DNA of 64,000 bases from Verrucomicrobiota bacterium (lineage in GTDB: Bacteria; Verrucomicrobiota; Verrucomicrobiia; Limisphaerales; AAA164-E04): positions 1,504,001 through 1,568,000 of the forward strand of contig CP170459.1 in assembly GCA_047947115.1 (NCBI GenBank), in the 5' to 3' direction. Positions 1-64,000 of this stretch are shown here, one piece after another. The notes beneath the pieces are model-generated. The model was not told where the DNA came from and made no database searches. It saw only the letters and a program-made list of their open reading frames with translations. The position numbers and the translations under genes were made by a program. How positions within the stretch are numbered: the stretch's first letter is position 1; each line of letters starts with the position of its first letter.

Positions 1-1
1 C

Positions 2-1531
2 GCTGACGATTCCGGTGAATATACCGTCAAGATCATCGTTCTGGGTCTGTCTGAAACTTCAGAAGCAGCCACGATCTCCGTTCAAGAACCTGCCGCCTTG
101 GTTGCTGGAAACTCTATCGGTATCAACTTCGCCTCCGATGAGCCCGCCGGTAACGGTTCGGCTGTGGACGGCGAAGCGGGTGTGATTGGAACTTCTGTCT
201 GGAACAACTTGGTTGGCGGAAGCGGAGCTTCTGACTTCCTGGTTGCTGACGTGGACGGTTCTGCTGGTTTGACCGGCGTGAAAGTCACCTGGAGCTCTCC
301 CAACACCTGGTCCAGCCAGGGCCGTGGTGAAGAAAACAACAGCGCTCCTGCTGGCAACGACCGTAACCTCATGACCGGTTACATTGACACCAACAGCAAT
401 GATCCAAACCAGGTCATCGTGACCGGACTGCCTTCCGACCTCTCTTACGATGTGGTTGTTTACATGAAGGGTGGCGTTGTTGGCCGTGGTGGTGATTACA
501 CCGTCAAAGGCAGCCTCGCTAATGGCTTGGTTGCTCGATGGAACTTCGACAACGAAGACTTCAGCGATTCTGTGGGTAGCTACGATGGCGAAGGCATGGG
601 AACTGATCCGATTGCATTCGGTGACGGTCCTACCGCTGAGTTCGGAAAAGCTCTGACCTTGGATGGTATCGATCAATTCGTTGAAATCACCAGTGATGGT
701 GGCGACCTCGGTTTCACAGGTGGCAGCATGTCTGTTTCAACCTGGTTCCGCGCAAACGACTTCGATAAGAGCTGGCAAGCCCTGATCGCTGACGGTGAAG
801 GTAACCGCTGGCGTCTCCACCGCCGTGGCGGTGAAGGTGGTTTTGCCTGGGTCGGTGGTAACGGCGGCACCCCAGTGGGTGCCGATGTTTCCATTGGTGA
901 ATGGCATCACGTTGTGGGTGTGGCAGATGCTTCCGGTTTGGAATTCGGCTCTCGCCTCTATCTTGACGGTGAAATCTACGCCACAAACGTCACGCCCGCT
1001 GACTTGGGTAGCAACGACTTCAACGTCATGATCGGTGAAAATCCTGACGCTCGTGGTCGTACCTGGAACGGTGATATCGATGATGTAGCCATGTGGAACC
1101 GTGTTTTGACTCACGACGAAGTCAAAGCACTGGGTGCAGGTCCTCTCCAAACCGGAGGTGTGACCCTGCCTCACTATGATAGCGGCGCCTTCACCGGTAA
1201 CTATGTCCATGGTCGTGATGGTGATTACATCGTATTCAAAGACATCTCTGGAACCAGCTTCGTGCTGGAAGGTCAACCCGTCGAACTCCGCGCTCCAATC
1301 AATGGTATTGATATCTTGATCGGTGGTGGATTCGAACCTCCCGCCGGTGGCGGTGGTGGTGAAGGTGGCATCTCCAGTGTTGCTTTGGCAGACGGAAATG
1401 TGGTCATCGAATACACTGGCACGCTGAAGAGTGCTGACAGTGTGACCGGACCTTACAGTGATGTGGCTGGTGCCAGCTCACCTTACTCTGTGGCTCCTAC
1501 CAAGGCTGCTGAGTTCTACATCGCTGAATAA
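2..1531 (+). CDS. Large secreted/surface protein, 5'-partial: end of an Ig-like domain, a beta-rich domain interrupted by a LamG/ConA-like domain, a Gly linker and a C-terminal tail domain
   Basis: Frame is open from position 2 (ADDSGEYTVKII..., Ig-like). LamG motifs LVARWNFD, MSVSTWF, WHHVVGV, LYLDGE, GDIDDVAMWNRVLT. Tail GTLKSADSVTGPYSDVAGASSPY. Confidence 0.75.
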   Translation, partial: ADDSGEYTVKIIVLGLSETSEAATISVQEPAALVAGNSIGINFASDEPAGNGSAVDGEAGVIGTSVWNNLVGGSGASDFLVADVDGSAGLTGVKVTWSSPNTWSSQGRGEENNSAPAGNDRNLMTGYIDTNSNDPNQVIVTGLPSDLSYDVVVYMKGGVVGRGGDYTVKGSLANGLVARWNFDNEDFSDSVGSYDGEGMGTDPIAFGDGPTAEFGKALTLDGIDQFVEITSDGGDLGFTGGSMSVSTWFRANDFDKSWQALIADGEGNRWRLHRRGGEGGFAWVGGNGGTPVGADVSIGEWHHVVGVADASGLEFGSRLYLDGEIYATNVTPADLGSNDFNVMIGENPDARGRTWNGDIDDVAMWNRVLTHDEVKALGAGPLQTGGVTLPHYDSGAFTGNYVHGRDGDYIVFKDISGTSFVLEGQPVELRAPINGIDILIGGGFEPPAGGGGGEGGISSVALADGNVVIEYTGTLKSADSVTGPYSDVAGASSPYSVAPTKAAEFYIAE

Positions 1532-1563
1532 GCCGACTATTTAACAACGTTAAATCTCAACAC

Positions 1564-1596
1564 GAAAGCCCGCTCCCAGGAGCGGGCTTTCCTTTT
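1564..1596 (+). terminator. Rho-independent terminator
   Basis: GAAAGCCCGCTCC-CA-GGAGCGGGCTTTC followed by CTTTT, just after the stop at 1531. Confidence 0.85.
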
Positions 1597-1597
1597 A

Positions 1598-1801
1598 GGT
1601 AGATCGGACCGTCCCGGTCCGCACCTTGTGGCATCCTTACATAAATAAGCCATCCAAAGGAAAACCCAACCGTATCCGAACCCCAATATCACTGGGAGCG
1701 TTTACCAAGGACGCATGTCATTGAAAACCGCAGGCTTCCCAAAGCGGAAGTTGATTGGAATTCGTATGCCACAAGGGCGCGCCAGGGACGGCACGCTCTC
1801 C
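1598..1801 (+). repeat. GTAG-type REPIN-like element, copy A (about 204 bp)
   Basis: GGTAGA + hairpin CGGACCG-TCC-CGGTCCG + CCTTGTGGC at the left; inverted GCCACAAGG...GGGACGGCACGCTCTCC at the right; internal boxes shared with other copies. Confidence 0.85.
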
Positions 1802-1859
1802 TTTTCCATGTTCCAAACGCTTGGAATTTCCATTCTCTGATAGTAGGGTTCACCTGCAC

Positions 1860-3731
1860 ATGATGAGCTTAAATCGACAGTTTGTTGGGATCTTGTTACT
1901 TGCCTTGATAGGAGCTGAAGGCATGCATGCCGCCTCATTGGTTTCCAAAGACCTTATCAAAAACAAACAACATACCCATTTCCGCGTCTCACCAGACGGT
2001 TCCAAAATTGCTTTGTTGGCACCCCATGAAGGAGCCATGAATATTTGGCATCAGGGAGTTGGGCGTGGTAAACGCACACTCATCACGCGTGAATCCCGAT
2101 CTTTGACCCACTTTTTATGGCAATATGATAATGAACATCTCCTTTATCTCCAGGATCAGGATGGCGATCAGCAGCACCATCTTTATCAGGTGGATATAAA
2201 CGGATTCAATACGCGCGACCTGACGCCCTATAGAGGTATTCAGGCACTTGTGGTATCCATGTTGCCTTTGGTGCCGGACCAGATCCTTGTTTCCATGAAC
2301 CTCAACAGCCGGCAGCGGCACGATGTTTTTCGGATCAACTTGGACACCGGCGCGATTGAATCGGACACGATCAATCCAGGATATGTGATTCAATGGGCAG
2401 CTGATGCCGATTTGCAGACAAGGGCAGGAGTGACACTGTCCCCGGGAGGAGATTACGAGATTCTCATCAAGAACCTCGCCAATGGTGAGTGGACTCCCAA
2501 GGTGACGATTCCTGCGGGTCGTGCCATTCCGGGTTTGATCGGATTTTCTCCGGATGGTTCTGTTCTGTGGTATTTGGGAGATGACGAAACCGGGAGCATC
2601 AGGCAATGGGCGTTAAATCTTCAAACAGGCGAAACGGCATCCACTCCTGAAGGAAAAGTGGGTGATGTTGTCGACGTGTTTCGAGATCCTGTCTTGGGGG
2701 TGCCGGAGGGTGTGGCGCTCCGTAATCCCATGAAATCCTGGCGTATGTTTCATGGTGGATATGAAAGTATCATCGAGTTTCTGCGTTTTGAAAAAGGAGA
2801 TCTGTTCTTTCCGAGTCGAAGCCTTCAGAAAAAGGAATGGATCGTAGGATACACCGATCCTCAGATGTCGACTACCTATCAGGTCTATGTTCTGGGAGAT
2901 CGACACAAGGTCATCCTGATGGGAATGGAGCGGCCTAATCTACGCAACGGCAATTTTTCCGCCACCCAACCGGTGTTGATTCCCGGACCTGATGGACAAA
3001 AAATCCGAGCCACATTGAATCGTCCGATCCTGAAAAAGGAAGAACCTGTGCCGACGGTGATTCGGGTCGTGGATGGTGCCATGGATCAACCAACCTTCCA
3101 ATTCGATGAAGAAGCTCAGTGGTTGGCTTACAAAGAAATGGCAGTATTGACGATTTACCCGCCACGCGGTGTGGCTTCGAAAGAGGCAGTGACTGCGCTT
3201 GCTGATGATCATTGGGCCACAGGTTTGAAAGACGACATTCTGGTTGCCAGAAATTGGGCGATTGCAGAAGGACATGCCAAAGATGATCAGATTTATCTCA
3301 AAGGGACTGGTTTGGGTGCTTATGCCGCTCTCTCTGCCGGGGTGAAGCAACCTGATGCTTTCGCGGGTTTGGTTTTGGTGAATGGTGTAACAGATGTTCC
3401 CTCATTTATGAAAGAGTTGCCGACCTATGAACAATCTATCGCGTCCAAGCTGGCCGGATGGTTCACCGGTGACACATCCGGGCAGAAAGCGTGGGTGGAA
3501 CCATCACCGTTGGACCATCTAAATGACCTGGATTCACCTGTTTTGCTAGTGCACGGAGCCAATAATCCTTGGATTCGCAAGGATCAGGCGGGGCGTTTAA
3601 GATCCAAGCTTCTCAACCTTCAGAAGCCGGTGGAAACCCTCTTGATCGAAGGCGAAGGTCACCAGATCATTCAGGAGAACAACGTGATTCGCTACTACGA
3701 GGCCCTGGAAAAATTTCTAAGTGCCAGGTAG
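1860..3731 (+). CDS. S9/prolyl-oligopeptidase-family protein (beta-propeller + alpha/beta hydrolase), probably catalytically inactive
   Basis: Signal-peptide-like N-terminus from ATG 1860, SPDG propeller repeats, LLVHGANN and EGEGH motifs. The nucleophile elbow reads GTGLG instead of GxSxG. Confidence 0.8.
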   Translation: MMSLNRQFVGILLLALIGAEGMHAASLVSKDLIKNKQHTHFRVSPDGSKIALLAPHEGAMNIWHQGVGRGKRTLITRESRSLTHFLWQYDNEHLLYLQDQDGDQQHHLYQVDINGFNTRDLTPYRGIQALVVSMLPLVPDQILVSMNLNSRQRHDVFRINLDTGAIESDTINPGYVIQWAADADLQTRAGVTLSPGGDYEILIKNLANGEWTPKVTIPAGRAIPGLIGFSPDGSVLWYLGDDETGSIRQWALNLQTGETASTPEGKVGDVVDVFRDPVLGVPEGVALRNPMKSWRMFHGGYESIIEFLRFEKGDLFFPSRSLQKKEWIVGYTDPQMSTTYQVYVLGDRHKVILMGMERPNLRNGNFSATQPVLIPGPDGQKIRATLNRPILKKEEPVPTVIRVVDGAMDQPTFQFDEEAQWLAYKEMAVLTIYPPRGVASKEAVTALADDHWATGLKDDILVARNWAIAEGHAKDDQIYLKGTGLGAYAALSAGVKQPDAFAGLVLVNGVTDVPSFMKELPTYEQSIASKLAGWFTGDTSGQKAWVEPSPLDHLNDLDSPVLLVHGANNPWIRKDQAGRLRSKLLNLQKPVETLLIEGEGHQIIQENNVIRYYEALEKFLSAR

Positions 3732-3932
3732 AACGGATCGTCCCCGATCCGCACCTTGTGGAATCCTTGCTCAAAAATGGTATCCAACGGAAACTCTGAT
3801 GTAGTTGAACGCCACAATCTCCATGCGCATTCGGGAGGAATACAGGCTATTGAAAACGGAGGGCTTCCCAAAACGGCCGATGATTGGAATTCGAACGCCA
3901 CTAGGGACGCGCCGGGGACGGCACGATCTACC
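3727..3932 (+). repeat. GTAG-type REPIN-like element, copy B (206 bp)
   Basis: GGTAGAA-CGGATCG-TCCC-CGATCCG-CACCTTGTGG ... GCCACTAGGG...CACGATCTACC. Confidence 0.9.
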
Positions 3933-3946
3933 TGAGGTGGCCTGCA

Positions 3947-4030
3947 GGTAGTGCTGACCGTCCCGGTCCGCTCCTTGTGGTAATCTTATTCAAAACTCCC
4001 ATCCAAAGGAAACCCTTGGAGTAGTCAAAC
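3947..4030 (+). repeat. GTAG-type element, copy C (left half only, runs into the RAYT 3' end)
   Basis: GGTAGTGCTGACCGTCCCGGTCCGCTCCTTGTGG...CATCCAAAGGAAACCC; no right end seen. Confidence 0.75.
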
Positions 4031-4582
4031 ATCCACCACCTCTTCAGTGTGGCGTATCACATATGGCTATAGCTCATTTTTTGCGCACAGTCCGGCACGA
4101 ACTGGATTATTGAGTGTATAAGAGCACTTTTCAACATACTCATTGAGATTCCTGATTCGATGGTCAAAAAAATCCCGCTGCCACTGAATGCCAAAGGCTC
4201 GCGCTGTGTATGATTTCCAGTTTGTGACTGGCTTTCTCAAACCGATATCCACGGGCACAGAAAGCATGGCGTGCAGATGATCCGGCATTAACAGCATGAG
4301 GCGGCAGGTCCATTTGCCGATTTGATGGTAGTAGAAAGCTGATTTCAACAGGGACCACGCTACTAAAGGGTGGCATAGCTGATTGGTGCCCTTAGGTGTG
4401 GTGCAAATGGTGACAAAAAAGCATGGAGAACCGGAAACCCACTGAGGGATATAATGGGCGAGACGGCCTTTGCGTAATTGAGGATTTTTAAATTGGCATT
4501 TCAAAGGCTTTGGCCCTTCGAACTCAATGAAAGCAATTTGTTTTGTGAAGCCAGTAAAACACCTTAATTGAAAGATAGCCAT
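4025..4582 (-). mobile_element. REP-associated tyrosine transposase (RAYT/TnpA-REP, Y1 HUH superfamily); ORF stops at TAG 4067, probably a premature stop
   Basis: FFVTICT, LMPDHLH (HUH), WKSYTA, WQRDFFDHRIR and YTLNNPVRAGL (catalytic Tyr) motifs; flanked by GTAG hairpin repeats. Start codon uncertain. Confidence 0.9.
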
Positions 4583-4591
4583 ACTTTTTTG

Positions 4592-4817
4592 GGTAGATTC
4601 CCGACGAGTCGGTATCTGGGTACGCACCTTGTGGCGTTCTTATTCAAAATTGCCATCCAATGGAACCTCCTGAGGTAATCGAACGCCAAAACCCATCTGT
4701 TTGCGTTTGCATAGAATACAGATCATCGAGAACCACAGGCTTCCCAAAACGGAAGATGATTGGAATTCAAGCGCCACAAGGGGCGCGCCGGGGATACCGC
4801 AGTCGTGGGATTCTGCC
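4592..4817 (+). repeat. GTAG-type REPIN-like element, copy D (226 bp) with alternative terminal hairpins
   Basis: GGTAGATTCCCGACGAGTCGG...CACCTTGTGGCG; internal boxes present; right end GCCACAAGGGGCGCGCCGGGGATACCGCAGTCGTGGGATTCTGCC. Confidence 0.85.
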
Positions 4818-4838
4818 TGATGTGGGCGTTCGTCATTA

Positions 4839-6392
4839 TTAAGGTTTGATCGGGTATCGCTTTACTTTCACATCATTGAGTTGTTCAGGCCCAGGATTGC
4901 TTCGGCCTTTTGTGATCAAGTGTTCCAGCAATTGGCTTAGTTCCGTAACCTTGTCCGGTTGGGTGGCGGCAAGATTGTTCGATTCGGCAATGTCTTTCGA
5001 GAGATCGTATAGCTGTATCGTTGTTTCTGCTTCGCCCTTTGTCCAGCCGCCGGAACCCTTGTCCAGAACCAGTTTCCAATTGCCTCGACGAATGCTGGGA
5101 ATGCCGCGGATGGAGCAACTCACCGAGTGTTCCCGAATAGGTTTGTTCTCACCTTTCAATAGGGGTATCAGGCTGAAACTGTCTTCCCCTTCATTTTCTG
5201 CCAACGGCGTTTCGAGCACATCCGACAGGGTGGCGATCCAATCGGCTTGATGGATCAATTGATGATTTGTGGATCCGGGCGCCACAACCTTGGGCCAACG
5301 CACGATGAAGGGAACACGGTGTCCGCCTTCCCATGCGTCGGATTTGTATCCACGCAGTGGTCCGCTCGGGAAGTGGCCTTTGGCTTCCAATTGGTCAACA
5401 TCGATATAGGGCGCACAGCCATTGTCACTGGTAAACAGGACAAGTGTTTGCTCGGTCTGGCCGCTTTCTTCGAGCGCGTTGAGGATGTTCCCCACAACTG
5501 CGTCGGTTTCCATCACCATGTCGGCATAAAGATTGAGTCCGCTTTGGCCCTTCCATTCATCATTGACGGACAGCGGGGTGTGGGGAGAAGTGAGTGGGAT
5601 TTAGAGCAAGAAAGGTTCTGGAGTGTTCCCTTCGCTTTTGATGAATGCCGAGGCTCGTTCGGCGAGTGCCGGCAGGATGGGTTCCAGCGTCCAGTCTTTG
5701 AGCGCCGGGCCTTGTTTGCTGGCCTGGTTACGCGCCAGTTGTGGGGCTCCAAGAAACTCCGATGGGATGCCCACGGTGCGATCCTGATCGATAAAACAAT
5801 AGGGTGGCCAGTTGGGAACATCCGTTCCAAAATAGAGATCGAATCCTCGTGTGATTGGACCGCCTTCAATGGGTTGAGAGAAGATGGATGACCAAAGCTT
5901 GCGGTGATCCTCGGTTGCCTGCGCGTCGTTGGGGTGGTTGGCACGCATGGCTGGCAAAGCATCGTTTGGAATGGGCCAGTCCCATCCTAAGTGCCACTTC
6001 CCGATGCACGCTGTGTTGTATCCGCTCTTTTTGGCAAGTCCGGCAATAGTCAAGCGATTCGGCGCGATCAGTGTTTTGCCCCAGAGTCCTACAATTCCAG
6101 ATTGCAAGCTGGTGCGCCAGTGGTAGCGTCCGGTCAATAAAGTGTAGCGCGAAGGTGAGCAAACCCCGGAGGAGGAATGCGCATCGGTGAACCGCATCCC
6201 TTCACGCGCCAGGCGGTCAATGTTGGGGGTCGGAATGAGGCCTCGATCCGGGTTGTAACATTGTACATCGCCGTAGCCCAGGTCGTCGGCATAGATGATC
6301 AAAATGTTGGGTGTGTCAGCCGAGGCCGGGGATAGGCCTGCCCAAAGCGAGCTCATCAGGATGGAACAAAAGGATGCGAAGCAGTGTTTCAT
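4839..6392 (-). pseudogene. Arylsulfatase (formylglycine-dependent, Cys-type) split by one in-frame TAA at 5601-5603
   Basis: PNILIIYADDLGYGD, CSPSRYTLLTGR, GKWHLG. The reading continues in frame through the stop (EPFLL*IPLTSPHTP) into FTSDNG, GYKSDAWEGGHRVPFIVRWP and QLYDLSKDIAE. Confidence 0.85.
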
Positions 6393-6471
6393 AAAACAAA
6401 TCAAATGTTCGGGACTCAGATGCAATTTATAGACTCATCTTGCCATGACAAGTCGTGACAGATGAATTATT

Positions 6472-6854
6472 GGAGGGTCGGGTTCCACCCCGAACCCAAA
6501 CTTCCTCCTCGAAACCCTCCTGAGCAAGAGACGTGGAACGCGGGAAGCTGTTGGCAATTGTATGCCTGTGGCGTTTCCATTGCAGCCTGGTGGCGGGTTC
6601 GAGCGTTGCGAGGTCTGAAATGGGAGTCCCGACTCGTCGGGAGAGTTTGCCCCTCCATTTTGTAAATACGGAGGGTCGGGTTCCACCCCGAACCCAAACT
6701 TCTTCCTCGAAACCTTCCTGAGCAAGAGACGTGCAACGCGGGAAGCCGTTGGCAATTGCATGCCTTTGGCGTTTCCATTGCAGCTTGGTGGCGGGTTCGA
6801 GTGTCGCGAGGTCTGAAGTGGGAGTCCCGACTCGTCGGGAGAGTTTGCTCTTCC
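6472..6854. repeat. Tandem pair of 185-bp GGAG-tagged REPIN-like units (6472-6656 and 6670-6854; period 198 bp)
   Basis: Near-identical units that start GGAGGGTCGGGTTCCACCCCGAACCC, contain the hairpin TCCCGAC-TC-GTCGGGA, and end CCCTCC / CTCTTCC. Confidence 0.9.
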
Positions 6855-6870
6855 TGGAATTTTTTGGGTC

Positions 6871-7719
6871 TCAGGAACTCGCGCTGTTGTAGTGCCGCAT
6901 GGCGAAGCGCCACATGGCTTCCGATGCCATCAGGCACACCATCATCATGACAATGAGTGAAACAATTTCCATGGGGCTTTCCATTTTTTGAATAAAAAAC
7001 TTCGTCGGGATATTGGCGACCAACAGCATGGGGACGGCGAAGGTGAAGAATGCTTTGAATCCCCCCTTGAAGGCCGAGTCCGGCAATCGTGCCACGTTGA
7101 AAAGGTTGTAGTATCCCCAGGCAAATCCTTCCGCCTTGATGGTCCAGAAGCTGATGCTGGCCAAGATGAACATCAGTGAGTAGTGGATCATGATCCCGCA
7201 AACACACATTAAAAGGAACCCGGCACATTGGATCAGTGTGGGTTGGAGATTCAATTGCACGCCTGCGTAAACCATCACCGAAATGGCTGCGAGCGTGCTG
7301 ACGTAAGAGCCCAGATCCATGGTTCGAAGAGAGATGAGGAACCGGGAATTGACAGGCAGCAACAGCATGAAATCGAGGCGACCGGTCCTAATGTGTTCGG
7401 AAAGTTGAGTGATGTTGTTCAGGAAAACGGCGTGAAAAAGCTGTTCGATGAAATTGGCAGCGCCAATCAGGAAGATCACTTCATAACGACTCCAGGTGCC
7501 GATGTGATCGGTGTGAGAGTAGATGACCGAAATAAAAGTGATCTGCAGACCGAACCAGAGCATTTCCACCACCAGCCAGAGGAGAAAGTTGGCCTTGAAC
7601 TGCATGTCGCGCATGACGGAGTTGCGACACAACGCTCCGTAAATATTCACATAACGGCGCCACCCCTTTTTCAATGGAGGGATGGAATCTGATTGGCTGA
7701 CCGGGATGGTTTTGTTCAT
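6871..7719 (-). CDS. ABC-2 family transporter permease (DUF990-like)
   Basis: Multi-TM protein, IRTGRLDFMLLLP motif; paired with the upstream paralog. Confidence 0.8.
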   Translation of the reverse strand: MNKTIPVSQSDSIPPLKKGWRRYVNIYGALCRNSVMRDMQFKANFLLWLVVEMLWFGLQITFISVIYSHTDHIGTWSRYEVIFLIGAANFIEQLFHAVFLNNITQLSEHIRTGRLDFMLLLPVNSRFLISLRTMDLGSYVSTLAAISVMVYAGVQLNLQPTLIQCAGFLLMCVCGIMIHYSLMFILASISFWTIKAEGFAWGYYNLFNVARLPDSAFKGGFKAFFTFAVPMLLVANIPTKFFIQKMESPMEIVSLIVMMMVCLMASEAMWRFAMRHYNSASS

Positions 7720-7723
7720 GTGT

Positions 7724-8557
7724 TCATCCTCCTACCGCCGTATAAGATTTGATTCCGCGGCTCCACACAAACCGTGCCGCGAAGAATGCGATGACCAGCC
7801 ATATGAATTGCACGATCAAGCCGTTCCACATGTCGCTTCCCTCGACGCGTCCCAAGTAGATCAACACCGGATAAGACAGAAGATAAGGGAACGGGGTCCA
7901 ATAAAGCAGAGTCTCCAACCAGCCGGGTAACAGGTCAATGGGGAAGAGATGCCCTCCCGCCACATATTCGAAGGCGTACAAGATAAAGATGAACGTCGCC
8001 ACTTCCAGCAGCCAAAACGCCAACAAGGCCATCGTGTAGGAAAGCATGAATTGAAGCAAACCCGTGAGCACCAGGGAAACCAGCGACAGGATCAAAGCTT
8101 CCTTGCTTGCCGGTGAGGCCCAATACTGCTGCTGCCACAGCAAGAACAATCCAACCGGAATGGATGCTACCGCCAGATACATGGCGCGATTGGCAAAGAA
8201 CAGGCTGAGGCGAAAGGTGAGGTAGTCGATGGGTTTCAGTAGGAACTGGCTGATGGTGCCATTTCTAATATCGGCAACGATCTGCCAATCGTCTTCATTC
8301 ACCGCTGTGAGTGAGTTCACGACAAGGATCAGCAGGTAGTAGGAAATCATGTGGGACAACTCATACGTTCCGATGGTCTCTCCTTCGCCTTTCCCTGAGA
8401 AAATGGTTTTCCACAGGAGCACCTGGGCAAGAAGGGGAATCAAGGAAAAGACGGATCGGAAAAGGAAGTTCATCCTGTAGGCAAGCGTGTTCTGGATGCC
8501 GATATTGATGACATGTGCGTATTTGCTGAAGGATGAGAGTCTTGCCGACATATCCAT
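7724..8557 (-). CDS. ABC-2 family transporter permease (DUF990-like)
   Basis: YRMNFL, DIRNGTISQFLLKPIDY, GHLFPIDLLP, ends YTAVGG. Confidence 0.8.
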   Translation of the reverse strand: MDMSARLSSFSKYAHVINIGIQNTLAYRMNFLFRSVFSLIPLLAQVLLWKTIFSGKGEGETIGTYELSHMISYYLLILVVNSLTAVNEDDWQIVADIRNGTISQFLLKPIDYLTFRLSLFFANRAMYLAVASIPVGLFLLWQQQYWASPASKEALILSLVSLVLTGLLQFMLSYTMALLAFWLLEVATFIFILYAFEYVAGGHLFPIDLLPGWLETLLYWTPFPYLLSYPVLIYLGRVEGSDMWNGLIVQFIWLVIAFFAARFVWSRGIKSYTAVGG

Positions 8558-8564
8558 AAAGGTT

Positions 8565-9368
8565 TCAATCCTTGCTTGGACTCACGTAACGTGGAGGATA
8601 AACCGTTTGATGCAATACGGTCGCGAGCTTTTGCGTGAAGCGGTCTATGCCGGTTTTTTCACGAGATCCAAGATCATATCGAATCGCTTTACCGAGATAG
8701 TCCGACCGAAAAGCGGCATCGAACCTTTCGTCATTCCGGACAAAAGCATCCAGATGTTGCATGCCGTTTTGCTTGGCGGCATACAAACCTTTCAGCATGT
8801 CGGGGTGAGCGCTGGATTCACGGATTGCCCAGACCGCATATACAAATGGCAACTGAAAGCATTCTTGCCAGGCTTGTCCCAGGTCCCAGATCTGATGTGG
8901 GGCATGATTCATGCGAAATGAAATGGCGGGATCTCCGATCAGCAACACCGCTTCTTTTTCCACCGCTGTTTCGTAGTCGGTGAGTGGTTGCCATCGAGGA
9001 GTGATACCTTTTTCCAATAACAAGATTTTTAACAGATTGATGCTGGTCAACGAAGCCGGATCACAGTGGACAGTATGCACATTTTCCAGTGGGCATTTGG
9101 TAGCCAGGAAGACGCTTTGGACGGGACCGTCACTCGCTACCGCCACGTCGTCAAGAATGAGATATCCCGGATGCAACAGTGCTTCTGTGATACTGACCAA
9201 AGCGGCATCCAAAGTTTCGTTTTCCAGCATTCCGGCCAGTTGTGATGGCGGCGCAAAAACCACATGATCCTCGATGCCGGCGGTCAGGGGAACGGCATTG
9301 AGGTAGGGAACCGATCCCACACGAAAGCGTGAAAGCGGATGCGTGTCAGTCCTGGAGGGTGCACTCAT
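8565..9368 (-). CDS. mqnA: Chorismate dehydratase MqnA (futalosine menaquinone pathway)
   Basis: VGSVPYLNAVPL, SLTS, LLIGDPA, DLGQAW, LPFVYAVWA; adjacent to mqnE. Confidence 0.85.
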   Translation of the reverse strand: MSAPSRTDTHPLSRFRVGSVPYLNAVPLTAGIEDHVVFAPPSQLAGMLENETLDAALVSITEALLHPGYLILDDVAVASDGPVQSVFLATKCPLENVHTVHCDPASLTSINLLKILLLEKGITPRWQPLTDYETAVEKEAVLLIGDPAISFRMNHAPHQIWDLGQAWQECFQLPFVYAVWAIRESSAHPDMLKGLYAAKQNGMQHLDAFVRNDERFDAAFRSDYLGKAIRYDLGSREKTGIDRFTQKLATVLHQTVYPPRYVSPSKD

Positions 9369-9377
9369 TACGCGGAT

Positions 9378-10511
9378 TCAAGGCTTTTTGACTGGACGAT
9401 TTTCAACCGCGTTTTTTGTGGGGACCGGTTGATAAAAGGTGTTTCGTTGTATGGGTTCACGTCCGGCTTCAACAATAGCCTTGCGCATGGCATCTTCGGT
9501 CTGACCCTGGGGCGAACCGGCTCCTGCCATGTGGAAGATATGCTCTTCAACAATGGTTCCATGCAAATCATCAGCGCCGTAACTCAATGCCACCTGAGCC
9601 ATCTTGAGTCCCATGCCCACCCAGTAGGCGGTGACGTGATCGAAATTGTCCAGGAACAAACGTGCCACCGCAATCGTACGCAGCATGTCGTTGCCTGTGG
9701 GTGGACGATCCACGGGGATTTCATTGTTCTCGGGTTGGTAGGGAAGGGGGACAAAACCGCAAAAACCCCCGGTTTCATCCTGAAGTTCCCTCAGTTGTCT
9801 CATGTGGCTGATGCGATCTTCCAGGGATTCCACATGGCCATAGAGCATGGTGCAGGTGCTTTTACCGCCCAGTTTGTGCCAGCGACGGTGGACATTCAGA
9901 TATTCAGCGGCGGATTCCTTGCCGGTGGCGATTTGTTTTCTCACCTCCGGTTGAAAGATTTCGGCGCCACCGCCTGTCAATGAATCAAGACCACAATCCC
10001 TGAGGGCTCGAAGGGTATCGTCCACCGACTGTTTGGACAGCCAGGCCAAATGCAGGATCTCGACAGCGGTGAAGCATTTCAGCTGTAGCGATGCGCTGAC
10101 ATCTTTCAAGCCGCGCAGCATGTCCGTGTAATAAGAAAATGGCAAACTGGGATGTAATCCACCCACGATGTGCAGTTCGGTGATCCCCAGCGCCAATGCT
10201 TCACGCGCCTTGGTTTGCATCTCCTCGAGGCTGAGTTCGAATCCGTCCTGATCACGCTTTTTTCGGGAGAATGAGCAGAACTGGCAGCTCAGGATGCAGT
10301 AGTTCGAATAGTTGATATATCGATTGACGATGTAGGAGGCGCGGTTCCCGTTTTTTTGTGCATTGACGGCGTTCGCCATGGTGCCCAGCACATTCAGGTC
10401 TGGGCATGTGTACAAACGGAGTGCGTCCTCGTCATTCAAGCGTTGACCGTTCCGAATCTTCTCGTTCAGATCGGCCAGTCCGCTTTTTTCTATCATCCAA
10501 TTCTCACGCAT
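9378..10511 (-). CDS. mqnE: Aminofutalosine synthase MqnE (CofH/MqnC/MqnE radical SAM family)
   Basis: CILSCQFC radical SAM motif, GGGAEIF, TMLYGHVE, AYW, GADDLHGTIVEEHIFHMAGA (MqnE-like rather than MqnC-like). Confidence 0.8.
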   Translation of the reverse strand: MRENWMIEKSGLADLNEKIRNGQRLNDEDALRLYTCPDLNVLGTMANAVNAQKNGNRASYIVNRYINYSNYCILSCQFCSFSRKKRDQDGFELSLEEMQTKAREALALGITELHIVGGLHPSLPFSYYTDMLRGLKDVSASLQLKCFTAVEILHLAWLSKQSVDDTLRALRDCGLDSLTGGGAEIFQPEVRKQIATGKESAAEYLNVHRRWHKLGGKSTCTMLYGHVESLEDRISHMRQLRELQDETGGFCGFVPLPYQPENNEIPVDRPPTGNDMLRTIAVARLFLDNFDHVTAYWVGMGLKMAQVALSYGADDLHGTIVEEHIFHMAGAGSPQGQTEDAMRKAIVEAGREPIQRNTFYQPVPTKNAVENRPVKKP

Positions 10512-10670
10512 GTTTCGGTGCGGGGTGGCGTGGTGTTTTGGTAACCCGCTCTACCCCGCCTGAAACGTGTCTAAAAATGCGTCTGATTTCAAGGGCGGAA
10601 CGCCTTAAATGGGTATTTTGCGGTTTGACCGTCCCCGAAAAGGTGAACTTTCCACGCGGAGCAGCCCGCA

Positions 10671-10889
10671 GGTAGAGCTGATCGTCCCGATCCGCTCCTT
10701 GTGGTATCCTTATCCTAAACTGCGAACCAAAGGAAAACCCCAACGTATCCAAAGGACTAAAAATCCAATGCACACGTCCGAGCAGAGTTTCGGTTATTGA
10801 AAAATTGCAGGCTTCCCGAAACGGAAGTTGATCGGATATTGGACCCCACAGGGACGCGCCAGGGATCCACGCAGTCGCGGGATTCTACC
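10671..10889 (+). repeat. GTAG-type REPIN-like element, copy E (219 bp), hybrid ends
   Basis: Left GGTAGAGCTGATCGTCCCGATCCGCTCCTTGTGG (A/B/C type); right GGGATCCACGCAGTCGCGGGATTCTACC (D type); both internal boxes present. Confidence 0.85.
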
Positions 10890-10996
10890 AATTTTAAGGC
10901 TTTGGCGATTTGTTACGACTTTATCAATGTTGCGAATGGTATGGCTTATGCTCCCTGATGTCGGCTGTTAAAATGAAAGGAAAAGGCATCAGGGTG

Positions 10997-11248
10997 ATGA
11001 AACTCAATACAATTCCGCCTCAGGACTATCTGGAACCCCCGGGGCATGTTAAGACGCAAACGGATATGCAGCTTTGGGCGCGCATCATGATGGAGAGTGA
11101 GTGCCCTTGCATCCATCTGCCGAGATGCGATCCACATACATTTCATCGGATCGCTGATGAACAGGATGTCAGTCCATATCTTGTATACATGTCCGACAAG
11201 GACGAAGCGGACAGCTTGCGATCGTATTGGTTGATCAGGGAATCCTAA
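10997..11248 (+). CDS. Small hypothetical protein (start uncertain, 10910-10997)
   Basis: ORF fills the gap between element E and the metallohydrolase gene; no recognisable motif. Confidence 0.45.
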   Translation: MKLNTIPPQDYLEPPGHVKTQTDMQLWARIMMESECPCIHLPRCDPHTFHRIADEQDVSPYLVYMSDKDEADSLRSYWLIRES

Positions 11249-11304
11249 TCCTGTCAGTGTGCTTTTCGCGTGACCTGCAGGAGTCGACGTTACATTCTTG
11301 TTTC

Positions 11305-12804
11305 ATGAGATTCCTGTTGCTGTTTTTTTTAGGCGCATGGTCATGCTTTGCGGAAAAGGTTCGATGGGTGATCAGTGAAGCCGAATCAGATCAGCCTGCA
11401 CCTTGTCGCATCCATCTGACGGATTCAGAGGATCAACCGGTTCGTGCTCCTGGACTTCCATTTTGGCGTAATCATTTTGATACGCCTGGAGATTTTACAC
11501 TCGATCTCAAACCGGGGTCCTATCGTTTTGAAATTTTCCGTGGTCCCGAATACCTGATGCTTGAAGGTGGCTTTGAAGTCAAAGCGGGGCATGAAATGTT
11601 GATGTTGCGCCATTCGCTCAAGCGCATCGCTCATATGTCGGAGGAAGGTTGGTGGTCCGGGGAATTGCATATTCATCGGCCGGTGAATGAGGTGCCTCTG
11701 TTGATGCGGGCGGAGGATTTGCATGTGGGTCCGGTGATCACCTGGTGGAATCAAAACAATCCATGGAAGGATCTAGCCTTGCCTGAATCTCTTTGGCGTG
11801 AAGTGGCACCTGATCGATTCATCGGCCTCATGGGGGGCGAGGATGAGCGTCGGGGTGGGGCGTTGTTGTATTTTAATCTCAATGAACCATTGGACATTCA
11901 GTCCGCTCAGCCTGAGCATCCGTCCCCCATGATGTTCCTGAATCAAGCCGAGGCGCTTGGGGCCTGGATTGATATTGAAAAGCCGTTCTGGCGGGATGTC
12001 CCTGCATGGATTGCTTCAGGAAAAGCGGATTCCATTGGTCTGGCAAATAATCACATGTGGGAGCGAGGCATGCTCGACAACGAAGCCTGGGGCAGACCTC
12101 GGCCAATGGAAGATTATCCATCACCACAGGGGAACGGACGATGGACGCAGTTTTTGTATTATCACATTCTCAACGCGGGAATCCAACTGGCTCCATCCGC
12201 CGGAAGCGCGTCGGGAGTGTTGAATAATCCGGTGGGCTACAACCGTGTGTATGTGCATTTGGAAAATGGTTTGAATCTGGACGATTGGTGGGAGGGATTG
12301 CGAGAGGGCAGATCGTTTGTGACCAATGGCCCTTTGCTGCGGTGTCGGGTGGGGGAGTCGCTTCCGGGTGCTCGTCTTGTGGTGTCCGGTTCAGATACTT
12401 CCCATCATTTGATGGCACGCTTGACGAGTAGGGATCCGGTCGAAGCGTTTGAAATCATCCACAACGGTGAAGTCATTCGAAGGATTGCGGTGCGGGATTT
12501 GAAAGGAACGATCGAGCAGGATTTGGGGCAAGCTCCCACCGATCGGCCGGGTTGGTTTTTGGTTCGAGCCGTGACATCCCTTCCTCACACGTTTCGTTTT
12601 GCTTCGACCGCGCCCTTTTATGTGGTCGATGACAATGGTGCCATCCCTGTTCGCGAGGACGCTTGTCAATTTTTCCTTACCTGGGCGCGAGAACGTATGA
12701 ATACCCTTTCATTGGAGGATGATCCGTTGCGCGGGGAAGTTTTGGAATACTGGAAGGAGACTGAGGTGTTCTGGATGGATCGTTTGGCCGGCATTGGAAA
12801 ATAG
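11305..12804 (+). CDS. Secreted CehA/McbA-like PHP-fold metallohydrolase
   Basis: Signal peptide, RGPEY, GWWSGELHIHR, SAGSASGV, VGYNRVYV, GRSFVTNGPLL. Confidence 0.7.
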   Translation: MRFLLLFFLGAWSCFAEKVRWVISEAESDQPAPCRIHLTDSEDQPVRAPGLPFWRNHFDTPGDFTLDLKPGSYRFEIFRGPEYLMLEGGFEVKAGHEMLMLRHSLKRIAHMSEEGWWSGELHIHRPVNEVPLLMRAEDLHVGPVITWWNQNNPWKDLALPESLWREVAPDRFIGLMGGEDERRGGALLYFNLNEPLDIQSAQPEHPSPMMFLNQAEALGAWIDIEKPFWRDVPAWIASGKADSIGLANNHMWERGMLDNEAWGRPRPMEDYPSPQGNGRWTQFLYYHILNAGIQLAPSAGSASGVLNNPVGYNRVYVHLENGLNLDDWWEGLREGRSFVTNGPLLRCRVGESLPGARLVVSGSDTSHHLMARLTSRDPVEAFEIIHNGEVIRRIAVRDLKGTIEQDLGQAPTDRPGWFLVRAVTSLPHTFRFASTAPFYVVDDNGAIPVREDACQFFLTWARERMNTLSLEDDPLRGEVLEYWKETEVFWMDRLAGIGK

Positions 12805-12861
12805 GTTGCCCAAGTGGTGTTTCGGGGTAATTTCTTCGACCATGGAGTTTGTGAGGATTAA

Positions 12862-12974
12862 GCCAACGTATTCAGTCCATTTGAATCCACGTCTTGGGGA
12901 CGCAGTTGATTGGAATGGAATTGGGGTGCGATCCAGGCGCGCTCGCGGGCCTGCGTCAGCAGGTCTCTTCTACC
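12862..12974 (+). repeat. Degenerate right half of a GTAG-type element with a third terminal hairpin
   Basis: AGTTGATTGGAAT box at 12904, GGCGCGC, hairpin GGCCTGC-GTCA-GCAGGTC, then TTCTACC. Confidence 0.55.
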
Positions 12975-13042
12975 TGTTGCGTTGGTTGCAATGGCCTAAA
13001 CCCTTGTCCGTTTATGGAAGCGTAGGATAATCATATCAGCCA

Positions 13043-13600
13043 ATGGATCTTCCTTTCAAAATACCTGATCTCAATCCAGCTCAATGGAACCTCGTCACGG
13101 GCATCCTTGTCGGGCTTTCATTGCTCCTCTTTGGGCGAAGATTGTATTGGCTGATGTTTGCGACCGTCTGGTTTCTCGTTGCCATGTTGGTGACCACGGT
13201 TTTTTTACCGCCGACCCAGGAATCGCAGTGGTGGTTGGTGGTCCCGTTTATTGCCGGCATCGCCGGGGCTATCCTGAGCCTCTTTGTGCACAAAACCGCT
13301 CTACGATTTTTCGGCGCACTCGCGGGCGCCTATGTAGGATATCATCTCTTGCAGCCTCACGTTGTGGATCCCTGGCCCTGGGTTGGTTTGGGCGTGGGCG
13401 TGTTGGTGGGATTCCTGATGGTGATGATGGTTTTCAATGGGGCGCTCATTCTCCTGTCCTCCTTGCTTGGGGCCATGTTACTGCTCGAACCCATGTCCGC
13501 CTCCCCGGAAGTCCGCATGGCGGTGACAGCTGGATTGGTCATTGTGGGGTGCGCGATACAAACACGCTCGCGTCCCAAGGACAAGAAAGAGAAAGATTAA
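13043..13600 (+). CDS. Integral membrane protein (DUF4203-like)
   Basis: LLFGRRLYW, about 7 Gly-rich hydrophobic segments, basic C-terminal tail. Confidence 0.65.
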   Translation: MDLPFKIPDLNPAQWNLVTGILVGLSLLLFGRRLYWLMFATVWFLVAMLVTTVFLPPTQESQWWLVVPFIAGIAGAILSLFVHKTALRFFGALAGAYVGYHLLQPHVVDPWPWVGLGVGVLVGFLMVMMVFNGALILLSSLLGAMLLLEPMSASPEVRMAVTAGLVIVGCAIQTRSRPKDKKEKD

Positions 13601-13614
13601 AATCTGATGAGCCC

Positions 13615-14634
13615 TTACTTCTTTGGAGGTTCTACTCCTAATTTTTGGAAGGACAGTGGGGTGGCTGCACGTCCCTGGGGGGTTCGGATGAGGAAGCCTT
13701 CCATGATTAGGTAGGGTTCGTAGACTTCTTCGAGGGTGTCGGATTCTTCTCCGACGGCAACGGCCAGGGAGTTGATGCCGACGGGGCCGCCTCCGAATTT
13801 GATGACAATGCATTCCAAGATGCGTTTGTCCATTTCATCGAGTCCGTTTTCGTCGATTTCCAGCATGGCAAGGGCTTTGTCCGCTATGTCGGCGGTGACG
13901 CGGCCGTCGTGGCGGACCTGGGCGTAGTCCCGAACGCGGCGCAGGAGATTGTTGGCGATGCGCGGGGTGCCCCGGCTGCGTCGGGCGATTTCAAAGGCGC
14001 CTTCGGTTTCCATCTCCACGTTCAGCAGGCGCGCGGATCGGAGCACGATCTTTTGCAGGTAATCAGCCGGGTAATGATCCAATCGTTCACGCACCGGGAA
14101 TCGACTCAGCAGCGGAGCCGACAAGAGTCCGCTGCGGGTGGTGGCTCCGATGAGGGTGAATTTGGGGAGGTTCAGGCGGACGCTGCGGGCGTTGGGGCCC
14201 TGGTCGATGATGATGTCCAGTTTGTAGTCTTCCATCGCAGGATAGAGGTATTCCTCAATGGTTTTCTGCATGCGATGGATTTCGTCAATGAAGAGGACGT
14301 CACCTTCTTCGAGGTTGGTCAGGAGTCCTGCCAGGTCCCCCGCTTTTTCGATGGTCGGTCCGCTGGTGCTTTTGAGACTGGCTCCCATGCTTTTGGCAAT
14401 GATGCCGGCGAGGGTGGTTTTGCCCAGGCCGGGGGGGCCGTTGAGGAGGATGTGATCCAGCACGTCGCCCCGTTGCTTGGCGGCCTGGACGGCAATTTCG
14501 AGACGTTCCTTGATTTTGTCCTGACCGGTGAAGTCGGAGAACAGCGAGGGTCTCAGCGTCAGTTCCAATGCTGAGTCCGGTCGATTCAAAGTTTCCAGGG
14601 GCCGTTCGTCCATGTGATGGAAAACATGCGCCAT
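13615..14634 (-). CDS. ruvB: Holliday junction branch migration helicase RuvB (start may be 14613)
   Basis: [49 protein letters not shown]. Confidence 0.97.
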
Positions 14635-14752
14635 GGCCGGGATTGCGACAAGCTGAAAACGATAACGAGCTGTCTTTGGGGGATTTTGTTTGGGAACCGT
14701 AGATTGTGCAGCTTGTCGCAGATTTTTTAAGGGTCGGTTTTTCTGTGCGTCA

Positions 14753-14821
14753 GGGTTTCCTTTGGGTGGTGGGTTTGGTTAGCGGTGCCATAAGGGGCGC
14801 ATCGAGACGATCCGATCTACC
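14753..14821 (-). repeat. GTAG-type element, copy F (half element, inverted)
   Basis: Reverse complement reads GGTAGATCGGATCGTCTCGATGCGCCCCTTATGGC...CCCAAAGGAAACCC; 69-bp near-duplicate of 14909-14977. Confidence 0.8.
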
Positions 14822-14835
14822 ATGGGTGAGCTGCA

Positions 14836-14977
14836 GGTAGATCGGATCGTCCCTGATCCGTGCCTTGTGGTTTTCGAAGGGCAATCAACTTCCGTTTGGG
14901 AAGCCATTGGGTTTCCTTTGGGTGGTGGGTTTGGTTAGGGGTGCCACAAGGGGCGCATCGAGACGATACGGTCTACC
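14836..14977 (-). repeat. GTAG-type element, copy G (142 bp, internally deleted, inverted)
   Basis: Both GGTAG/CTACC ends present; both internal boxes present on the minus strand but nearly abutting. Confidence 0.85.
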
Positions 14978-14989
14978 TGGTGGGGTTGG

Positions 14990-15853
14990 TCAAAGGTAAC
15001 GTTCCAGGATCGGCCCCAGTTTATCGATGGTTTCCTGGGGCCAGGCGTCGCGTTGGGTGATGACGGCGTTTTTCAGAGCGTCGTGTGCCGGCCAGTTTGC
15101 TTTCTCCGGGATTTTGGGAATGATGGAGGTGAGGAGTTTTCGGGCGGTGCCGGTGTTGCGGTGGAGGTATTCGATGACTTGTTCGACAGTGACGTGGTCG
15201 TGATCTTCATTCCAGGCGTCGTAGTCGGTGACCATGGCCATGGTGGCGTAGGAGATTTCCGCTTCGCGGGCACATTTTGCTTCACCAAGGTTGGTCATGC
15301 CTATGACGGCGCATTCGGCGTGGTGGTTGAGCAGGGATTCGGCTTTGGTGCTGAAGGCGGGGCCTTCCATGTTGACGTAGCTGCCTCCGTCGTGGCAGGG
15401 GACTTCGTGTTCCTGCGCGGTTTTCAGAAGGATTTGTCGCAGGTTTTCGCAGATCGGGTGGGCAAAGGCGATGTGGGCGACGATGCCTTGTCCAAAGAAG
15501 GTATGGTTTTGGGATTGTTTGGTTCGGTCGACAAACTGGTCGATGAAGACGATGTCGCAGGGATGGTATTGGGGTTGGAGGGAACCGACGGCGCTGACGC
15601 TGATGATCCATTTGACGCCGAGCGATTTCATGGCCCAGATGTTGGCGCGGTGGTTGAGTTCGGCGGGCATCAGGCGGTGTCCTCTGGCGTGTCTGGGTAG
15701 GAATACCACGTCGCGGCCTTCCAGTTTTCCGGTCAGAAATGCGTCCGAAGGTTTGCCAAAGGGGGTGTCGACCGATGTCCAGTTTTGGTCGGTGAATCCT
15801 TCCAGATTGTAAAGTCCGCTGCCTCCAATAATACCAATGCGATGATTCGACAT
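14990..15853 (-). CDS. mtnP: S-methyl-5'-thioadenosine phosphorylase
   Basis: IGIIGGSGLY, TPFGKPSD, FLPRH, SAVGSL, MEGPAFSTKAES, IGMT, VTDYD. Confidence 0.93.
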   Translation of the reverse strand: MSNHRIGIIGGSGLYNLEGFTDQNWTSVDTPFGKPSDAFLTGKLEGRDVVFLPRHARGHRLMPAELNHRANIWAMKSLGVKWIISVSAVGSLQPQYHPCDIVFIDQFVDRTKQSQNHTFFGQGIVAHIAFAHPICENLRQILLKTAQEHEVPCHDGGSYVNMEGPAFSTKAESLLNHHAECAVIGMTNLGEAKCAREAEISYATMAMVTDYDAWNEDHDHVTVEQVIEYLHRNTGTARKLLTSIIPKIPEKANWPAHDALKNAVITQRDAWPQETIDKLGPILERYL

Positions 15854-15962
15854 GGCGGCATTATGGTGGGAGGAGTCGTTGTGACAAATGAAAACGCTGA
15901 TTTTAGCTTTGATTTATGGTTTGGAAGAACTAGATTGTCCAGCTTTTGATAAAGGCAGAAGT

Positions 15963-17534
15963 ATGGCCAAAAAGAAACCCGAAATCGAGATATACGACAC
16001 GACCCTGAGGGATGGAACCCAGGGTGAAGGCATCAATTTTTCCGTAGCCGACAAGATCCGGCTGGCGGAGCGCTTCGACGCATTTGGTATTCACTATATT
16101 GAAGGCGGCTGGCCGGGTTCGAATCCTCGTGATATTGAATTTTTCCAGCAGGCAGCCAAGAAGCGTTGGAAAAACTCCAAAATCGCGGCGTTCGGATCCA
16201 CTCGGCGCAAGAAGATTGCGGTGGAAGAGGACGCCCAGGTCAAGCTGTTGATTGATGCCAAAACACCGGTCGTTACCATTTTCGGAAAGACCTGGCTTCT
16301 TCACGTTCAGAAAGTCCTGCGCACGACGGCTGATGAAAACATTGCGATGATCGCTGATACGGTGGCCTATTTGAAAGCCAACGGCCGCCAGGTGATTTAC
16401 GATGCCGAGCATGCGTTTGACGGATACAAGGACAATGGCAAATACGCCATGGCGACCTGGGTCGCTGCGGCGGAAGCCGGCGCCGATTGCGTGGTGTTAT
16501 GCGACACAAATGGCGGATGTCTGCCTTCGGAGATCCGGCGTATCACGGAAGAAGCCGTTAAAAACGTTCCAACCCGTGTGGGCATTCACACCCACAATGA
16601 CATCGGCGTGGGGGTTGCCAATGCGTTGGAAGCGCTCGAAGTGGGAGCGGTGCAGGTGCAGGGGACGATGAATGGTTTTGGTGAACGTACTGGTAATTGC
16701 AGTCTGACTTCGGTCATTCCCAACGTGGCACTCAAAATGAACAAGACCTGTGTGCCCGCTGCTTCATTGCCCAAATTGTCCGAATTGTCACAGTTCGTGG
16801 ACGAAATCGCCAATCTGCGCCATGACACTCGCATGCCGTGGGTGGGGGCGACGGCTTTTGCTCACAAGGGCGGGATGCATGTCAACGCGGTTCAGAAGGT
16901 GGCCCATAGTTTCGAGCACATCAATCCGGAGGCCATTGGGAATCGTCGCCGCATTTTGATGAGCGATCTGGCGGGTCGCAGCAACATTGTCATGAAAGCC
17001 CAGGAAATGGGTTTTGAAATCGATAATGATACTCCGGAACTTAAACAGATCTTGCAGCGCATTAAGGAACTCGAACACGAGGGTTATGAGTTTGAAGCGG
17101 CCGAAGCTTCCATGGCTTTGTTGATTCAGAAAACGTTGAAACACCAGGCACTGCCTTTCAATGTGGATTCCTATCATGTTTCGATGCGCAAGGAGAATGA
17201 TTTTGCCATCTGCCAGGCCACGATCAAAGTCAGGGTCGGTGATGAGGTGGAACATACAGTGGACGAAGGAGATGGTCCAGTCAACGCACTGGACGGTGCG
17301 ATGCGCAAGGCGTTGCGGAAGTTTTTCCCGCGTCAATTGAAGCAGGTGAGGCTCACCGACTACAAGGTGCGCATTCTTGATTCTTCCGGCGGCACCGCTG
17401 CCAAGACCCGTGTGTTCATCGAATCTTCGGACGGCAAGGAGTCCTGGTCCACGGTGGGCGCCCACGACAACATCATCGAGGCCAGTTTGCGTGCCCTGGT
17501 CGACAGTTTTGAATATCGTTTAATGCGTAAATAG
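15963..17534 (+). CDS. cimA: Citramalate synthase
   Basis: YDTTLRDGTQGEG, EGGWPGSNP, DAEH, HTHND, GERTGN, AFAHKGGMH, GDGPVNALD, DYKVRIL. Confidence 0.92.
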   Translation: MAKKKPEIEIYDTTLRDGTQGEGINFSVADKIRLAERFDAFGIHYIEGGWPGSNPRDIEFFQQAAKKRWKNSKIAAFGSTRRKKIAVEEDAQVKLLIDAKTPVVTIFGKTWLLHVQKVLRTTADENIAMIADTVAYLKANGRQVIYDAEHAFDGYKDNGKYAMATWVAAAEAGADCVVLCDTNGGCLPSEIRRITEEAVKNVPTRVGIHTHNDIGVGVANALEALEVGAVQVQGTMNGFGERTGNCSLTSVIPNVALKMNKTCVPAASLPKLSELSQFVDEIANLRHDTRMPWVGATAFAHKGGMHVNAVQKVAHSFEHINPEAIGNRRRILMSDLAGRSNIVMKAQEMGFEIDNDTPELKQILQRIKELEHEGYEFEAAEASMALLIQKTLKHQALPFNVDSYHVSMRKENDFAICQATIKVRVGDEVEHTVDEGDGPVNALDGAMRKALRKFFPRQLKQVRLTDYKVRILDSSGGTAAKTRVFIESSDGKESWSTVGAHDNIIEASLRALVDSFEYRLMRK

Positions 17535-17545
17535 AAATCCTGAAC

Positions 17546-20233
17546 ATGAGCGAACTTCCCAAGGCGTATCAACCGCAGTCGGTTGAATCGAAGTGGTATC
17601 AATATTGGCTGGACGAAAAGTTTTTTGAAGCGGATCCCGAATCCAGTAAACCCGGCTTTTCCATCGTCATCCCCCCTCCCAATGTGACGGGGATGCTCCA
17701 CATGGGGCATGTGTTGAACAACACGATCCAGGACATCCTGGCCCGCAAGGCGCGCATGGACGGCAAGGAAGTGCTGTGGCTGCCTGGTACGGATCACGCG
17801 GGGATCGCCACTCAGGTCATGGTGGAAAAGGACATCCGCAAGGAAGGTCTGACACGGCATGATCTGGGGCGTGAGAAGTTCCTGGAGAAGGTCTGGGAGT
17901 GGAAGGAAAAGCACGGCGGAATCATCATCAATCAGCTCAAAAAACTGGGTGCCTCCTGTGATTGGTCTCGTGAGCGGTTCACGATGGATGAGGATTATTC
18001 CCGTTGTGTGCAGCGTGTATTCGTCGAGCTTTACAAGCAGGGGCTGATCTATCGCGGCAAGCGCATGGTCAATTGGTGTCCGGCTTCCCTGACGGCTTTG
18101 TCCGACGAAGAGGTGATCATGACGCCTCAAAAGAGTTTTCTCTGGTATTTCAAAGTGCAGGTGGTGGAAGAACCCGGCACCTGGATGACGATTGCCACGA
18201 CGCGTCCGGAGACGATTCCGGGTGACACGGCTGTAGCGGTAAATCCGAAGGATCCGCGGTATGGACACTTGATCGGTAAACATATCATTCGACCGCTGCC
18301 GATCGAGAATCAGGCCCATATCCCGATTGTGGCCGATGAGCACATTGATCTGGAGTTTGGAACCGGTGTGCTCAAAGTCACCCCGGCTCATGACAAAGCT
18401 GACTTCGAAATCGGTCAGCGTCACAACCTGGAAGTCATCGATATTCTGAATCCAAACGGAACGACCAATGACTTGGCTGGTCAGGACCTGGCGGGATTGG
18501 ATCGGTTTGAAGCTCGTGAAAAAGCGGCGGAGTTGTTGCGCGAAATGGGCGTCCTCGAAAAAGAGGAAGCCTATGAAAACAACGTGGGATTCAGTGAACG
18601 CGCCAAGGTGCCGGTCGAACCACGCTTGTCCGAGCAATGGTTTTTGAAATACCCCGAGGTGGAGGCGTCCCATCGTTGCGTCGCCGAGGGGCACATGAAG
18701 TTTTATCCGGAACGTTGGGCCAAGACCTATGATCACTGGATGACGAACATTCAGGATTGGTGTATCAGCCGCCAGCTGTGGTGGGGGCATCAGATCCCGG
18801 TTTGGTATCACAACGAAACCGGAGAGGTGCATTGTGATCTTGAGCCGCCCGCGAATGAGGCGGATTGGACGCGTGATGGCGATGTATTGGATACATGGTT
18901 CAGTTCCTGGTTATGGCCTTTTGCCACGATGGGATGGACTGGCGACAAGGACAAGGACGCCGACAATCCGGCGCTTAAGGCCTTCTATCCGACCACGGAT
19001 CTTGTGACGGGGCCGGACATTATTTTCTTCTGGGTGGCCCGCATGATCATGGCGGGATATGCATTCATGGGTGATTTGCCATTCCGCAATGTGTATTACA
19101 CGGGGATCATCCGGGACAAACAGGGGCGCAAAATGTCCAAGACACTTGGTAATTCACCAGATCCGCTGGAATTGATTGCCAAGTACGGCGCGGATGCCCT
19201 GAGGTTTGGCACGATGCGCAGCGCTCCTTTGGGGCTGGATGTGTTGTTTGACGAGAAGGATGTCGAGTTGGGGCGCAACTTCTGCAACAAACTATGGAAT
19301 GCCTGTCGCTTCCGTCAGATGCAGGGAGGTGAGCAGGAAGGGGAGATTGACCCCATGCGCTTGTGCTCGGATGACAAGTGGATATTGATCCGGCTCAACA
19401 CAGCCATTAGTGAGGTCAACCAGGCTTTCGATCATTATAAATTCAATGAAGCCACGACGGCGCTCTACCGGTTTTTCTGGAATGAGTATTGTGACTGGTA
19501 TATCGAGTCCAGCAAGGCGGCCTTGCAGAGTGATGATGAAGCAGTGCGAGCCAACACGCTGGCGGTGATTGATTTTGTTCTCTCGAACACCTTGCGTTTG
19601 TTCCATCCATTCCTTCCATTTATTACCGAAGAACTTTGGAACGGGATGGGTTTCAACAGTGATCTGCCGGAGAACCGCGGGGGGCAGACGATCAATTTCG
19701 CAACCTGGCCCAAAGCCTTTGACGAGGATTTTGTGGAGCACTATGGGTTGCATCAGTATTTCGCTGACTTCGTGGAGTCCAAGTATGAGCTGGTGAAGAG
19801 TGGTCGCAACCTGCGGGGAGAGTTCAACCTGCCGAGCAATCAGAAGATTCGCTATGTGCTTCAGCCTTCGGAAACTCTTTCGGATTACGAGTTGAACACA
19901 ATCAGGATATTGCTGAACGCCGATCCGTTGGATGTCGAATCCAGTTTCGACGCCCCCAAAGGAACGCCGACTATTCCTTCATCATTGGGAACCTTGTTCC
20001 TGCCATTGGAAGGCTTGATCGATGTGGAGGCCGAAAAAGCGCGTTTGAGCAAGGAGCTTGAGAAAATTGCCAAGGAAGTCGAGAAGGTGGAGAAGAAATT
20101 GGCCAATAAAGGCTTTGTTGACCGTGCACCTGCCGAGGTGGTTGAGGAGCATCGTCAACGCATGGTTGATTGGCAGCACAAGTTGGAGCACACCCGTAAA
20201 AGTCTCGAAGCGCTTGGTGCCGATGACGCTTGA
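17546..20233 (+). CDS. valS: Valine--tRNA ligase
   Basis: PPPNVTG.LHMGH, GTDHAGIATQ, WCISRQLWWGH, DTWFSS, KMSKT, C-terminal coiled coil. Confidence 0.98.
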   Translation: MSELPKAYQPQSVESKWYQYWLDEKFFEADPESSKPGFSIVIPPPNVTGMLHMGHVLNNTIQDILARKARMDGKEVLWLPGTDHAGIATQVMVEKDIRKEGLTRHDLGREKFLEKVWEWKEKHGGIIINQLKKLGASCDWSRERFTMDEDYSRCVQRVFVELYKQGLIYRGKRMVNWCPASLTALSDEEVIMTPQKSFLWYFKVQVVEEPGTWMTIATTRPETIPGDTAVAVNPKDPRYGHLIGKHIIRPLPIENQAHIPIVADEHIDLEFGTGVLKVTPAHDKADFEIGQRHNLEVIDILNPNGTTNDLAGQDLAGLDRFEAREKAAELLREMGVLEKEEAYENNVGFSERAKVPVEPRLSEQWFLKYPEVEASHRCVAEGHMKFYPERWAKTYDHWMTNIQDWCISRQLWWGHQIPVWYHNETGEVHCDLEPPANEADWTRDGDVLDTWFSSWLWPFATMGWTGDKDKDADNPALKAFYPTTDLVTGPDIIFFWVARMIMAGYAFMGDLPFRNVYYTGIIRDKQGRKMSKTLGNSPDPLELIAKYGADALRFGTMRSAPLGLDVLFDEKDVELGRNFCNKLWNACRFRQMQGGEQEGEIDPMRLCSDDKWILIRLNTAISEVNQAFDHYKFNEATTALYRFFWNEYCDWYIESSKAALQSDDEAVRANTLAVIDFVLSNTLRLFHPFLPFITEELWNGMGFNSDLPENRGGQTINFATWPKAFDEDFVEHYGLHQYFADFVESKYELVKSGRNLRGEFNLPSNQKIRYVLQPSETLSDYELNTIRILLNADPLDVESSFDAPKGTPTIPSSLGTLFLPLEGLIDVEAEKARLSKELEKIAKEVEKVEKKLANKGFVDRAPAEVVEEHRQRMVDWQHKLEHTRKSLEALGADDA

Positions 20234-20433
20234 GCGACGAGCAGTGCTTTCATGTGTCTGGAGCTGACTTGATGGCATTCTCGTTTTCAGCATTATGACC
20301 GCATGGCGGTATCTGAGAGGTGTCCTGGATATCCTCAGGTGTGGGAATGCGATGGTGCCTTGAAAAGAGTGTGTTGTTGCAAATCTACTCCGAATGAGTT
20401 GGTTCTTGCAGGGGCTGTTTGGCGTTGAACATC

Positions 20434-21408
20434 ATGGATTCTCTCTCATCCCAGTTATCGACCTTGATTGTCCTGTTCAGGGATGTTTGTCTGCCTATCG
20501 TCGTGTTGTTTGGCACGGGATGGGCTTTGGACAGGAAGTTCAAGTTTGATATGCCAACCATGGTGAGGTTGAATATTTACCTTTTTGTTCCGGCTTTTAT
20601 CTTCGTCAAAGTCACCGAAGCCCATCTGGACGCCCGCACGGGAATCAAGATTATCCTGTTCACCCTGGTATCCATTGGCTGCATGGGATGCATCAGCAGT
20701 GCAACGGCTCGATGGTTTCGCGATGATTTGCCGACGCGCAAAGCCCTTCAGTTGTCGACCATGTTTTATAACTGTGGGAACTATGGTATTCCGTTGATGA
20801 GTCTGGCTTTCCCGGTGGAGGGTCCCTTGGTTCAGGTTTTTGTTCTGATGACGATGAATATCTCCACGTTCACGTTGGGTTTGTTCATCGCTCATTCATC
20901 CTTGGGAGAGGGGGCAGGACATTGGAAGGAGTCGCTGGGGCCGGTTTTTCGTCAACCTGCGGTCTATGCCATTGCTTTGGCCTGGATTTTTAAGGGCTTG
21001 GATGTGCCGGTTCAGAATGCGGTTTTCCTGTGGCGGCCGCTGGAATATCTCGCTGAGGGATTGGTGGGGGTTGCTTTGATTACGTTGGGAGTTCAGCTTT
21101 CAAAGACCAACGTCAAGGGCTTGCGTGGGCCATTGACGCAATCTCTCGTCATCCGCTTGGTAGGCGGGCCTTGCATCGGTATTCTTTTGACATGGGTGTT
21201 TGGTTTCGAGGGCAGGACCGCCGCCATCCTTATCCTGGGAACGGCTGCACCTTCGGCGGTCAATACCGCTTTGCTCGCGTATGAATTCAAGGCCAACAGT
21301 CAGTTTGCCGCAGCGACGGTTTTTTACACCACGTTGCTCAGCATACTGGTGGTGACGTTTTTGCTCAGTGTGATCACTTTTGGCTGGATTCCCTGGGCTC
21401 GTTATTGA
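20434..21408 (+). CDS. AEC (auxin efflux carrier/malate permease) family transporter
   Basis: NCGNYGIP, ALITLGVQL, APSAVN motifs; about 10 TM segments. Confidence 0.85.
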   Translation: MDSLSSQLSTLIVLFRDVCLPIVVLFGTGWALDRKFKFDMPTMVRLNIYLFVPAFIFVKVTEAHLDARTGIKIILFTLVSIGCMGCISSATARWFRDDLPTRKALQLSTMFYNCGNYGIPLMSLAFPVEGPLVQVFVLMTMNISTFTLGLFIAHSSLGEGAGHWKESLGPVFRQPAVYAIALAWIFKGLDVPVQNAVFLWRPLEYLAEGLVGVALITLGVQLSKTNVKGLRGPLTQSLVIRLVGGPCIGILLTWVFGFEGRTAAILILGTAAPSAVNTALLAYEFKANSQFAAATVFYTTLLSILVVTFLLSVITFGWIPWARY

Positions 21409-21530
21409 ATTTCGCACCCTTGCCGGAAATGGTGGAGGGTAATCTTGGGCATGAACCTGTTAAAATCCGCTGGCAATATGATGGTGTCCATATTACGCTT
21501 CTCTTGAAATTGAAACCCGTGAATTGACTT

Positions 21531-21995
21531 ATGGATATTGTATTTAGCTGCCCAGGATGCCATCAGGAGCTCGTTGTGGATGCGCAGGGATCGGGTTCTG
21601 AGATTGAGTGTCCTTCATGTGAAACATCGATCACCGTGCCTGAGGCTGATGCGGCCAATGTGAAGCTGCATGGAGCATCCAATGCGGCCAACAAGGTGGA
21701 TAAACAGTTTGTGGTTCCGACCTACGACCAGCCCGCGGAAAGCCTGATCACCAAGGCCCGTCCTCCACTCGAGAAGCAGAAGGATGGTGAAAAAATCTTA
21801 CGCATCAAAACCATTCGTCATACGGACTGCAAAGAGGTTGGTCATGATGCCTTTGACGAGCGAGTGACAGAAATTTTAAACCAGATCGGGGAGTCCAATA
21901 TCGTCAGCATCAATACCATATCCTACTCTTATGTGGATTTGAGTACCAAGCAATTGCTGGCCGACTTTGGGGTGGTCATTATTTATAAGGGGTAA
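21531..21995 (+). CDS. Hypothetical protein with N-terminal zinc ribbon
   Basis: CPGC...CPSC at the N-terminus. Confidence 0.65.
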   Translation: MDIVFSCPGCHQELVVDAQGSGSEIECPSCETSITVPEADAANVKLHGASNAANKVDKQFVVPTYDQPAESLITKARPPLEKQKDGEKILRIKTIRHTDCKEVGHDAFDERVTEILNQIGESNIVSINTISYSYVDLSTKQLLADFGVVIIYKG

Positions 21996-22036
21996 CTTGT
22001 GAGCTGCAGGACGGCTCGGAATGGAGTTTTCAACAC

Positions 22037-22066
22037 AAAAAGCCCTCCCGTTCGGGAGGGCTTTTT
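22037..22066. terminator. Bidirectional intrinsic terminator
   Basis: AAAAAGCCCTCCCG-TT-CGGGAGGGCTTTTT between convergent genes. Confidence 0.9.
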
Positions 22067-22092
22067 GATGTTCAAATAAGTTTTGCGTTGTT

Positions 22093-22356
22093 TCAGCTCA
22101 ACCCGTTGGCCAGCTTGGTCAGGCGGGACTTTTTGTTATTGGCCTTGTTCCGATGAAGCACGCCTTTTTTGGCTGCCTTATCGTAGGCTGAGGCAACAGT
22201 CCGAAGCGCGGTGGTGGCTTCTTCCTTTTTGCCTTCTTTCACGAGCTCCTTGAAATTGCGTTCCAAGGTGCCGATGCGTGATTTGATCGCACGGTTAACT
22301 TTTTGTTTACGTTCCGTGTTGCGTGTTCTTTTGATTGCGGATTTTGTATTTGGCAT
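22093..22356 (-). CDS. rpsT: 30S ribosomal protein S20
   Basis: MPNTKSAIKR...DKAAKKGVLHRNKANNKKSRL. Confidence 0.97.
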   Translation of the reverse strand: MPNTKSAIKRTRNTERKQKVNRAIKSRIGTLERNFKELVKEGKKEEATTALRTVASAYDKAAKKGVLHRNKANNKKSRLTKLANGLS

Positions 22357-22397
22357 ACCTGATACTGATTAAGACTGATGCATCAATAGAGTCGGCA

Positions 22398-22425
22398 AAT
22401 CTAAGGATCTGGGACCGTTTGTCAA
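22398..22425 (-). promoter_or_regulatory. Putative sigma70 promoter of rpsT
   Basis: Minus strand TTGACA-N16-TAGATT, about 40 nt upstream of the rpsT ATG. Confidence 0.55.
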
Positions 22426-22543
22426 TGGTTCTGTTTAAAATAATTGAATGAAAGTCATTTTTCCTTCGTTTTAGATGGATCATTTCTTGCAAGGAAACCG
22501 TTTGTAGGAACATGATGAACCCACGCTCAACTCTCGGGAAGCC

Positions 22544-23542
22544 ATGATTCGATCGTTCGCATTCACAACGCAGGGAAAGCTCCATAGTCGGGATATGGAG
22601 GCATTCTTGATGCCTACCTTGCTGGGCGACACTAACTTGTTCTTATGGGTGGATATCGAAGCTCCCACCAAAGAGGAGCTCAAGGTGGTGCTCGAAGAAA
22701 TTTTTCATTTCCACCCTCTGTCGATCGAAGATTGTGTTTCCGATCTGGGAGCTCCCAAGGTGGAGGAGTATGTTCCCAAAGACGAGGATCAGTTCGCTCC
22801 TTATTTGTTCATGGTGATGCATGGTGTGGATTACAGTAAGGAGGACGGTGTTTTCGCAACCAGTGAGTTGAATTTTTTCCTGGGCAAAAATTTCCTCGTG
22901 ACGTGTCATGTGAAACCTGTAAGGAGTATTCAATACACAGAAGATCAGTGCCTTAGGAGAAAGAAGCAAGTCGCCAGAGCACCTGATCGGGTGGCACATA
23001 CCCTTCTGGATAATCTGGTGGATAATTACAAACCGGCTCTTCAGGAACTGGCTTTTGAGATTGGTGAGATTGAGGAGCAGGTGTTGGATCAGGCCACTCC
23101 CGAGGTGTTGAACAAGATTACATCCATCAAAAAGGAAGTGCAGCATCTTCGTAGAATCATCGGCCCCCAGCGTGAGGTCCTTTCGCGTTTTGCTCGTGGC
23201 GATTTCAAGTTGATCCGGCCGAAGTTGATCCCTTATTACCGTGATGTTTACGACGATCTTTTCCGAATTCACGAGTTGGCCCAGAACTACACCGATTCAT
23301 TGACCGCCATTCTGCAGTTGTACCTCAATATGTCGTCCAATCAGACCGGTGAAGTCGTCAAATTGCTGACCATGATTACGCTGATCACGACTCCGATGAT
23401 GATGATTGGCACCTGGTACGGGATGAATTTTTCATCAATGCCTGAACTGACAGCTTCAAGCGGGTATTTGGTGGCTGCGACAGTCATGTTGTTTTCGACC
23501 GCGGGGACTTATTTGTATTTCAAGCGGAAGAAGTGGTTGTGA
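22544..23542 (+). CDS. corA: Magnesium/cobalt transporter CorA
   Basis: WVDI, FHPLSIEDC, YYRDVYD, YGMNF signature, two C-terminal TMs. Confidence 0.92.
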   Translation: MIRSFAFTTQGKLHSRDMEAFLMPTLLGDTNLFLWVDIEAPTKEELKVVLEEIFHFHPLSIEDCVSDLGAPKVEEYVPKDEDQFAPYLFMVMHGVDYSKEDGVFATSELNFFLGKNFLVTCHVKPVRSIQYTEDQCLRRKKQVARAPDRVAHTLLDNLVDNYKPALQELAFEIGEIEEQVLDQATPEVLNKITSIKKEVQHLRRIIGPQREVLSRFARGDFKLIRPKLIPYYRDVYDDLFRIHELAQNYTDSLTAILQLYLNMSSNQTGEVVKLLTMITLITTPMMMIGTWYGMNFSSMPELTASSGYLVAATVMLFSTAGTYLYFKRKKWL

Positions 23543-23575
23543 ATCGATGGATTTTGTTTGCGGATAGGTTGAACG

Positions 23576-24844
23576 ATGGCTGGTTTTAAATCAAATTTTC
23601 TGGATAAAGTGCTGGGGCGCATTGATCGGTTGGATGCGGAAGGTTTGCAATCGGTCGTCGAGCGCATGAATGAGCAGCGTCAGTTGTTCGACACTGTGTT
23701 TAATGTCATTGAAGACAGCATACTGGTGGTGAGTCCGGGCGGGAAACTGGTTTATTGCAACCAGGCGACTTTCGAGTTGTTGGGGCAATCCTGGGAGAAA
23801 ATGGAAAACAAGTCCGTGACACGGTTGATTCCGGATTTGGACTGGGAGGGATTGGTTCAGTCCATGAGTGAAGACGAATCCTCGCGCATGGTTCGTTTGG
23901 AATTTGATATACGATATCCGAAACCGCGGTTTTTGCGCCTTTTTGCCTCCATTATCGAGCGCCAAAGTTCTCGGCAGGCAGGGTATGTGTTGGTGTTGCA
24001 TGATGTGACCGAAACACGCCAAAAAACAGTGGAAGCAATTGAAAGTGAACGTGTTCATACCTTGACACTCCTTGCCGCAAGTGTGGCGCATGAAATAGGA
24101 AATCCATTGAATGCGTTGCATATACACCTTCAGTTGATCGCGCGTGAAACTTCAAAATTGCGACAAGCCGTTGAGCAGCAATCGGTCAAAAAAAAGCGAG
24201 GCCGAGGTCGTCCACGACTGGATGTGGCGGATGAAATGAATGCGATTGATTTGAACAAGGGATTCAATCGCTTGGAGGAGTTCATTGATATTTCAAAAGG
24301 GGAAATCAATCGCCTTGAGTACATCATCACTCAATTTTTGCAGGCGATACGTCCGACAGCTCCCGATCGCAAGCCCGATCAGTTGAACAGTGTCATTCTG
24401 GAAACGGTTGATCTGATGCGACCGGAGTTGGAAAACCGCAACATAGAATTGATCAAGGAGCTTGATCGGGATTTGCCAAACACGCCCTTTGACAGGTCGC
24501 AAATCAAGCAGGTGTTGGTCAACTTGATCAAGAACGCCATGCAGGCGATGAGTAAATCAGGTGTTCTGACGATTCGTACAGCGGGCGAGGCGGATGGTGT
24601 GTGGATGAGCATCGAGGATGTGGGGGCCGGTATTCCGAGTGAGCGGATCAGTCGGATTTTTGAGCCTTACTTTACGACCAAGAAGAAGGGGACCGGACTG
24701 GGGTTGATGATTGTTCATCGTATTGTGCGTGACCACGGAGGGCGAATTATGGTGGAACCCAACCAGCCCAAGGGAACCGTTTTCAGGGTATGGTTGCCTT
24801 TGTTTGACAAGCAGAAACGACTTTTGGGGAGTGGAGACATTTAA
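23576..24844 (+). CDS. Cytoplasmic PAS-domain sensor histidine kinase (NtrB-like)
   Basis: PAS region, AHEIGNPL H-box, NLIKNA, DVGAGI, FEPYFTTK, GTGLGL; no TM segment seen. Confidence 0.92.
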   Translation: MAGFKSNFLDKVLGRIDRLDAEGLQSVVERMNEQRQLFDTVFNVIEDSILVVSPGGKLVYCNQATFELLGQSWEKMENKSVTRLIPDLDWEGLVQSMSEDESSRMVRLEFDIRYPKPRFLRLFASIIERQSSRQAGYVLVLHDVTETRQKTVEAIESERVHTLTLLAASVAHEIGNPLNALHIHLQLIARETSKLRQAVEQQSVKKKRGRGRPRLDVADEMNAIDLNKGFNRLEEFIDISKGEINRLEYIITQFLQAIRPTAPDRKPDQLNSVILETVDLMRPELENRNIELIKELDRDLPNTPFDRSQIKQVLVNLIKNAMQAMSKSGVLTIRTAGEADGVWMSIEDVGAGIPSERISRIFEPYFTTKKKGTGLGLMIVHRIVRDHGGRIMVEPNQPKGTVFRVWLPLFDKQKRLLGSGDI

Positions 24845-24856
24845 AGTTGGGCATGC

Positions 24857-24872
24857 TGGCTGGCTCCTTGCT
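24857..24872 (+). promoter_or_regulatory. Possible sigma54 -24/-12 promoter
   Basis: TGGC-TGGCTCC-TTGCT fits TGGC-N7-TTGCW; lies upstream of a sigma54 activator gene. Confidence 0.35.
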
Positions 24873-25083
24873 AAAGTTGAGCCGCCTTCAGTGGCATAGG
24901 AGGATGAATTGCAAGCGGCCAAGACCGCATTTTTTACGTGTTATTTTGAGCGGAATACACATTTGATATTGTCAGAGGGGACGTAACTGTGGAAGTTGCT
25001 CGTGACATTGGACCTGTTTCCACATTTGTCTCAGCGAGCGAGTGAGGCCCCGGGACCCGGTAATCCGTTCATTTCAGGGAAAG

Positions 25084-26496
25084 ATGAAACCATTATTGTT
25101 GATTGTAGATGATGAAAAGACACAGCGTGAAGGTTTGCGTGCTGTCTTGGAAGATCATTACGATATCTACATTGCGGACAATGCCGCGGCTGCGATTGAA
25201 TTGCTCGAAAGTGAACCTTTCGACATTCTTCTTACCGATTTTCGGATGCCTGGCGAAGATGGGCTGAAGTTGATCAAGCGGGCCAAGAGCCTTTCACATC
25301 CTCCCATCTGCATTCTAATGACGGCTTTTGGTTCCGAGGAAACAGCCGTTCAAGCCATCAAGGAGGGGGCTGATGATTATATTCCCAAAGGTGGCATGTT
25401 GATAGAGGATCTTGAAAAGAAGATCCAGAGAGCTTTGAAGTTGCGCAGTCTGGAGGAAGAGAACACCGCGCTTAAGAAGCAGCTGGGCCATCAATTCAAG
25501 ACCAATAACATTGTGGGAGAATCTCCTGTCATGCGCTATGTGTTTGATACTGTGGATCAAGTGGCTCCCACCAATGCCACAGTTTTGATTTTGGGAGAAA
25601 GTGGGACGGGTAAGGAATTGATTGCCAAGGCAATCCATCAAATGAGCCACCGATCCCATCATCCAATGGTGACGGTGCATTGTGCGGGCTTGTCACCGAC
25701 CTTGCTTGAGAGCGAGTTGTTCGGGCATGAGAAGGGTGCATTTACCGGGGCTCATGAAAGAAGGATAGGCAGGTTTGAAAAAGCTGATGGAGGGACTTTG
25801 TTCCTGGATGAAATTGGTGAAATCGACACCTCCACTCAAATCAAACTGTTGCGCATACTTGGCGAGCGTTCTTTTGAACGCGTTGGATCCACTAAAACCA
25901 TCAATGTGGACGTCAGGTTGTTGGCCGCCACCAACAAGGATCTGCCCAAACTCATGCAAGAAGGCAAATTCAGGGAAGATCTGTATTATCGGTTGAGGGT
26001 GGTTGAGATTCGATTGCCGGCTCTGCGTGAGCGTCCGACCGATATCCCTGCTCTGGCCATGACCTTTCTGAAAGAATTTGCCAGTCAAAACCGGAAGAAG
26101 GTCAATGATTTTTCAAAAGAAGCCTTGGATTGCATCGTACGTCATTCCTGGCCGGGAAATGTTCGGGAATTGAGGGCTGCGATTGAGCACGCTCTGGTTT
26201 TTGCCAAAGGGAGGCGAGTTGAGTTGGCTGATTTGCCGGGTTCCATGCGCATGCCTCCGCCTTCTGGTGCGGCAGTCTTGGTGTCGCCGGAGATGCCGGG
26301 TTCTGTTCACGTTGGTCCTGCGGTCTTGGGGCATGGGGCCGGATCTCATGCGAATTTATCCGTTGAAGAAAACGAAAAACAATTGATGATGGAAGCCTTG
26401 AAGCAAACCAGGGGGAATCGGACAGAGGCTGCGAAGCTACTCGGGATGAGTCGCCGGACCTTGCACCGAAAGTTAACCAAATTTCAGATTCATTAA
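25084..26496 (+). CDS. Sigma54-dependent response regulator (NtrC/AtoC family)
   Basis: Receiver domain (VDDE, TDFRMPG), GESGTGKE, ESELFGHEKGAFTGA, WPGNVREL, Fis-type HTH. Confidence 0.95.
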   Translation: MKPLLLIVDDEKTQREGLRAVLEDHYDIYIADNAAAAIELLESEPFDILLTDFRMPGEDGLKLIKRAKSLSHPPICILMTAFGSEETAVQAIKEGADDYIPKGGMLIEDLEKKIQRALKLRSLEEENTALKKQLGHQFKTNNIVGESPVMRYVFDTVDQVAPTNATVLILGESGTGKELIAKAIHQMSHRSHHPMVTVHCAGLSPTLLESELFGHEKGAFTGAHERRIGRFEKADGGTLFLDEIGEIDTSTQIKLLRILGERSFERVGSTKTINVDVRLLAATNKDLPKLMQEGKFREDLYYRLRVVEIRLPALRERPTDIPALAMTFLKEFASQNRKKVNDFSKEALDCIVRHSWPGNVRELRAAIEHALVFAKGRRVELADLPGSMRMPPPSGAAVLVSPEMPGSVHVGPAVLGHGAGSHANLSVEENEKQLMMEALKQTRGNRTEAAKLLGMSRRTLHRKLTKFQIH

Positions 26497-26508
26497 ATCA
26501 ACATTCAC

Positions 26509-28374
26509 ATGCCATCGATTCAGGAACTAATCCACAAATTTGAGGTGGGGGAAGGGTCCCGCTCCGTCACCAAGTTGGCCATTTTGCTGGCCTTCATAGC
26601 CTTGGTAATTACTTACAATGTGCGGGAATATCGCAATTTCATGGCCGTGGAAGCCATGGAAACCGCGCAGTTGGCCCGTAATATTGCCGAGGGGAAGGGA
26701 TTCGCAACTCAGAGCATTCGTCCGCTGAGCCTCGCCATGGTGGGGGCTCAGAGTGGGCAAGAGAGTGAAGATCCTATGATGCTGAAGGGAGGACATCCGG
26801 ATCTCGTTACACCTCCTTTATATCCCGTGGTCTTAAGTTTGTGGATGAAAGTACTGCCATTTGATTTTGATATTCCCTCCATGCGGTCGGAGAATTTTCG
26901 CCGCTACCAACCGGAAGTGCTGATCAGCTTCCTGAACCAAGCCATATTTATAGCCAGCGGTTTTCTGGTTTTCCTGATCTCAAGACGACTTTTCGATGCC
27001 AGTGTTGCCTGGATGAGTACGGCCGTCTTTTTTGGGTCCGATGTGTTGTGGAGGTTTAGTGTTTCCGGATTGTCCACCATGTTGTCCTTACTCCTTTTTC
27101 TGATATTGGTGGCTTGTCTTGTTGCGATGGAACGTGCCACCCGCGCCGAAATGGAGGAAGATTCATCTCACCCGGACGATGCGCAGGATGAGGAAGAAGG
27201 CGTAAACCATCCCAAACCCAGATCGTTGGGTTGGTTCATTGGGTTGGCCGTGGTGAGTGGATTGGTGCTGGGCCTGGGCGCTCTGACCCGTTACTCGTTT
27301 TTGTGGCTTTTGGTTCCCTCGCTGTTGTACACCGGATTGTTCCTCAAAACAAAAAGGATGCCCGTTTCACTCATCATGCTGGTTGTGAGCCTGATTGTAG
27401 TCGGGCCTTGGTTGATGAGGAATTATCAGATTGGAGGCACATTATTCGGATTGCATTCTTACGATATCGTCATGGATACCGAGGACTTTCCTGGCGATCG
27501 TCTGGAGCGAGCTCTGAATGCTGATATATCCACGCCCGACTTTAGTGCATTCTTCAGGAAATTTTTGGTGAATGCGCCCCATATTGTGACGGAGCAACTT
27601 CCGACGCTGGGAGGGAGTTGGATGGTTATGTTTTTCTTTGTGGGGTTGATGATACCCTTCAGCAATCCGGGCCTGCGAAGATTGAGGCTGTTCGGAGTGG
27701 TGAGTATGTTGGTTTTGATTGCTGTGCAAGCACTTGGACGTACGCATTTAAGTGATATGAGCCCCTTGATCAACGGGCAGAATCATCTTGTCCTGCTTGC
27801 GCCGCTCGTGTTCATGTTTGGCGTGGCTTTGTTTTTTACTCTTTTGGACCAGTTGCCACTGACCTTTGAAGGGGCGCGAAACGTGGTTGTGGTAGGTGTA
27901 TTTCTTGTTGTGTGTTCTCCGCTTGTGTTCCGATTGTTGCCGCCAAGGACCACTCCTATCGTCTATCCGCCCTATAGTCCGCCGTTGATTCAGGATATCA
28001 GCTTTTGGAATCAACCCGATGAACTAATGATGAGCGATATGCCGTGGGCTGTAGCCTGGTATGGAGACCGGAAGTGCCTGTGGCTGACCCGCAATGTGCA
28101 GCCCGATTTCTATACGATCAACGATGAGCATGAGGTCATACGATCCATTTACCTCACACCACTTACTACGGACAGAAAACTGATGTCAGAGGTGTTGAAG
28201 GGGGCGGATCATACTTGGGCAAGATTTTATATGGATGTTCAAGTGCGGCAAAATCTTCCTGCAGGATTTCCCTTGAAATTTGGATTTCCAGATGTTATGC
28301 CAGATCAGTTGTATGTATCAGATCGGCAGCGATGGTTGCCGGTTTTTCAAGAGGTAACTGAAGAACAAGAATAA
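26509..28374 (+). CDS. GT-C-type (ArnT/PMT-like) integral membrane glycosyltransferase-like protein
   Basis: QLARNIAEGKGF, PPLYP, ALTRY, PWLMRNY, MSDMPWAVAWY; many TM segments. Confidence 0.65.
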   Translation: MPSIQELIHKFEVGEGSRSVTKLAILLAFIALVITYNVREYRNFMAVEAMETAQLARNIAEGKGFATQSIRPLSLAMVGAQSGQESEDPMMLKGGHPDLVTPPLYPVVLSLWMKVLPFDFDIPSMRSENFRRYQPEVLISFLNQAIFIASGFLVFLISRRLFDASVAWMSTAVFFGSDVLWRFSVSGLSTMLSLLLFLILVACLVAMERATRAEMEEDSSHPDDAQDEEEGVNHPKPRSLGWFIGLAVVSGLVLGLGALTRYSFLWLLVPSLLYTGLFLKTKRMPVSLIMLVVSLIVVGPWLMRNYQIGGTLFGLHSYDIVMDTEDFPGDRLERALNADISTPDFSAFFRKFLVNAPHIVTEQLPTLGGSWMVMFFFVGLMIPFSNPGLRRLRLFGVVSMLVLIAVQALGRTHLSDMSPLINGQNHLVLLAPLVFMFGVALFFTLLDQLPLTFEGARNVVVVGVFLVVCSPLVFRLLPPRTTPIVYPPYSPPLIQDISFWNQPDELMMSDMPWAVAWYGDRKCLWLTRNVQPDFYTINDEHEVIRSIYLTPLTTDRKLMSEVLKGADHTWARFYMDVQVRQNLPAGFPLKFGFPDVMPDQLYVSDRQRWLPVFQEVTEEQE

Positions 28375-28534
28375 GGTGGTAGGAATGGAAGTTATTCTTA
28401 AGGTTCCGAGCACCCACAAATTTTCAATGATTCAGCATGATTTGTGTTTGACAATCAAGAGTGATGGACCTATTGATTTTGACTGTATCACGACTCAAGC
28501 TGGGCACTAAGCAGCAAATAGCGAAAAACAAGGT

Positions 28535-29782
28535 ATGAAAAAGATTGTAACAACCGCCGGATTGGCAGCCGTTGGGGTAATGAGCATGCAGGCCGCTTCC
28601 GACGCAGGATTGACACCTACTCAAACCGCCAAGCCGTGGAGCATTCAAGCAAACCTGCGAGGTTTCTACGACGACAACATCACCACTGCTCCCAATGCCA
28701 TTGCGCAAGACAGTGTTGGTATTGAGTTCAGCCCGGCTATCAGCCTGAATTTGGTAAAAGAGCAAACCTACATTGGCCTTGGTTATGAATACAAGCTGAG
28801 ATGGTTTGAAGACCGCGATCCAGATAATTCCGATCACTCACACCGCTTTAATTTGGATCTTTCCCACGACGTCAATGAGAAGTTGAATATTGATGTTGGT
28901 GAGGAATTCCTGATTGCTCAAGAACCTGAAGTGTTGGAGCCAACGGGTGCTACCCGATTACGTTCCAACATGGATGCCATTCACAATCGTGCGCACATCA
29001 ACTTCACGACACAGTTGAGCCGCACCTACAGCTTGATGGCTGGGTATCAAAACGATGTTTATAACTACGACCAGAGTGGTCCTGCCAGCTTTTCGGCTCT
29101 CTTGGATCGTTTGGAACATCGTATCACCGCAAATCTGCGATCTCAGATCAAGCCGGAAACTAGTGCCATCCTTGGATACCAGTACCGCATCGTTGATTAT
29201 ACCAGTGATGACAGTTTGGGTTTTGGGCCTTTCATCGATCCTGATGTTCGCAATAGCGATTCGCATTATGTTTACATCGGTGCTGACCATAATTTCTCCC
29301 CACAGTTGGTTGGTTCGATTCGTGCAGGTGCCCAGTTTACCAGCTACGATAATGCTTTGGCTGGTTCTGACGATTCCCAGGCAAGCCCATACGTCGATGC
29401 CAACCTTTCTTACTCCTACACTCAAGGAAGCAGCATCGCTCTCGGAGTGCGTCACGAACGTAATCAGACTGACTTGGCTCAAGTGGGTGGAGCGTTGGTG
29501 CTCGATCAGGAAACTACCTCTGTATACGCATCCGTCAGCCATCAGTTGACAGCTAAACTGACTGCCAACCTGATTGGTATGTATGCCAACAGTTCATTTG
29601 GAGACAGTTTGGCAGGTAGTCCGACCGATCAATTTTTCAGTTTGGGAGCCAATCTCAACTACCAGATCAACCAGTATCTGGCAGCTGAAACAGGCTACAA
29701 CTTTGACGACTTGAGTTCCGATCTGGGCAACCGTAGCTACGATCGTAACCGAGTTTACATTGGCTTGAAAGCCAACTATTAA
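28535..29782 (+). CDS. Outer-membrane beta-barrel protein associated with polysaccharide export
   Basis: Signal peptide, FYDDNI start, amphipathic strands, C-terminal YDRNRVYIGLKANY; directly upstream of wzc/wza-like genes. Confidence 0.75.
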   Translation: MKKIVTTAGLAAVGVMSMQAASDAGLTPTQTAKPWSIQANLRGFYDDNITTAPNAIAQDSVGIEFSPAISLNLVKEQTYIGLGYEYKLRWFEDRDPDNSDHSHRFNLDLSHDVNEKLNIDVGEEFLIAQEPEVLEPTGATRLRSNMDAIHNRAHINFTTQLSRTYSLMAGYQNDVYNYDQSGPASFSALLDRLEHRITANLRSQIKPETSAILGYQYRIVDYTSDDSLGFGPFIDPDVRNSDSHYVYIGADHNFSPQLVGSIRAGAQFTSYDNALAGSDDSQASPYVDANLSYSYTQGSSIALGVRHERNQTDLAQVGGALVLDQETTSVYASVSHQLTAKLTANLIGMYANSSFGDSLAGSPTDQFFSLGANLNYQINQYLAAETGYNFDDLSSDLGNRSYDRNRVYIGLKANY

Positions 29783-29807
29783 TCGTCAAACCTTTACATG
29801 CTTATTG

Positions 29808-29846
29808 GGGAGGCTGGAACTTTTTCATTCTAGCCTCCCTTTTTTT
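29808..29846 (+). terminator. Intrinsic terminator/attenuator inside the EPS-export cluster
   Basis: GGGAGGCTGGAA...TTCTAGCCTCCC followed by T7. Confidence 0.75.
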
Positions 29847-29858
29847 CTCTCGTGAATC

Positions 29859-32048
29859 ATGCAAGTTAAACCCAACCAGACACAGCAGCAATCCGATTCG
29901 AAGCTCCATTTTTTGGATTATTGGCGCATTATTCGTATTAGAAAGACCGTCATTCTTGCGGTATTTCTTTTGGTGGTCCTGACCACGACGATCATTACCT
30001 TCTTGCTTAAGCCGACCTACGCCAGTTCGGTGAGAATAGCTATTGAGAAAGATTCCTCGGATATCACACCTCTCATGGGGTATCAGGCTTCACAACAACA
30101 TGATCCTTACTGGGTGTTGACTGAGTATGAAAAGATTCAGTCTAAAAAGGTGTTGCATCCGGTTATCCATTCTTTGGGGCTCAATCGTAAGTGGATGGAG
30201 CGATTCAATTTGGATGCGCCCTTGACCACGAATGAAACTTTTCAGGTGCTCAAAAAATCCATTGATGTCGATCAGTATCGAAACACCAGTCTGATTGAAA
30301 TCAAGGCATACAGCCAGGATAAGGAAGAAGCAGCTCAAATTGCTCAGGAAATAGCCGAGCAGTACAAGAAAGTACGTGAGCAGAATTTGCAAACCATGGC
30401 TACTGCCGGTATTCACGTTCTGGAAGATGAGTTGAAAATTCAAAAAACACTGGTTGAAGAAAAACAGAAGGAACTGGATAAAATCCGCGCTGAACTCAAC
30501 ATTTCCGACATCTATAGTGCCGAAGGTAGTCCCATTGGAATGACCACCGAGCCTCAGGTTGTAATGCGTCTTGAGCAGGAGCGTACTGTCGCCGAAGCAA
30601 AGCATATTCGTTACAAAACTCTGTTTGATGAGTTGAAGATATTGACGCGCGAAGAACTGCAGAACACGATTTTGACGGCCATGCCGGGCAATCTTCGTCT
30701 GACACACTTGTTGAATGAATATGATACAGCATTACAAACCGAGGCACGGTTAAAGGAGCTTCACGGACCTGAACACCCGCAAATGAAATCGATCAGATCA
30801 TTGCTGGTGGTCTTGAATCAGCAGCTTACTGAGGAAATGACCGGTGTGTTGCGTGGTCTCCAGAGTCAGGTGAATGCCGCAAAAAATGAGTTGAATCAAA
30901 TCAAGGAGGCAGTCGAAAACGCCAAGCAAACAGACGCCTTGGAAACCGCTAAGTATCGCCCTTATTTCACAGCAAAACGTGAGTTGGAAGGTTTGTCAAA
31001 AATCAGTGACATGATTCAAATCCGTATTCTGCAGGAAACGGTGGATGCTCAACTTCCCAAAGATTCCATTGTTGAAATTTACGATCATGCCGAACCCAAT
31101 GATGAGCCGGTTCGACCTAAGATTTTCCTTAATATTGCTTTAGGGGTTGTTGTTGGGCTGATTGTTGGCGTTGGTCTGGCATTCTTCATTGAATACCTCG
31201 ATACCAGTGTCAAGACAATCGATGATGTGGAGCAGGCATTGCAAGCCCCTGTGTTGGGTGTCATTCCCCAGAATGTTCAGTCGTTGCTGCTAGAAGGACC
31301 GGACAGTCCGCATGCTGAGGCTTATCGAGTATTGAGAACAAACATTCTCTTTTCTCGGAAAGATCAAAATGCAAATACACTGACTGTTGTCAGTGGCGGT
31401 GCAGGTGAGGGAAAATCGACAACCATTTTCAATTTGGCTGCAATTTTTGCTCAGCATGATTCCCGTGTTTTGATTGTAGATTCGGATTTGAGACGCCCAA
31501 GTCTGCATAAGCATGTGGGTGTTTCCAATGCGGTTGGATTGACTGATTTTCTTTTGGGGCAAAAACAATTGGAGGAAGTTGTTCAAACAACCAAGCAGGA
31601 GGGGCTTGATTTTCTTCCTAGTGGGAAATTGCCTAGCAGTTCCATGGGTATTTTGAATTCTGCCCAGATGAAGGAGTTTATCACGGATGCCCGCAAGCGA
31701 TATGATTTTGTGTTCTTCGATTCACCTCCCATTATGGGTGTGAGCGATGCATCCGTGCTCGCAAGTGAAGTTGATATGGCCATCCTCGTGATTCAATATC
31801 GCAAGTATCCCCAGGCGATGACGATTCGTGCCAAACAGATGGTCGAAAAGGTTGGTGGTAATCTCTTGGGTGTCGTGTTGAATAATATCAATATTTCTCA
31901 GGATTCTTACTACTATTACTACAGCGGATACTACTACGATTACTACTCCAAGCAGGACGATGCCGAAGCTAAGTCCAAAAAGAAGAGTGATGGTAAATCC
32001 GGAAAAACCTCCGCGAGGGGTGATTTGGAGTTGAAAAATAAGTTTTAA
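29859..32048 (+). CDS. Polysaccharide co-polymerase / tyrosine autokinase (Wzc-like)
   Basis: Two TMs around a coiled coil, PVRP motif, AEAYRVLRTN, GEGKST, DSDLRRP, DSPP, C-terminal Tyr cluster. Confidence 0.92.
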   Translation: MQVKPNQTQQQSDSKLHFLDYWRIIRIRKTVILAVFLLVVLTTTIITFLLKPTYASSVRIAIEKDSSDITPLMGYQASQQHDPYWVLTEYEKIQSKKVLHPVIHSLGLNRKWMERFNLDAPLTTNETFQVLKKSIDVDQYRNTSLIEIKAYSQDKEEAAQIAQEIAEQYKKVREQNLQTMATAGIHVLEDELKIQKTLVEEKQKELDKIRAELNISDIYSAEGSPIGMTTEPQVVMRLEQERTVAEAKHIRYKTLFDELKILTREELQNTILTAMPGNLRLTHLLNEYDTALQTEARLKELHGPEHPQMKSIRSLLVVLNQQLTEEMTGVLRGLQSQVNAAKNELNQIKEAVENAKQTDALETAKYRPYFTAKRELEGLSKISDMIQIRILQETVDAQLPKDSIVEIYDHAEPNDEPVRPKIFLNIALGVVVGLIVGVGLAFFIEYLDTSVKTIDDVEQALQAPVLGVIPQNVQSLLLEGPDSPHAEAYRVLRTNILFSRKDQNANTLTVVSGGAGEGKSTTIFNLAAIFAQHDSRVLIVDSDLRRPSLHKHVGVSNAVGLTDFLLGQKQLEEVVQTTKQEGLDFLPSGKLPSSSMGILNSAQMKEFITDARKRYDFVFFDSPPIMGVSDASVLASEVDMAILVIQYRKYPQAMTIRAKQMVEKVGGNLLGVVLNNINISQDSYYYYYSGYYYDYYSKQDDAEAKSKKKSDGKSGKTSARGDLELKNKF

Positions 32049-32064
32049 CCAATTTTTTAGAGTC

Positions 32065-32700
32065 ATGGTGTTTGTTTCAAAATTAAAGCAGTTGGCAACC
32101 GGCCTCAGAAGTGGGTTTTGGGTGCTCGGGTTGGTCGGGTTGTTAAGTGGTATGACAGGTTGCGAAACAGGTCGTCCCTACGTAGCTCCAAATGGTGGCA
32201 ATGTGGATGGCCCCGCTCCAGGATTGGAGCTGTCTGTCGGTGAGAAGGTTTCGATTCGTTTCGCTGGTCTGCCAACACCTCCGCCACCTCATGAGGAGCG
32301 AATTCGTGAAGATGGTACCATACATCCTCCTTACCTCAATACCCCCATCCGGGCCGAAGGTTTAACTCCACCTCAGTTGCAGGAGAAGTTGTTGGAAGCC
32401 TACGTGCCCAACATTTTCACCACCATTTCAATCACGGTCATCACTGAAGACCGACTCTTTACGATCAATGGGGAAGTGGTTCGTTCTGGTCGTTACCCTT
32501 ATGTAGGGGAAACAACCGCTGTTGAGGCCATTTCTCAGGCGGGTGGCTTGACTGTGTTCGCGCGCAAGCAAAAAATCTCCATCATTCGAGGAAATGGTAC
32601 ACAGATTGAATTCAACTATGAAAAGGCTCGGAAAGATTCGAGATATGATCCGATCGTCATCCCGGGTGATATCATAGATGTTCCTCGTCGTCTTTTCTAA
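32065..32700 (+). CDS. Short polysaccharide export (OPX/Wza-like) lipoprotein, Poly_export + one SLBB domain
   Basis: Lipobox-like MTGC, IREDGTIHPPY, GLT..QL, INGEV..SGRY, AISQAGG, PGDIIDVP. Confidence 0.85.
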   Translation: MVFVSKLKQLATGLRSGFWVLGLVGLLSGMTGCETGRPYVAPNGGNVDGPAPGLELSVGEKVSIRFAGLPTPPPPHEERIREDGTIHPPYLNTPIRAEGLTPPQLQEKLLEAYVPNIFTTISITVITEDRLFTINGEVVRSGRYPYVGETTAVEAISQAGGLTVFARKQKISIIRGNGTQIEFNYEKARKDSRYDPIVIPGDIIDVPRRLF

Positions 32701-32705
32701 GCTAC

Positions 32706-33107
32706 ATGTTTCAAATTGTCAGGATTGATTCAGAAAAAACAGAATCTGATGCAACGGTCATTTTAAACAAATGGCCGTTTGCTGTTGGCCGCAATCCTGG
32801 GGCTGATTGGGTGGTGGAAAGTCCCGGCGTGTGGGACTCCCATGGCTCCTTCGAGCTGGATGATTCAGGGCGACCTGTATTCAAGTGTCGTCCGGACGCC
32901 TCCTGCTGGTTGAATGACCAGGTGACGGGTCAAACATCTGGTCTCAAACCGGGCGATGTACTGAAACTGGGATCCATTGCCGTGAGATTTGATCTGCTCC
33001 CCGTAAAACAAAAAAACGCATTCCTGCGAGAAATCCTCCTGTGCAGTTTGATCTTGTTGTTCGTTGCCAGCCAGTTTTACTTTATTTATCAAATCCTTTC
33101 CGAATAG
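32706..33107 (+). CDS. FHA-like domain protein with C-terminal TM helix
   Basis: FAVGR...H...WLND...LKPGDVLKLG plus a hydrophobic C-terminus. Confidence 0.7.
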   Translation: MFQIVRIDSEKTESDATVILNKWPFAVGRNPGADWVVESPGVWDSHGSFELDDSGRPVFKCRPDASCWLNDQVTGQTSGLKPGDVLKLGSIAVRFDLLPVKQKNAFLREILLCSLILLFVASQFYFIYQILSE

Positions 33108-33123
33108 CAAACCTTGTGCGGCT

Positions 33124-33654
33124 TCACTGATTCAGAGGCATTGGGTTTCCACTGGTTTGAGCAGATCCCTCATCGATGCTTACTGGCTGAAGCATGATCA
33201 TTTCGAATTCATGCAAAAGGTCTTTCGCCTCCTGAAGGTGGTGGCGTTTTGCTTTCCGTGTTTCCTCGAGACTGCTCAAGCGATGGGTGATGATGCTGAC
33301 CTGGACGCTTACTACCGTCTCCAATGAATCCTTTTCTTCGGAAATGGTTGGCTCAATCCTGAACCAGGCATTGGGTTCAAGAAAGGATCCATACTTGAAA
33401 TGGTCCCAATTGGAACTCCTTTTGTCGAATCGGAGGGATCCATCCCTGCCGCGTGATACCAAAAATGACTTGGATTCCATAAATTGGGGCAGAAGTCGCT
33501 CCACCGACTTTTTGGGCCATCCGGTGAAATAAACAGTGAATGGATTGGTCACCGGAATTTGTTTGGGAGAGGTTTTACAGGCGCTCATGATGAAGCAGGT
33601 GAAGACTGCTGTTGCGAGCGATAACCAGTGATTGGAATTGAAGATGTTCCTCAT
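33124..33654 (-). CDS. Hypothetical lipoprotein
   Basis: Hydrophobic stretch ending IMSAC; start at 33654 chosen because the upstream ORF extension lies in an AT-rich non-coding tract. Confidence 0.5.
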   Translation of the reverse strand: MRNIFNSNHWLSLATAVFTCFIMSACKTSPKQIPVTNPFTVYFTGWPKKSVERLLPQFMESKSFLVSRGRDGSLRFDKRSSNWDHFKYGSFLEPNAWFRIEPTISEEKDSLETVVSVQVSIITHRLSSLEETRKAKRHHLQEAKDLLHEFEMIMLQPVSIDEGSAQTSGNPMPLNQ

Positions 33655-33792
33655 AAGCAAGACTTGGCCTGTGTTCATTGTATTGGTGTTATTCAAAATT
33701 GCATCAAAAAAGTACTGAGAGGTCGCATTTTGATAACTAAATAACATATAAAAATAAATTAATACTTGAATATAAACTACTTTCTTATAATG

Positions 33793-33836
33793 TATCAGGA
33801 ACAATACCTGCCTGATGGCAGGTATTGTTCCTGATA
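33793..33836. promoter_or_regulatory. Perfect 20-bp inverted repeat in a divergent promoter region
   Basis: TATCAGGAACAATACCTGCC-TGAT-GGCAGGTATTGTTCCTGATA. Confidence 0.6.
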
Positions 33837-33919
33837 ATCAAGTGATGAAAGGGTCGCGACTTTGGGAAAGCGCGAATGGATCGCCTTTTGGTTATAAACA
33901 TCAAAAGAAAGGCGAACAT

Positions 33920-34558
33920 ATGTATCAAACTCTGGGAATAGCTGGCTGTATTTTACTGCTGGTTTCAAATCTTAATGCACAAATCGTTTCCTACAGTTTC
34001 ACGGGAGCGGTTGGCAATGAATCAAGTTTCTCGCCAGACAATCAACCGGCAGGAGCTTTTGCGAGTTCATTCACTCGCGGCAGCGGTGTAAATGGTTCCT
34101 CTGCTGCGGATGCTTTCAGTTCAAGTGCATGGAGTAGGGGAGAATTGGCTCTGGATGATTACTTCTCCTTTTCCTTAACTCCGGCTTCAGGGTATCAAGT
34201 TTCCTTGACTGAACTTCAATTGGATGAACGTCGGTCGGGGACGGGGATTCGCGATTGGGTGGCAAGATCGAGTCTGGACGATTTTGCATCAAATATTGGA
34301 ACCGTGGTCTCGGTGCCCGATAGTTTGGCAACACGCACAGATCAAAGCATTTCGCTTGCCAGTGGTACGTTTGACCGGATTGGCGGGCCGGTTGAATTTC
34401 GCATTTACGGATTTAATGCCGAAAGTGCATCGGGTACTTGGCGCGTGGATAATGTGGAATTATTCGGAACATTGACTCCTGTTCCGGAGGTAAAGAGTAT
34501 TTGCTGGGTGGCGGGGGGATTGCTGGGTTTTTCGATCTGGCGCCGCCGTCAATGTTGA
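33920..34558 (+). CDS. PEP-CTERM-type sorted surface protein
   Basis: GAAAGG RBS, signal peptide, Ser/Gly/Thr-rich body, C-terminal PVPEV + hydrophobic segment + WRRR. Confidence 0.8.
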   Translation: MYQTLGIAGCILLLVSNLNAQIVSYSFTGAVGNESSFSPDNQPAGAFASSFTRGSGVNGSSAADAFSSSAWSRGELALDDYFSFSLTPASGYQVSLTELQLDERRSGTGIRDWVARSSLDDFASNIGTVVSVPDSLATRTDQSISLASGTFDRIGGPVEFRIYGFNAESASGTWRVDNVELFGTLTPVPEVKSICWVAGGLLGFSIWRRRQC

Positions 34559-34685
34559 GCACGTCTGCATGAGTTTTGCGTGAAGTCGGCGTAAATTCTT
34601 ATGATCATCCCTCTATTTTGTTGAACCTTCATTGACTTGAACGCCCTTTGTGGCCCAATATCCTGATCCAACAAGAACTTGAAAC

Positions 34686-35804
34686 ATGGCAAGCAAATCA
34701 ACATCCAGATCGAAATCGAGCGCTGCTTCTGCGGCAGGTGCTCCCACAACCGATAAACAGCGCAACCTGGATACGGCGATACAATCCATTACCAAGACAT
34801 TTGGCGAGGGAAGTATCATGCGTTTGGGGAATGCCCCTTCCCATAAAAAGATTGATGTCATTTCCACTGGGGCTCTTTCTGTGGATCTGGCTCTGGGGGT
34901 CGGTGGTCTGCCACGAGGGCGTATCATTGAAATCTATGGTCCTGAATCATCAGGGAAAACCACAGTGATGCTTCATGTTATCGCCAATGCCCAAAAGGCG
35001 GGTGGTACCGCGGCGTTCATTGATGCAGAGCACGCATTGGATCCGGGTTATGCGCGTCGGTTGGGGGTGAATCTCGATGACCTTCTGGTTTCTCAACCGG
35101 ATAGTGGGGAAGAGGCGTTGACCATTTGTGAAACATTGGCCCGGTCAGGTGCTCTGGATGTGATTGTGGTGGATTCCGTGGCTGCGTTGGTTCCCAAAGC
35201 GGAATTGGAGGGGGATATGGGAATGGCCACTATGGGGATGCAGGCTCGTCTGATGAGTCAGGCTCTCCGCAAGCTGACTTCGATCTTGAACAAAGCCAAA
35301 ACAACTTGTCTTTTCACCAACCAGCTTCGTGAAAAGGTAGGGGTCATGTTTGGGAGTCCGGAGACCACCCCGGGTGGCAAAGCGCTCAAGTTTTACGCCA
35401 GTGTTCGCATCGATATCCGGAGAAAGGAAACTTTGAAGGATGCTTCAGGCAATGCCGTGGGCAATCATGTCAAGGTGAAGATCGTCAAGAACAAGGTGGC
35501 TCCTCCATTTGCGGAAGCTGAGTTTGATATTCTCTACAATCAGGGCATCAATCGGGAGAGTAGTATTCTGGATGTGGCATTATCCTACGGTGTGGTTCAA
35601 AAGCGTGGAGCATGGATTCAATACAATGGAGAATTGATCGGGCAGGGGAAGGAATCGGCCCGTACAGCTTTGGCTGAAAAACCTGAACTCACCGAACAGA
35701 TTGTGAGCGATATCATGGCCAAACGGAATCCTGAGGAAGCACCCGCTGAGGATGAGGAAGGCAAAGATCATGAGGAGGAGAAAGTGGATAAAGAAAAATC
35801 ATGA
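34686..35804 (+). CDS. recA: Recombinase A
   Basis: [59 protein letters not shown]. Confidence 0.99.
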
Positions 35805-35873
35805 TGATCCGATGTGGGGTGTTTTTTGGTTTCGTATAGAACCCAAACTCAAACAAAGTTGTTTTCAAATCAC

Positions 35874-37178
35874 ATGCGCACGTTCAATCGTCTGTTGTTG
35901 TTAGGTTTTTCTTTGGTTTGCCTGTCTGGCCAGGCACAGCCGCTGGTTCTGTTACCGGATGCACCCTATTTCGAGCCCTACAAGGCTCATCTCGCGCCCC
36001 AGCCCGGGCCATTGTTGTTGAACGAAGGGGATCGTCTGGCGATTTGTGGTGATTCCATTACCGAGCAAAAGATGTATTCCCGCATCATGGAAACGTATCT
36101 GACGGTGTGCGTGCCTCAACTGCGTGTGACGGTGCGTCAGTTTGGTTGGAGCGGTGAACGCGCTCCGGGTTTCCTGTCACGCATGACCAACGACGTGATT
36201 CGTTTTCGTCCTACTATCGCCACCACCTGTTACGGGATGAATGATCATCGTTATCGTCCTTTTACGGAGGAAATAGGCAGGGAATACGAAGAAAGCTCAC
36301 GTGCCATCATACAGGCTTTCAAAGCTCACGGGGTGCAGGTGGTACAGGGATCTGCCGGGACGGTTGGCAAGATGCCATCCTGGGTGCGTTCGGCTGACGG
36401 CACGGTGGAGGATTTAAACCTTGGGTTGCTTGCTCTCCGTAATATAGACATACGATTGGCACGCGAGGAACATGTTGCCTTTGCGGATATTTATCTGCCC
36501 ATGCTGGTGCAGGGGCATGCGGCTCAGCAGCAATACGGAACAGATTACATGATCACCGGCAAAGATGGTGTGCACCCGGGCTGGGCCGGGCAAGTGGTCA
36601 TGGCTTACGCGTTTTTGAAAGCGTTTGGATTGGATGGGGATCTGGGAGGCGTTATCATGGATCTTGACAGTGGAGCCACGAGCACGTCGGGCCTGCACGA
36701 TGTTGAGCGTGCCGGCAAAGGGGAGGTCACTCTCGTGAGTCGACAATATCCGTTCTGTGCCGAAGGAGCGCTTGGTGATGATTCCAGTATGCGATCGGGG
36801 ATGGAATGGGTGCCCTTTTTTCAGGATCTGAATCGGTTTACATTGAAATTGTCTCATGCCGATGCATCGAAATATCGCGTCGTGTGGGGTGATTTTGAGA
36901 AAGTGTTCACTGCTGAGCAGTTGTTGGCGGGTGTTAACCTTGCCGAGGCATTTGCGGTGAATCCATTTAGTAACGCTTTTCAAAAAGTTGATGGTGCTGT
37001 CGCTGCCAAGCAGGCTTATGAAACCAGGCAGATCAAACAGATCTTCCATGGTCCCGAAGGAAAACAGGAACCCGAATTGGCGGCGGTCTTGACTGAGAAG
37101 GTGCGTGCCCCGCTTGCTGAAGAGATTAGAAAATCGTTCCAACCGGTAACACATACCATTCGGGTTGTTTCTGAATAA
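35874..37178 (+). CDS. Secreted SGNH/GDSL hydrolase
   Basis: GDSITE, GWSGE, YGMND, DGVHP blocks; signal peptide. Confidence 0.85.
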   Translation: MRTFNRLLLLGFSLVCLSGQAQPLVLLPDAPYFEPYKAHLAPQPGPLLLNEGDRLAICGDSITEQKMYSRIMETYLTVCVPQLRVTVRQFGWSGERAPGFLSRMTNDVIRFRPTIATTCYGMNDHRYRPFTEEIGREYEESSRAIIQAFKAHGVQVVQGSAGTVGKMPSWVRSADGTVEDLNLGLLALRNIDIRLAREEHVAFADIYLPMLVQGHAAQQQYGTDYMITGKDGVHPGWAGQVVMAYAFLKAFGLDGDLGGVIMDLDSGATSTSGLHDVERAGKGEVTLVSRQYPFCAEGALGDDSSMRSGMEWVPFFQDLNRFTLKLSHADASKYRVVWGDFEKVFTAEQLLAGVNLAEAFAVNPFSNAFQKVDGAVAAKQAYETRQIKQIFHGPEGKQEPELAAVLTEKVRAPLAEEIRKSFQPVTHTIRVVSE

Positions 37179-37239
37179 GGTGCAAACTTTTCAGGAGTGT
37201 GCTGCGCAACCGTTTATTGGTTTACTCAGATTGCTTTAT

Positions 37240-37605
37240 ATGGAAATTTTCAATCTCGATCAGGTAGAACCTTTCACGACCAAAGACGGCTCTCAGATTC
37301 GTGAGCTGTTGGCTTATCGGAACTCGAGTATCCGGAATCAAAGTCTGGCCGAGGCGACCGTTCCGGTCGGTGGCAGCACGGATGAGCATTACCACGCCGA
37401 CACAGAGGAAATTTATTTCATATTGGAAGGCCGGGGTAAAATGCGGATTGAAGGGGAATCACAAGAAGTGCGGGTCGGGGACGCCATCGCCATTTTGCCC
37501 GGACAAAAACACAAGCTTTGGAATACCGGTGACGTACCTCTAAGATTGCTCTGCTCTTGTGCGCCTTGTTACGAACACCGGGATACCATTATCACCGAAT
37601 CCTGA
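37240..37605 (+). CDS. Cupin domain protein
   Basis: HYH..TEEIYFILEGRG and ILPGQKHKLWNTG. Confidence 0.88.
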   Translation: MEIFNLDQVEPFTTKDGSQIRELLAYRNSSIRNQSLAEATVPVGGSTDEHYHADTEEIYFILEGRGKMRIEGESQEVRVGDAIAILPGQKHKLWNTGDVPLRLLCSCAPCYEHRDTIITES

Positions 37606-37627
37606 GTTATATCATCTCTTATTGAAA

Positions 37628-37894
37628 ATGTCCGAATCCTCTCTTCATATACGTTTGTTCATCAAATCATACTGTGGCTGGTGTCACGAAGCCATTGATT
37701 GGCTTAAATCACGCCATATCCCGTTTGAAACCCTGGAGGTCATTTCCGACCCATGCGCCATGAAAGAGTTGCGGGAGTTGACCGGTCGTACCATGACGCC
37801 ATCCATCGATGTGAATGGTGAAGTGTTGGCGGATTTTGATGTGGACGAACTGGAGCAATGGTGGCGGGCCAAAGGATTTGACAAGCTTTCTTAA
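37628..37894 (+). CDS. Glutaredoxin-like protein
   Basis: CGWC active site, cis-Pro loop MTPSIDVNG. Confidence 0.85.
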   Translation: MSESSLHIRLFIKSYCGWCHEAIDWLKSRHIPFETLEVISDPCAMKELRELTGRTMTPSIDVNGEVLADFDVDELEQWWRAKGFDKLS

Positions 37895-37914
37895 GCCGCT
37901 CAGGGTTGCATCAA

Positions 37915-38829
37915 ATGGAGACTGTCACGACGCAACAAGCACGGCCACGCCTTCCGATCTGGTTGAGGCGGGCTTTGCCGACTGAGCATACCTTCGCACA
38001 GACCAGGGGGTTGCTGGATGAGCTGAACCTGCACACCGTTTGCGAAAGCGCGAAATGCCCCAATCATTGGGAATGCTGGAGCAAAGGAACTGCCTCCTTC
38101 ATGATCGCCGGAGATCGTTGCACCCGTGCATGTGGTTTCTGTGCCATTTCGACATTGAAGCCACTGCCTTTGGACAAGGAAGAGCCGGAGCGTGTGGCCG
38201 AAGCCGCTGCGAGAATGAAGCTCAAGCATGTGGTGATCACCGCCGTTGCCCGGGATGATATGCCGGACGGGGGCGCCGAACATTTTCGGCAAACCATCGA
38301 AGCGGTCCGCTCGAGGTGTCCGGACATGGTGATCGAAGTGTTGACGCCTGACTTTTTGCTGAAAGAAGAAGCGGTGGATGCGGTGCTTTCAGCCCGACCC
38401 CATATCTTTAATCACAACATGGAGACGGTTCGTCGTCTCACTCCCGAAGTGCGGTCGCGCGCCACGTACGACCGTTCGCTGGCTTTGTTGGGAATGGTTC
38501 GGGAACGGGCCGATTATCGTGTGTATACCAAGTCGGGACTGATGCTCGGCCTGGGGGAAACTGAAGAAGAACTGACTCAAACGATGGATGATTTGCGGCA
38601 GGTGGATTGTGATATTCTCACGCTTGGACAGTACTTGCAGCCCAGCCTGAAGCATTTGCCGGTCAAAGAATACGTCCCCCCTGAAACATTTGATCAACTG
38701 GGTGAACGTGCCCGGGAGAAGGGATTTGTTCATGTGGCGAGCGGTCCCATGGTTCGCAGTTCTTATCATGCCGATGCCTTTAACGCGCATCGCGGATCTG
38801 TGGCAGAATCATCAAACCTCGAATCGTGA
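37915..38829 (+). CDS. lipA: Lipoyl synthase
   Basis: CESAKCPNHWEC, CTRACGFC, NHNMETV, LGQYLQP, VRSSYHA. Confidence 0.97.
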   Translation: METVTTQQARPRLPIWLRRALPTEHTFAQTRGLLDELNLHTVCESAKCPNHWECWSKGTASFMIAGDRCTRACGFCAISTLKPLPLDKEEPERVAEAAARMKLKHVVITAVARDDMPDGGAEHFRQTIEAVRSRCPDMVIEVLTPDFLLKEEAVDAVLSARPHIFNHNMETVRRLTPEVRSRATYDRSLALLGMVRERADYRVYTKSGLMLGLGETEEELTQTMDDLRQVDCDILTLGQYLQPSLKHLPVKEYVPPETFDQLGERAREKGFVHVASGPMVRSSYHADAFNAHRGSVAESSNLES

Positions 38830-39403
38830 AATAGGCCAGCAGGACCATGAGAAATCCGGCCAGTGACCATGCGATGATGCGTACGATTCGTGTTCGTCGT
38901 TCGCTTTGGGCTTCCTCTTCAAAACGGGATGCTTGAAGCTCGATCATTTTCTTTTCGATAATTTTTTCCGCCTTGAAATCCCTTAAAGGAAACACTTTGA
39001 GAGAACGATCCGGCGTTCCTAGTTCTGATGGAAACTTTGGTTTTTCATCTGAGGTGGGCATGCGAAATCCGATGGAATTCCAATAGTCGGCTTTTTCCTT
39101 TGTCCAGACCCGATGCACCCCCTGATTACCAAACATGATTTTCAGGCGATGCCACAAAGCGTCTCGCATGGCAGATTCGGTGGTTGGATGCGTGAAAGCT
39201 TCGTGGTGTATCCAAGCTTCCTCGCCGCTGATTCGAATGCCCAGCGCACCCAGCAAACGCCCGTCATCTCCTTCCACCAACTGGAATTCGGTCAGATGTT
39301 TCTCAAGTTCTAGTGGTGCATACAGAGCTGTTTGCCAGAGGCCGCGCAATACATCCAGATCCTCCAGCGTGGCTCGGCGAAAATGGAAATTGAATTCCGT
39401 CAT
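38780..39403 (-). CDS. Hypothetical protein, GNAT-like N-terminus with C-terminal TM helix
   Basis: FRRATLEDL...LLGALGI start; hydrophobic IIAWSLAGFLMVLLAYF. Confidence 0.55.
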   Translation of the reverse strand: MTEFNFHFRRATLEDLDVLRGLWQTALYAPLELEKHLTEFQLVEGDDGRLLGALGIRISGEEAWIHHEAFTHPTTESAMRDALWHRLKIMFGNQGVHRVWTKEKADYWNSIGFRMPTSDEKPKFPSELGTPDRSLKVFPLRDFKAEKIIEKKMIELQASRFEEEAQSERRTRIVRIIAWSLAGFLMVLLAYFTIRGLMILPQIRDAR

Positions 39404-39464
39404 GGCAGGCTTTCTGAATCTGGTTTTCCAGGCATTTCGCGTCTGGCGTTAGTGAGTTGGACTT

Positions 39465-40220
39465 CTATTGGATGGTTACGCCGACCGGACAGTGGTCGGA
39501 TCCCGTCACCTCGGGCAGGATGAAGGCCGATTGCAGTCGTGCCCTCAGGTCGGGGGAAATGCAGCAATAATCGATGCGCCACCCGACGTTCCGTGCTCGG
39601 GCGCCGGCACGGTAACTCCACCATGAATAATGCCCTCCCCCGGATTCGAATTCGCGAAAGGTGTCGATGAATCCGGCGTCCACCAGTTGGGAAAAGGACG
39701 TGCGTTCCTCCGGACTGAAGCCCGGATTCTTGACGTTTTCTTTTGGGCGAGCCAAGTCGATTTCCTTGTGGGCCACATTCAAGTCACCGCAAAACATGAC
39801 CGGCTTAATTTTTTGCAATTTAACAACATGTTGCCGAAAGGCGGCATCCCATGCGAGCCGGTAATCCAGTCTGGCCAACGCATGTTGGGCGTTGGGAGTG
39901 TAAACGTTGACGAGGATGAAGGATTCGAATTCCACATTCTGCACGCGCCCCTCCTGGTCATGCTCGGGAATGTCCAAACCATCCCAAACCTTCACGGGTT
40001 TCTGTCGTGTGAGGATTCCTGTGCCTGAGTAGCCTTTTTTGACGGCGGCATTCCAGTAGCATTGATAAGCGGAAGGCCACTCAATGTGGGTGAGCTGATC
40101 CGGCTGGGCCTTTGTTTCCTGCAGGCAAATGACGTCGGCATCCGCTGAATGGATGAAATCAAGCAGGCCTTTGCCGATGACGGCCCTTACCCCGTTTACA
40201 TTCCAGGAGATGATTTTCAT
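39465..40220 (-). CDS. xth: Exodeoxyribonuclease III
   Basis: ISWNVNG, LQETK, GYSG, EGR, CGDLNVAH, YSWWSYR, GWRIDY, SDHCP. Confidence 0.96.
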   Translation of the reverse strand: MKIISWNVNGVRAVIGKGLLDFIHSADADVICLQETKAQPDQLTHIEWPSAYQCYWNAAVKKGYSGTGILTRQKPVKVWDGLDIPEHDQEGRVQNVEFESFILVNVYTPNAQHALARLDYRLAWDAAFRQHVVKLQKIKPVMFCGDLNVAHKEIDLARPKENVKNPGFSPEERTSFSQLVDAGFIDTFREFESGGGHYSWWSYRAGARARNVGWRIDYCCISPDLRARLQSAFILPEVTGSDHCPVGVTIQ

Positions 40221-41056
40221 GAATCTTGATCCTCTCCCTGGCTTTCGGGTGTGGCCGGCAATCCAAAGAATGCTTCCGCTGTTTCCGTCGTTTCCCTGGC
40301 CACTTGTTCAAAGGGTTTATCGGCGCAACGGGCGATTTCCCTTGCGATGTGTGGCAGGTGCATGGGTTCGTTGCGTTGTGTTTTGGGTTTGGGATCGAGA
40401 TCCCGTGGCATCAGATAGGGCGCGTCGGTTTCGATCATGAGTCTGTTCGAAGGGATGCTTGGAATGAGTTCCTTCAAGTGGTGCCCGCGGCGTTCATCGC
40501 AAATCCAACCAGTGATCCCGATGTGACAGTCCAGGTCCAGAAGTTGGAAAAGCACCTTTTTTGAATCAGTAAAACAGTGGACGACGGCTCCGCTGATCTG
40601 TTCCCGAAAATTTTTCAAGATGGAAACGAAAGCATCCCCCGCGTCTCGTTGATGCAGGAACAGGGGAAGTCGATTCTCGATCGCCATTTCCAGATGGGCG
40701 AGGAAGACTTTTTCCTGAACGGATTTCGGTGAGAAATTTCGAAAGAAATCCAATCCACATTCTCCGACTGCGACGATTTCCTCTTTTTCGTGAAGCTCTT
40801 TCAATATCGTGTAGGTGTCTCCATTCACGTCCTTCGCGTGGTGTGGGTGAATGCCTGCGGTGGCATGAAAATACTGGTTATGGTCTCTTGCCAGTTCGAA
40901 AGCCTTTTGGCTGCCTTCTTCACTGGCGCCGGTGAGAACCATGCGACGTACGCCTTGTTCGACCGCTCGGTGAATGACATCACGGCGGTCTTTGTCGAAA
41001 GAATCGTGCGTCAGATTCAGACCGATATCGATCAGAGATGGAGTTTCTTCACTCAT
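40217..41056 (-). CDS. tatD: TatD family nuclease
   Basis: IDIGLNL, TAGIHPH, VGECGLDF, FLHQRDA, VVHCFT, ETDAPY. Confidence 0.93.
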   Translation of the reverse strand: MSEETPSLIDIGLNLTHDSFDKDRRDVIHRAVEQGVRRMVLTGASEEGSQKAFELARDHNQYFHATAGIHPHHAKDVNGDTYTILKELHEKEEIVAVGECGLDFFRNFSPKSVQEKVFLAHLEMAIENRLPLFLHQRDAGDAFVSILKNFREQISGAVVHCFTDSKKVLFQLLDLDCHIGITGWICDERRGHHLKELIPSIPSNRLMIETDAPYLMPRDLDPKPKTQRNEPMHLPHIAREIARCADKPFEQVARETTETAEAFFGLPATPESQGEDQDS

Positions 41057-41108
41057 ATGAAAAACGGCTTGCCTAACATATCAACAGCTTCTTTTTTTCG
41101 GGGGGGCC

Positions 41109-41993
41109 TCATGCTTCCCGGAAGACCGGAGTTGGGAGTCCGGAAACGCCGACATCCGCAGAAAACAGTCCTCCTGCCTGAGGTTGTTCCAGGTGTCCGT
41201 TTTCGTCCAGATCACGACTCGCGGTGGTGATGTACAGGGTGCGATAATCGTTGCCTCCAAAGCAGCATGCAGTGACGCATTCCACCGGTAATTCCACTTT
41301 GCCGAGCAATTCGCCTGTCCTCGGGTTCCAACATCCCACACCCCATCCCGCCCAGAGCGCGACCCATAAGTTTCCGTTGGCATCAATGGTCATGCCGTCC
41401 GGATACCCCATGTCTTTTGGGATTTCGATGGCATGCCTGCGATTGCAGATTTCACCTGTTTCGGGGTCAAAATCGAAAGCATCCACATGACGGGTCGGTG
41501 TGTCGATGTAAAACATGGTGTGATGATCCTGAGACCAAGCTAGTCCGTTTGAAATGGTAACGGATTCGACTGTTTTTTTGATCTCGCCGTCTTTTGTTAT
41601 GCGGTAAAGGCTGCCTGCGCCTTCCTCTTCCTTGCAGGACATGGTCCCCGCCCAGAGTCGGCCCTGCGGATCACATTTGCCATCGTTGAATCGATTGTCC
41701 GGCAGTCCCGGTTCAGGGTTCTGCAGGGGAGTGGTCTTTCCTGTGGCCGGGTCCAGCCGCATGAGGCCCGACTGGGTTCCTGCCAGCAACTGGCCTTTGG
41801 AAGTTCGAACCACACAGCCTACCCGTTGACTCAGCGCCCAGGTTTCGTTGCGATGTTCTTTTGGGTAGAATCGGCAGATTTTTCCCTGTTCGATATCAAC
41901 CCAAACGATTGCCTGAAGGTTTTCATCCCAACCGGGGCCTTCGGCCAGGGTGGCTTTGCCGTCAAAAATGCATGATGCCTGATAGGTTTGCAT
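41109..41993 (-). CDS. SMP-30/gluconolactonase family protein (sugar lactonase)
   Basis: LAEGP.W, RFNDGKCDPQGRLWAGTM, SNGLAW, PDGMTID, CCFGG, LYITTA. Confidence 0.92.
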   Translation of the reverse strand: MQTYQASCIFDGKATLAEGPGWDENLQAIVWVDIEQGKICRFYPKEHRNETWALSQRVGCVVRTSKGQLLAGTQSGLMRLDPATGKTTPLQNPEPGLPDNRFNDGKCDPQGRLWAGTMSCKEEEGAGSLYRITKDGEIKKTVESVTISNGLAWSQDHHTMFYIDTPTRHVDAFDFDPETGEICNRRHAIEIPKDMGYPDGMTIDANGNLWVALWAGWGVGCWNPRTGELLGKVELPVECVTACCFGGNDYRTLYITTASRDLDENGHLEQPQAGGLFSADVGVSGLPTPVFREA

Positions 41994-42078
41994 GGGATTT
42001 GTTTTAGAGATTTGAAGCCGAGCCTGCAAGTTCGGGCTGGTAAAATGAATAAGCTGGCAAAAACTTCCGAACAATTTT

Positions 42079-42954
42079 ATGGATAGTTCCAATATGCGTG
42101 TTTGCAGATTTGTTACCGGAGACAATGATTCACCTCGAATTGGGGTGGTGAATGAAAATAATCAGGTCATTGATGTGACTTCCAATGGGATAGAAAACCT
42201 GGCTGTCCTTTTTCACAGTTCCAGAAGAGCTGCGTTATTGGAGAAATTGAACCGGGCTTCGGTGAGTGGATTTTCGCTGGCGGATGTGCGTCTTTTGGCT
42301 CCTGTGGACAAACAGGAGGTATGGGCGGCTGGAGTGACTTATTTGCGTAGCAAAACCGCCAGAATGGAGGAGTCTGACTTCAGTGCCACGGCCTATGACA
42401 AGGTTTACGACGCGCCTCGTCCAGAGATTTTCTTCAAATCATTGCCGGAGAAGGTGGTGGCTGCAGGTGATCCCGTAGGGATTCGTAAGGATGCCTCGTG
42501 GAACGTTCCCGAACCTGAGTTGGCGTTGGTCTTGGATTCTGAAGGACGGATCGCGGGGTACTCGATTGGCAATGACATGAGTTCTCGGGATATCGAGGGT
42601 GAAAACCTGCTTTATCTTCCTCAGGCCAAGATGTATGACAGCAGCTGTTCACTCGGGCCATGGTTGGTGCTTGGTCCGGATGAAGAGACTGTGCGTGGCT
42701 GGACGATAGGAGTCAGCATTCACAGAAGCGGCAAGATAGTTTTTGAGGGGGAAACCTCCATCAATCAGATCAAGCGTTCATTTGATGAATTGGCGAACTA
42801 CCTGTATCGATCTCAAACATTTACGTCCGGTGCGGTTTTGTTGACCGGAACGGGCGTGGTGCCGGATGATGATTTTACATTGGAGGAAGGTGATCAGGTT
42901 GTGATCAAAGTCTCCGGTGTGGGCGAACTTTCAAACCCGGTTATCCGGGTATGA
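42079..42954 (+). CDS. FAH-family protein, 2-keto-3-deoxy-pentonate dehydratase-like (XylX/KdaD type)
   Basis: QEVWAAGVTY.RS, RPEIFFK, PEPEL, GNDMSSRDIEGEN.LYLPQAK, LLTGTG. Confidence 0.82.
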   Translation: MDSSNMRVCRFVTGDNDSPRIGVVNENNQVIDVTSNGIENLAVLFHSSRRAALLEKLNRASVSGFSLADVRLLAPVDKQEVWAAGVTYLRSKTARMEESDFSATAYDKVYDAPRPEIFFKSLPEKVVAAGDPVGIRKDASWNVPEPELALVLDSEGRIAGYSIGNDMSSRDIEGENLLYLPQAKMYDSSCSLGPWLVLGPDEETVRGWTIGVSIHRSGKIVFEGETSINQIKRSFDELANYLYRSQTFTSGAVLLTGTGVVPDDDFTLEEGDQVVIKVSGVGELSNPVIRV

Positions 42955-43109
42955 AATGGTTCTGACTGTGTAAAAGAAGCTTTTGACACTTTGTCTCGTG
43001 TAGTACATCTCCTCCTCGCCTCTTGACCGGATGCAGCCGGTGGACTTTTGTGAGTTTCGGACGGTTTCCTTTCGGGCAGGCTGTCTCTACCGCATGTAAA
43101 CCAAGGAAT

Positions 43110-43874
43110 ATGAATACAAAAAATACACTTAAAAGCGCCATTCAATGGCTTGCGGCCATTGTTCTAATCACCGGTATGCAATCTTCTTCGCTGCGTGCGG
43201 CGGAAGAGCCTGAAGCGGCCGAAAAACCAAAGTGGGAAACCAACGCTTCCGTCGGTTTTACCCTGACTCAGGGGAACAATGACACCTTGTTGGCCACGGC
43301 GAGTATTCTGGGGTTGAAAAAGTGGGAAATGAACGAACTGAGTCTGGGGGCTGATGCCAGCATCGGTGAAGTCGAAGGTGTCAAGAACAACGAAACCTTG
43401 CGCGGGTTCAGCCAATACAACCGCTTGTTCACCAACGATCGGACCTATGCATTGATCAATACGTCCATCCTTCACGATGCGATCGCAGACGTCGATTACC
43501 GTTTCACGGTCAGTCCTGGTTTGGGTCATTATTTCTTCAAGGGTGACAAATTTGAACTCAGCGGGGAACTTGGTCCGGGTTTTGTTGCTGAAGAAGTGGG
43601 CGGAGTGACCGACCAGTATATGTCACTGCGTCTCGCCGAATCCGCCAAATATAAAATCAGCGACCGAGCCAGAATGTGGCAAAAGATCGAATACGTGCCC
43701 CAGGTTGATCAGTTTTCCAACTACTTGATTGTTGCTGAAATTGGGGTGGATTCTGATTTGACCGAGAAACTCGGTTTGCGTCTTACCCTCCAGGATGTGT
43801 TCGATAATGAACCTGCAGCAGGGCGTAAAAGCAATGATCTCAAGGTGGTTTCAAGCTTGCGCTACAAGTTTTGA
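43110..43874 (+). CDS. DUF481-like outer-membrane beta-barrel protein
   Basis: AAGGA RBS, signal peptide, GN.DT, PGLGHYF, C-terminal LRYKF. Confidence 0.75.
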   Translation: MNTKNTLKSAIQWLAAIVLITGMQSSSLRAAEEPEAAEKPKWETNASVGFTLTQGNNDTLLATASILGLKKWEMNELSLGADASIGEVEGVKNNETLRGFSQYNRLFTNDRTYALINTSILHDAIADVDYRFTVSPGLGHYFFKGDKFELSGELGPGFVAEEVGGVTDQYMSLRLAESAKYKISDRARMWQKIEYVPQVDQFSNYLIVAEIGVDSDLTEKLGLRLTLQDVFDNEPAAGRKSNDLKVVSSLRYKF

Positions 43875-43934
43875 TGTAAAGCCGGAAAGGTCTTCTTTGG
43901 GATTCAGTCCCCGACATTCTACATTGTCCTATAT

Positions 43935-44633
43935 TTGTTGATGACAAAGGTCCGTTATACACAAGTCATTCCCGTTTGCCTCGTGGTCCTGTTGGGCGCC
44001 ACTTTGTTGGTTGGTACTGGTTGCCGCACAGGTTACTACGCTGTCATGGAGAAATTTGGGAAGCACAAACGGGATCTTTTGAGACAGTCGCTGACCGATG
44101 CCAGCGAGCAACAGCGTGAAGTGGAGCAGCAGTTCAAAGACGCGCTGACAAGATTGCAGGAACTGACAGGAGCCTCCGGTGGAGAACTGGAGGAAAGGTA
44201 TCAGTCCTTCACAAAGGAATACGAGAAAAGCCGCACTCAGTCGGAAGGTGTTGCAGCGCATATTCTTGAAGTGGAGCATGTTGCCAGGGATTTGTTCAAT
44301 GAGTGGGAAACCGAGTTGGGGGAAATTCAAAGCAGCACTCTCAAGCAGAAGAGTCGGTCAAAGCTTCTCGAGACCCAGGCCCGATTTGAGAAAATGCGTC
44401 TGTCCCTTTTGAAATCGGAACAAGCCATGGAGCCTGTTCTGATTCAAATGAAAGATTATGTACTGTATTTGAAGCACAATCTGAATGCTCAGGCCATAGG
44501 ATCCCTGAAAGACGAAACCTTCCGAATAGAAGCCGAAATCACCCAACTTATCTCTGAAATGAACCGCTCTATTGAGGAAACAGAACAATTTATTCTAATT
44601 TTGGAAAATGAAGCTGGCACAACAGATCGATAA
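43935..44633 (+). CDS. DUF2959-like coiled-coil lipoprotein
   Basis: GC..GYYAVMEKFGKHKRDLL, LFNEWETEL, VLYLKHNLNAQAIGSL. Confidence 0.8.
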   Translation: MLMTKVRYTQVIPVCLVVLLGATLLVGTGCRTGYYAVMEKFGKHKRDLLRQSLTDASEQQREVEQQFKDALTRLQELTGASGGELEERYQSFTKEYEKSRTQSEGVAAHILEVEHVARDLFNEWETELGEIQSSTLKQKSRSKLLETQARFEKMRLSLLKSEQAMEPVLIQMKDYVLYLKHNLNAQAIGSLKDETFRIEAEITQLISEMNRSIEETEQFILILENEAGTTDR

Positions 44634-44742
44634 ATTGCGCGGTCTGCTCCGACAGTTGGAGGAACAGTAAGAATGGTTTAACTCAGACGCTATGCTAGGG
44701 CTAGTTTAGTTTTTGAACCTTAGACAAGATATAAACAATTTA

Positions 44743-45680
44743 AAGAAGCTAATCAAAATCCGTGCCTTTTAAGCTACCTTCGCACTTATGCTGGCTTGTG
44801 CTGGATTCATTGGGCTTGCCAACGGGCAGGCAGTAATAAACGAAAGACGCAATCAATCGTCTTCGTTCGATCAGGCAAAAGGTGACTACTACAAAGGCCG
44901 GTCGCCTTTCATCAAAAGGCTCTTTGGTGGAGGTTCCGATGAGGAACCCGAACCCGAACCGACCCGCCAGCCAGCACCTTTTGTTTATGAATATCGAGTC
45001 ATTAATCTGACTTCCTACCCCGTTCATCAAGTCATAGTGATGGACAGAGTTACTGACCATTTTAAGACGACGGACGCCGATCCTGATCCCGCCAATCTTA
45101 GCGATGGGGTGGCCACCTGGAATCTGGGTGAAATGGGCGCTCGTGAAACGCGGATCATCAAGGTCAGCGGCACAGCTCCAGAAGAAGGCACGATCAGAAC
45201 ATGTGGATGTGCGACTTACAGCCCGATCCTCTGCGAACCCATTCGAGTTGTCAAAGCTGACCAGCAACTGGTCAAGGAAGGTCCGGCAAATGTGACACTG
45301 TGTGACCCCATTCTCTACACAGTCCGTGTCACAAACACGGGTAGCAGTGTTCTTACGGGAGTTCGTATCACGGATGAGATGGAAGAAGGCTTGACCACCA
45401 ATGGCTACCGCAGTGCCTTTGCAGATATGGGGATATTGCGTCCGGGTGAAACGAGAACGTTCAACCTGTAAGCCAAGGCCTCCAGGACCGGCGAGTTCAC
45501 CAGTATGACGAAAGTTGTCACCGCTCAAGGTGTCGAAGCCCAGGATCAGGTAGTCAGTCACCAAGGCGACCGCACCGTTTCTGTCGATCACATGCACAAC
45601 TGACGAAGAACGTTTCGTCGGCCGTCCGATCCAAGCCTGCTTCACCCTCACCAACCAGGGACCCACCGCTGCCGGCAGTC
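44743..45680 (+). pseudogene. Decayed DUF11-repeat, cysteine-containing envelope protein (OmcB-like)
   Basis: DUF11-like repeats (YEYRVINL, WNLGEM, LCDPILYTVRVTNTG, ACFTLTNQG); in-frame TAA at 44770 and 45469; AGTC duplication frameshift at 45552-45559; 3' truncation. Confidence 0.7.
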
Positions 45681-45701
45681 ATGCACTGCCGGCTTCTTTT
45701 T
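45671..45701 (+). terminator. Intrinsic terminator
   Basis: GCCGGCAGT-CATGC-ACTGCCGGC-TTCTTTTT. Confidence 0.75.
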
Positions 45702-45821
45702 GTTTGGATGTCGCGCTTGTATTTTTTTTGTAAACACCTTTGAATGGTTTTAATCCAGACGTCAACCGAATCGGCATGAAGGTTGTCTTCGGAGTCTTTA
45801 AGCATGAATCTCAGGTTTCCT

Positions 45822-48800
45822 ATGAACAATCGCACTAATTCGATGACACATCTGGCGTCCACTCTGGTAGGGGTCCTGGCCGGTATGATGGCTTTCGCCT
45901 CCATCCAGGCTCAGACACCTTCTCCTTATGCATTTCATTTGAAGGAGAACGACAGGATTGCCTTTATCGGGGACACCTTGTTGGAGCGTGAGCAGATCTG
46001 GGGGCAGCTGGAAACGCGCCTGACTGTCCGGTATCCGCATCAGAACCTTGTGTTCAGGAATCTGTCCTGGAGCGGAGACAATCCCGCCGGCCAATCGAGA
46101 GCGAGTTTTGATTGGAGCAAACCCAGGGATACCTGGCAGGACTTGATTTTGAAAGAAGTGGAAACCTTCCGTCCCACTGTGGTTATGTTGGGTTATGGAA
46201 TGGCTTCTTCATTGGAGGGGCGTGCCGCGCTTCCGCAGTTTCGATTGGACATGAACCGTCTGCTCGACCGCATACAGCAAGTCGTCAAACAGAACAACCC
46301 GGTTCGATTTGTGTTTTTGGGTCCCATGCGTCATGAATTCATGGGCGGCGACCTGCCGGATCCCCAGGCGCATAATCAGGATGTGAGACTCTTTGCGAAT
46401 GCCATTCAAGCCATTGCGAACGAACGGCAACAACCGTTCATCGATCTTTTCAACGGGCTGGGGGATGGACGATCGGATGCATTCAAGCGGTCTTTCACGC
46501 AAAACGGCATTCATCCCACTCCTTATGGATATGCCAGGATCGCTGATTTGTATCAGCAGGTGATGGATTGTGAACCTTGGCCCTGGAAGCTTGATGTTAC
46601 ATCGGAAGGAGAAGTCGGAGCGGCTTCCAGAGGTCTTCAGGTATTCAATATGCAGGCTGGTGATGATGGTATCCGTTTTGAGGTGCGGGATGATCAACTG
46701 CCGTACCCCAACATGGATGAGGATGATGTTGTTTATCCATCTTCTCTGGCCTCGCGCATGATTCGGTTCACGGGTTTGGATGCCGGGACGTATGCTTTGA
46801 AGATAGATGGAAGGATATACGCAGTAAGAACAAGTTCGCAATGGGCACAAGGACAGGCCTTTCAACGTGGCCCTCAGTTCGACCAAGCCGAAGCCCTGAG
46901 AGGCATGGTGGTGGAAAAGAACGAACTGTTTTTCCATAGATTCCGACCACAAAATCAGACCTATCTCTTTGGATTCCGCAAACACGAGCAAGGCCAGAAT
47001 GCTGTGGAGATTCCCCAGTTTGATCCATTGATCGATGAAAAGGAACTGGCGATTCATGCGCTTGCCATCCCCAAACGGCATGCTTACGAACTGATGAAAG
47101 TGGATCATGGGGTGAATGAAGCAAACGCATTGGCCTGGCGCTTGCCGGAGCCGGTTGTGCCTGAAACGCGGTCCAATTTGGGCGAGCCCATCCGGACATT
47201 GAACGCCAGTCAACATCCGGATTTTCAGCTTTCACCCGAGGTGGAAATGACCCTTTACGCCGAAACCCCCATGTTGAGCAAACCAATCCAGATCAATTTC
47301 GATCCGGAAGGGCGGTTGTGGGTGGCCGGTTCGAAATTGTATCCTCAAATCAAACCCGGTCAGGAAGCTGATGATCAGATCCTGGTGTTAGAAGATACTA
47401 ATCGGGACGGTATCGCGGACCGTACAACGGTCTTTGCCGATGGGTTGTTGATGCCAACCGGGATCGAGCCCGGAGACGGAGGGGCATATGTGGGGCAGAG
47501 CACCCAATTGCTGCATTTGAAGGACACCGATGGTGATGGACGGGCGGATGAGAAGCGCATTGTGTTGTCCGGTTTCGGCACGGAAGACACGCATCACATC
47601 CTGCACACTTTGCGTTGGGGACACGACGGGCAGTTATACATGAACCAGTCGATTTACATTCACAGCCACCTGGAAACCCCGAATGGACTGGTACGATTGA
47701 ATAGTGGCGGGGTGTTGCACTTGCGGCCTTCCACCTTGGAGCTGGATGTTTATTTGCGTGGTTTTTGTAATCCATGGGGACATCAATTTGACTCCTATGG
47801 ACAATCCTTTGTCACCGACGGCGCAGGATTTCAGGGGATTAGTTATGGTGTGCCCGGCGCCATGTATTTTACCTATGCCGGTGCTCGTCGCTTGCTGGAC
47901 AGTGTCAGCCCTGGGGCGTATCCGAAGTTTTGTGGTCTGGAGTTGATTCAAAGCGAACATTGGCCCGAGGAATGGCAGGGGTCTGCCATAACATGTGATT
48001 TTCGCGCTCATCGGATCGTGCGTTTTGCCCTTTCCGAACAGGACGCCGGATATGCGGCGCAAGAGGCCGGTGATTTGGTGCGATCATTGGATGCGACCTT
48101 CCGTCCCATTGATGTGAAGATTGGACCGGACGGCGCCCTTTATGTCGCCGACTGGAGTAATCCCATTATTCAACATGGTGAAGTGGATTTTCGGGATCCA
48201 AGGCGTGACAAAACCACTGGCCGTATTTGGCGGATCAGTTATCGAAATGAACCACTTTTGCCACGGTCCAATCTTACGGCGATGAGCGAAGGCGAGTTGC
48301 TGGATCAGCTTTTAACATCAAATGGATTCAATCAGAAGCAGGCACGCCGGATTCTGACCGAAAAGGGTGAAAGCATTTTTGGTGTTTTAAACGAGTGGAC
48401 ACAAGAACGCAGTACGGAGGAGGAGCAGCTCCAGGCTTTGTGGATGTATCAATCTCTGGACCAGGTCAACCAACCATTGCTGGAAACATTGCTCAAGGCC
48501 AGAGATGGGCGCGTTCGGGCGGCGGCGGTACGTGTGCTTGGATTCTGGTTGCAAGATATCCAGAACCACGAGGCTTGGTTGGAGACCTTGATTGGTGATG
48601 AACACCCGCGTGTGCGTCTGGAAGCGCTTCGGATTTTGCCGAAATTAAACAGTGGTGCCGCAGCTGCTTTGGCACTGAGCGTTCTGGATAAACCGATGGA
48701 TCGATTTGTGGATTACGCACTTTGGTTGACCATGAATGATCTGGCTGATCCCTGGATCGATTCCATTCGGAAGGGACGTTGGGATCCTGAAGGAAAAGAT

Positions 48801-50507
48801 GCCCAGTTGGAGTTTGGCCTGACTGCCATTGACAGCAGCAAAGCCCGTGAGGTGTTGGAGCCCTTGACGCAGGGGATGACAGATGAGGCGTTGGCCAGCG
48901 GGCCGTGGATGGGGCTCATTGCGAAAGCGGGAACAACAGCGCAATTAAATCGAATACTGGGCATCACTCAGGACCTGCAGGCCTCTGCGGGAACTGTGCT
49001 GAAGAGTATTCAATCCCTGAACGAAGCCTCGCGGTTGCGCCAGGCGAAGCCCGATTCGAGTTTGAAAGGGCTTACCAAACTATTTGCTCATTCCGATGAG
49101 CGGGTGCAACTGGCCGCCCTGGAGCTGGCGCGGGAATGGAAGCTGAAGGATGGGTTGAATTCCCTGACAGAAACGGTGGCGGATAAGAACACCTCGCTCC
49201 AAGTCAGGGCTCAAGCTGTGGAGGCCTTGGGCGCCATGGGAGGGCAAGTTGCGTGGGATGCTCTGAAATCTCTGTCTGAAGCAGGCGAATCCTCCTTGAT
49301 CCGGCGCTTGTCGGTTCAATCGCTTGCCAGTTTGAAACCCAAAGAAGCTTTACCTTTCGTTTGGGCAGTCATGAATGATCTGGAATCGGATGCGGAGCTG
49401 GAGGCACTTTGGACTTATCTCATTCAACGACGCAATGTCTTTCAAGTTGTCTCTGGAGCCTTGAAAGATGTCGAGTTGAGCAAAACTGCCGCCCAGGCAG
49501 GGATACGCAGCATTCAGAAAGCCGGCCGCAATGAATCCGAATTATTGCTCGCGCTGGAAAAGGCGGGCTCCCTGGTGTCCGATCAGGATATTCTGGATGT
49601 CGTCATGATGAAACAGATGGCCCAGGCTGCCGAAGAAAAAGGTGATCCCTATCGTGGTGAAAGTGTTTACCGCCGTCTGGAGCTTGCCTGTATTGCTTGT
49701 CATGCCATTGGAGGTGTGGGCGGCCAGGTGGGACCGGACCTGACATCCATTGGGGCGAGTGCACCCACCGATTATCTGGTCGAGTCTCTGTTGGCACCCA
49801 ATGCCAAGATCAAGGAGGGGTATCATACGATTATTGTGGAAACCAAAGACTTCGAGGAATACACAGGGATTCTCCAATCTGAGAATAATGAGGAAATATT
49901 CATTCGGAATGCTGTCAATCAGATCGTGTCTGTTCCCAAAAAAGATGTCAGCCAGAGGATTATGGGGGCTTCCATGATGCCATCAGGCCTCATTGCTACA
50001 TTGACTGAGCAGGAGCAATGGGATCTCATCCGGTTCCTGTCCAAATTGGGGGAACCGGGTCCGTTTGATGCGGCCCGTAACAACATAGCCAGGCGGTGGA
50101 AGCTACGTGCCGGCAAGCACACCGACGAGCAGTTCGGTATCGACAATATCATTGGAGATACCTCCGGACCTGCCTGGAAAATCGCTGATACGCTGGTAGA
50201 TGGGCGTCTGCCTCAGCCGGTCATGGCAGAGGCTTTGCAACTGAGAAATATCAATCAGGTGACTAGTTTGATTGGACTGATGGCAAGCTGTGCTTTTGAA
50301 ACCACCAATGAACCGGTGACGCTCAAGTTCGATGCTCACGAGGACACGCAGATCTGGATCGATGGACGGTCTTTTGAGTTTCATGCCGAGATGATCGTCC
50401 AATTGCCGGCGGGGCAGCATACTTTGGTGATGCAACTCAATCCCAGAAACCTTCCAACCGCTTTGCGTTTGGAAGCTTCCGGAGGTACCTTTGTCATCGG
50501 GCAGTGA
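45822..50507 (+). CDS. PVC-type membrane-bound dehydrogenase-like / heme-binding protein with N-terminal SGNH-like domain, propeller, HEAT repeats and cytochrome c (start 45783-45843)
   Basis: FIGDT..ERE; DTNRDG.AD and GFGTEDTHH propeller motifs; FRPIDVKIGPDGALYVADW; HEAT repeats; CIACH + VGPDL + SMMP. Confidence 0.85.
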   Translation: MNNRTNSMTHLASTLVGVLAGMMAFASIQAQTPSPYAFHLKENDRIAFIGDTLLEREQIWGQLETRLTVRYPHQNLVFRNLSWSGDNPAGQSRASFDWSKPRDTWQDLILKEVETFRPTVVMLGYGMASSLEGRAALPQFRLDMNRLLDRIQQVVKQNNPVRFVFLGPMRHEFMGGDLPDPQAHNQDVRLFANAIQAIANERQQPFIDLFNGLGDGRSDAFKRSFTQNGIHPTPYGYARIADLYQQVMDCEPWPWKLDVTSEGEVGAASRGLQVFNMQAGDDGIRFEVRDDQLPYPNMDEDDVVYPSSLASRMIRFTGLDAGTYALKIDGRIYAVRTSSQWAQGQAFQRGPQFDQAEALRGMVVEKNELFFHRFRPQNQTYLFGFRKHEQGQNAVEIPQFDPLIDEKELAIHALAIPKRHAYELMKVDHGVNEANALAWRLPEPVVPETRSNLGEPIRTLNASQHPDFQLSPEVEMTLYAETPMLSKPIQINFDPEGRLWVAGSKLYPQIKPGQEADDQILVLEDTNRDGIADRTTVFADGLLMPTGIEPGDGGAYVGQSTQLLHLKDTDGDGRADEKRIVLSGFGTEDTHHILHTLRWGHDGQLYMNQSIYIHSHLETPNGLVRLNSGGVLHLRPSTLELDVYLRGFCNPWGHQFDSYGQSFVTDGAGFQGISYGVPGAMYFTYAGARRLLDSVSPGAYPKFCGLELIQSEHWPEEWQGSAITCDFRAHRIVRFALSEQDAGYAAQEAGDLVRSLDATFRPIDVKIGPDGALYVADWSNPIIQHGEVDFRDPRRDKTTGRIWRISYRNEPLLPRSNLTAMSEGELLDQLLTSNGFNQKQARRILTEKGESIFGVLNEWTQERSTEEEQLQALWMYQSLDQVNQPLLETLLKARDGRVRAAAVRVLGFWLQDIQNHEAWLETLIGDEHPRVRLEALRILPKLNSGAAAALALSVLDKPMDRFVDYALWLTMNDLADPWIDSIRKGRWDPEGKDAQLEFGLTAIDSSKAREVLEPLTQGMTDEALASGPWMGLIAKAGTTAQLNRILGITQDLQASAGTVLKSIQSLNEASRLRQAKPDSSLKGLTKLFAHSDERVQLAALELAREWKLKDGLNSLTETVADKNTSLQVRAQAVEALGAMGGQVAWDALKSLSEAGESSLIRRLSVQSLASLKPKEALPFVWAVMNDLESDAELEALWTYLIQRRNVFQVVSGALKDVELSKTAAQAGIRSIQKAGRNESELLLALEKAGSLVSDQDILDVVMMKQMAQAAEEKGDPYRGESVYRRLELACIACHAIGGVGGQVGPDLTSIGASAPTDYLVESLLAPNAKIKEGYHTIIVETKDFEEYTGILQSENNEEIFIRNAVNQIVSVPKKDVSQRIMGASMMPSGLIATLTEQEQWDLIRFLSKLGEPGPFDAARNNIARRWKLRAGKHTDEQFGIDNIIGDTSGPAWKIADTLVDGRLPQPVMAEALQLRNINQVTSLIGLMASCAFETTNEPVTLKFDAHEDTQIWIDGRSFEFHAEMIVQLPAGQHTLVMQLNPRNLPTALRLEASGGTFVIGQ

Positions 50508-51152
50508 AGGTTGCTTCACTCCGCTACCGTCATAAACGGATTTCAGTGCGACGCTGCTCCGCTCCCGACTCCCTGGTTAGCGGAGCTTCTTAAAAATGAG
50601 AAGGTATGGAATGTGCTGTATGCTCTGCTGCGGAAGCTGTTTTTATCGAATTCGCTTTCGTGCAAACTTGAATGCGGCGATGGTTCCTCAAACAGCTATT
50701 ATCAGCGTCTGATACCAACCCTCCATTCACCTGGAATTTGTGTCATGTCTCTTGGCGGAGACTAGGGAACCATCGCTCCATTCAAGTTTGAGACAACCAA
50801 ACTAACGAACGAAAAGATGGATTTTTTATTGGTCATAGGATTTTTGACGGTTGGGATCGTTCTTTATTTTTTGGATCCCACTCGTTCCCTTTGATGGTGC
50901 AGGGTGATGCGCTCGTATTTCCTTAAACGTCCCATATCCGGCAAATCCCGCGATGGGGGGGAGAGACTCAGGGAATCATTGGTTTTAATGCATTTGTTTC
51001 GTCTGAGTTTTGAAGAAAAAGTGCTTCAGGCTTTTCTTTTTGGCGCACTTCCCCAACGAATCCACTTGCATCAATCCTTGTTCCCATGAAAAGTGTGGAC
51101 TTTCCGTTGGCTGGAATCAATAAACGGCCTGGCTGACGGATTAGTTTCATTC

Positions 51153-52235
51153 ATGATATTCAGAGGCAGCTTCAATCTGTTCTTGCCGGTCAGCCTCTTT
51201 GGCTTGGGACTGCTTGTGGGGTGTGGTCCGGCGGAGGATACCGGTTCCAGTGGAGGTCCCATGATGCCAACCCAGGTGGTTGCCGTCGCGGCAAAAACCG
51301 AAGCGGTTGCTGACACGCTTTCCTTGATTGGGACGGTGGCTGCAGATGAAATGGTGGAACTTAAATCCGAAACGGCTGGTCTCGTTGAGTCCATTCATTT
51401 CACGGAGGGGCAGCACGTGGAAAAGGACCAGCTTTTGATTGAGCTGGATCAAAGCAAACTTCAGTCAGCGGTCGTTGAGGCCGAAGCCAATCAGGCTCTC
51501 AGTCAATCCAATTTCAAAAGAAACCGCGAACTGCTTGATGGGAACCTGATTTCCAAGCAGGAGTTCGACCAGTCCAAGACGCGATTCGAAGCGGATACTG
51601 CCTTGGTGGACCTGCGAAAGCGTCAATTGAAGGATACACGTATCACTGCACCGTTCAGCGGGACGGTCGGATCCCGCGAAGTCAGTCCCGGTCAAGTCAT
51701 TTCCCAGAACACGACACTCACCTGGTTGGTGTCGCTTGATCCGGTCAAACTGGAATTCAATGTTCCGGAACGATTCCTCAGTGTCTGCAAAACCGGTCAG
51801 ACCATTGATGTCAAAGTGGCCGCCTATCCTCAGAATAAATTTGAGGGAACCGTCTATTTCGTGGCTCCTTTTGTCGAACCTCAACTCCGTACGACCTTGG
51901 TCAAGGCTACGTTGGCCAATCCGGAAGAACTGTTGAAACCGGGCATGTTTGCCACTTTGGATTTGACACTTACCATTCGTGACAAGGCTATTGTCATACC
52001 TGAACCTGCCACTTTTCGGACACTGGACGATAAGCGTGCGATGATCTACGTGGTGGATGCGGAAAATCAGGCACAGTTACGGACAGTTCTCGTCGGTGAA
52101 AGAAAATCCAAGAAGGTCGAAATCCTCGAAGGTCTTGCCGAGGGGGAAATGGTTGTCGTCGAAGGTACACAAAAAATCGGCCCCGGATCCCCCGTCAAAT
52201 TTGCCCCGGCTGAAGCCGCCGACATTTATCAATAA
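51153..52235 (+). CDS. RND efflux periplasmic adaptor (MFP) lipoprotein
   Basis: LLVGC lipobox, FTEGQHV, ITAPFSG, LKPGMF, GLAEGE.VVVEG. Confidence 0.92.
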   Translation: MIFRGSFNLFLPVSLFGLGLLVGCGPAEDTGSSGGPMMPTQVVAVAAKTEAVADTLSLIGTVAADEMVELKSETAGLVESIHFTEGQHVEKDQLLIELDQSKLQSAVVEAEANQALSQSNFKRNRELLDGNLISKQEFDQSKTRFEADTALVDLRKRQLKDTRITAPFSGTVGSREVSPGQVISQNTTLTWLVSLDPVKLEFNVPERFLSVCKTGQTIDVKVAAYPQNKFEGTVYFVAPFVEPQLRTTLVKATLANPEELLKPGMFATLDLTLTIRDKAIVIPEPATFRTLDDKRAMIYVVDAENQAQLRTVLVGERKSKKVEILEGLAEGEMVVVEGTQKIGPGSPVKFAPAEAADIYQ

Positions 52236-52244
52236 CGTCTCTGC

Positions 52245-55200
52245 ATGAAGTTGCCGGAAATCAGCATCCGTCGCCCCGTCCTGGCCACCATGATGAGCCT
52301 GGCTCTGGTGCTGTTTGGTGCGATCAGTCTGACCCGGTTGCCGGTTCGGGAACTGCCCGATATTGATCCTCCGATTGTCAATGTGACCACTGTTTACCCG
52401 GGGGCCAACGCGTCCGTGGTTGAAACTGAAATCACCGAACGCCTGGAAGAGGCGGTGAACAATGTGCCGGGGATCAAAACTCTGACCAGCGAGAGTCGGG
52501 AGCAGGTCAGCAACATCACCATTGAATTCAACTTGTCGCGGGACATCGATATCGCGTCACAGGACGTGCGTGATCGTGTTTCCCGTATCAGGGGACGTCT
52601 TCCTGAGAACATCGACGAGCCGGTTATTTCCAAACAGGATTCCGATGCGCGCCCCATTATCTGGGTGGGGATGAGCAGTGATCGTTTCACTCCGATCGAA
52701 TTGACCGATCTGGCGGAGAAACAAATCAAAAACCGTTTGCAAACGGTCGAAGGTGTTTCGTCCATTTTCATAGGGGGCGAACAGCGATTCGCCATTCGAT
52801 TGTGGCTTGATTCTCAAAAAATGGCCGCCCACCAAGTGACCATTCTGGACGTCCAACAGGCCTTGCGGGAACAGAATGTCGAGCTGCCGAGCGGACGTGT
52901 CGAGAACTGGGACCGGGAAATGACTATCCAGACCAAGGGCGAAATGAAGACGGTCGAGGAATTCAATCAACTGGTCATTCGGCAGGAGCGGGATCGATTT
53001 GTTCGGTTGCGGGATGTCGGTCACGCGGAACAAGGGGTGGAAAACGAACGAACCGGTGCACGTAACAACGGTAAACCCTGCATCTTCCTGGGCATCGTCA
53101 AGCAATCCAAGGCCAATTCCGTTTCCGTTTCCCACGGAGTACGCGAGCAACTCAAACTGATCCAGCCGACCTTGCCTGAGGGGATCGAAATGGTCGTCAA
53201 CTATGATGAATCCACTTTTGTGGAGGATTCCATCAGTGAAGTGTGGTTTACCCTGGGATTCGCTTTTTTTCTCGTGGTGGCGGTGATTTTTGTTTTTCTC
53301 CACAACTTTCGAGCCACGCTCGTTCCGGCGGTGGCCATTCCGGTTTCGATCATCGCCACTTTCGCCGTCATGCAGTTGCTTGGTTTTTCCATCAATATCC
53401 TGACCATGCTGGCCCTGGTGCTGGCCATCGGGATTGTGGTGGATGACGCCATTGTGGTCTTGGAAAACATCCACCGTCACATTGAAGAGGGAATGAAGCC
53501 CATGGAGGCGGCTTTCAAGGGGATGAAGGAAATCACTTTTGCCGTGATTGCCACGACGGTTGCCCTGGTTGCGGTCTTCACACCGCTGGCCTTTCAATCC
53601 AGCACCACCGGTCGCCTGTTTGTTGAGTTTGCAGTGGCCATTGCCGGATCGGTGATTGTTTCGACATTTGTGGCCTTGTCTCTGACCCCCATGATGGCTT
53701 CCCGTATTTTGCGCCCGAGCGGAAAGAAGCAAGGTTTTCTTGTGCGACGTTTTGAAACGACTCTTAACTTTGTCACACGGATTTACAAGAGTATCCTTCA
53801 GCGATTGCTGGATCTGTCTGTTTTTGCCAGGTTGGGCATTCTGGGAGGGATCGCTGTTGCCTTGTTTGTCTCAAGTCAGTTGCTCTATACGCATCTGGAG
53901 GGAGATTTTCTACCGGAAGAAGACAAGGGGCGCTTGTTTTGTTTTGTCATTGCGCCCGAAGGTTCGACCGCCGAATACACGAACCGCATGCTCCTTCAGA
54001 TGGAGCAGATTCTTTCTGAAACACCGGAGATTTCCATTTACGGATCTTTGGTGGCACCCGGTTTCTCTGGGCCTGGTTTGGCCAACAACGGGATTGTCTT
54101 TGTGCATCTCAAGGAGGATCGTGACCGAAGTGTCCAGGAAATGGTCAATGCACCGGGCGGTTTGAGAAACCGGTTTTTCACCGAAGTGGAGGGAGCCATT
54201 GCCATTCCAACCATTCCCAAGACCATTAATCGCAGTTTTGGATCCCCTTTTCAGGTGGTCATTCAGGGATCGAATCTGGAAGAACTGGACGCGTTTGTAA
54301 CCGGGTTTGTGAATCAATTGAGGCAGTCGGATTTTATTCAAAATGTTCAGAGTTCATTTGAAATGAACAAACCTGAACTGAAACTGGACATCGACCGCAA
54401 CCGGGCGGCGGCGCTGGGTGTGTCCATTCAGGATGTTTCACGAACCTTGCAGATTCTTTTCGGTGGATTGGATGTCAGTCGCATCAAAAAGGATGGCAAA
54501 GAATACGATGTCATTGCGCAACTGGAACGAGAGAGTCGATTGACTCCCGAGCACCTCGACATGATTTATGTGCGAAACCAGGACGGGAACCTCATTCAAT
54601 TATCCAGCATTATTCGTCGTGAAGTGGGGGTCGCTCCCAACAAGATCGAACGTTACAACCGCATTCGCAGTGCCACCATCTCGGGCAGCCCGGTAGGTGT
54701 GACCATGGGGACCGCCGTGGACAAGGTGAAAGCCATGTTGGATGAGCAATTGCCGGATGGTTTCCTTTACGATTGGTCGGGTGAATCCCGGGATCTTCAG
54801 GATGCCGGTAAGGAAATCTACTGGGTGATGATCCTGTCCTTGATCATCGTTTACATGGTGCTGGCCTCACAGTTCGAAAGTCTGGTGCATCCGTTTACTG
54901 TCATGTTGACCGTTCCCCTTGCGGCAGTGGGTGCTTTTGGTTTGTTGTGGTTGTTGGGGGCTCTGGGGAAAGTCGGGTTGATCACGCCGATTCCCGCGAT
55001 GAACATCAATTTGTTCAGTCAAATCGGCCTGGTGCTTTTGATTGGTCTGGTCACCAAGAACGGGATTTTGCTGGTGGAGTTTGCCAATCAACTGATGGAA
55101 AAGGGCATGAATGCACACCAGGCCATGGCTCAGTCTGGAGCGGTTCGATTGCGTCCCATCCTGATGACGGCCGTTTCTACCATTTCCGGCATCCTTCCCA

Positions 55201-55373
55201 TTGCCATCGGATTTGGCGCCGGTGCCGAGAGTCGTCGTCCCATGGGGGTTGTTGTTGTGGGAGGCATGCTCACCAGTACGTTCCTGACCTTGTTTGTCAT
55301 TCCGCTGGTTTACACCGTCTTCAGTGACCTGTTTTCCAAATTTCGAAAAACCGATGTGGTTGCTTCTGCGTAG
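52245..55373 (+). CDS. RND efflux permease (AcrB/MdtC family)
   Basis: IRRPV, YPGA, AIGIVVDDAIVVLENI, KNGILLVEFA, RLRPILMT. Confidence 0.95.
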   Translation: MKLPEISIRRPVLATMMSLALVLFGAISLTRLPVRELPDIDPPIVNVTTVYPGANASVVETEITERLEEAVNNVPGIKTLTSESREQVSNITIEFNLSRDIDIASQDVRDRVSRIRGRLPENIDEPVISKQDSDARPIIWVGMSSDRFTPIELTDLAEKQIKNRLQTVEGVSSIFIGGEQRFAIRLWLDSQKMAAHQVTILDVQQALREQNVELPSGRVENWDREMTIQTKGEMKTVEEFNQLVIRQERDRFVRLRDVGHAEQGVENERTGARNNGKPCIFLGIVKQSKANSVSVSHGVREQLKLIQPTLPEGIEMVVNYDESTFVEDSISEVWFTLGFAFFLVVAVIFVFLHNFRATLVPAVAIPVSIIATFAVMQLLGFSINILTMLALVLAIGIVVDDAIVVLENIHRHIEEGMKPMEAAFKGMKEITFAVIATTVALVAVFTPLAFQSSTTGRLFVEFAVAIAGSVIVSTFVALSLTPMMASRILRPSGKKQGFLVRRFETTLNFVTRIYKSILQRLLDLSVFARLGILGGIAVALFVSSQLLYTHLEGDFLPEEDKGRLFCFVIAPEGSTAEYTNRMLLQMEQILSETPEISIYGSLVAPGFSGPGLANNGIVFVHLKEDRDRSVQEMVNAPGGLRNRFFTEVEGAIAIPTIPKTINRSFGSPFQVVIQGSNLEELDAFVTGFVNQLRQSDFIQNVQSSFEMNKPELKLDIDRNRAAALGVSIQDVSRTLQILFGGLDVSRIKKDGKEYDVIAQLERESRLTPEHLDMIYVRNQDGNLIQLSSIIRREVGVAPNKIERYNRIRSATISGSPVGVTMGTAVDKVKAMLDEQLPDGFLYDWSGESRDLQDAGKEIYWVMILSLIIVYMVLASQFESLVHPFTVMLTVPLAAVGAFGLLWLLGALGKVGLITPIPAMNINLFSQIGLVLLIGLVTKNGILLVEFANQLMEKGMNAHQAMAQSGAVRLRPILMTAVSTISGILPIAIGFGAGAESRRPMGVVVVGGMLTSTFLTLFVIPLVYTVFSDLFSKFRKTDVVASA

Positions 55374-55440
55374 ATTGATGGGACTCACTGTTGTGTTGAA
55401 ACAAATGCCCGCCCCCGTTATGATGTCTTTGACGTAAGGA

Positions 55441-56622
55441 ATGAACTCGATTTGCTATTTGGATAACAACGGGACGACTCAGGTGGCGCCGGAAGTATTG
55501 GAGGCCATGTTGCCCTTTTATACCCAGCACTGGGGTAACGCTTCCAGTGCGCATCGCTTTTGTCGTCCGGTTAAGGAGGCTTTGCATCAGGCTCGCGTGC
55601 AGATCGCTTCGTTGATCAATGCCGAGCCGGAAGAAATCGTGTTCACCGGTTGTGGAACAGAAAGCAACAATACCGCCATTCATAGCGCTCTACGCCGCGA
55701 TGCCTCCAAAAAGCATGTTATCACTACGACTGTCGAACACTCCGCCAATCGCAAGTATGGACAATTTCTTCAGCGACAGGGTTATGATGTGACCTTTCTT
55801 CCGGTGGAAGAGGATGGTTCCCTGGATATTTGCCTGTTGAACGACATGATCCGTGAGGACACCGCCATTGTTTCCATCATGTGGGCGAACAATGAAACCG
55901 GGGTCATCTTTCCTATCGAGGAAGTGGCCGCCATCTGCCAAAGCAAAGAAGTGTCTTTTCACACAGATGCCATTCAGGCCGCCGGCAAAGTGCCGATTGA
56001 TGTTCAATCCACCCAGATCGATTTTCTTTCTTTGTCTGCGCACAAAATTTATGCCCCCAAGGGGGTCGGAGCTTTGTATGTTCGCAAGGGGACGCCTTAC
56101 AGCTCCTATATTTTTGGTGGCGGGCAGGAATCCGGTCGAAGGGCTGGAACCGAAAACGTTGCCGGCATTGTCGGATTTGGTCGTGCCGCTCAAATGGCTT
56201 TGGAAGATTCAGGACGGTCTGGTCGTCTGGAAGCCTTGAGGAATCACATGGAACATTCCATCCTGACTCAAATCCCTCAGACCTCACGCAACGGATGCAA
56301 ATCAAATCGGCTGCCCAATACTTCCAATATCGCATTTGACGGTGTGGAAGGAGAGGCATTGCTGTTGAAGCTGGATCGGCTGGGGATCTGTGCCTCCAGT
56401 GGCTCGGCGTGCACCACTGGTTCACTGGAACCATCCCATGTCCTGTTGGCCATGGGCGTGCCTACTCGAAGGGCCTTGTCCAGTATTCGATTCAGCCTGG
56501 GGCATTATTCGACCGAAGCTGATGTTGATTTCCTGTTGAAACATCTGCCTGATATCGTGACCGAACTCAAGGGCCAGACACCTGCGCCGAAGCCCTCAGA
56601 AACCCTTACCCAATCTCATTAA
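55441..56622 (+). CDS. Cysteine desulfurase (NifS/IscS class)
   Basis: YLDNNGTT, ANNETG, HTDAIQ, SAHK, RAGTEN, SSGSACT. Confidence 0.93.
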   Translation: MNSICYLDNNGTTQVAPEVLEAMLPFYTQHWGNASSAHRFCRPVKEALHQARVQIASLINAEPEEIVFTGCGTESNNTAIHSALRRDASKKHVITTTVEHSANRKYGQFLQRQGYDVTFLPVEEDGSLDICLLNDMIREDTAIVSIMWANNETGVIFPIEEVAAICQSKEVSFHTDAIQAAGKVPIDVQSTQIDFLSLSAHKIYAPKGVGALYVRKGTPYSSYIFGGGQESGRRAGTENVAGIVGFGRAAQMALEDSGRSGRLEALRNHMEHSILTQIPQTSRNGCKSNRLPNTSNIAFDGVEGEALLLKLDRLGICASSGSACTTGSLEPSHVLLAMGVPTRRALSSIRFSLGHYSTEADVDFLLKHLPDIVTELKGQTPAPKPSETLTQSH

Positions 56623-56630
56623 AGCATCCT

Positions 56631-57110
56631 ATGGATCCATTGCTCAAATTACTGCGCGAAAACGCCTCTTATCGTCCTGATCAACTTGCCAGGATGCTGC
56701 AGCTGGAAGAGGAGGAGGTCACCGCCCGCATTAAGGCTTACGAAGATGATGGGACCATTGTGGGTTACCGCACCATTCTCAATGAGGAAAAGCTTGAACT
56801 GGACCGTGTGCGTGCCGTCATTGAAGTGAAGTTGACACCCGAGCGCGAAGGCGGATTCAACCACCTCGCTTCCCGCATCGCCAAACATTCTGAAGTGCGC
56901 GCCTGCTACCTGATGTCCGGAGCCTACGATTTGCTCGCGATCGTTGAAGGCAACACGCTCAAAGAGGTGGCCAATTTTGTTTCGGAAAAGCTTTCCACGC
57001 TCGATGGAGTGGTCTCAACCTCCACACACTTCATGCTCAAACCCTACAAGGAGCATGGCGTCCTGTTGCTGTCCGATGAATCCAGCCATCGCTTGAGTGT
57101 GTCGCCTTGA
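56631..57110 (+). CDS. Lrp/AsnC family transcriptional regulator
   Basis: N-terminal HTH; YLMSGAYDL and STSTHF in the RAM domain. Confidence 0.9.
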   Translation: MDPLLKLLRENASYRPDQLARMLQLEEEEVTARIKAYEDDGTIVGYRTILNEEKLELDRVRAVIEVKLTPEREGGFNHLASRIAKHSEVRACYLMSGAYDLLAIVEGNTLKEVANFVSEKLSTLDGVVSTSTHFMLKPYKEHGVLLLSDESSHRLSVSP

Positions 57111-57352
57111 GTGTTTGATTCGTCGACCGGCCTCAAGCGACACGGATGATTTTTAAGTCACTCCGTCATCAATGATTAAAGATGACGGGGTTATCTTTTC
57201 CGGGATCCCTCAATGCATGGGTTGCCAGACATGGGAGTGGTTCAAAAGGGTTGAAGAACAGTTGATGTGATATTCTTGCTGCAGCGCTGATTGGCGGCCC
57301 AAAATGTTGCACTCCGCATCTCCTCGTTTTACAGTGGGCACCAATCAGCCCA

Positions 57353-59905
57353 ATGAAAGTATTGAGAAGATACCTATCGATTGCGTACTTGGTCATGGTT
57401 TTCACGGTATTGGCAAATCTCCTGAAAACCGATTTGCACGCCTTGGATTACCAGAGTGATATCGAACCGATTCTGATCGATTTTTGTTATGATTGCCATG
57501 GGGATGGCATGGGCAAGGGCAAGGTGGCATTAGATGGGTATTCGTCGCATGCCGATCGTTTGAACGATAAGGAACTTTGGATGCGTGTGATCAAAAATCT
57601 GCGTGCCGGGTTGATGCCGCCATCGGATAAACCGCAGCCCAAAGCCGAACAACTGCAGCAATTGGAAAACTGGATCAAGAGGTCCGTTTTCGAGCTGGAT
57701 CCCAAGAACCCCAATCCGGGTCGCGTCACCATGCGGCGCCTGAACCGTGCGGAATACCAGCATACCATCCGTGATTTGATGGGGGTGGAGTTCAGGGTCT
57801 ACGAGGAATTTCCGCCCGACGATACCGGTTTTGGTTTCGACAACATCGGCGATGTATTGAGCGTGTCACCATTGCTGATGGAAAAATACATGGACGCCGC
57901 CGAGATGATCGTTTCGGAAGCCGTCCCGACTGTTCCTCTCCAAAGGGCCGAACAGAACTTTGGGGATTCCGAATGGCAGAATTCCAGACAACCCGACCAA
58001 CGCCGGTCGCGCCATAGTTTCTACGAAGAGGTTGAGTTGGAACGTTCCTTCGAGATTCAAATCGCCGGGGAATACGAGGTGCTGCTCGAGCATGAAGTCA
58101 GGGGCGATTTTGATTTCGATCCGGGCCAGTGTCATGTGCATGTCGAATTGGATGGCGCCTCGCTTCTTGAAACCACCTACCAATGGCAAAACCGGAAACG
58201 CTACCCCTATTCGGTCACCAAACACTTTGAGCCAGGGAAATACACGCTGAAGCTCCAGTTGCAGCCGCTCCAGTCCATCGAAGAAAAGAAAAACAATGTC
58301 GATCTGCGTCTGGCGGTTACGACAATCAAGGGACCGGTTGACAAGAAACATTGGGTGCGCCCTCCGAATTACGATCGCTTTTTTCAACGACCTCATCCGC
58401 CCGAAGATCAAAATGAACGCCTCGAATATGCTCGCGAGACCTTGGCTCGTTTTGTTTTTAAGGCATACCGGCGTCCGGTGTCTGACCAGGTGGTGGATCG
58501 GCTCATGGTCATTGCTCAATCGGCTTGGCGTGAAACCGGAAAATCGTTTGAAGCCGGTATTGCCGAAGCCATGAAAGCGGTTCTGGCATCGCCTTACTTT
58601 GTGTTCCGAGTTGAGGAAACCCTCGATCAACCATTGCTTGCAGGCGAACATCCGAACCTGGATGAGTTCGCGCTGGCTTCACGTCTTTCCTATTTCCTCT
58701 GGTCCACCATGCCTGATCAGGAGTTGCTGGATCTTGCAAGCGCTGGTCGATTGAAAGACGAATGGGCTCAGCAAGTGGATCGTCTGTTGAAAGATCCACG
58801 TTCCGAGGCCTGGAGAGACGCGTTTATCGGGCAATGGTTGCAGGCGCGTGATATTGAAAGCGTCCCACTCAACGCCCGCGCCATCCTGGCACGCGAATCA
58901 AGCGAGGAACGTAAACTGGATCGCCAGCGCAGTCGGTATTTCGAGTTGCGTCGCAAGCCCGAAGATGCATTGACTGAAGATGAGGTTAAAGAGGTTGCCG
59001 AGTTGCGTGAAATTCGATTCCAGTTTTTCCGCCCTCCTCAAAAGGATCTCGACGGCTCCTTGCGGCGAGCCATGCGTCGCGAAACCGAGATGCTGTTCGA
59101 ACACATTGTGGATGATGATCGCAGTGTGCTGGAATTGCTGGACAGCGATTATTCTTTCCTGAACGAAGAGTTGGCCAGTCATTATGGAATTGAAGGTGTG
59201 GAAGGGGATCGCATGCGCAAGGTATCTCTTCCAGCAGGAAGCCCAAGAGGTGGTATTCTCACTCAAGGAACTTTTCTGGCAGTGACGTCCAATCCCACCC
59301 GTACCTCTCCGGTCAAGCGTGGTCTGTTTATCTTGGATAATTTGTTGGGAACACCTGCACCTCCACCGCCCGGAGATGTGCCTCCGCTGGAGGAAGCCGC
59401 CGCTGGTTTTGAAGGCCGGGAACCAACCCTTCGAGAAACCCTCGAACTTCATCGTGCCGATGCCATTTGTCGTAGCTGTCACGAACGCATGGATCCGCTG
59501 GGGCTTGCTCTTGAGAATTTTAACCCGCTTGGTCTGTGGCGCGATCAGGAATTCGATCAACCCGTGGCTCCTGAAGGGCAACTCGTCACCGGCGAAGCTT
59601 TCACCGGGATTCGGGAACTCAAGTCCATTCTGACCAGCACAAGACGTCTGGATTTCTACCGATGCCTGACCGAAAAACTCATGACCTATGCATTGGGACG
59701 CGGTCTTGATTACAGGGACGTGGAGACGGTCGACCAAATCGTTGCCAATCTTGATGCGCAAGGCGGCAGGTTTTCGGTGTTGCTGATGGGGATTTTGGAC
59801 TCATCCGCATATCAAAAAAGACAATCTGATGAAACCCTGCACGCTTTGAACAGGTCTGCTTCAAACGATTCGATCGCATTCACACAACAAACAACCGTAA
59901 AATGA
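57353..59905 (+). CDS. DUF1592/DUF1588-type PVC cytochrome-like protein
   Basis: CYDCH, RRLNRAEY, GFDN, ASRLSYFLWSTMPD, RTSPVKRG, CRSCH, TYALGRG. Confidence 0.9.
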   Translation: MKVLRRYLSIAYLVMVFTVLANLLKTDLHALDYQSDIEPILIDFCYDCHGDGMGKGKVALDGYSSHADRLNDKELWMRVIKNLRAGLMPPSDKPQPKAEQLQQLENWIKRSVFELDPKNPNPGRVTMRRLNRAEYQHTIRDLMGVEFRVYEEFPPDDTGFGFDNIGDVLSVSPLLMEKYMDAAEMIVSEAVPTVPLQRAEQNFGDSEWQNSRQPDQRRSRHSFYEEVELERSFEIQIAGEYEVLLEHEVRGDFDFDPGQCHVHVELDGASLLETTYQWQNRKRYPYSVTKHFEPGKYTLKLQLQPLQSIEEKKNNVDLRLAVTTIKGPVDKKHWVRPPNYDRFFQRPHPPEDQNERLEYARETLARFVFKAYRRPVSDQVVDRLMVIAQSAWRETGKSFEAGIAEAMKAVLASPYFVFRVEETLDQPLLAGEHPNLDEFALASRLSYFLWSTMPDQELLDLASAGRLKDEWAQQVDRLLKDPRSEAWRDAFIGQWLQARDIESVPLNARAILARESSEERKLDRQRSRYFELRRKPEDALTEDEVKEVAELREIRFQFFRPPQKDLDGSLRRAMRRETEMLFEHIVDDDRSVLELLDSDYSFLNEELASHYGIEGVEGDRMRKVSLPAGSPRGGILTQGTFLAVTSNPTRTSPVKRGLFILDNLLGTPAPPPPGDVPPLEEAAAGFEGREPTLRETLELHRADAICRSCHERMDPLGLALENFNPLGLWRDQEFDQPVAPEGQLVTGEAFTGIRELKSILTSTRRLDFYRCLTEKLMTYALGRGLDYRDVETVDQIVANLDAQGGRFSVLLMGILDSSAYQKRQSDETLHALNRSASNDSIAFTQQTTVK

Positions 59906-61281
59906 AATCATCCATCCTCAACCGACCGTTCAATCGCCGATCCTTCCTGCGTGGATTGGGCGCCGCCATCGCCTTGCCATCCATGGAAACCATGAAGCCC
60001 CTTTCTGTCATGGCCGAGGGAGCCGCTGGACGCGGGCTGGCGACGACAGCAACGGGCGCGCCACTTCGACTTGCGTTTGTCTACTTTCCGAACGGCGCCA
60101 TCCAGAATCATTGGTGGCCTGAGAAACAGGGAAATGATCTTCAGCTTCCCCAGACGCTTAGCCCCCTGGCAGCGGTCAAGCATCGCTTGCAGGTGTTGGG
60201 TGGACTCGATCACGTGAATGCCACACCCGGACCCGATGGAGCAGGGGATCATGCCCGCGCCAGCGGCACGTTCCTGACCGGTGTGCGCGTGAAGAAAACG
60301 GCAGGCGCCGACATCAAGGCGGGGATTTCCATCGACCAGGTGATCGCGAATCAGATCGGTCACGTGACCCGTTTTCCATCGCTTGAACTAAGCTGTGACA
60401 TGGTGCGCAAGTCCGGTAACTGTGACTCCGGATACTCCTGCGCATACCAATACAACCTTGCCTGGCGCAGCGAAACCCAACCGGTACCGCCCGAACCAAA
60501 TCCCCGACTCTACTTTGAACGGCTCTTCGGGGCCGGGGCAGCCAATGAACGTCATGAGTCACTCCTCAAGCGGCGGGCCCAGCAGAAATCGATCCTCGAT
60601 TTTGTGTTGGAAGAATCCCGGGATCTGAACCGCAAATTGACTTATCGGGACAAAGACAAACTGAATGGCTATCTCGAAAGTGTGCGGGCCATCGAGAAAC
60701 GCATCGAACAAGCCGAGCGCTTCGGCGCGCCACCCGATCCCCAGCGTGATGCACCAGTCGGCATCCCCGAATCACTGGACAATTATCTGGAACTGATGTT
60801 CGACATGCTGGCACTCACTTTCGAAACGGATTCAACGCGCGTGGCCACTTTCCTCATGCAAAACGAAGGCAGTAATCGTCCTTTCCCTGAAATCGGTATC
60901 TCGGAAGGACACCATTACCTGACCCATCACCGCAGCCAACAGGATATGATGGATAAAGTGGCCCTCATCGATCAATGGTATGTCACACGCTTTGCCCGAT
61001 TCCTCGGAAAACTGGAAGCCATGCAGGATAGTGACGGCCATTCCGTGCTGCATAATTCCATGATTGTTTATGGCAGCGGCAACAGCGACGGCAACCGCCA
61101 CACCCATGTGAACCTTCCCGTGCTCATGGCCGGTTCCGGTGGCGGCTCCCTGCAGACCGATCGATTCCATCACTACGGCGAAACCCCGATGAGCAACTTC
61201 CTCCTGACCCTGGGCGACCGGATGGGAATGCAAGGAGTGGATCGACTAGGAGACAGGGACGAGTCTCCAATGTTTGATTGA
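59902..61281 (+). CDS. DUF1552 family Tat-exported protein
   Basis: NRRSFLRGLG..IALP, YFPNG, ISIDQ, CDSGYSCAY, GHH.LTHH, DGNRH.H.NLP. Confidence 0.9.
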   Translation: MKSSILNRPFNRRSFLRGLGAAIALPSMETMKPLSVMAEGAAGRGLATTATGAPLRLAFVYFPNGAIQNHWWPEKQGNDLQLPQTLSPLAAVKHRLQVLGGLDHVNATPGPDGAGDHARASGTFLTGVRVKKTAGADIKAGISIDQVIANQIGHVTRFPSLELSCDMVRKSGNCDSGYSCAYQYNLAWRSETQPVPPEPNPRLYFERLFGAGAANERHESLLKRRAQQKSILDFVLEESRDLNRKLTYRDKDKLNGYLESVRAIEKRIEQAERFGAPPDPQRDAPVGIPESLDNYLELMFDMLALTFETDSTRVATFLMQNEGSNRPFPEIGISEGHHYLTHHRSQQDMMDKVALIDQWYVTRFARFLGKLEAMQDSDGHSVLHNSMIVYGSGNSDGNRHTHVNLPVLMAGSGGGSLQTDRFHHYGETPMSNFLLTLGDRMGMQGVDRLGDRDESPMFD

Positions 61282-61344
61282 TACACTTTAAGAAAACCAG
61301 AATCAGAGACAAATAGGCATCAAAACACAGAACACTTACACCAT

Positions 61345-62142
61345 ATGAAAAAACACCTGTTAACCTTAACAATTATGGTCACTTCGGCTTGTGCATCGAA
61401 TGCGGCGGAAGGATACACCGATACCCCGATGCAACCCAATGGACGCTGGCACGTGCATGATCCGAACCGCCCGTTGCCTCCGGTGGTCACGCCGGGAGAA
61501 TCCTTCAGTCACCAGGCAGCGGCTCCGTCCGATGCCCTTGTGTTGTTCGATGGAACCGATTTCTCGCAATGGACCGGACGCGGTGGTGAAGTGAAATGGA
61601 AACTGGAAAACGGCTACATGGAAACCACCCGCACCGGACGCATTCGAACCAAGGAAGAGTTCGGAGATTTCCAGCTTCACCTGGAATTCGCCACGCCATC
61701 CGTAGTGGAAGGCAAAGGACAGGGACGCGGCAATAACGGAGTGAATATCTTCGGAAAATACGAAATCCAGATTCTGGACAGCTATAACAATCCCACCTAT
61801 GCAGATGGCATGGTAGGTTCCATGTATGGACAAAACCCGCCCCTGAGAAATGCCTCCAAACCACCCGGCCAATGGCAGACCTACGACATCATCTTCGAAG
61901 GACCACGCTGGGACGACGAAGGTAAACTGATCAAACGCGCCCACATCACCGTGATCCACAACGGCGTTCTGCTCCACCACCGAAAAGACTTTTACGGCAA
62001 CACGCCCTACCGGGCGCTCGGTAACTACGACAAACCCCACGCCCCTACCGGATATCTGGAACTCTACGAACACGGAAACCCGGTCCGCTTCCGCAACATC
62101 TGGATTCGCCCCATCGGCGAATACGATGAGGCAGCGGAATAA
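61345..62142 (+). CDS. DUF1080 (3-keto-disaccharide hydrolase-like) secreted protein
   Basis: LFDGTD, FGDFQLHLEF, GN.GV, YEIQILDS, GQWQTYDI, VRFRNIWIR. Confidence 0.9.
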   Translation: MKKHLLTLTIMVTSACASNAAEGYTDTPMQPNGRWHVHDPNRPLPPVVTPGESFSHQAAAPSDALVLFDGTDFSQWTGRGGEVKWKLENGYMETTRTGRIRTKEEFGDFQLHLEFATPSVVEGKGQGRGNNGVNIFGKYEIQILDSYNNPTYADGMVGSMYGQNPPLRNASKPPGQWQTYDIIFEGPRWDDEGKLIKRAHITVIHNGVLLHHRKDFYGNTPYRALGNYDKPHAPTGYLELYEHGNPVRFRNIWIRPIGEYDEAAE

Positions 62143-62245
62143 ACAAACCAGGAAAAGGCAAGTCATCACGAAATCAACAAGTTAAGAAAAAAACCAAGGA
62201 GGTGCCGAAACCACGTAAACACTCTATTACCATTACAATGACCGA

Positions 62246-62490
62246 TTGCCAGGTAAGCATTAATACGGCTTCAGGTATTACAACCCCGAAACTGGGCGGT
62301 GGTTGAATCGGGATCCGTTGGGTGAGTATGGGGGAATCAACCTATACGGGTTCGTTTACAACAATCCACAGATGTTTGTGGATCCTTGTGGGCTAGAGGT
62401 TGGAGACTGGTGGCATTGGCAAACCTATTGGTGCCGATTAAAGGGATTTGGAGGGGGATTATGGGATCAAGGAAACGAGACATGTGTGAT
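62246..62490 (+). pseudogene. Orphan RHS repeat-associated core remnant
   Basis: *YGFRYYNPETGRWLNRDPLGEYGGINLYGFVYNNPQMFVDPCGL; in-frame TAA at 62261; no YD-repeat body upstream. Confidence 0.8.
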
Positions 62491-62603
62491 CCCAAAACAC
62501 CAAGGGGAAATCCTCTTCATTTGTTCCCGTCTTCAGACAACCTATCTTGGCGATATATTTGCGTCAGTCTGCGCTTTTTTGCGGATTAAAAACTTAAAAC
62601 GTT

Positions 62604-63185
62604 CTATCCCAATCCGGCATATTCTTCAGGTGTGGAGATGTCCATACCCATGAGGACGTAGTCGTGCATGGCAAGGTCCATGTCCTGAACATAGTTAGGT
62701 ACGCGGGCCAGTTCCTGGAATCCTACTTCGGCGAAACCGTGGATGGCGGTGTCGCGTTCGCCGTTGATTTCGGTTTCCAGTTTTCGCAGGCCGGCGTGTT
62801 GGGCCAGTTCGATGATTTCCCTCAGCAGGATTTCAGACAGTCCTTTGCCCCGGAAGTCCGGATGAGTCAGTTCGCTTACCAGGCCGATGTGTCGCTTCCA
62901 ACCACCTTGTCTCTGGTGGAGCGTGGCTTCGGCGATGATGATGCCGTCACGAATGGCGAGAAGCGGAAGGTTGCTTTCGTAGTCAATGTTTTCGCACCAG
63001 TCGTGGAATATCTCGCCATCGTTGACTCGCCGTTTGATGAAGAGGCGTTCGTATTCCGGGATCTTGAGGTAGAAGTCTTTGATCAACTGTTCGTCTTCCT
63101 TGACCAGTGGTCGAATTTCGCAGTTGTGTCCGTCACCACAACCGGGTTTGATGGGGTATTTATCTAATGCAAGTTCGATTGACAT
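62604..63185 (-). CDS. GNAT family N-acetyltransferase
   Basis: IRPL, THPDFRGKGL acetyl-CoA motif, GFQE; AGAGGT RBS. Confidence 0.88.
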   Translation of the reverse strand: MSIELALDKYPIKPGCGDGHNCEIRPLVKEDEQLIKDFYLKIPEYERLFIKRRVNDGEIFHDWCENIDYESNLPLLAIRDGIIIAEATLHQRQGGWKRHIGLVSELTHPDFRGKGLSEILLREIIELAQHAGLRKLETEINGERDTAIHGFAEVGFQELARVPNYVQDMDLAMHDYVLMGMDISTPEEYAGLG

Positions 63186-63410
63186 ATGTCACCTCTCTAT
63201 TTGTGGAGGAAAAGCCACGTCTTAGATCCGATGGCTATCGTCCTGGTTTATTGCTCACGTCTTCCCTTGCCGGGCTCTCAACGCGGAGATGAAGAGTATC
63301 TTTGTCTCTCTTTACCAGATCCAACATAGCTGAAGTAGTTGGCGGGAGGCTTATCCGATTTTGGCCAACCCTCAACTTTATTTCCCGAAGGATTTTGAGG
63401 TGTGAGGAAT

Positions 63411-63442
63411 AAAAAAAGCGGAAACCTGTTCGGTTTCCGCTT
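63411..63442 (-). terminator. Intrinsic terminator
   Basis: Minus strand AAGCGGAAACC-GAACA-GGTTTCCGCTT followed by a T run. Confidence 0.85.
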
Positions 63443-63472
63443 GTTGTGTGAAAGGGGGAGGAGTGCGTCAGA

Positions 63473-64000
63473 TCAGCTAAGCTCTTCGCGAACCCGCACG
63501 AGCAAATCCTTCGTGGCTTTGATGCCTTCCATTTCGGAAAGCTTGCTTCCTTCGTATTCGATGCCCACATGTCCGTGGTAACCTGCTTTCAAAACGATCT
63601 TCATCATCTTGAAGTAGTCGGTGTGTGTTTCGTTGCCGTTTTCGTCGAAGTCGTGTGATTTGGCGCTGACGGCCAAGGCGTGAGGCATCAGTTCTTTAAC
63701 ACCTTTGTAGCGGTCATATTCTTCATCACGGCTGACACGGAAATTACCGAAGTCGGGCAAGGTGCCGCAGTTGGGCAGGTTGACTTTTTTCATGACACCA
63801 GCAAGCCAGGCGCCATTTGATGACAGACCGCCGTGGTTTTCAACGATCACGCCGATGCGGTAATCTTTGGCGAAATCAGCCAGAGCAGCCAATCCGTCTG
63901 CGGCGCGGTCCTGTTGCTCTTCGTAAGATCCGGTGTTGCCGGTGGCCGCGTTGACACGAATGGAGTGACAGCCCAGAAATTTGGCGGCCTCGACCCATTT
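63473..64000 (-). CDS. Sugar-phosphate isomerase/epimerase (xylose isomerase-like TIM barrel), 5'-partial
   Basis: Frame open to the window end ([18 protein letters not shown]); VENHGG, LPDFGNF, SAKS, GIEYEG. Confidence 0.88.

Follow-up and report, generated by a model that had tools for sequence, protein, structure and literature searches.

The window (the whole stretch of 64,000 nucleotides analysed) contains a REPtron, a RAYT gene with its own REP doublets, and we hold this identification with high confidence. The doublets, of about 205 and 142 bp, are polarised along the replichores, and we consider it somewhat more likely than not that they were copied by the RAYT as single-stranded DNA (ssDNA) at the replication fork. 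This replichore polarity is the most informative property of the family and is absent from the sequence-only reading, which had proposed a mobile system from at least eight related elements and a transposase gene.

Seven of the eight elements in that reading were recovered at the same coordinates. Elements A, B, D and E, all on the plus strand, proved full length as described, with 142-177 bits against the family HMM and 70-76% identity pairwise, and the imperfect terminal inverted repeats (GGTAG, hairpin, CCTTGTGG) measure about 36 bp, close to the 35 bp first given. Element A (1598..1801; HMM columns 1-203, 177 bits) is an L-R REP doublet of about 205 bp whose right end is CTACC minus one base, and its ortholog in the congener G001 is a tandem pair that ends in CTACC. 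Element B (3727..3932; HMM columns 1-206, 177 bits) is an L-R doublet of 206 bp in tandem with C, and no separate counterpart of B was found at the G001 site. Element C (3947..4046, plus strand, about 100 bp) is a left arm made of the L REP, CCTTGTGG, the inner block and about 25 bp of interior, and its inner end runs into the RAYT gene, covering the stop and some 7 terminal codons. Compared with 35 other cores, its segment 4021-4046 scores higher than all of 1000 random segments and all but one of 400 shuffles, while 4047-4076, just past the element, scores at chance. Element D (4592..4817; 156 bits), upstream of the RAYT gene, has both terminal hairpins lengthened; the G001 site holds one chimera of a C end and a D interior, without a RAYT. 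Element E (10671..10889; 142 bits) has a lengthened right end; its site is a tandem array in G001, and it lacks the interior in contigs of runs X2 and X8. On the minus strand, element F (14753..14821), one of the polarity exceptions, is a left arm that directly repeats the end of G (94% identical to 14909-14977), and element G (14836..14977) is a right arm fused to a left arm (R-arm HMM 14836-14915, plus; L-arm HMM 14977-14903, minus) with a core of about 60 bp missing. In three runs' contigs, 155-166 bp at F are collapsed. The eighth element (12862..12974, plus strand), possibly a very decayed right arm with a CTACC end, is doubtful because four HMMs (--max, E<=5, in the window) gave no match and its consensus alignment score was equalled by 9 of 500 random genomic segments.

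The HUH/Tyr gene noticed between C and D is present (4025..4582, minus strand; 185 aa in intact alleles), and its motifs DHLH, WQ and YTLNNP are invariant or nearly so across 21 sequences. The HUH motif, the conserved W and the catalytic Y in a Y---NP signature, a marker of class 2 (PMC6006769 Table 1), identify a RAYT (TnpA-Y1 class 2), and motifs and size resemble subclasses 2.5 and 2.7 of the same table. For the window protein, NF047646 was the only NCBIfam match (E 3e-17; 62.9 bits, under the cut-off of 80), and the Pfam score was likewise below its cut-off (19.2; cut-off 23). NF047646 was matched by all 21 aligned homologs, and the IS200 profile weakly by 9 of the 21. Profile comparison and structure also point to a RAYT rather than an IS200 TnpA, with PDB 4ER8 as the best profile hit (E 3e-14, versus 3e-3 for ISDra2) and a predicted fold at rmsd 1.9 to 4ER8 versus 4-10 to IS200-type TnpA. 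In the proposed tree, whose deep branches are open and from which E. coli RayT was dropped by the motif filter, the 8 IS200 rows group together (100/100), and the window allele falls outside this group, in an 18-row PVC clade (98/96). The names of the closest homologs agree with the suggested PVC lineage and indicate Verrucomicrobiota. A TIRtron / TIRYT (subclass 2.1), which would have a long transposase ending in a C-terminal HTH and TIRs other than GTAG on its flanks, was ruled out by the 185 aa protein and the GTAG REPs; the 349-368 aa Y1 proteins of the genome are separate genes.

In this assembly the gene carries a premature TAG (4067-4069), which is TGG in all three runs covering the site (a fourth has no coverage there). 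Eight of the 11 members of the RAYT cluster are full length (seven of 185 aa and one of 200 aa) and read through this codon; the others are the 171-aa form of this assembly and two short fragments. The stop codon is private to this assembly, and the "stop-repaired" enzyme once suggested for cleavage assays is unnecessary because natural intact alleles exist. The first ~45 residues are predicted to be disordered (pLDDT), and translation may hence begin at a more internal codon.

The gene has a single close copy in the genome (G000), is flanked by B, C and D as expected of a REPtron, and is itself oriented against the fork. At the two RAYT loci most similar to this one (65% and 68%), doublets of 135-142 bp that share the L REP follow the gene, and the other short RAYTs of the genome have different REPs as flanks, which bears out that the REP type travels with the RAYT sub-clade. 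It might still be argued that the repeats are MITEs of a DDE transposase, or the gene an IS200/IS605 TnpA, and that their association is due to chance; the terminal inverted repeats and size are MITE-like, and the difference between G000 and G001 can be read as a cassette insertion. However, in 42 clean copies TSDs of 2-9 bp were no more frequent than in shuffles, the ends are hairpins tagged with GTAG, and the closest RAYT homologs are flanked by the same REP. The single-copy gene with its class-2 motifs and tree position also disagrees with this explanation: neither Y---Q, nor membership in the IS200 clade, nor a multi-copy element with its own ends was found, and NF033573 at 1e-20 was unmatched in G000. 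It is very improbable, and largely refuted already.

In the genome scan proposed for copy number, nhmmer gave 174 matches at E<0.01 versus none in the reversed genome, and the repeat family is far above chance. Copies have a median identity of 64% and build 38 heterodimeric GTAG-REP doublets of about 205 bp and 34 of about 142 bp. Most inward-facing arm pairs (45 of 54) are L-R, and the spacing of the 54 pairs peaks at 203-211 and 140-144 bp, which is the preferred spacing expected of REPINs / BIMEs; the same holds for a repeated, extragenic, genome-wide distribution, in which 37 of 38 long units lie outside long ORFs. In the 205-bp unit two long arms (L about 97 bp, R about 86 bp) point towards each other across a core that evolves fast; the 142-bp unit combines one long arm with a short L end. 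As in REPs, hairpin pairs and one compensatory change are seen, and the top covarying pair sits in the L hairpin (CG 21 / TA 10 of 36). GGTAG has CA before it in 75 of 158 ends. The unit had been thought longer and more modular than a simple doublet. Doublets of this RAYT clade vary continuously in length (about 54-250 bp), and the unit is among the longer ones; E. coli BIME-1 already offers doublets that are heterodimeric and modular and have a long conserved linker (PMC3333891). It is still a REP doublet, with a length and interior less novel than proposed.

The same REP of the long units lies on the leading-strand sequence (lagging-strand template) in 35 of 38 copies and, after 20-kb clustering, in 19 of 21 clusters (p 2e-4), although the p-values are overstated because copies are related by descent and by local copying. 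The short units behave in the same way (31 of 34 copies; 23 of 26 clusters). Counted by site, the L REP is on the leading sequence in 33 of 37 decided cases (38 sites, one tie): in 13 of the 15 with convergent flanking genes, all 4 with divergent ones, all 12 with leading-strand ones and 4 of the 6 with lagging-strand ones. Only 54% of ORFs are leading in the genome, and the polarity of the doublets (about 90%) holds whatever the orientation of the flanking genes. A DnaA-like motif at 5.94 Mb, far from the skew minimum at 1.10 Mb, is a point against, although 86% of 877 KOPS are consistent with the skew. Three other, unrelated GTAG-REP families are polarised too (13 of 15, 16 of 17 and 16 of 20 sites). 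Of two other PVC genomes, G463 has 12 of 20 sites one way by hand count, and the replichores of G465 were not resolvable from 20 samples.

Polarity might be a matter of history. Ordinary RAYT-born REPINs from few founders could have multiplied locally on the same strand, through tandem duplication or RecA-type conversion, and ori-ter-symmetric inversions could have moved copies between replichores with their leading/lagging polarity kept. Several observations fit this account. All copies at least 85% identical lie at most 20 kb apart, and no two copies separated by more than 50 kb exceed 82% identity. The number of copies is about the same in G001, where the orthologous site has no RAYT, and the two genomes differ in tandem copy number and in end swaps at shared sites. 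The suggested scan of a relative for empty sites gave no clean case: 24 of the 33 G001 clusters examined mapped syntenically, and no clean precise empty site was found among the mapped clusters listed; four were called empty by script, and those inspected showed a decayed G000 copy or an N-flanked ambiguous junction. Population contigs show interior loss at element E and tandem collapse at F. Long-range spread is old, and recent change is tandem gain or loss with local overwriting. Fork-coupled copying also accommodates such overwriting, which is seen in the near-identical copies within 20 kb and in the element tree, where adjacent sites at some loci cluster by species although each species has both sites. 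A purely historical origin is nevertheless unlikely, since two size classes and the three unrelated GTAG-REP families are each polarised, the long copies are spread over 21 clusters around the entire chromosome, and E. coli BIMEs, used as a control, are skewed in the same kind of way (43 of 63 sites). Three non-GTAG palindrome families are unpolarised (14:14, 11:13 and mostly ties), but these may be symmetric and hence uninformative.

Alternatively, insertion could be unbiased and polarity arise later, with one orientation lost faster (hairpin-induced deletion, fork stalling on the lagging template) or selected against, the inner blocks possibly serving the host in protein binding or RNA 3'-end processing. 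The R hairpin is indeed stable on one strand only (-5.8 versus -3.8 kcal/mol, owing to a G-T pair), whereas the L hairpin is equally stable on both; convergent sites outnumber divergent ones (14 of 38 versus 7), and the interior loss in population contigs fits as well. The interior was expected to be colinear and conserved; it is colinear, but conserved only in part, as the inner blocks are 64% and 72% identical between paralogs and the 43-column core 39% (457 pairs), which also fits this explanation. Between orthologs, however, the blocks exceed the core by a modest margin (82% and 87% versus 77%). The folding energy of the whole element does not depend on the strand (on average 0.65 kcal/mol apart, with the lower value on the L-first strand in 11 of 31), no structural covariation or folding signal was found in the interior (fold z in 20 copies: whole element median -2.0, interior -0.2), and IHF-like sites (4 of 31 copies) are not above chance (5.0 in shuffles). 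We regard this explanation as quite unlikely. The element ends can pair, with no long-range covariation between them; GC skew is absent from the element itself, and KOPS occur in only 2 of 31 copies.

We lean towards fork-coupled, strand-specific copying of the doublets by the RAYT, by analogy with IS608. Exposure of the L hairpin and its 5' GTAG on the template of the lagging strand would let the RAYT bind there. Cleavage would take place at C-T or C-A sites, both 5' of this REP and within the far inverted REP. The strand would then be joined to ssDNA at the fork, frequently within or next to a copy already present in the vicinity, and pasted doublets would always keep one polarity. These steps are drawn from the biochemistry of E. 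coli/Pseudomonas-type TnpA-REP (PMC3333891, PMC8266576) and from IS608 (PMC5027513). It is possible, at somewhat less than even odds, that the L REP is the loading end, that products go into copies within about 20 kb, and that the polarity extends across several independent RAYT-REP families, probably including E. coli. Some results disagree with fork-coupled copying. No clean empty site documents movement to new places. CA is about equally common before L ends (20 of 33) and R ends (17 of 33), so the flanks bear no sign of an L-specific cut. Polarity of the R REP is weaker (59 of 76), and one arm of the 2361-kb family has none (7 of 17). Moreover, TnpA-REP is reported to cut both BIME strands, unlike IS608 (Ton-Hoang 2012); in the available text of PMC3333891 the lagging strand "could" be used, yet both strands are argued to be cut. 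We found no published description of fork-coupled RAYT copying of REP doublets.

Known systems share much with this one. According to the available text of PMC3333891, the E. coli REPtron with BIME-1 / BIME-2 also has a single REP-flanked RAYT, heterodimeric doublets of two inverted REP types, a long conserved linker (BIME-1) and tandem copy numbers that vary at fixed loci. However, the REP sequence differs here, the RAYT clade is distant (24-28% identity), the unit is about 205 bp versus about 93 bp for the E. coli BIME-2-type unit used, no IHF-like site exceeds chance, and polarity is much stronger. REPINs of Pseudomonas fluorescens SBW25 are similar in their doublet unit, fixed preferred lengths and divergent spacers (PMC3116915, PMC3337134); central excision leaves a palindromic singlet there, as seen here at element E, and decay after RAYT loss is a further likeness (see also bioRxiv 2021.07.10.451892). 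As far as the available parts of these three sources go, SBW25 REPINs are about 100 bp long with hundreds of copies and one long hairpin each, and genome-wide fork polarity is not among the reported features; here there are tens of copies with diverged arms and an unfolded interior. In the part of PMC3733652 available, GTAG-tagged REPs are described in Verrucomicrobia (for example Opitutus terrae GTAG-17/19/20), a feature shared here. PVC GTAG families likewise number several per genome, each with its own REPtron, and their dimers, those of Opitutus terrae among them, have spacers that are conserved; their REPs overlap transposase gene ends, but spacers are mostly 20-100 bp versus about 150 bp here. 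IS608 and ISDra2, as covered in the available text of PMC5027513 and PMC3971601, share HUH/Y1 chemistry on ssDNA hairpins, the lack of TSD and an orientation bias that places the active strand on the template of the lagging strand. They differ in being autonomous IS in many copies whose transposases are of the Y---Q type, whereas here a single-copy class 2 enzyme, with its gene against the fork, accompanies non-coding polarised units.

The RAYT is a domesticated transposase of known kind in a marine bacterium, and on their own, length and modularity would extend the REPIN diversity already described only modestly. On the spread of REPs and REPINs in living cells, the literature, in the parts available, offers in vitro cleavage and rare excision reads. 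An asymmetric doublet with about 90% replichore polarity is genomic evidence on this spread. It predicts which REP and which strand the RAYT should prefer, a prediction checkable at once across complete genomes, and the locus offers a natural comparison between intact alleles of a widespread marine species, the nonsense allele here and the congener site without the gene. If fork-coupled copying is true, asymmetric doublets would be a sequence-only readout of REPIN transposition.

The window holds, as the sequence-only reading had proposed, four full copies (A, B, D and E), two half copies, C and F, each of them a left arm, and G, in which two arms are joined without a core. The eighth element, which it placed at 12862–12974, is doubtful: none of four HMMs detects it, and random segments match its score in 9 of 500 cases. 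When the 6.08-Mb single-contig genome (G000, with the window at C1:1504001–1568000) was scanned for copy number, as also suggested there, a profile of 29 full copies gave 174 matches, and 0 in the reversed genome; the median pairwise identity of the repeat family is 64%. With arm profiles, 196 matches were found in G000, which make up 54 inward-facing pairs (45 L-R and 9 same-type) and 88 unpaired arms, L and R being the REP types of the left and right ends of the ~205-bp doublet. The long class has 38 L-R units of 185–240 bp (37 of 38 outside long ORFs), the short class has 34 units of ~142 bp, and no short double-footed singlets were found in G000 by one regular expression.

In the long unit an L arm faces an R arm, and a long arm runs from GGTAG through a 6-bp hairpin, CCTTGTGG and ~27 variable bases to a conserved purine-rich block; the short unit joins one long arm to a short L end. 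Identity between paralogs is 77–79% for the ends, 64% and 72% for the inner blocks and 39% for the core, and for 15 ortholog pairs between G000 and its congener G001 the corresponding values are 82–85%, 82% and 87%, and 77%. Some ends (4592–4625, 4775–4817 and 10850–10889) carry a variant with a lengthened terminal hairpin, and since these variants differ between orthologous copies of the two genomes with the interior unchanged, ends appear to be exchanged separately. A terminator-like hairpin with a T run lies immediately 5' of element A (1565–1597), also in G001. Only the L hairpin has a clear compensatory change. A structured RNA or internal hairpins were rejected, with no Rfam match near threshold, an interior fold no better than shuffles (z −0.2) and no compensatory changes in two candidate inner hairpins. 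Matches to the consensus of an IHF site as in BIME-1 were not above chance.

The gene flanked by C and D (4025–4582, minus strand) encodes a Y1/HUH protein with the motifs DHLH, WQ and YTLNNP. Its sole NCBIfam match is REP_Tyr_transpos (3e-17, below the cut-off), and the best match both by profile and by predicted fold is E. coli TnpA-REP 4ER8. According to passages of PMC6006769, class 2 is marked by Y---NP and the IS200 class by Y---Q. The proposed placement in a RAYT versus IS200 tree was made with 44 rows (a motif filter had removed E. coli RayT and two plasmid proteins, row rel_L048 is a wrong ORF and L268 is truncated); the eight IS200 proteins group together in a single clade (100/100), and an 18-row PVC clade (98/96) holds the intact allele. 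That the system is a MITE or an IS200 element is thus very improbable, as the enzyme stands apart from the IS200 clade and no target-site duplication (TSD) was found in 42 clean copies.

The premature TAG at 4067–4069 reads TGG in 3 of 3 runs covering the site and in all eight full-length members of the 11-member protein cluster. It is private to this assembly; in most of the species the gene is thus intact, and a dead enzyme throughout the species was rejected. At L021 and L048, the two closest RAYT loci, doublets of 135–142 bp with the same L REP follow the gene; the REP type is therefore tied to this enzyme, which shows a cognate pairing by association. The closest protein homologs carry the name Verrucomicrobiota. 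The organism is contained in seawater and estuary runs, with part of the locus in 20 of 24 rows among those listed, and RNA contigs, which cannot show transcription, cover the locus as well. G000 also has two further short RAYT-like genes (C1:5390980–5391411 and 2361103–2361468), each with its own ~100-bp GTAG doublet family alongside, and three longer Y1 proteins (349–368 aa) at 385, 776 and 1066 kb with no obvious REPs.

Unusual length and a conserved interior had been claimed for the element, and both are largely accounted for by the diversity already known among REPINs and BIMEs. By a crude rule, a GT[AG]G doublet lies near RAYT at 112 of 172 loci; this finder seeded wrongly at the locus in the window and does not remove redundant loci, and lengths were therefore taken from 56 non-redundant loci. 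There the median is 94 bp and the 90th percentile 173, with six loci at 179–220 bp, which puts 205 bp at the long end of a continuum; at eight loci with at least two doublets above 120 bp, the interiors are 52–91% alike. The usual REPIN size is given as ~100 bp in a passage of bioRxiv 2021.07.10.451892, E. coli BIME-1 appears in part of PMC3333891 as a heterodimer whose linker is long and conserved, and sections of PMC3733652 describe GTAG dimers with conserved spacers as well as O. terrae REPs. The system is of a known kind, and the variant is new, long and strongly asymmetric.

Capture of the 205-bp core from the RAYT 3' end was rejected. The whole RAYT tail scored above chance against the cores; when its two parts were scored separately, a match remained for the last ~7 codons alone, a stretch common to the 142-bp class too, and the WPYV part did no better than chance (201 of 400 shuffles; p ~0.05 against three D-like copies). 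Among the 92 doublets of 56 homologous loci, none showed such a capture, except that an ORF at locus L152 enters its REP. Element C is a 3' overlap with the RAYT gene, and at L152 (2390–2460) the homologous RAYT likewise reads into the doublet downstream.

Most of these doublets in G000 have the same orientation relative to replication. The replichore limits were placed by GC skew at 1.10 and 3.99 Mb, with concordant KOPS (86% of 877); a DnaA-like motif match at C1:5937120–5938506 is far from the GC-skew minimum (1.10 Mb). Long units have the L-to-R order on the leading sequence in 35 of 38 copies (19 of 21 clusters, p 2e-4), and short units have L on the same strand as in long units in 31 of 34 copies (23 of 26 clusters). 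Scored by motif, 33 of the 37 decided sites have L on the leading sequence (convergent 13/15, divergent 4/4, lagging-gene contexts 4/6), and R is lagging at 59 of 76; only 54% of ORFs are leading. Three other GTAG families are skewed (13/15, with its partner at 3/16; 1/17; 4/20), the partner arm of the last having no bias (7/17), and three non-GTAG palindromes in G000 have no skew. For E. coli K-12 as a whole-chromosome control, with oriC and dif at their usual positions, the 97 full-span matches of BIME-2-type doublets among the 150 listed of 229 occupy 63 sites, 43 of them in one polarity (p 0.005), with transcription not controlled. Of two further PVC genomes, G463 has 12 of 20 sites on one side when counted by hand, and 20 samples of G465 gave no division into replichores. 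That the polarity arises from biased loss or selection after insertion is unlikely. At C1:1755624–1756372, five ~187-bp units stand in tandem, each starting with an R-type arm; their leading-strand placement runs counter to the usual polarity.

Similarity between copies is local: copy pairs with at least 85% identity are always within 20 kb of each other, and at distances above 50 kb identity peaks at 82%. At some loci neighbouring copies group by species though both species have both sites, which points to local overwriting. A polarity merely inherited through local copying plus symmetric inversions is rather unlikely.

Few of the relatives searched have the family. A DNA query of 21 other genomes of the taxonomic family found it in one, G001 (88% complete; 52 matches), the L-REP pattern occurs in two genomes, G000 among them, out of 401 in the order, and the other 400 contain no RAYT closer than 51%. 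At the site orthologous to the RAYT locus, G001 lacks RAYT and carries a single element, its end like that of C and its interior like that of D; the simplest reading is that a deletion took place between C and D, which are direct repeats, and there may instead have been an insertion in G000. At other loci the sites are common to both genomes, with differences in tandem number and in terminal variants; a clean, precise empty site was not found in 20 G001 stretches, covering part of its 52 matches. Among population contigs F/G is collapsed, and in those of runs X2 and X8 the interior of E is lost and a palindromic singlet left, as described for SBW25 in a passage of PMC3337134.

Other variation was seen nearby. 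Between 10697 and 12842, runs X8 and X2 carry further deletions of ~560, 624 and 845 bases through a 525-aa gene (11227–12804) with no Pfam match. Between two convergent genes, of which the right one resembles RuvB, 13609–13612 is a polymorphic insertion point, with ~228 extra bases in X2 and X5 contigs and ~926 in G001, the latter insert without a BLAST match in G000. Two 185-bp direct repeats (6442–6854; 94% identical, spacing 198), distinct from the REP family, have a 35-bp inverted match 9.3 kb off at 15822–15856. The commonest 16-mers of G000 (40 copies) tile a ~28-bp palindromic repeat that resembles those of type I-E CRISPR arrays.

The leading-strand sequence is the template of the lagging strand. 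IS608 and ISDra2 excise and insert on the lagging-strand template, according to passages of PMC5027513 and PMC3971601. In our preferred reading, RAYT would bind the L hairpin on single-stranded DNA at the replication fork, cut at CT or CA sites, and the cut strand would be pasted nearby in the same polarity; CA lies directly 5' of GGTAG at 75 of 158 ends, and CT and CA are the known TnpA-REP cut sites in the part of PMC8266576 consulted. In text passages of the literature, no published report of a genome-wide fork polarity of REP doublets was found, and older BIME distribution surveys may mention orientation. What most deserves to be pursued is the replichore polarity, since it opens the in vivo route by which REPINs spread to testing.

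What the first reader, a model, noticed from the sequence alone, without database searches (positions are those of the whole stretch)
1654..1763. Two conserved internal boxes enclose a length-conserved divergent core of 55-59 nt
Seen: box 1 is CCAA(A/C/T)GGAA and box 2 is about ATTGAAAA.CGCAGGCTTCCCAAA.CGGAAGTTGATTGGAATTC, which includes a CTTCC/GGAAG stem. The interval between them is 56 nt in A (1664-1719), 55 in B (3794-3848), 58 in D (4667-4724) and 59 in E (10737-10795). It is much more divergent than the boxes and is almost entirely deleted in G, which keeps both boxes and both ends. Inference: uneven conservation suggests selection on the boxes as protein-binding sites or an RNA/ssDNA structure. 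Speculatively, it is a scaffold-plus-variable-segment RNA.
Basis: partly seen in the sequence, partly recalled or inferred. Interest (0 to 1): 0.7.

Follow-up and report, generated by a model that had tools for sequence, protein, structure and literature searches.

The report
Twin boxes inside a REPIN spacer
The two boxes are one short motif in opposite orientations inside a known type of small bacterial mobile repeat (a REPIN, 143 matching loci in this genome); they are kept as sequence rather than as base pairs, so they are likely landing sites for a still unidentified DNA-binding protein and probably not the scaffold of a guide RNA.

Summary
1599-1801 is one copy of a ~204-nt GTAG-type REPIN family (143 loci, 43 near full length) beside a RAYT transposase gene at 4025-4504(-). 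The two boxes are one motif, GG(A/G)AA(A/G)CC, inverted, about 60 nt from each end and 35-36 nt from a near-invariant CCT. Recruited by REP sequence alone, 81 of 143 ends carry it there (background 3%). Across 63 copies from two species, pairwise identity is 0.78 and 0.86 in the boxes and 0.38 in mid-core. Only the REP hairpins covary; box-box pairing and the CTTCC/GGAAG stem do not, and 14 of 34 end-paired elements keep one box alone. A second REPIN family with different REPs carries the same box pair around a shorter core. Cores are inherited subfamilies, not captured spacers. Elements are oriented by replication direction (33 of 38 loci), not by transcription. Best reading: a REPIN whose spacer carries a site for an unidentified DNA-binding protein, like the IHF site in E. 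coli BIME-1. The scaffold-plus-variable RNA idea is unsupported; transcription was not measured.

The parts
1599..1801 (+). REPIN family 1, copy A (full, two boxes)
1599..1622 (+). Left REP (type a): GTAG plus bulged hairpin
   Evidence: covariation z 8.4
1624..1631 (+). CCTTGTGG; its CCT is nearly invariant and lies 35 nt before box 1; fits the CC|T cut consensus of E. coli TnpA-REP (inferred, not tested)
   Evidence: PMC3333891 passages
1654..1667 (+). Box 1 (L form): CCAAA-GGAAAACCC
1668..1732 (+). Core: length-constrained, heritable, weakly conserved; TTCGAA-like submotif near each box
1733..1747 (-). Box 2 (R form): the same motif inverted; reads GGCTTCCC-AAAGCGG on the + strand
1769..1776 (-). 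Inverted CCTTGTGG, 36 nt from box 2
1777..1801 (-). Right REP (type b), inverted; end tag decayed in this copy
   Evidence: covariation z 5.6
1564..1591 (+). Intrinsic-terminator-like hairpin directly before copy A
3728..3931 (+). Family 1 copy B (full)
3948..4024 (+). Family 1 copy C: left arm with box 1, abutting the 3' end of the RAYT gene
4025..4504 (-). RAYT / TnpA-REP gene (HUH and Y motifs; probable TTG start). In-frame TAG at 4067-4069 in this assembly; contigs of 4 of 4 environmental DNA runs read TGG there
4593..4816 (+). Family 1 copy D (full, variant REPs), 5' of the RAYT gene
6472..6656 (-). REPIN family 2 (GGAG-tagged REPs) with the same inverted box pair around a short core
6670..6854 (-). 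REPIN family 2, tandem second copy
10672..10888 (+). Family 1 copy E (full)
14736..14820 (-). Family 1 copy F: left arm with box 1 only
14837..14976 (-). Family 1 copy G: 140 nt, both boxes, core almost absent

Best explanation
The feature is the spacer of a REPIN (two inverted GTAG-tagged REP hairpins beside a RAYT transposase gene), and its two boxes are one motif in inverted orientation that likely serves as a sequence-read site for an unidentified host DNA-binding protein. Shown: element identity, mirror position of the boxes, fixed 35-36 nt spacing from the CCT behind each REP, conservation in sequence without covariation, sharing with a second REP family, retention at orthologous loci, and polarity with replication. 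Inferred: the RAYT copies the element as single-stranded DNA exposed on the lagging-strand template, cutting at CT sites as E. coli TnpA-REP does; a protein binds each box at a fixed distance from the REP; the core is a low-constraint spacer whose length matters more than its sequence. Not shown: which protein binds, and whether binding serves element spread or the host.
For: REPIN: inverted REP ends with covarying hairpins; 143 loci, 142 outside called genes, convergent gene ends enriched (52 of 108 loci against 212 of 1385 intergenic gaps); adjacent RAYT (NF047646 64 bits; homologues of 47-49% identity pass the cut-off and are flanked by their own REP doublets). Boxes: 81 of 143 and, with a looser pattern, 141 of 195 REP-recruited ends; CCT-to-box spacing exactly 35 in 56 of 68 left arms, 35-37 in 62 of 68 right arms. 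No pairing needed: no covariation, two fixed mismatches between the boxes (A.C in 53 and C.C in 46 of 63), single-box elements (14 of 34 end-paired elements, read by eye). Shared by family 2: box at exactly 68 nt in 43 of 74 left ends; family 2 also occurs beside a RAYT only 33% identical to the window's (G007). Kept in place: in 14 syntenic pairs with G001 (ANI about 83%) box 2 is 193 of 210 identical, box 1 153 of 188, mid-core 284 of 406, four-fold sites 0.60. No close RAYT was found in G001, which favours host-level constraint. Precedent: the BIME-1 linker frequently carries an IHF site (PMC3333891, passages).
Against: No binding partner is identified. The box is not enriched in non-REPIN intergenic DNA (27 observed against 18-21 expected; 83 against 73-84), as a common host regulator site might be. 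The family 2 dyad pattern occurs in multiple copies only in G000 of 401 phylum genomes (7 others have one match each, and those show no REP ends). A third REPIN family here lacks the box. Box spacing variants show no consistent helical phasing. Aligned non-REPIN non-coding DNA is 0.82 identical between G000 and G001 (probably inflated by missed coding DNA), so box 1 (0.81) does not exceed it; only box 2 does. The boxes vary little, so the covariation test has limited power there. G001 is 88% complete, so a RAYT may be unassembled. The window RAYT scores below the NCBIfam cut-off (64 of 80).
Confidence: 0.5

Rival explanations
1. The boxes are read by the RAYT machinery itself, as a second contact or a preferred CT cut and strand-exchange site, so only box-bearing copies are duplicated.
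For: Fixed distance from the REP and CCT; motif confined to REPINs; box 2 contains CT and TnpA-REP cuts linker CT sites at a distance (PMC3333891 passages); fusions occur at the boxes (G; a family 2/family 1 chimera near 5.9656 Mb).
Against: Shared by families beside RAYTs only 33% identical; not seen by eye or by profile in REP doublets beside closer RAYT homologues; conserved at old orthologous loci and in G001, where no close RAYT was found; bases beyond the CT are as conserved as the CT.
Confidence: 0.22
2. The boxes have no function of their own: they are relics of an old inverted duplication, kept alike by recent copying from master elements or by conversion between copies.
For: All four arms of families 1 and 2 are recognisably homologous; lineage signal is weak outside the core, as expected with shuffling.
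Against: Neutral copying gives even divergence, not 0.86 against 0.38 within one element; 8-15 nt is short for homologous conversion (own knowledge); spacing is exact; box 2 far exceeds neutral identity at orthologous loci.
Confidence: 0.13
3. [quoted passage not shown]
For: Mirror positions and partial complementarity; copy A folds better than shuffles (z -4.35); compensatory changes are described in SBW25 REPIN spacers (PMC3116915 passages).
Against: Copy B does not (z -1.03), and neither predicted fold pairs box 1 with box 2; no covariation for box-box, box 2 stem, linkers, core or a local left-arm hairpin; fixed mismatches; single-box elements.
Confidence: 0.1
4. The element is transcribed as a scaffold RNA whose variable core acts as a guide or specificity segment.
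For: Constant core length; six RNA runs hold 39-64% of the sampled words of window 1200-5200, which spans genes and says nothing about the element itself.
Against: Cores are related by descent (clusters of 12 and 8 copies at dispersed loci in both species) and are 0.70 identical at orthologous loci, above four-fold sites; no phage or plasmid match for copy A; no strand preference relative to genes (11 against 6); copy A follows a terminator and shows no sigma-70-like site; no Rfam hit; no CsrA gene found.
Confidence: 0.05

Closest known systems
REPIN-RAYT systems of Pseudomonas fluorescens SBW25 (PMC3116915, passages; PMC3337134, parts 1-2 of 3 of the text)
   Same: Two inverted REPs, discrete spacer length classes, extragenic, tandem arrays, flanking a single-copy RAYT; several families per genome.
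   Different: Longer (about 204 nt); the spacer shows no compensatory pairing, whereas SBW25 spacers form hairpins; it carries a sequence-conserved inverted motif at fixed distance; left and right REPs differ, which makes the element polar.
E. coli BIME-1 with its IHF site, and TnpA-REP (PMC3333891, PMC8266576; passages)
   Same: GTAG-tagged heterodimer of two REP types with a long linker holding a conserved internal site; CCT next to each REP like the CC|T cut consensus.
   Different: Two inverted boxes instead of one site; the linker is variable around them; the box does not resemble the IHF consensus as I recall it; no binding protein known; the same box is used by a second REP family.
GTAG-family head-to-head heterodimers (PMC3733652; section 14 and passages), including Opitutus terrae (Verrucomicrobia)
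   Same: GTAG termini outside, heterodimeric REPs, spacers of similar length but different sequence.
   Different: Spacers there are mostly 20-100 bp (1-2 bp in O. terrae); no internal inverted box pair or replication polarity is described in what I read.
IS200/IS605 single-strand transposons IS608 and ISDra2 (PMC6006769, passages)
   Same: Related HUH/Y1 enzyme; insertion into the lagging-strand template would give the orientation bias seen here.
   Different: Non-autonomous and multi-copy here; the transposase is single-copy and lies outside the element.

Membership tests
REPIN | Two REPs in inverted orientation with tetranucleotide tags outside | tested here: met
REPIN | REPs form hairpins | tested here: met
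   covariation z 8.4 and 5.6
REPIN | Many copies, extragenic | tested here: met
   143 loci, 1 mostly inside a called ORF
REPIN | Copies flank a single-copy RAYT | tested here: met
   B and C on one side, D on the other; one close RAYT in the genome; score 64 of 80 cut-off, homologues pass
REPIN | Conserved ends, variable spacer with length classes | tested here: met
   classes near 140 and 204 nt; identities
REPIN | Whole spacer organised as a hairpin with compensatory changes (SBW25 type) | tested here: inconclusive
   The ends can pair in predicted folds; the interior shows no covariation. It differs from SBW25 here; E. coli BIME linkers are described as variable in the passages read
REPIN | Mobilised by the RAYT | not testable with these tools
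   Indirect only: 3 of 23 syntenic G001 copies have no G000 counterpart
E. coli BIME-1 (IHF-binding) | IHF binds the linker | not testable with these tools
   Two HU/IHF-family genes exist; the box does not look like the recalled IHF consensus (by eye only)
CRISPR-like or guide-RNA array | Unique acquired spacers matching foreign DNA | tested here: not met
   Cores are homologous subfamilies; no phage or plasmid match for copy A; four cores match only themselves or a paralogue in the genome
CsrA-binding small RNA | Host encodes CsrA | tested here: not met
   PF02599 not found in G000, 96% complete
Structured non-coding RNA | Covarying interior helices or an Rfam match | tested here: not met
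Structured non-coding RNA | Discrete transcript | not tested
   No RNA coverage across the element was obtained

The most novel reading that the evidence does not exclude
These REPINs carry a dedicated internal cis-element, a phased inverted site for a host protein that two unrelated REP/RAYT families have both kept, and they are laid down with replication-fork polarity. The box would then be the handle by which the host uses, or licenses the spread of, its REPINs, making the open question of why hosts keep REPIN-RAYT systems testable with one pull-down.
Probability: 0.3. Interest if true: 0.65.

Novelty: new variant of a known kind. Interest (0 to 1): 0.42.

Why it matters
REPIN spacers are usually described as variable filler, and why bacteria keep REPINs for millions of years is unresolved. 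Here the spacer holds a defined, fixed-position motif that survives a change of REP family and a species split, which gives a concrete bait for finding a partner protein. The polar design also exposes a strong orientation bias with replication, an expectation of single-strand transposition that symmetric REPINs cannot show. The system seems confined to a few species of one uncultured genus, and no function is shown.

Tried and rejected
Rfam: no match. CsrA reading of the ANGGA-like box: no CsrA gene. Sigma-70 promoter: none near copy A; sigma-54, ECF and LexA-type motifs were compared by eye from memory and did not fit. KOPS-like role: the box 8-mers show no genome-wide strand skew (0.42-0.54). 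Local left-arm hairpin: no covariation (z -0.6 and 0.3); a scan of all 4-bp helices gave at best z 3.4 among many tests. Periodicity of conservation: a 6-nt peak was not significant over the whole interior (p 0.25), only in the left half (p 0.019, uncorrected), and not in family 2. Helical phasing of box distance: variants 19, 35, 49, 67, 69, 74, 92, 96, 115 against the main 82 show no consistent pattern. Recombination breakpoints at the boxes: inconclusive, since the linkers carry little lineage signal even internally. Wider distribution: family 1 DNA matched G001 and one 28-nt piece in G026 among 40 relatives; the family 2 pattern was in clear excess over control only in G000, G001 and G007 of 41; 3 viral-contig and 2 metagenome hits show no REP context. 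RNA runs hold the region but no coverage across the element was obtained. The end-pairing script paired only 68 of 195 ends, so the single-box count is a minimum. Literature searches for REP orientation by replichore, for spacer motifs and for Verrucomicrobia RAYTs listed no paper describing either feature; the library lacks most subscription journals and I opened no supplements.

Full report
What it is. The region 1654-1763 is the interior of a dispersed repeat. Each full copy runs from GTAG plus a bulged hairpin to an inverted hairpin plus CTAC; copy A spans 1599-1801. Only 1 of 143 lies mostly inside a called gene, and 52 of 108 loci are between convergent genes, against 212 of 1385 intergenic gaps of 200 nt or more (my own gene calls). 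Between copies C and D, at 4025-4504 on the minus strand, is a REP-associated tyrosine transposase with HUH and Y motifs. It scores 64 bits on NF047646 (cut-off 80), while homologues of 47-49% identity pass and are flanked by their own REP doublets. Its in-frame TAG at 4067-4069 reads TGG in contigs of all four environmental DNA runs laid, so the gene is probably intact in the population. The element is a REPIN. A genus relative is titled an uncultured Verrucomicrobiota bacterium.

Checking the observation. The four intervals are 56, 55, 58 and 59 nt as stated. To avoid circular recruitment I found ends by REP sequence alone: 81 of 143 have GG(A/G)AA 57-66 nt inside the GTAG, against a 3.2% background and 0-5 in neighbouring windows; a weight-matrix search with a looser box pattern gave 141 of 195. 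I aligned 78 distinct full copies from G000 and from the fetched part of G001, reduced them to 70 below 90% identity, and dropped 7 symmetric or badly deleted ones. In the remaining 63, mean pairwise identity is 0.78 for box 1, 0.86 for the core of box 2, 0.90 and 0.80 for the CCTTGTGG motifs, 0.59 and 0.54 for the outer linkers and 0.38 for mid-core.

One motif, inverted. Read inward from either end, each arm is GTAG-REP, CCTTGTGG, about 27 nt, then GG(A/G)AA(A/G)CC, then after about 7 nt a weaker TTCGAA. The left form is preceded by CCAAA and the right form by CCGTTTT. CCT-to-box spacing is exactly 35 nt in 56 of 68 left arms and 35-37 in 62 of 68 right arms; the box-to-box distance is 81-85 nt in 52 of 68 (11 of 79 copies could not be placed).

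Sequence, not structure. Comparing complementarity within a copy to that with partners from other copies, both REP hairpins covary (z 8.4 and 5.6). Box 1 against box 2 does not (z 0.8) and has two fixed mismatches. The CTTCC/GGAAG stem does not (z 0.3): its 5' arm is 90-97% conserved, its 3' arm 67-87%, with no compensation. Linkers and core do not (z -1.3, -1.7). A candidate local hairpin also fails. The boxes vary little, which limits power, but 14 of 34 end-paired elements (115-153 nt) carry one box with no partner (read by eye).

Shared with a second family. The repeat at 6472-6854 belongs to a family with GGAG-tagged REPs (101 hits). Its arms carry the same CCT and box; the boxes are 37-38 nt apart in 49 of 60 placed copies and flank a single TTCGAA, forming a dyad. 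Recruited by REP alone, 43 of 74 left ends have the box at exactly 68 nt. Again only the REP hairpin covaries (z 6.6; boxes -0.2). This family also flanks a RAYT in G007 that is 33% identical to the window's. A third family beside the second RAYT of G000 has no box, nor do doublets beside closer RAYT homologues in other families. The box is not enriched in non-REPIN intergenic DNA.

Kept in place. G001 (ANI about 83%) has the family at syntenic sites. Of 37 full G001 copies examined, 23 had two-sided synteny and 3 of these had no G000 counterpart. For 14 G000 copies paired with their best syntenic partner (B and D share one partner, so one pair is not truly orthologous), box 2 is 0.92 identical, CCTTGTGG 0.94, REPs 0.88, box 1 0.81, mid-core 0.70 and four-fold sites 0.60 (box 2 against core p 7e-11, box 1 p 0.004). 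Aligned non-REPIN non-coding DNA is 0.82, so only box 2 clearly exceeds it. G001 has one REPIN where G000 has B, C, the RAYT and D, and no close RAYT was found in that 88% complete genome.

The core. Cores average 0.44 identity against 0.25 expected from composition, and form subfamilies of 12 and 8 copies spread over both genomes. They are inherited, not acquired, and change no faster than neutral sites. Copy A has no match in phages or plasmids. G is 140 nt; its left arm duplicates the adjacent half F, so it probably arose by local duplication and fusion at the boxes.

Polarity. Full elements read left to right on the leading-strand sequence at 33 of 38 loci (p 4e-6; 28 of 31 without aberrant copies). 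Relative to co-oriented flanking genes the split is 11 to 6, and all 5 elements between lagging-strand genes follow the replichore. The bias tracks REP type (type a 45 of 51, type b 64 of 94 the other way), not the left-form box (37 to 37). Family 2 shows none (36 of 62). Replichores come from GC skew (1.11 and 3.99 Mb) and agree with 83-87% skew of GGGNAGGG (the KOPS label is recalled), but dnaA lies at 5.94 Mb, so the origin is inferred.

Mechanism. Most likely the RAYT copies the element as single-stranded DNA at the fork, as IS608 and ISDra2 use the lagging-strand template (PMC6006769, passages), cutting at CT sites as TnpA-REP does (PMC3333891 and PMC8266576, passages). That step is inferred. 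The boxes behave as a protein site: exact sequence, exact distance, no pairing, usable singly, shared across REP families. I put 0.5 on a host DNA-binding protein, as with IHF in BIME-1, 0.22 on the RAYT itself, 0.13 on a functionless relic, 0.10 on structure and 0.05 on a guide-like RNA. Whether the element is transcribed on its own remains untested.

Literature seen. PMC3337134: parts 1-2 of 3 of the text. PMC3116915: passages. PMC3733652: passages and section 14. PMC3333891, PMC8266576, PMC6006769 and bioRxiv 10.1101/2021.07.10.451892: passages; the last calls the spacer highly variable. REP325/naRNA4 papers: listing only. Searches listed nothing on such internal boxes or on REP orientation by replichore; no supplements were opened. 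Verdict: a real feature and a new variant of a known kind.

Noticed in passing
G000 whole genome; window copies A, B, D, E: Family 1 REPINs are oriented by replichore (33 of 38 loci), tracking REP type and not gene direction. One REP type of a third family also lies mostly on the leading-strand sequence (22 of 27 distinct ends, tandem copies not collapsed).
   Followed up: yes
window 4067-4069 (-): The RAYT has an in-frame TAG where homologues have Trp; contigs of 4 of 4 environmental DNA runs read TGG, so it is strain-specific or an assembly error.
   Followed up: yes
L148 (G001:C2, about 99.1-99.4 kb): G001 has a single REPIN where G000 has B, C, the RAYT and D: RAYT loss or gain by recombination between flanking copies.
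   Followed up: partly
G000:C1:5965487-5965663: Chimera of a family 2 left arm and a family 1 right arm joined between the boxes.
   Followed up: partly
G000:C1:5390989-5391372 (L031): A second RAYT (59 bits on NF047646) flanked by a third REPIN family of about 100 nt without the box but with TTCG-rich spacers.
   Followed up: partly
G000:C1:3837348-3839578 and 4867738-4869094: Long tandem arrays of family 2 REPINs (12 and 7 units), BIME-like amplification.
   Followed up: no
G000:C1:1341656-1353840: Cluster of 11 single REPs of family 1 type with no CCTTGTGG or box behind them.
   Followed up: no
window 4593-4612 and 10866-10888; also family 2 copies: A short palindromic insert (TCCCGAC...GTCGGGA type) replaces or interrupts the REP hairpin in several copies of both families, possibly another small mobile unit.
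   Followed up: no
L018:1936-2808: The tandem family 2 array in G007 (192-nt unit) keeps one reading frame open for 290 codons; probably incidental.
   Followed up: no
G000:C1:5937499 versus 1110607: dnaA lies about 1.25 Mb from the GC-skew minimum.
   Followed up: no
G000: The most abundant 16-mers (40 copies) come from a CRISPR-like repeat elsewhere in the genome.
   Followed up: no
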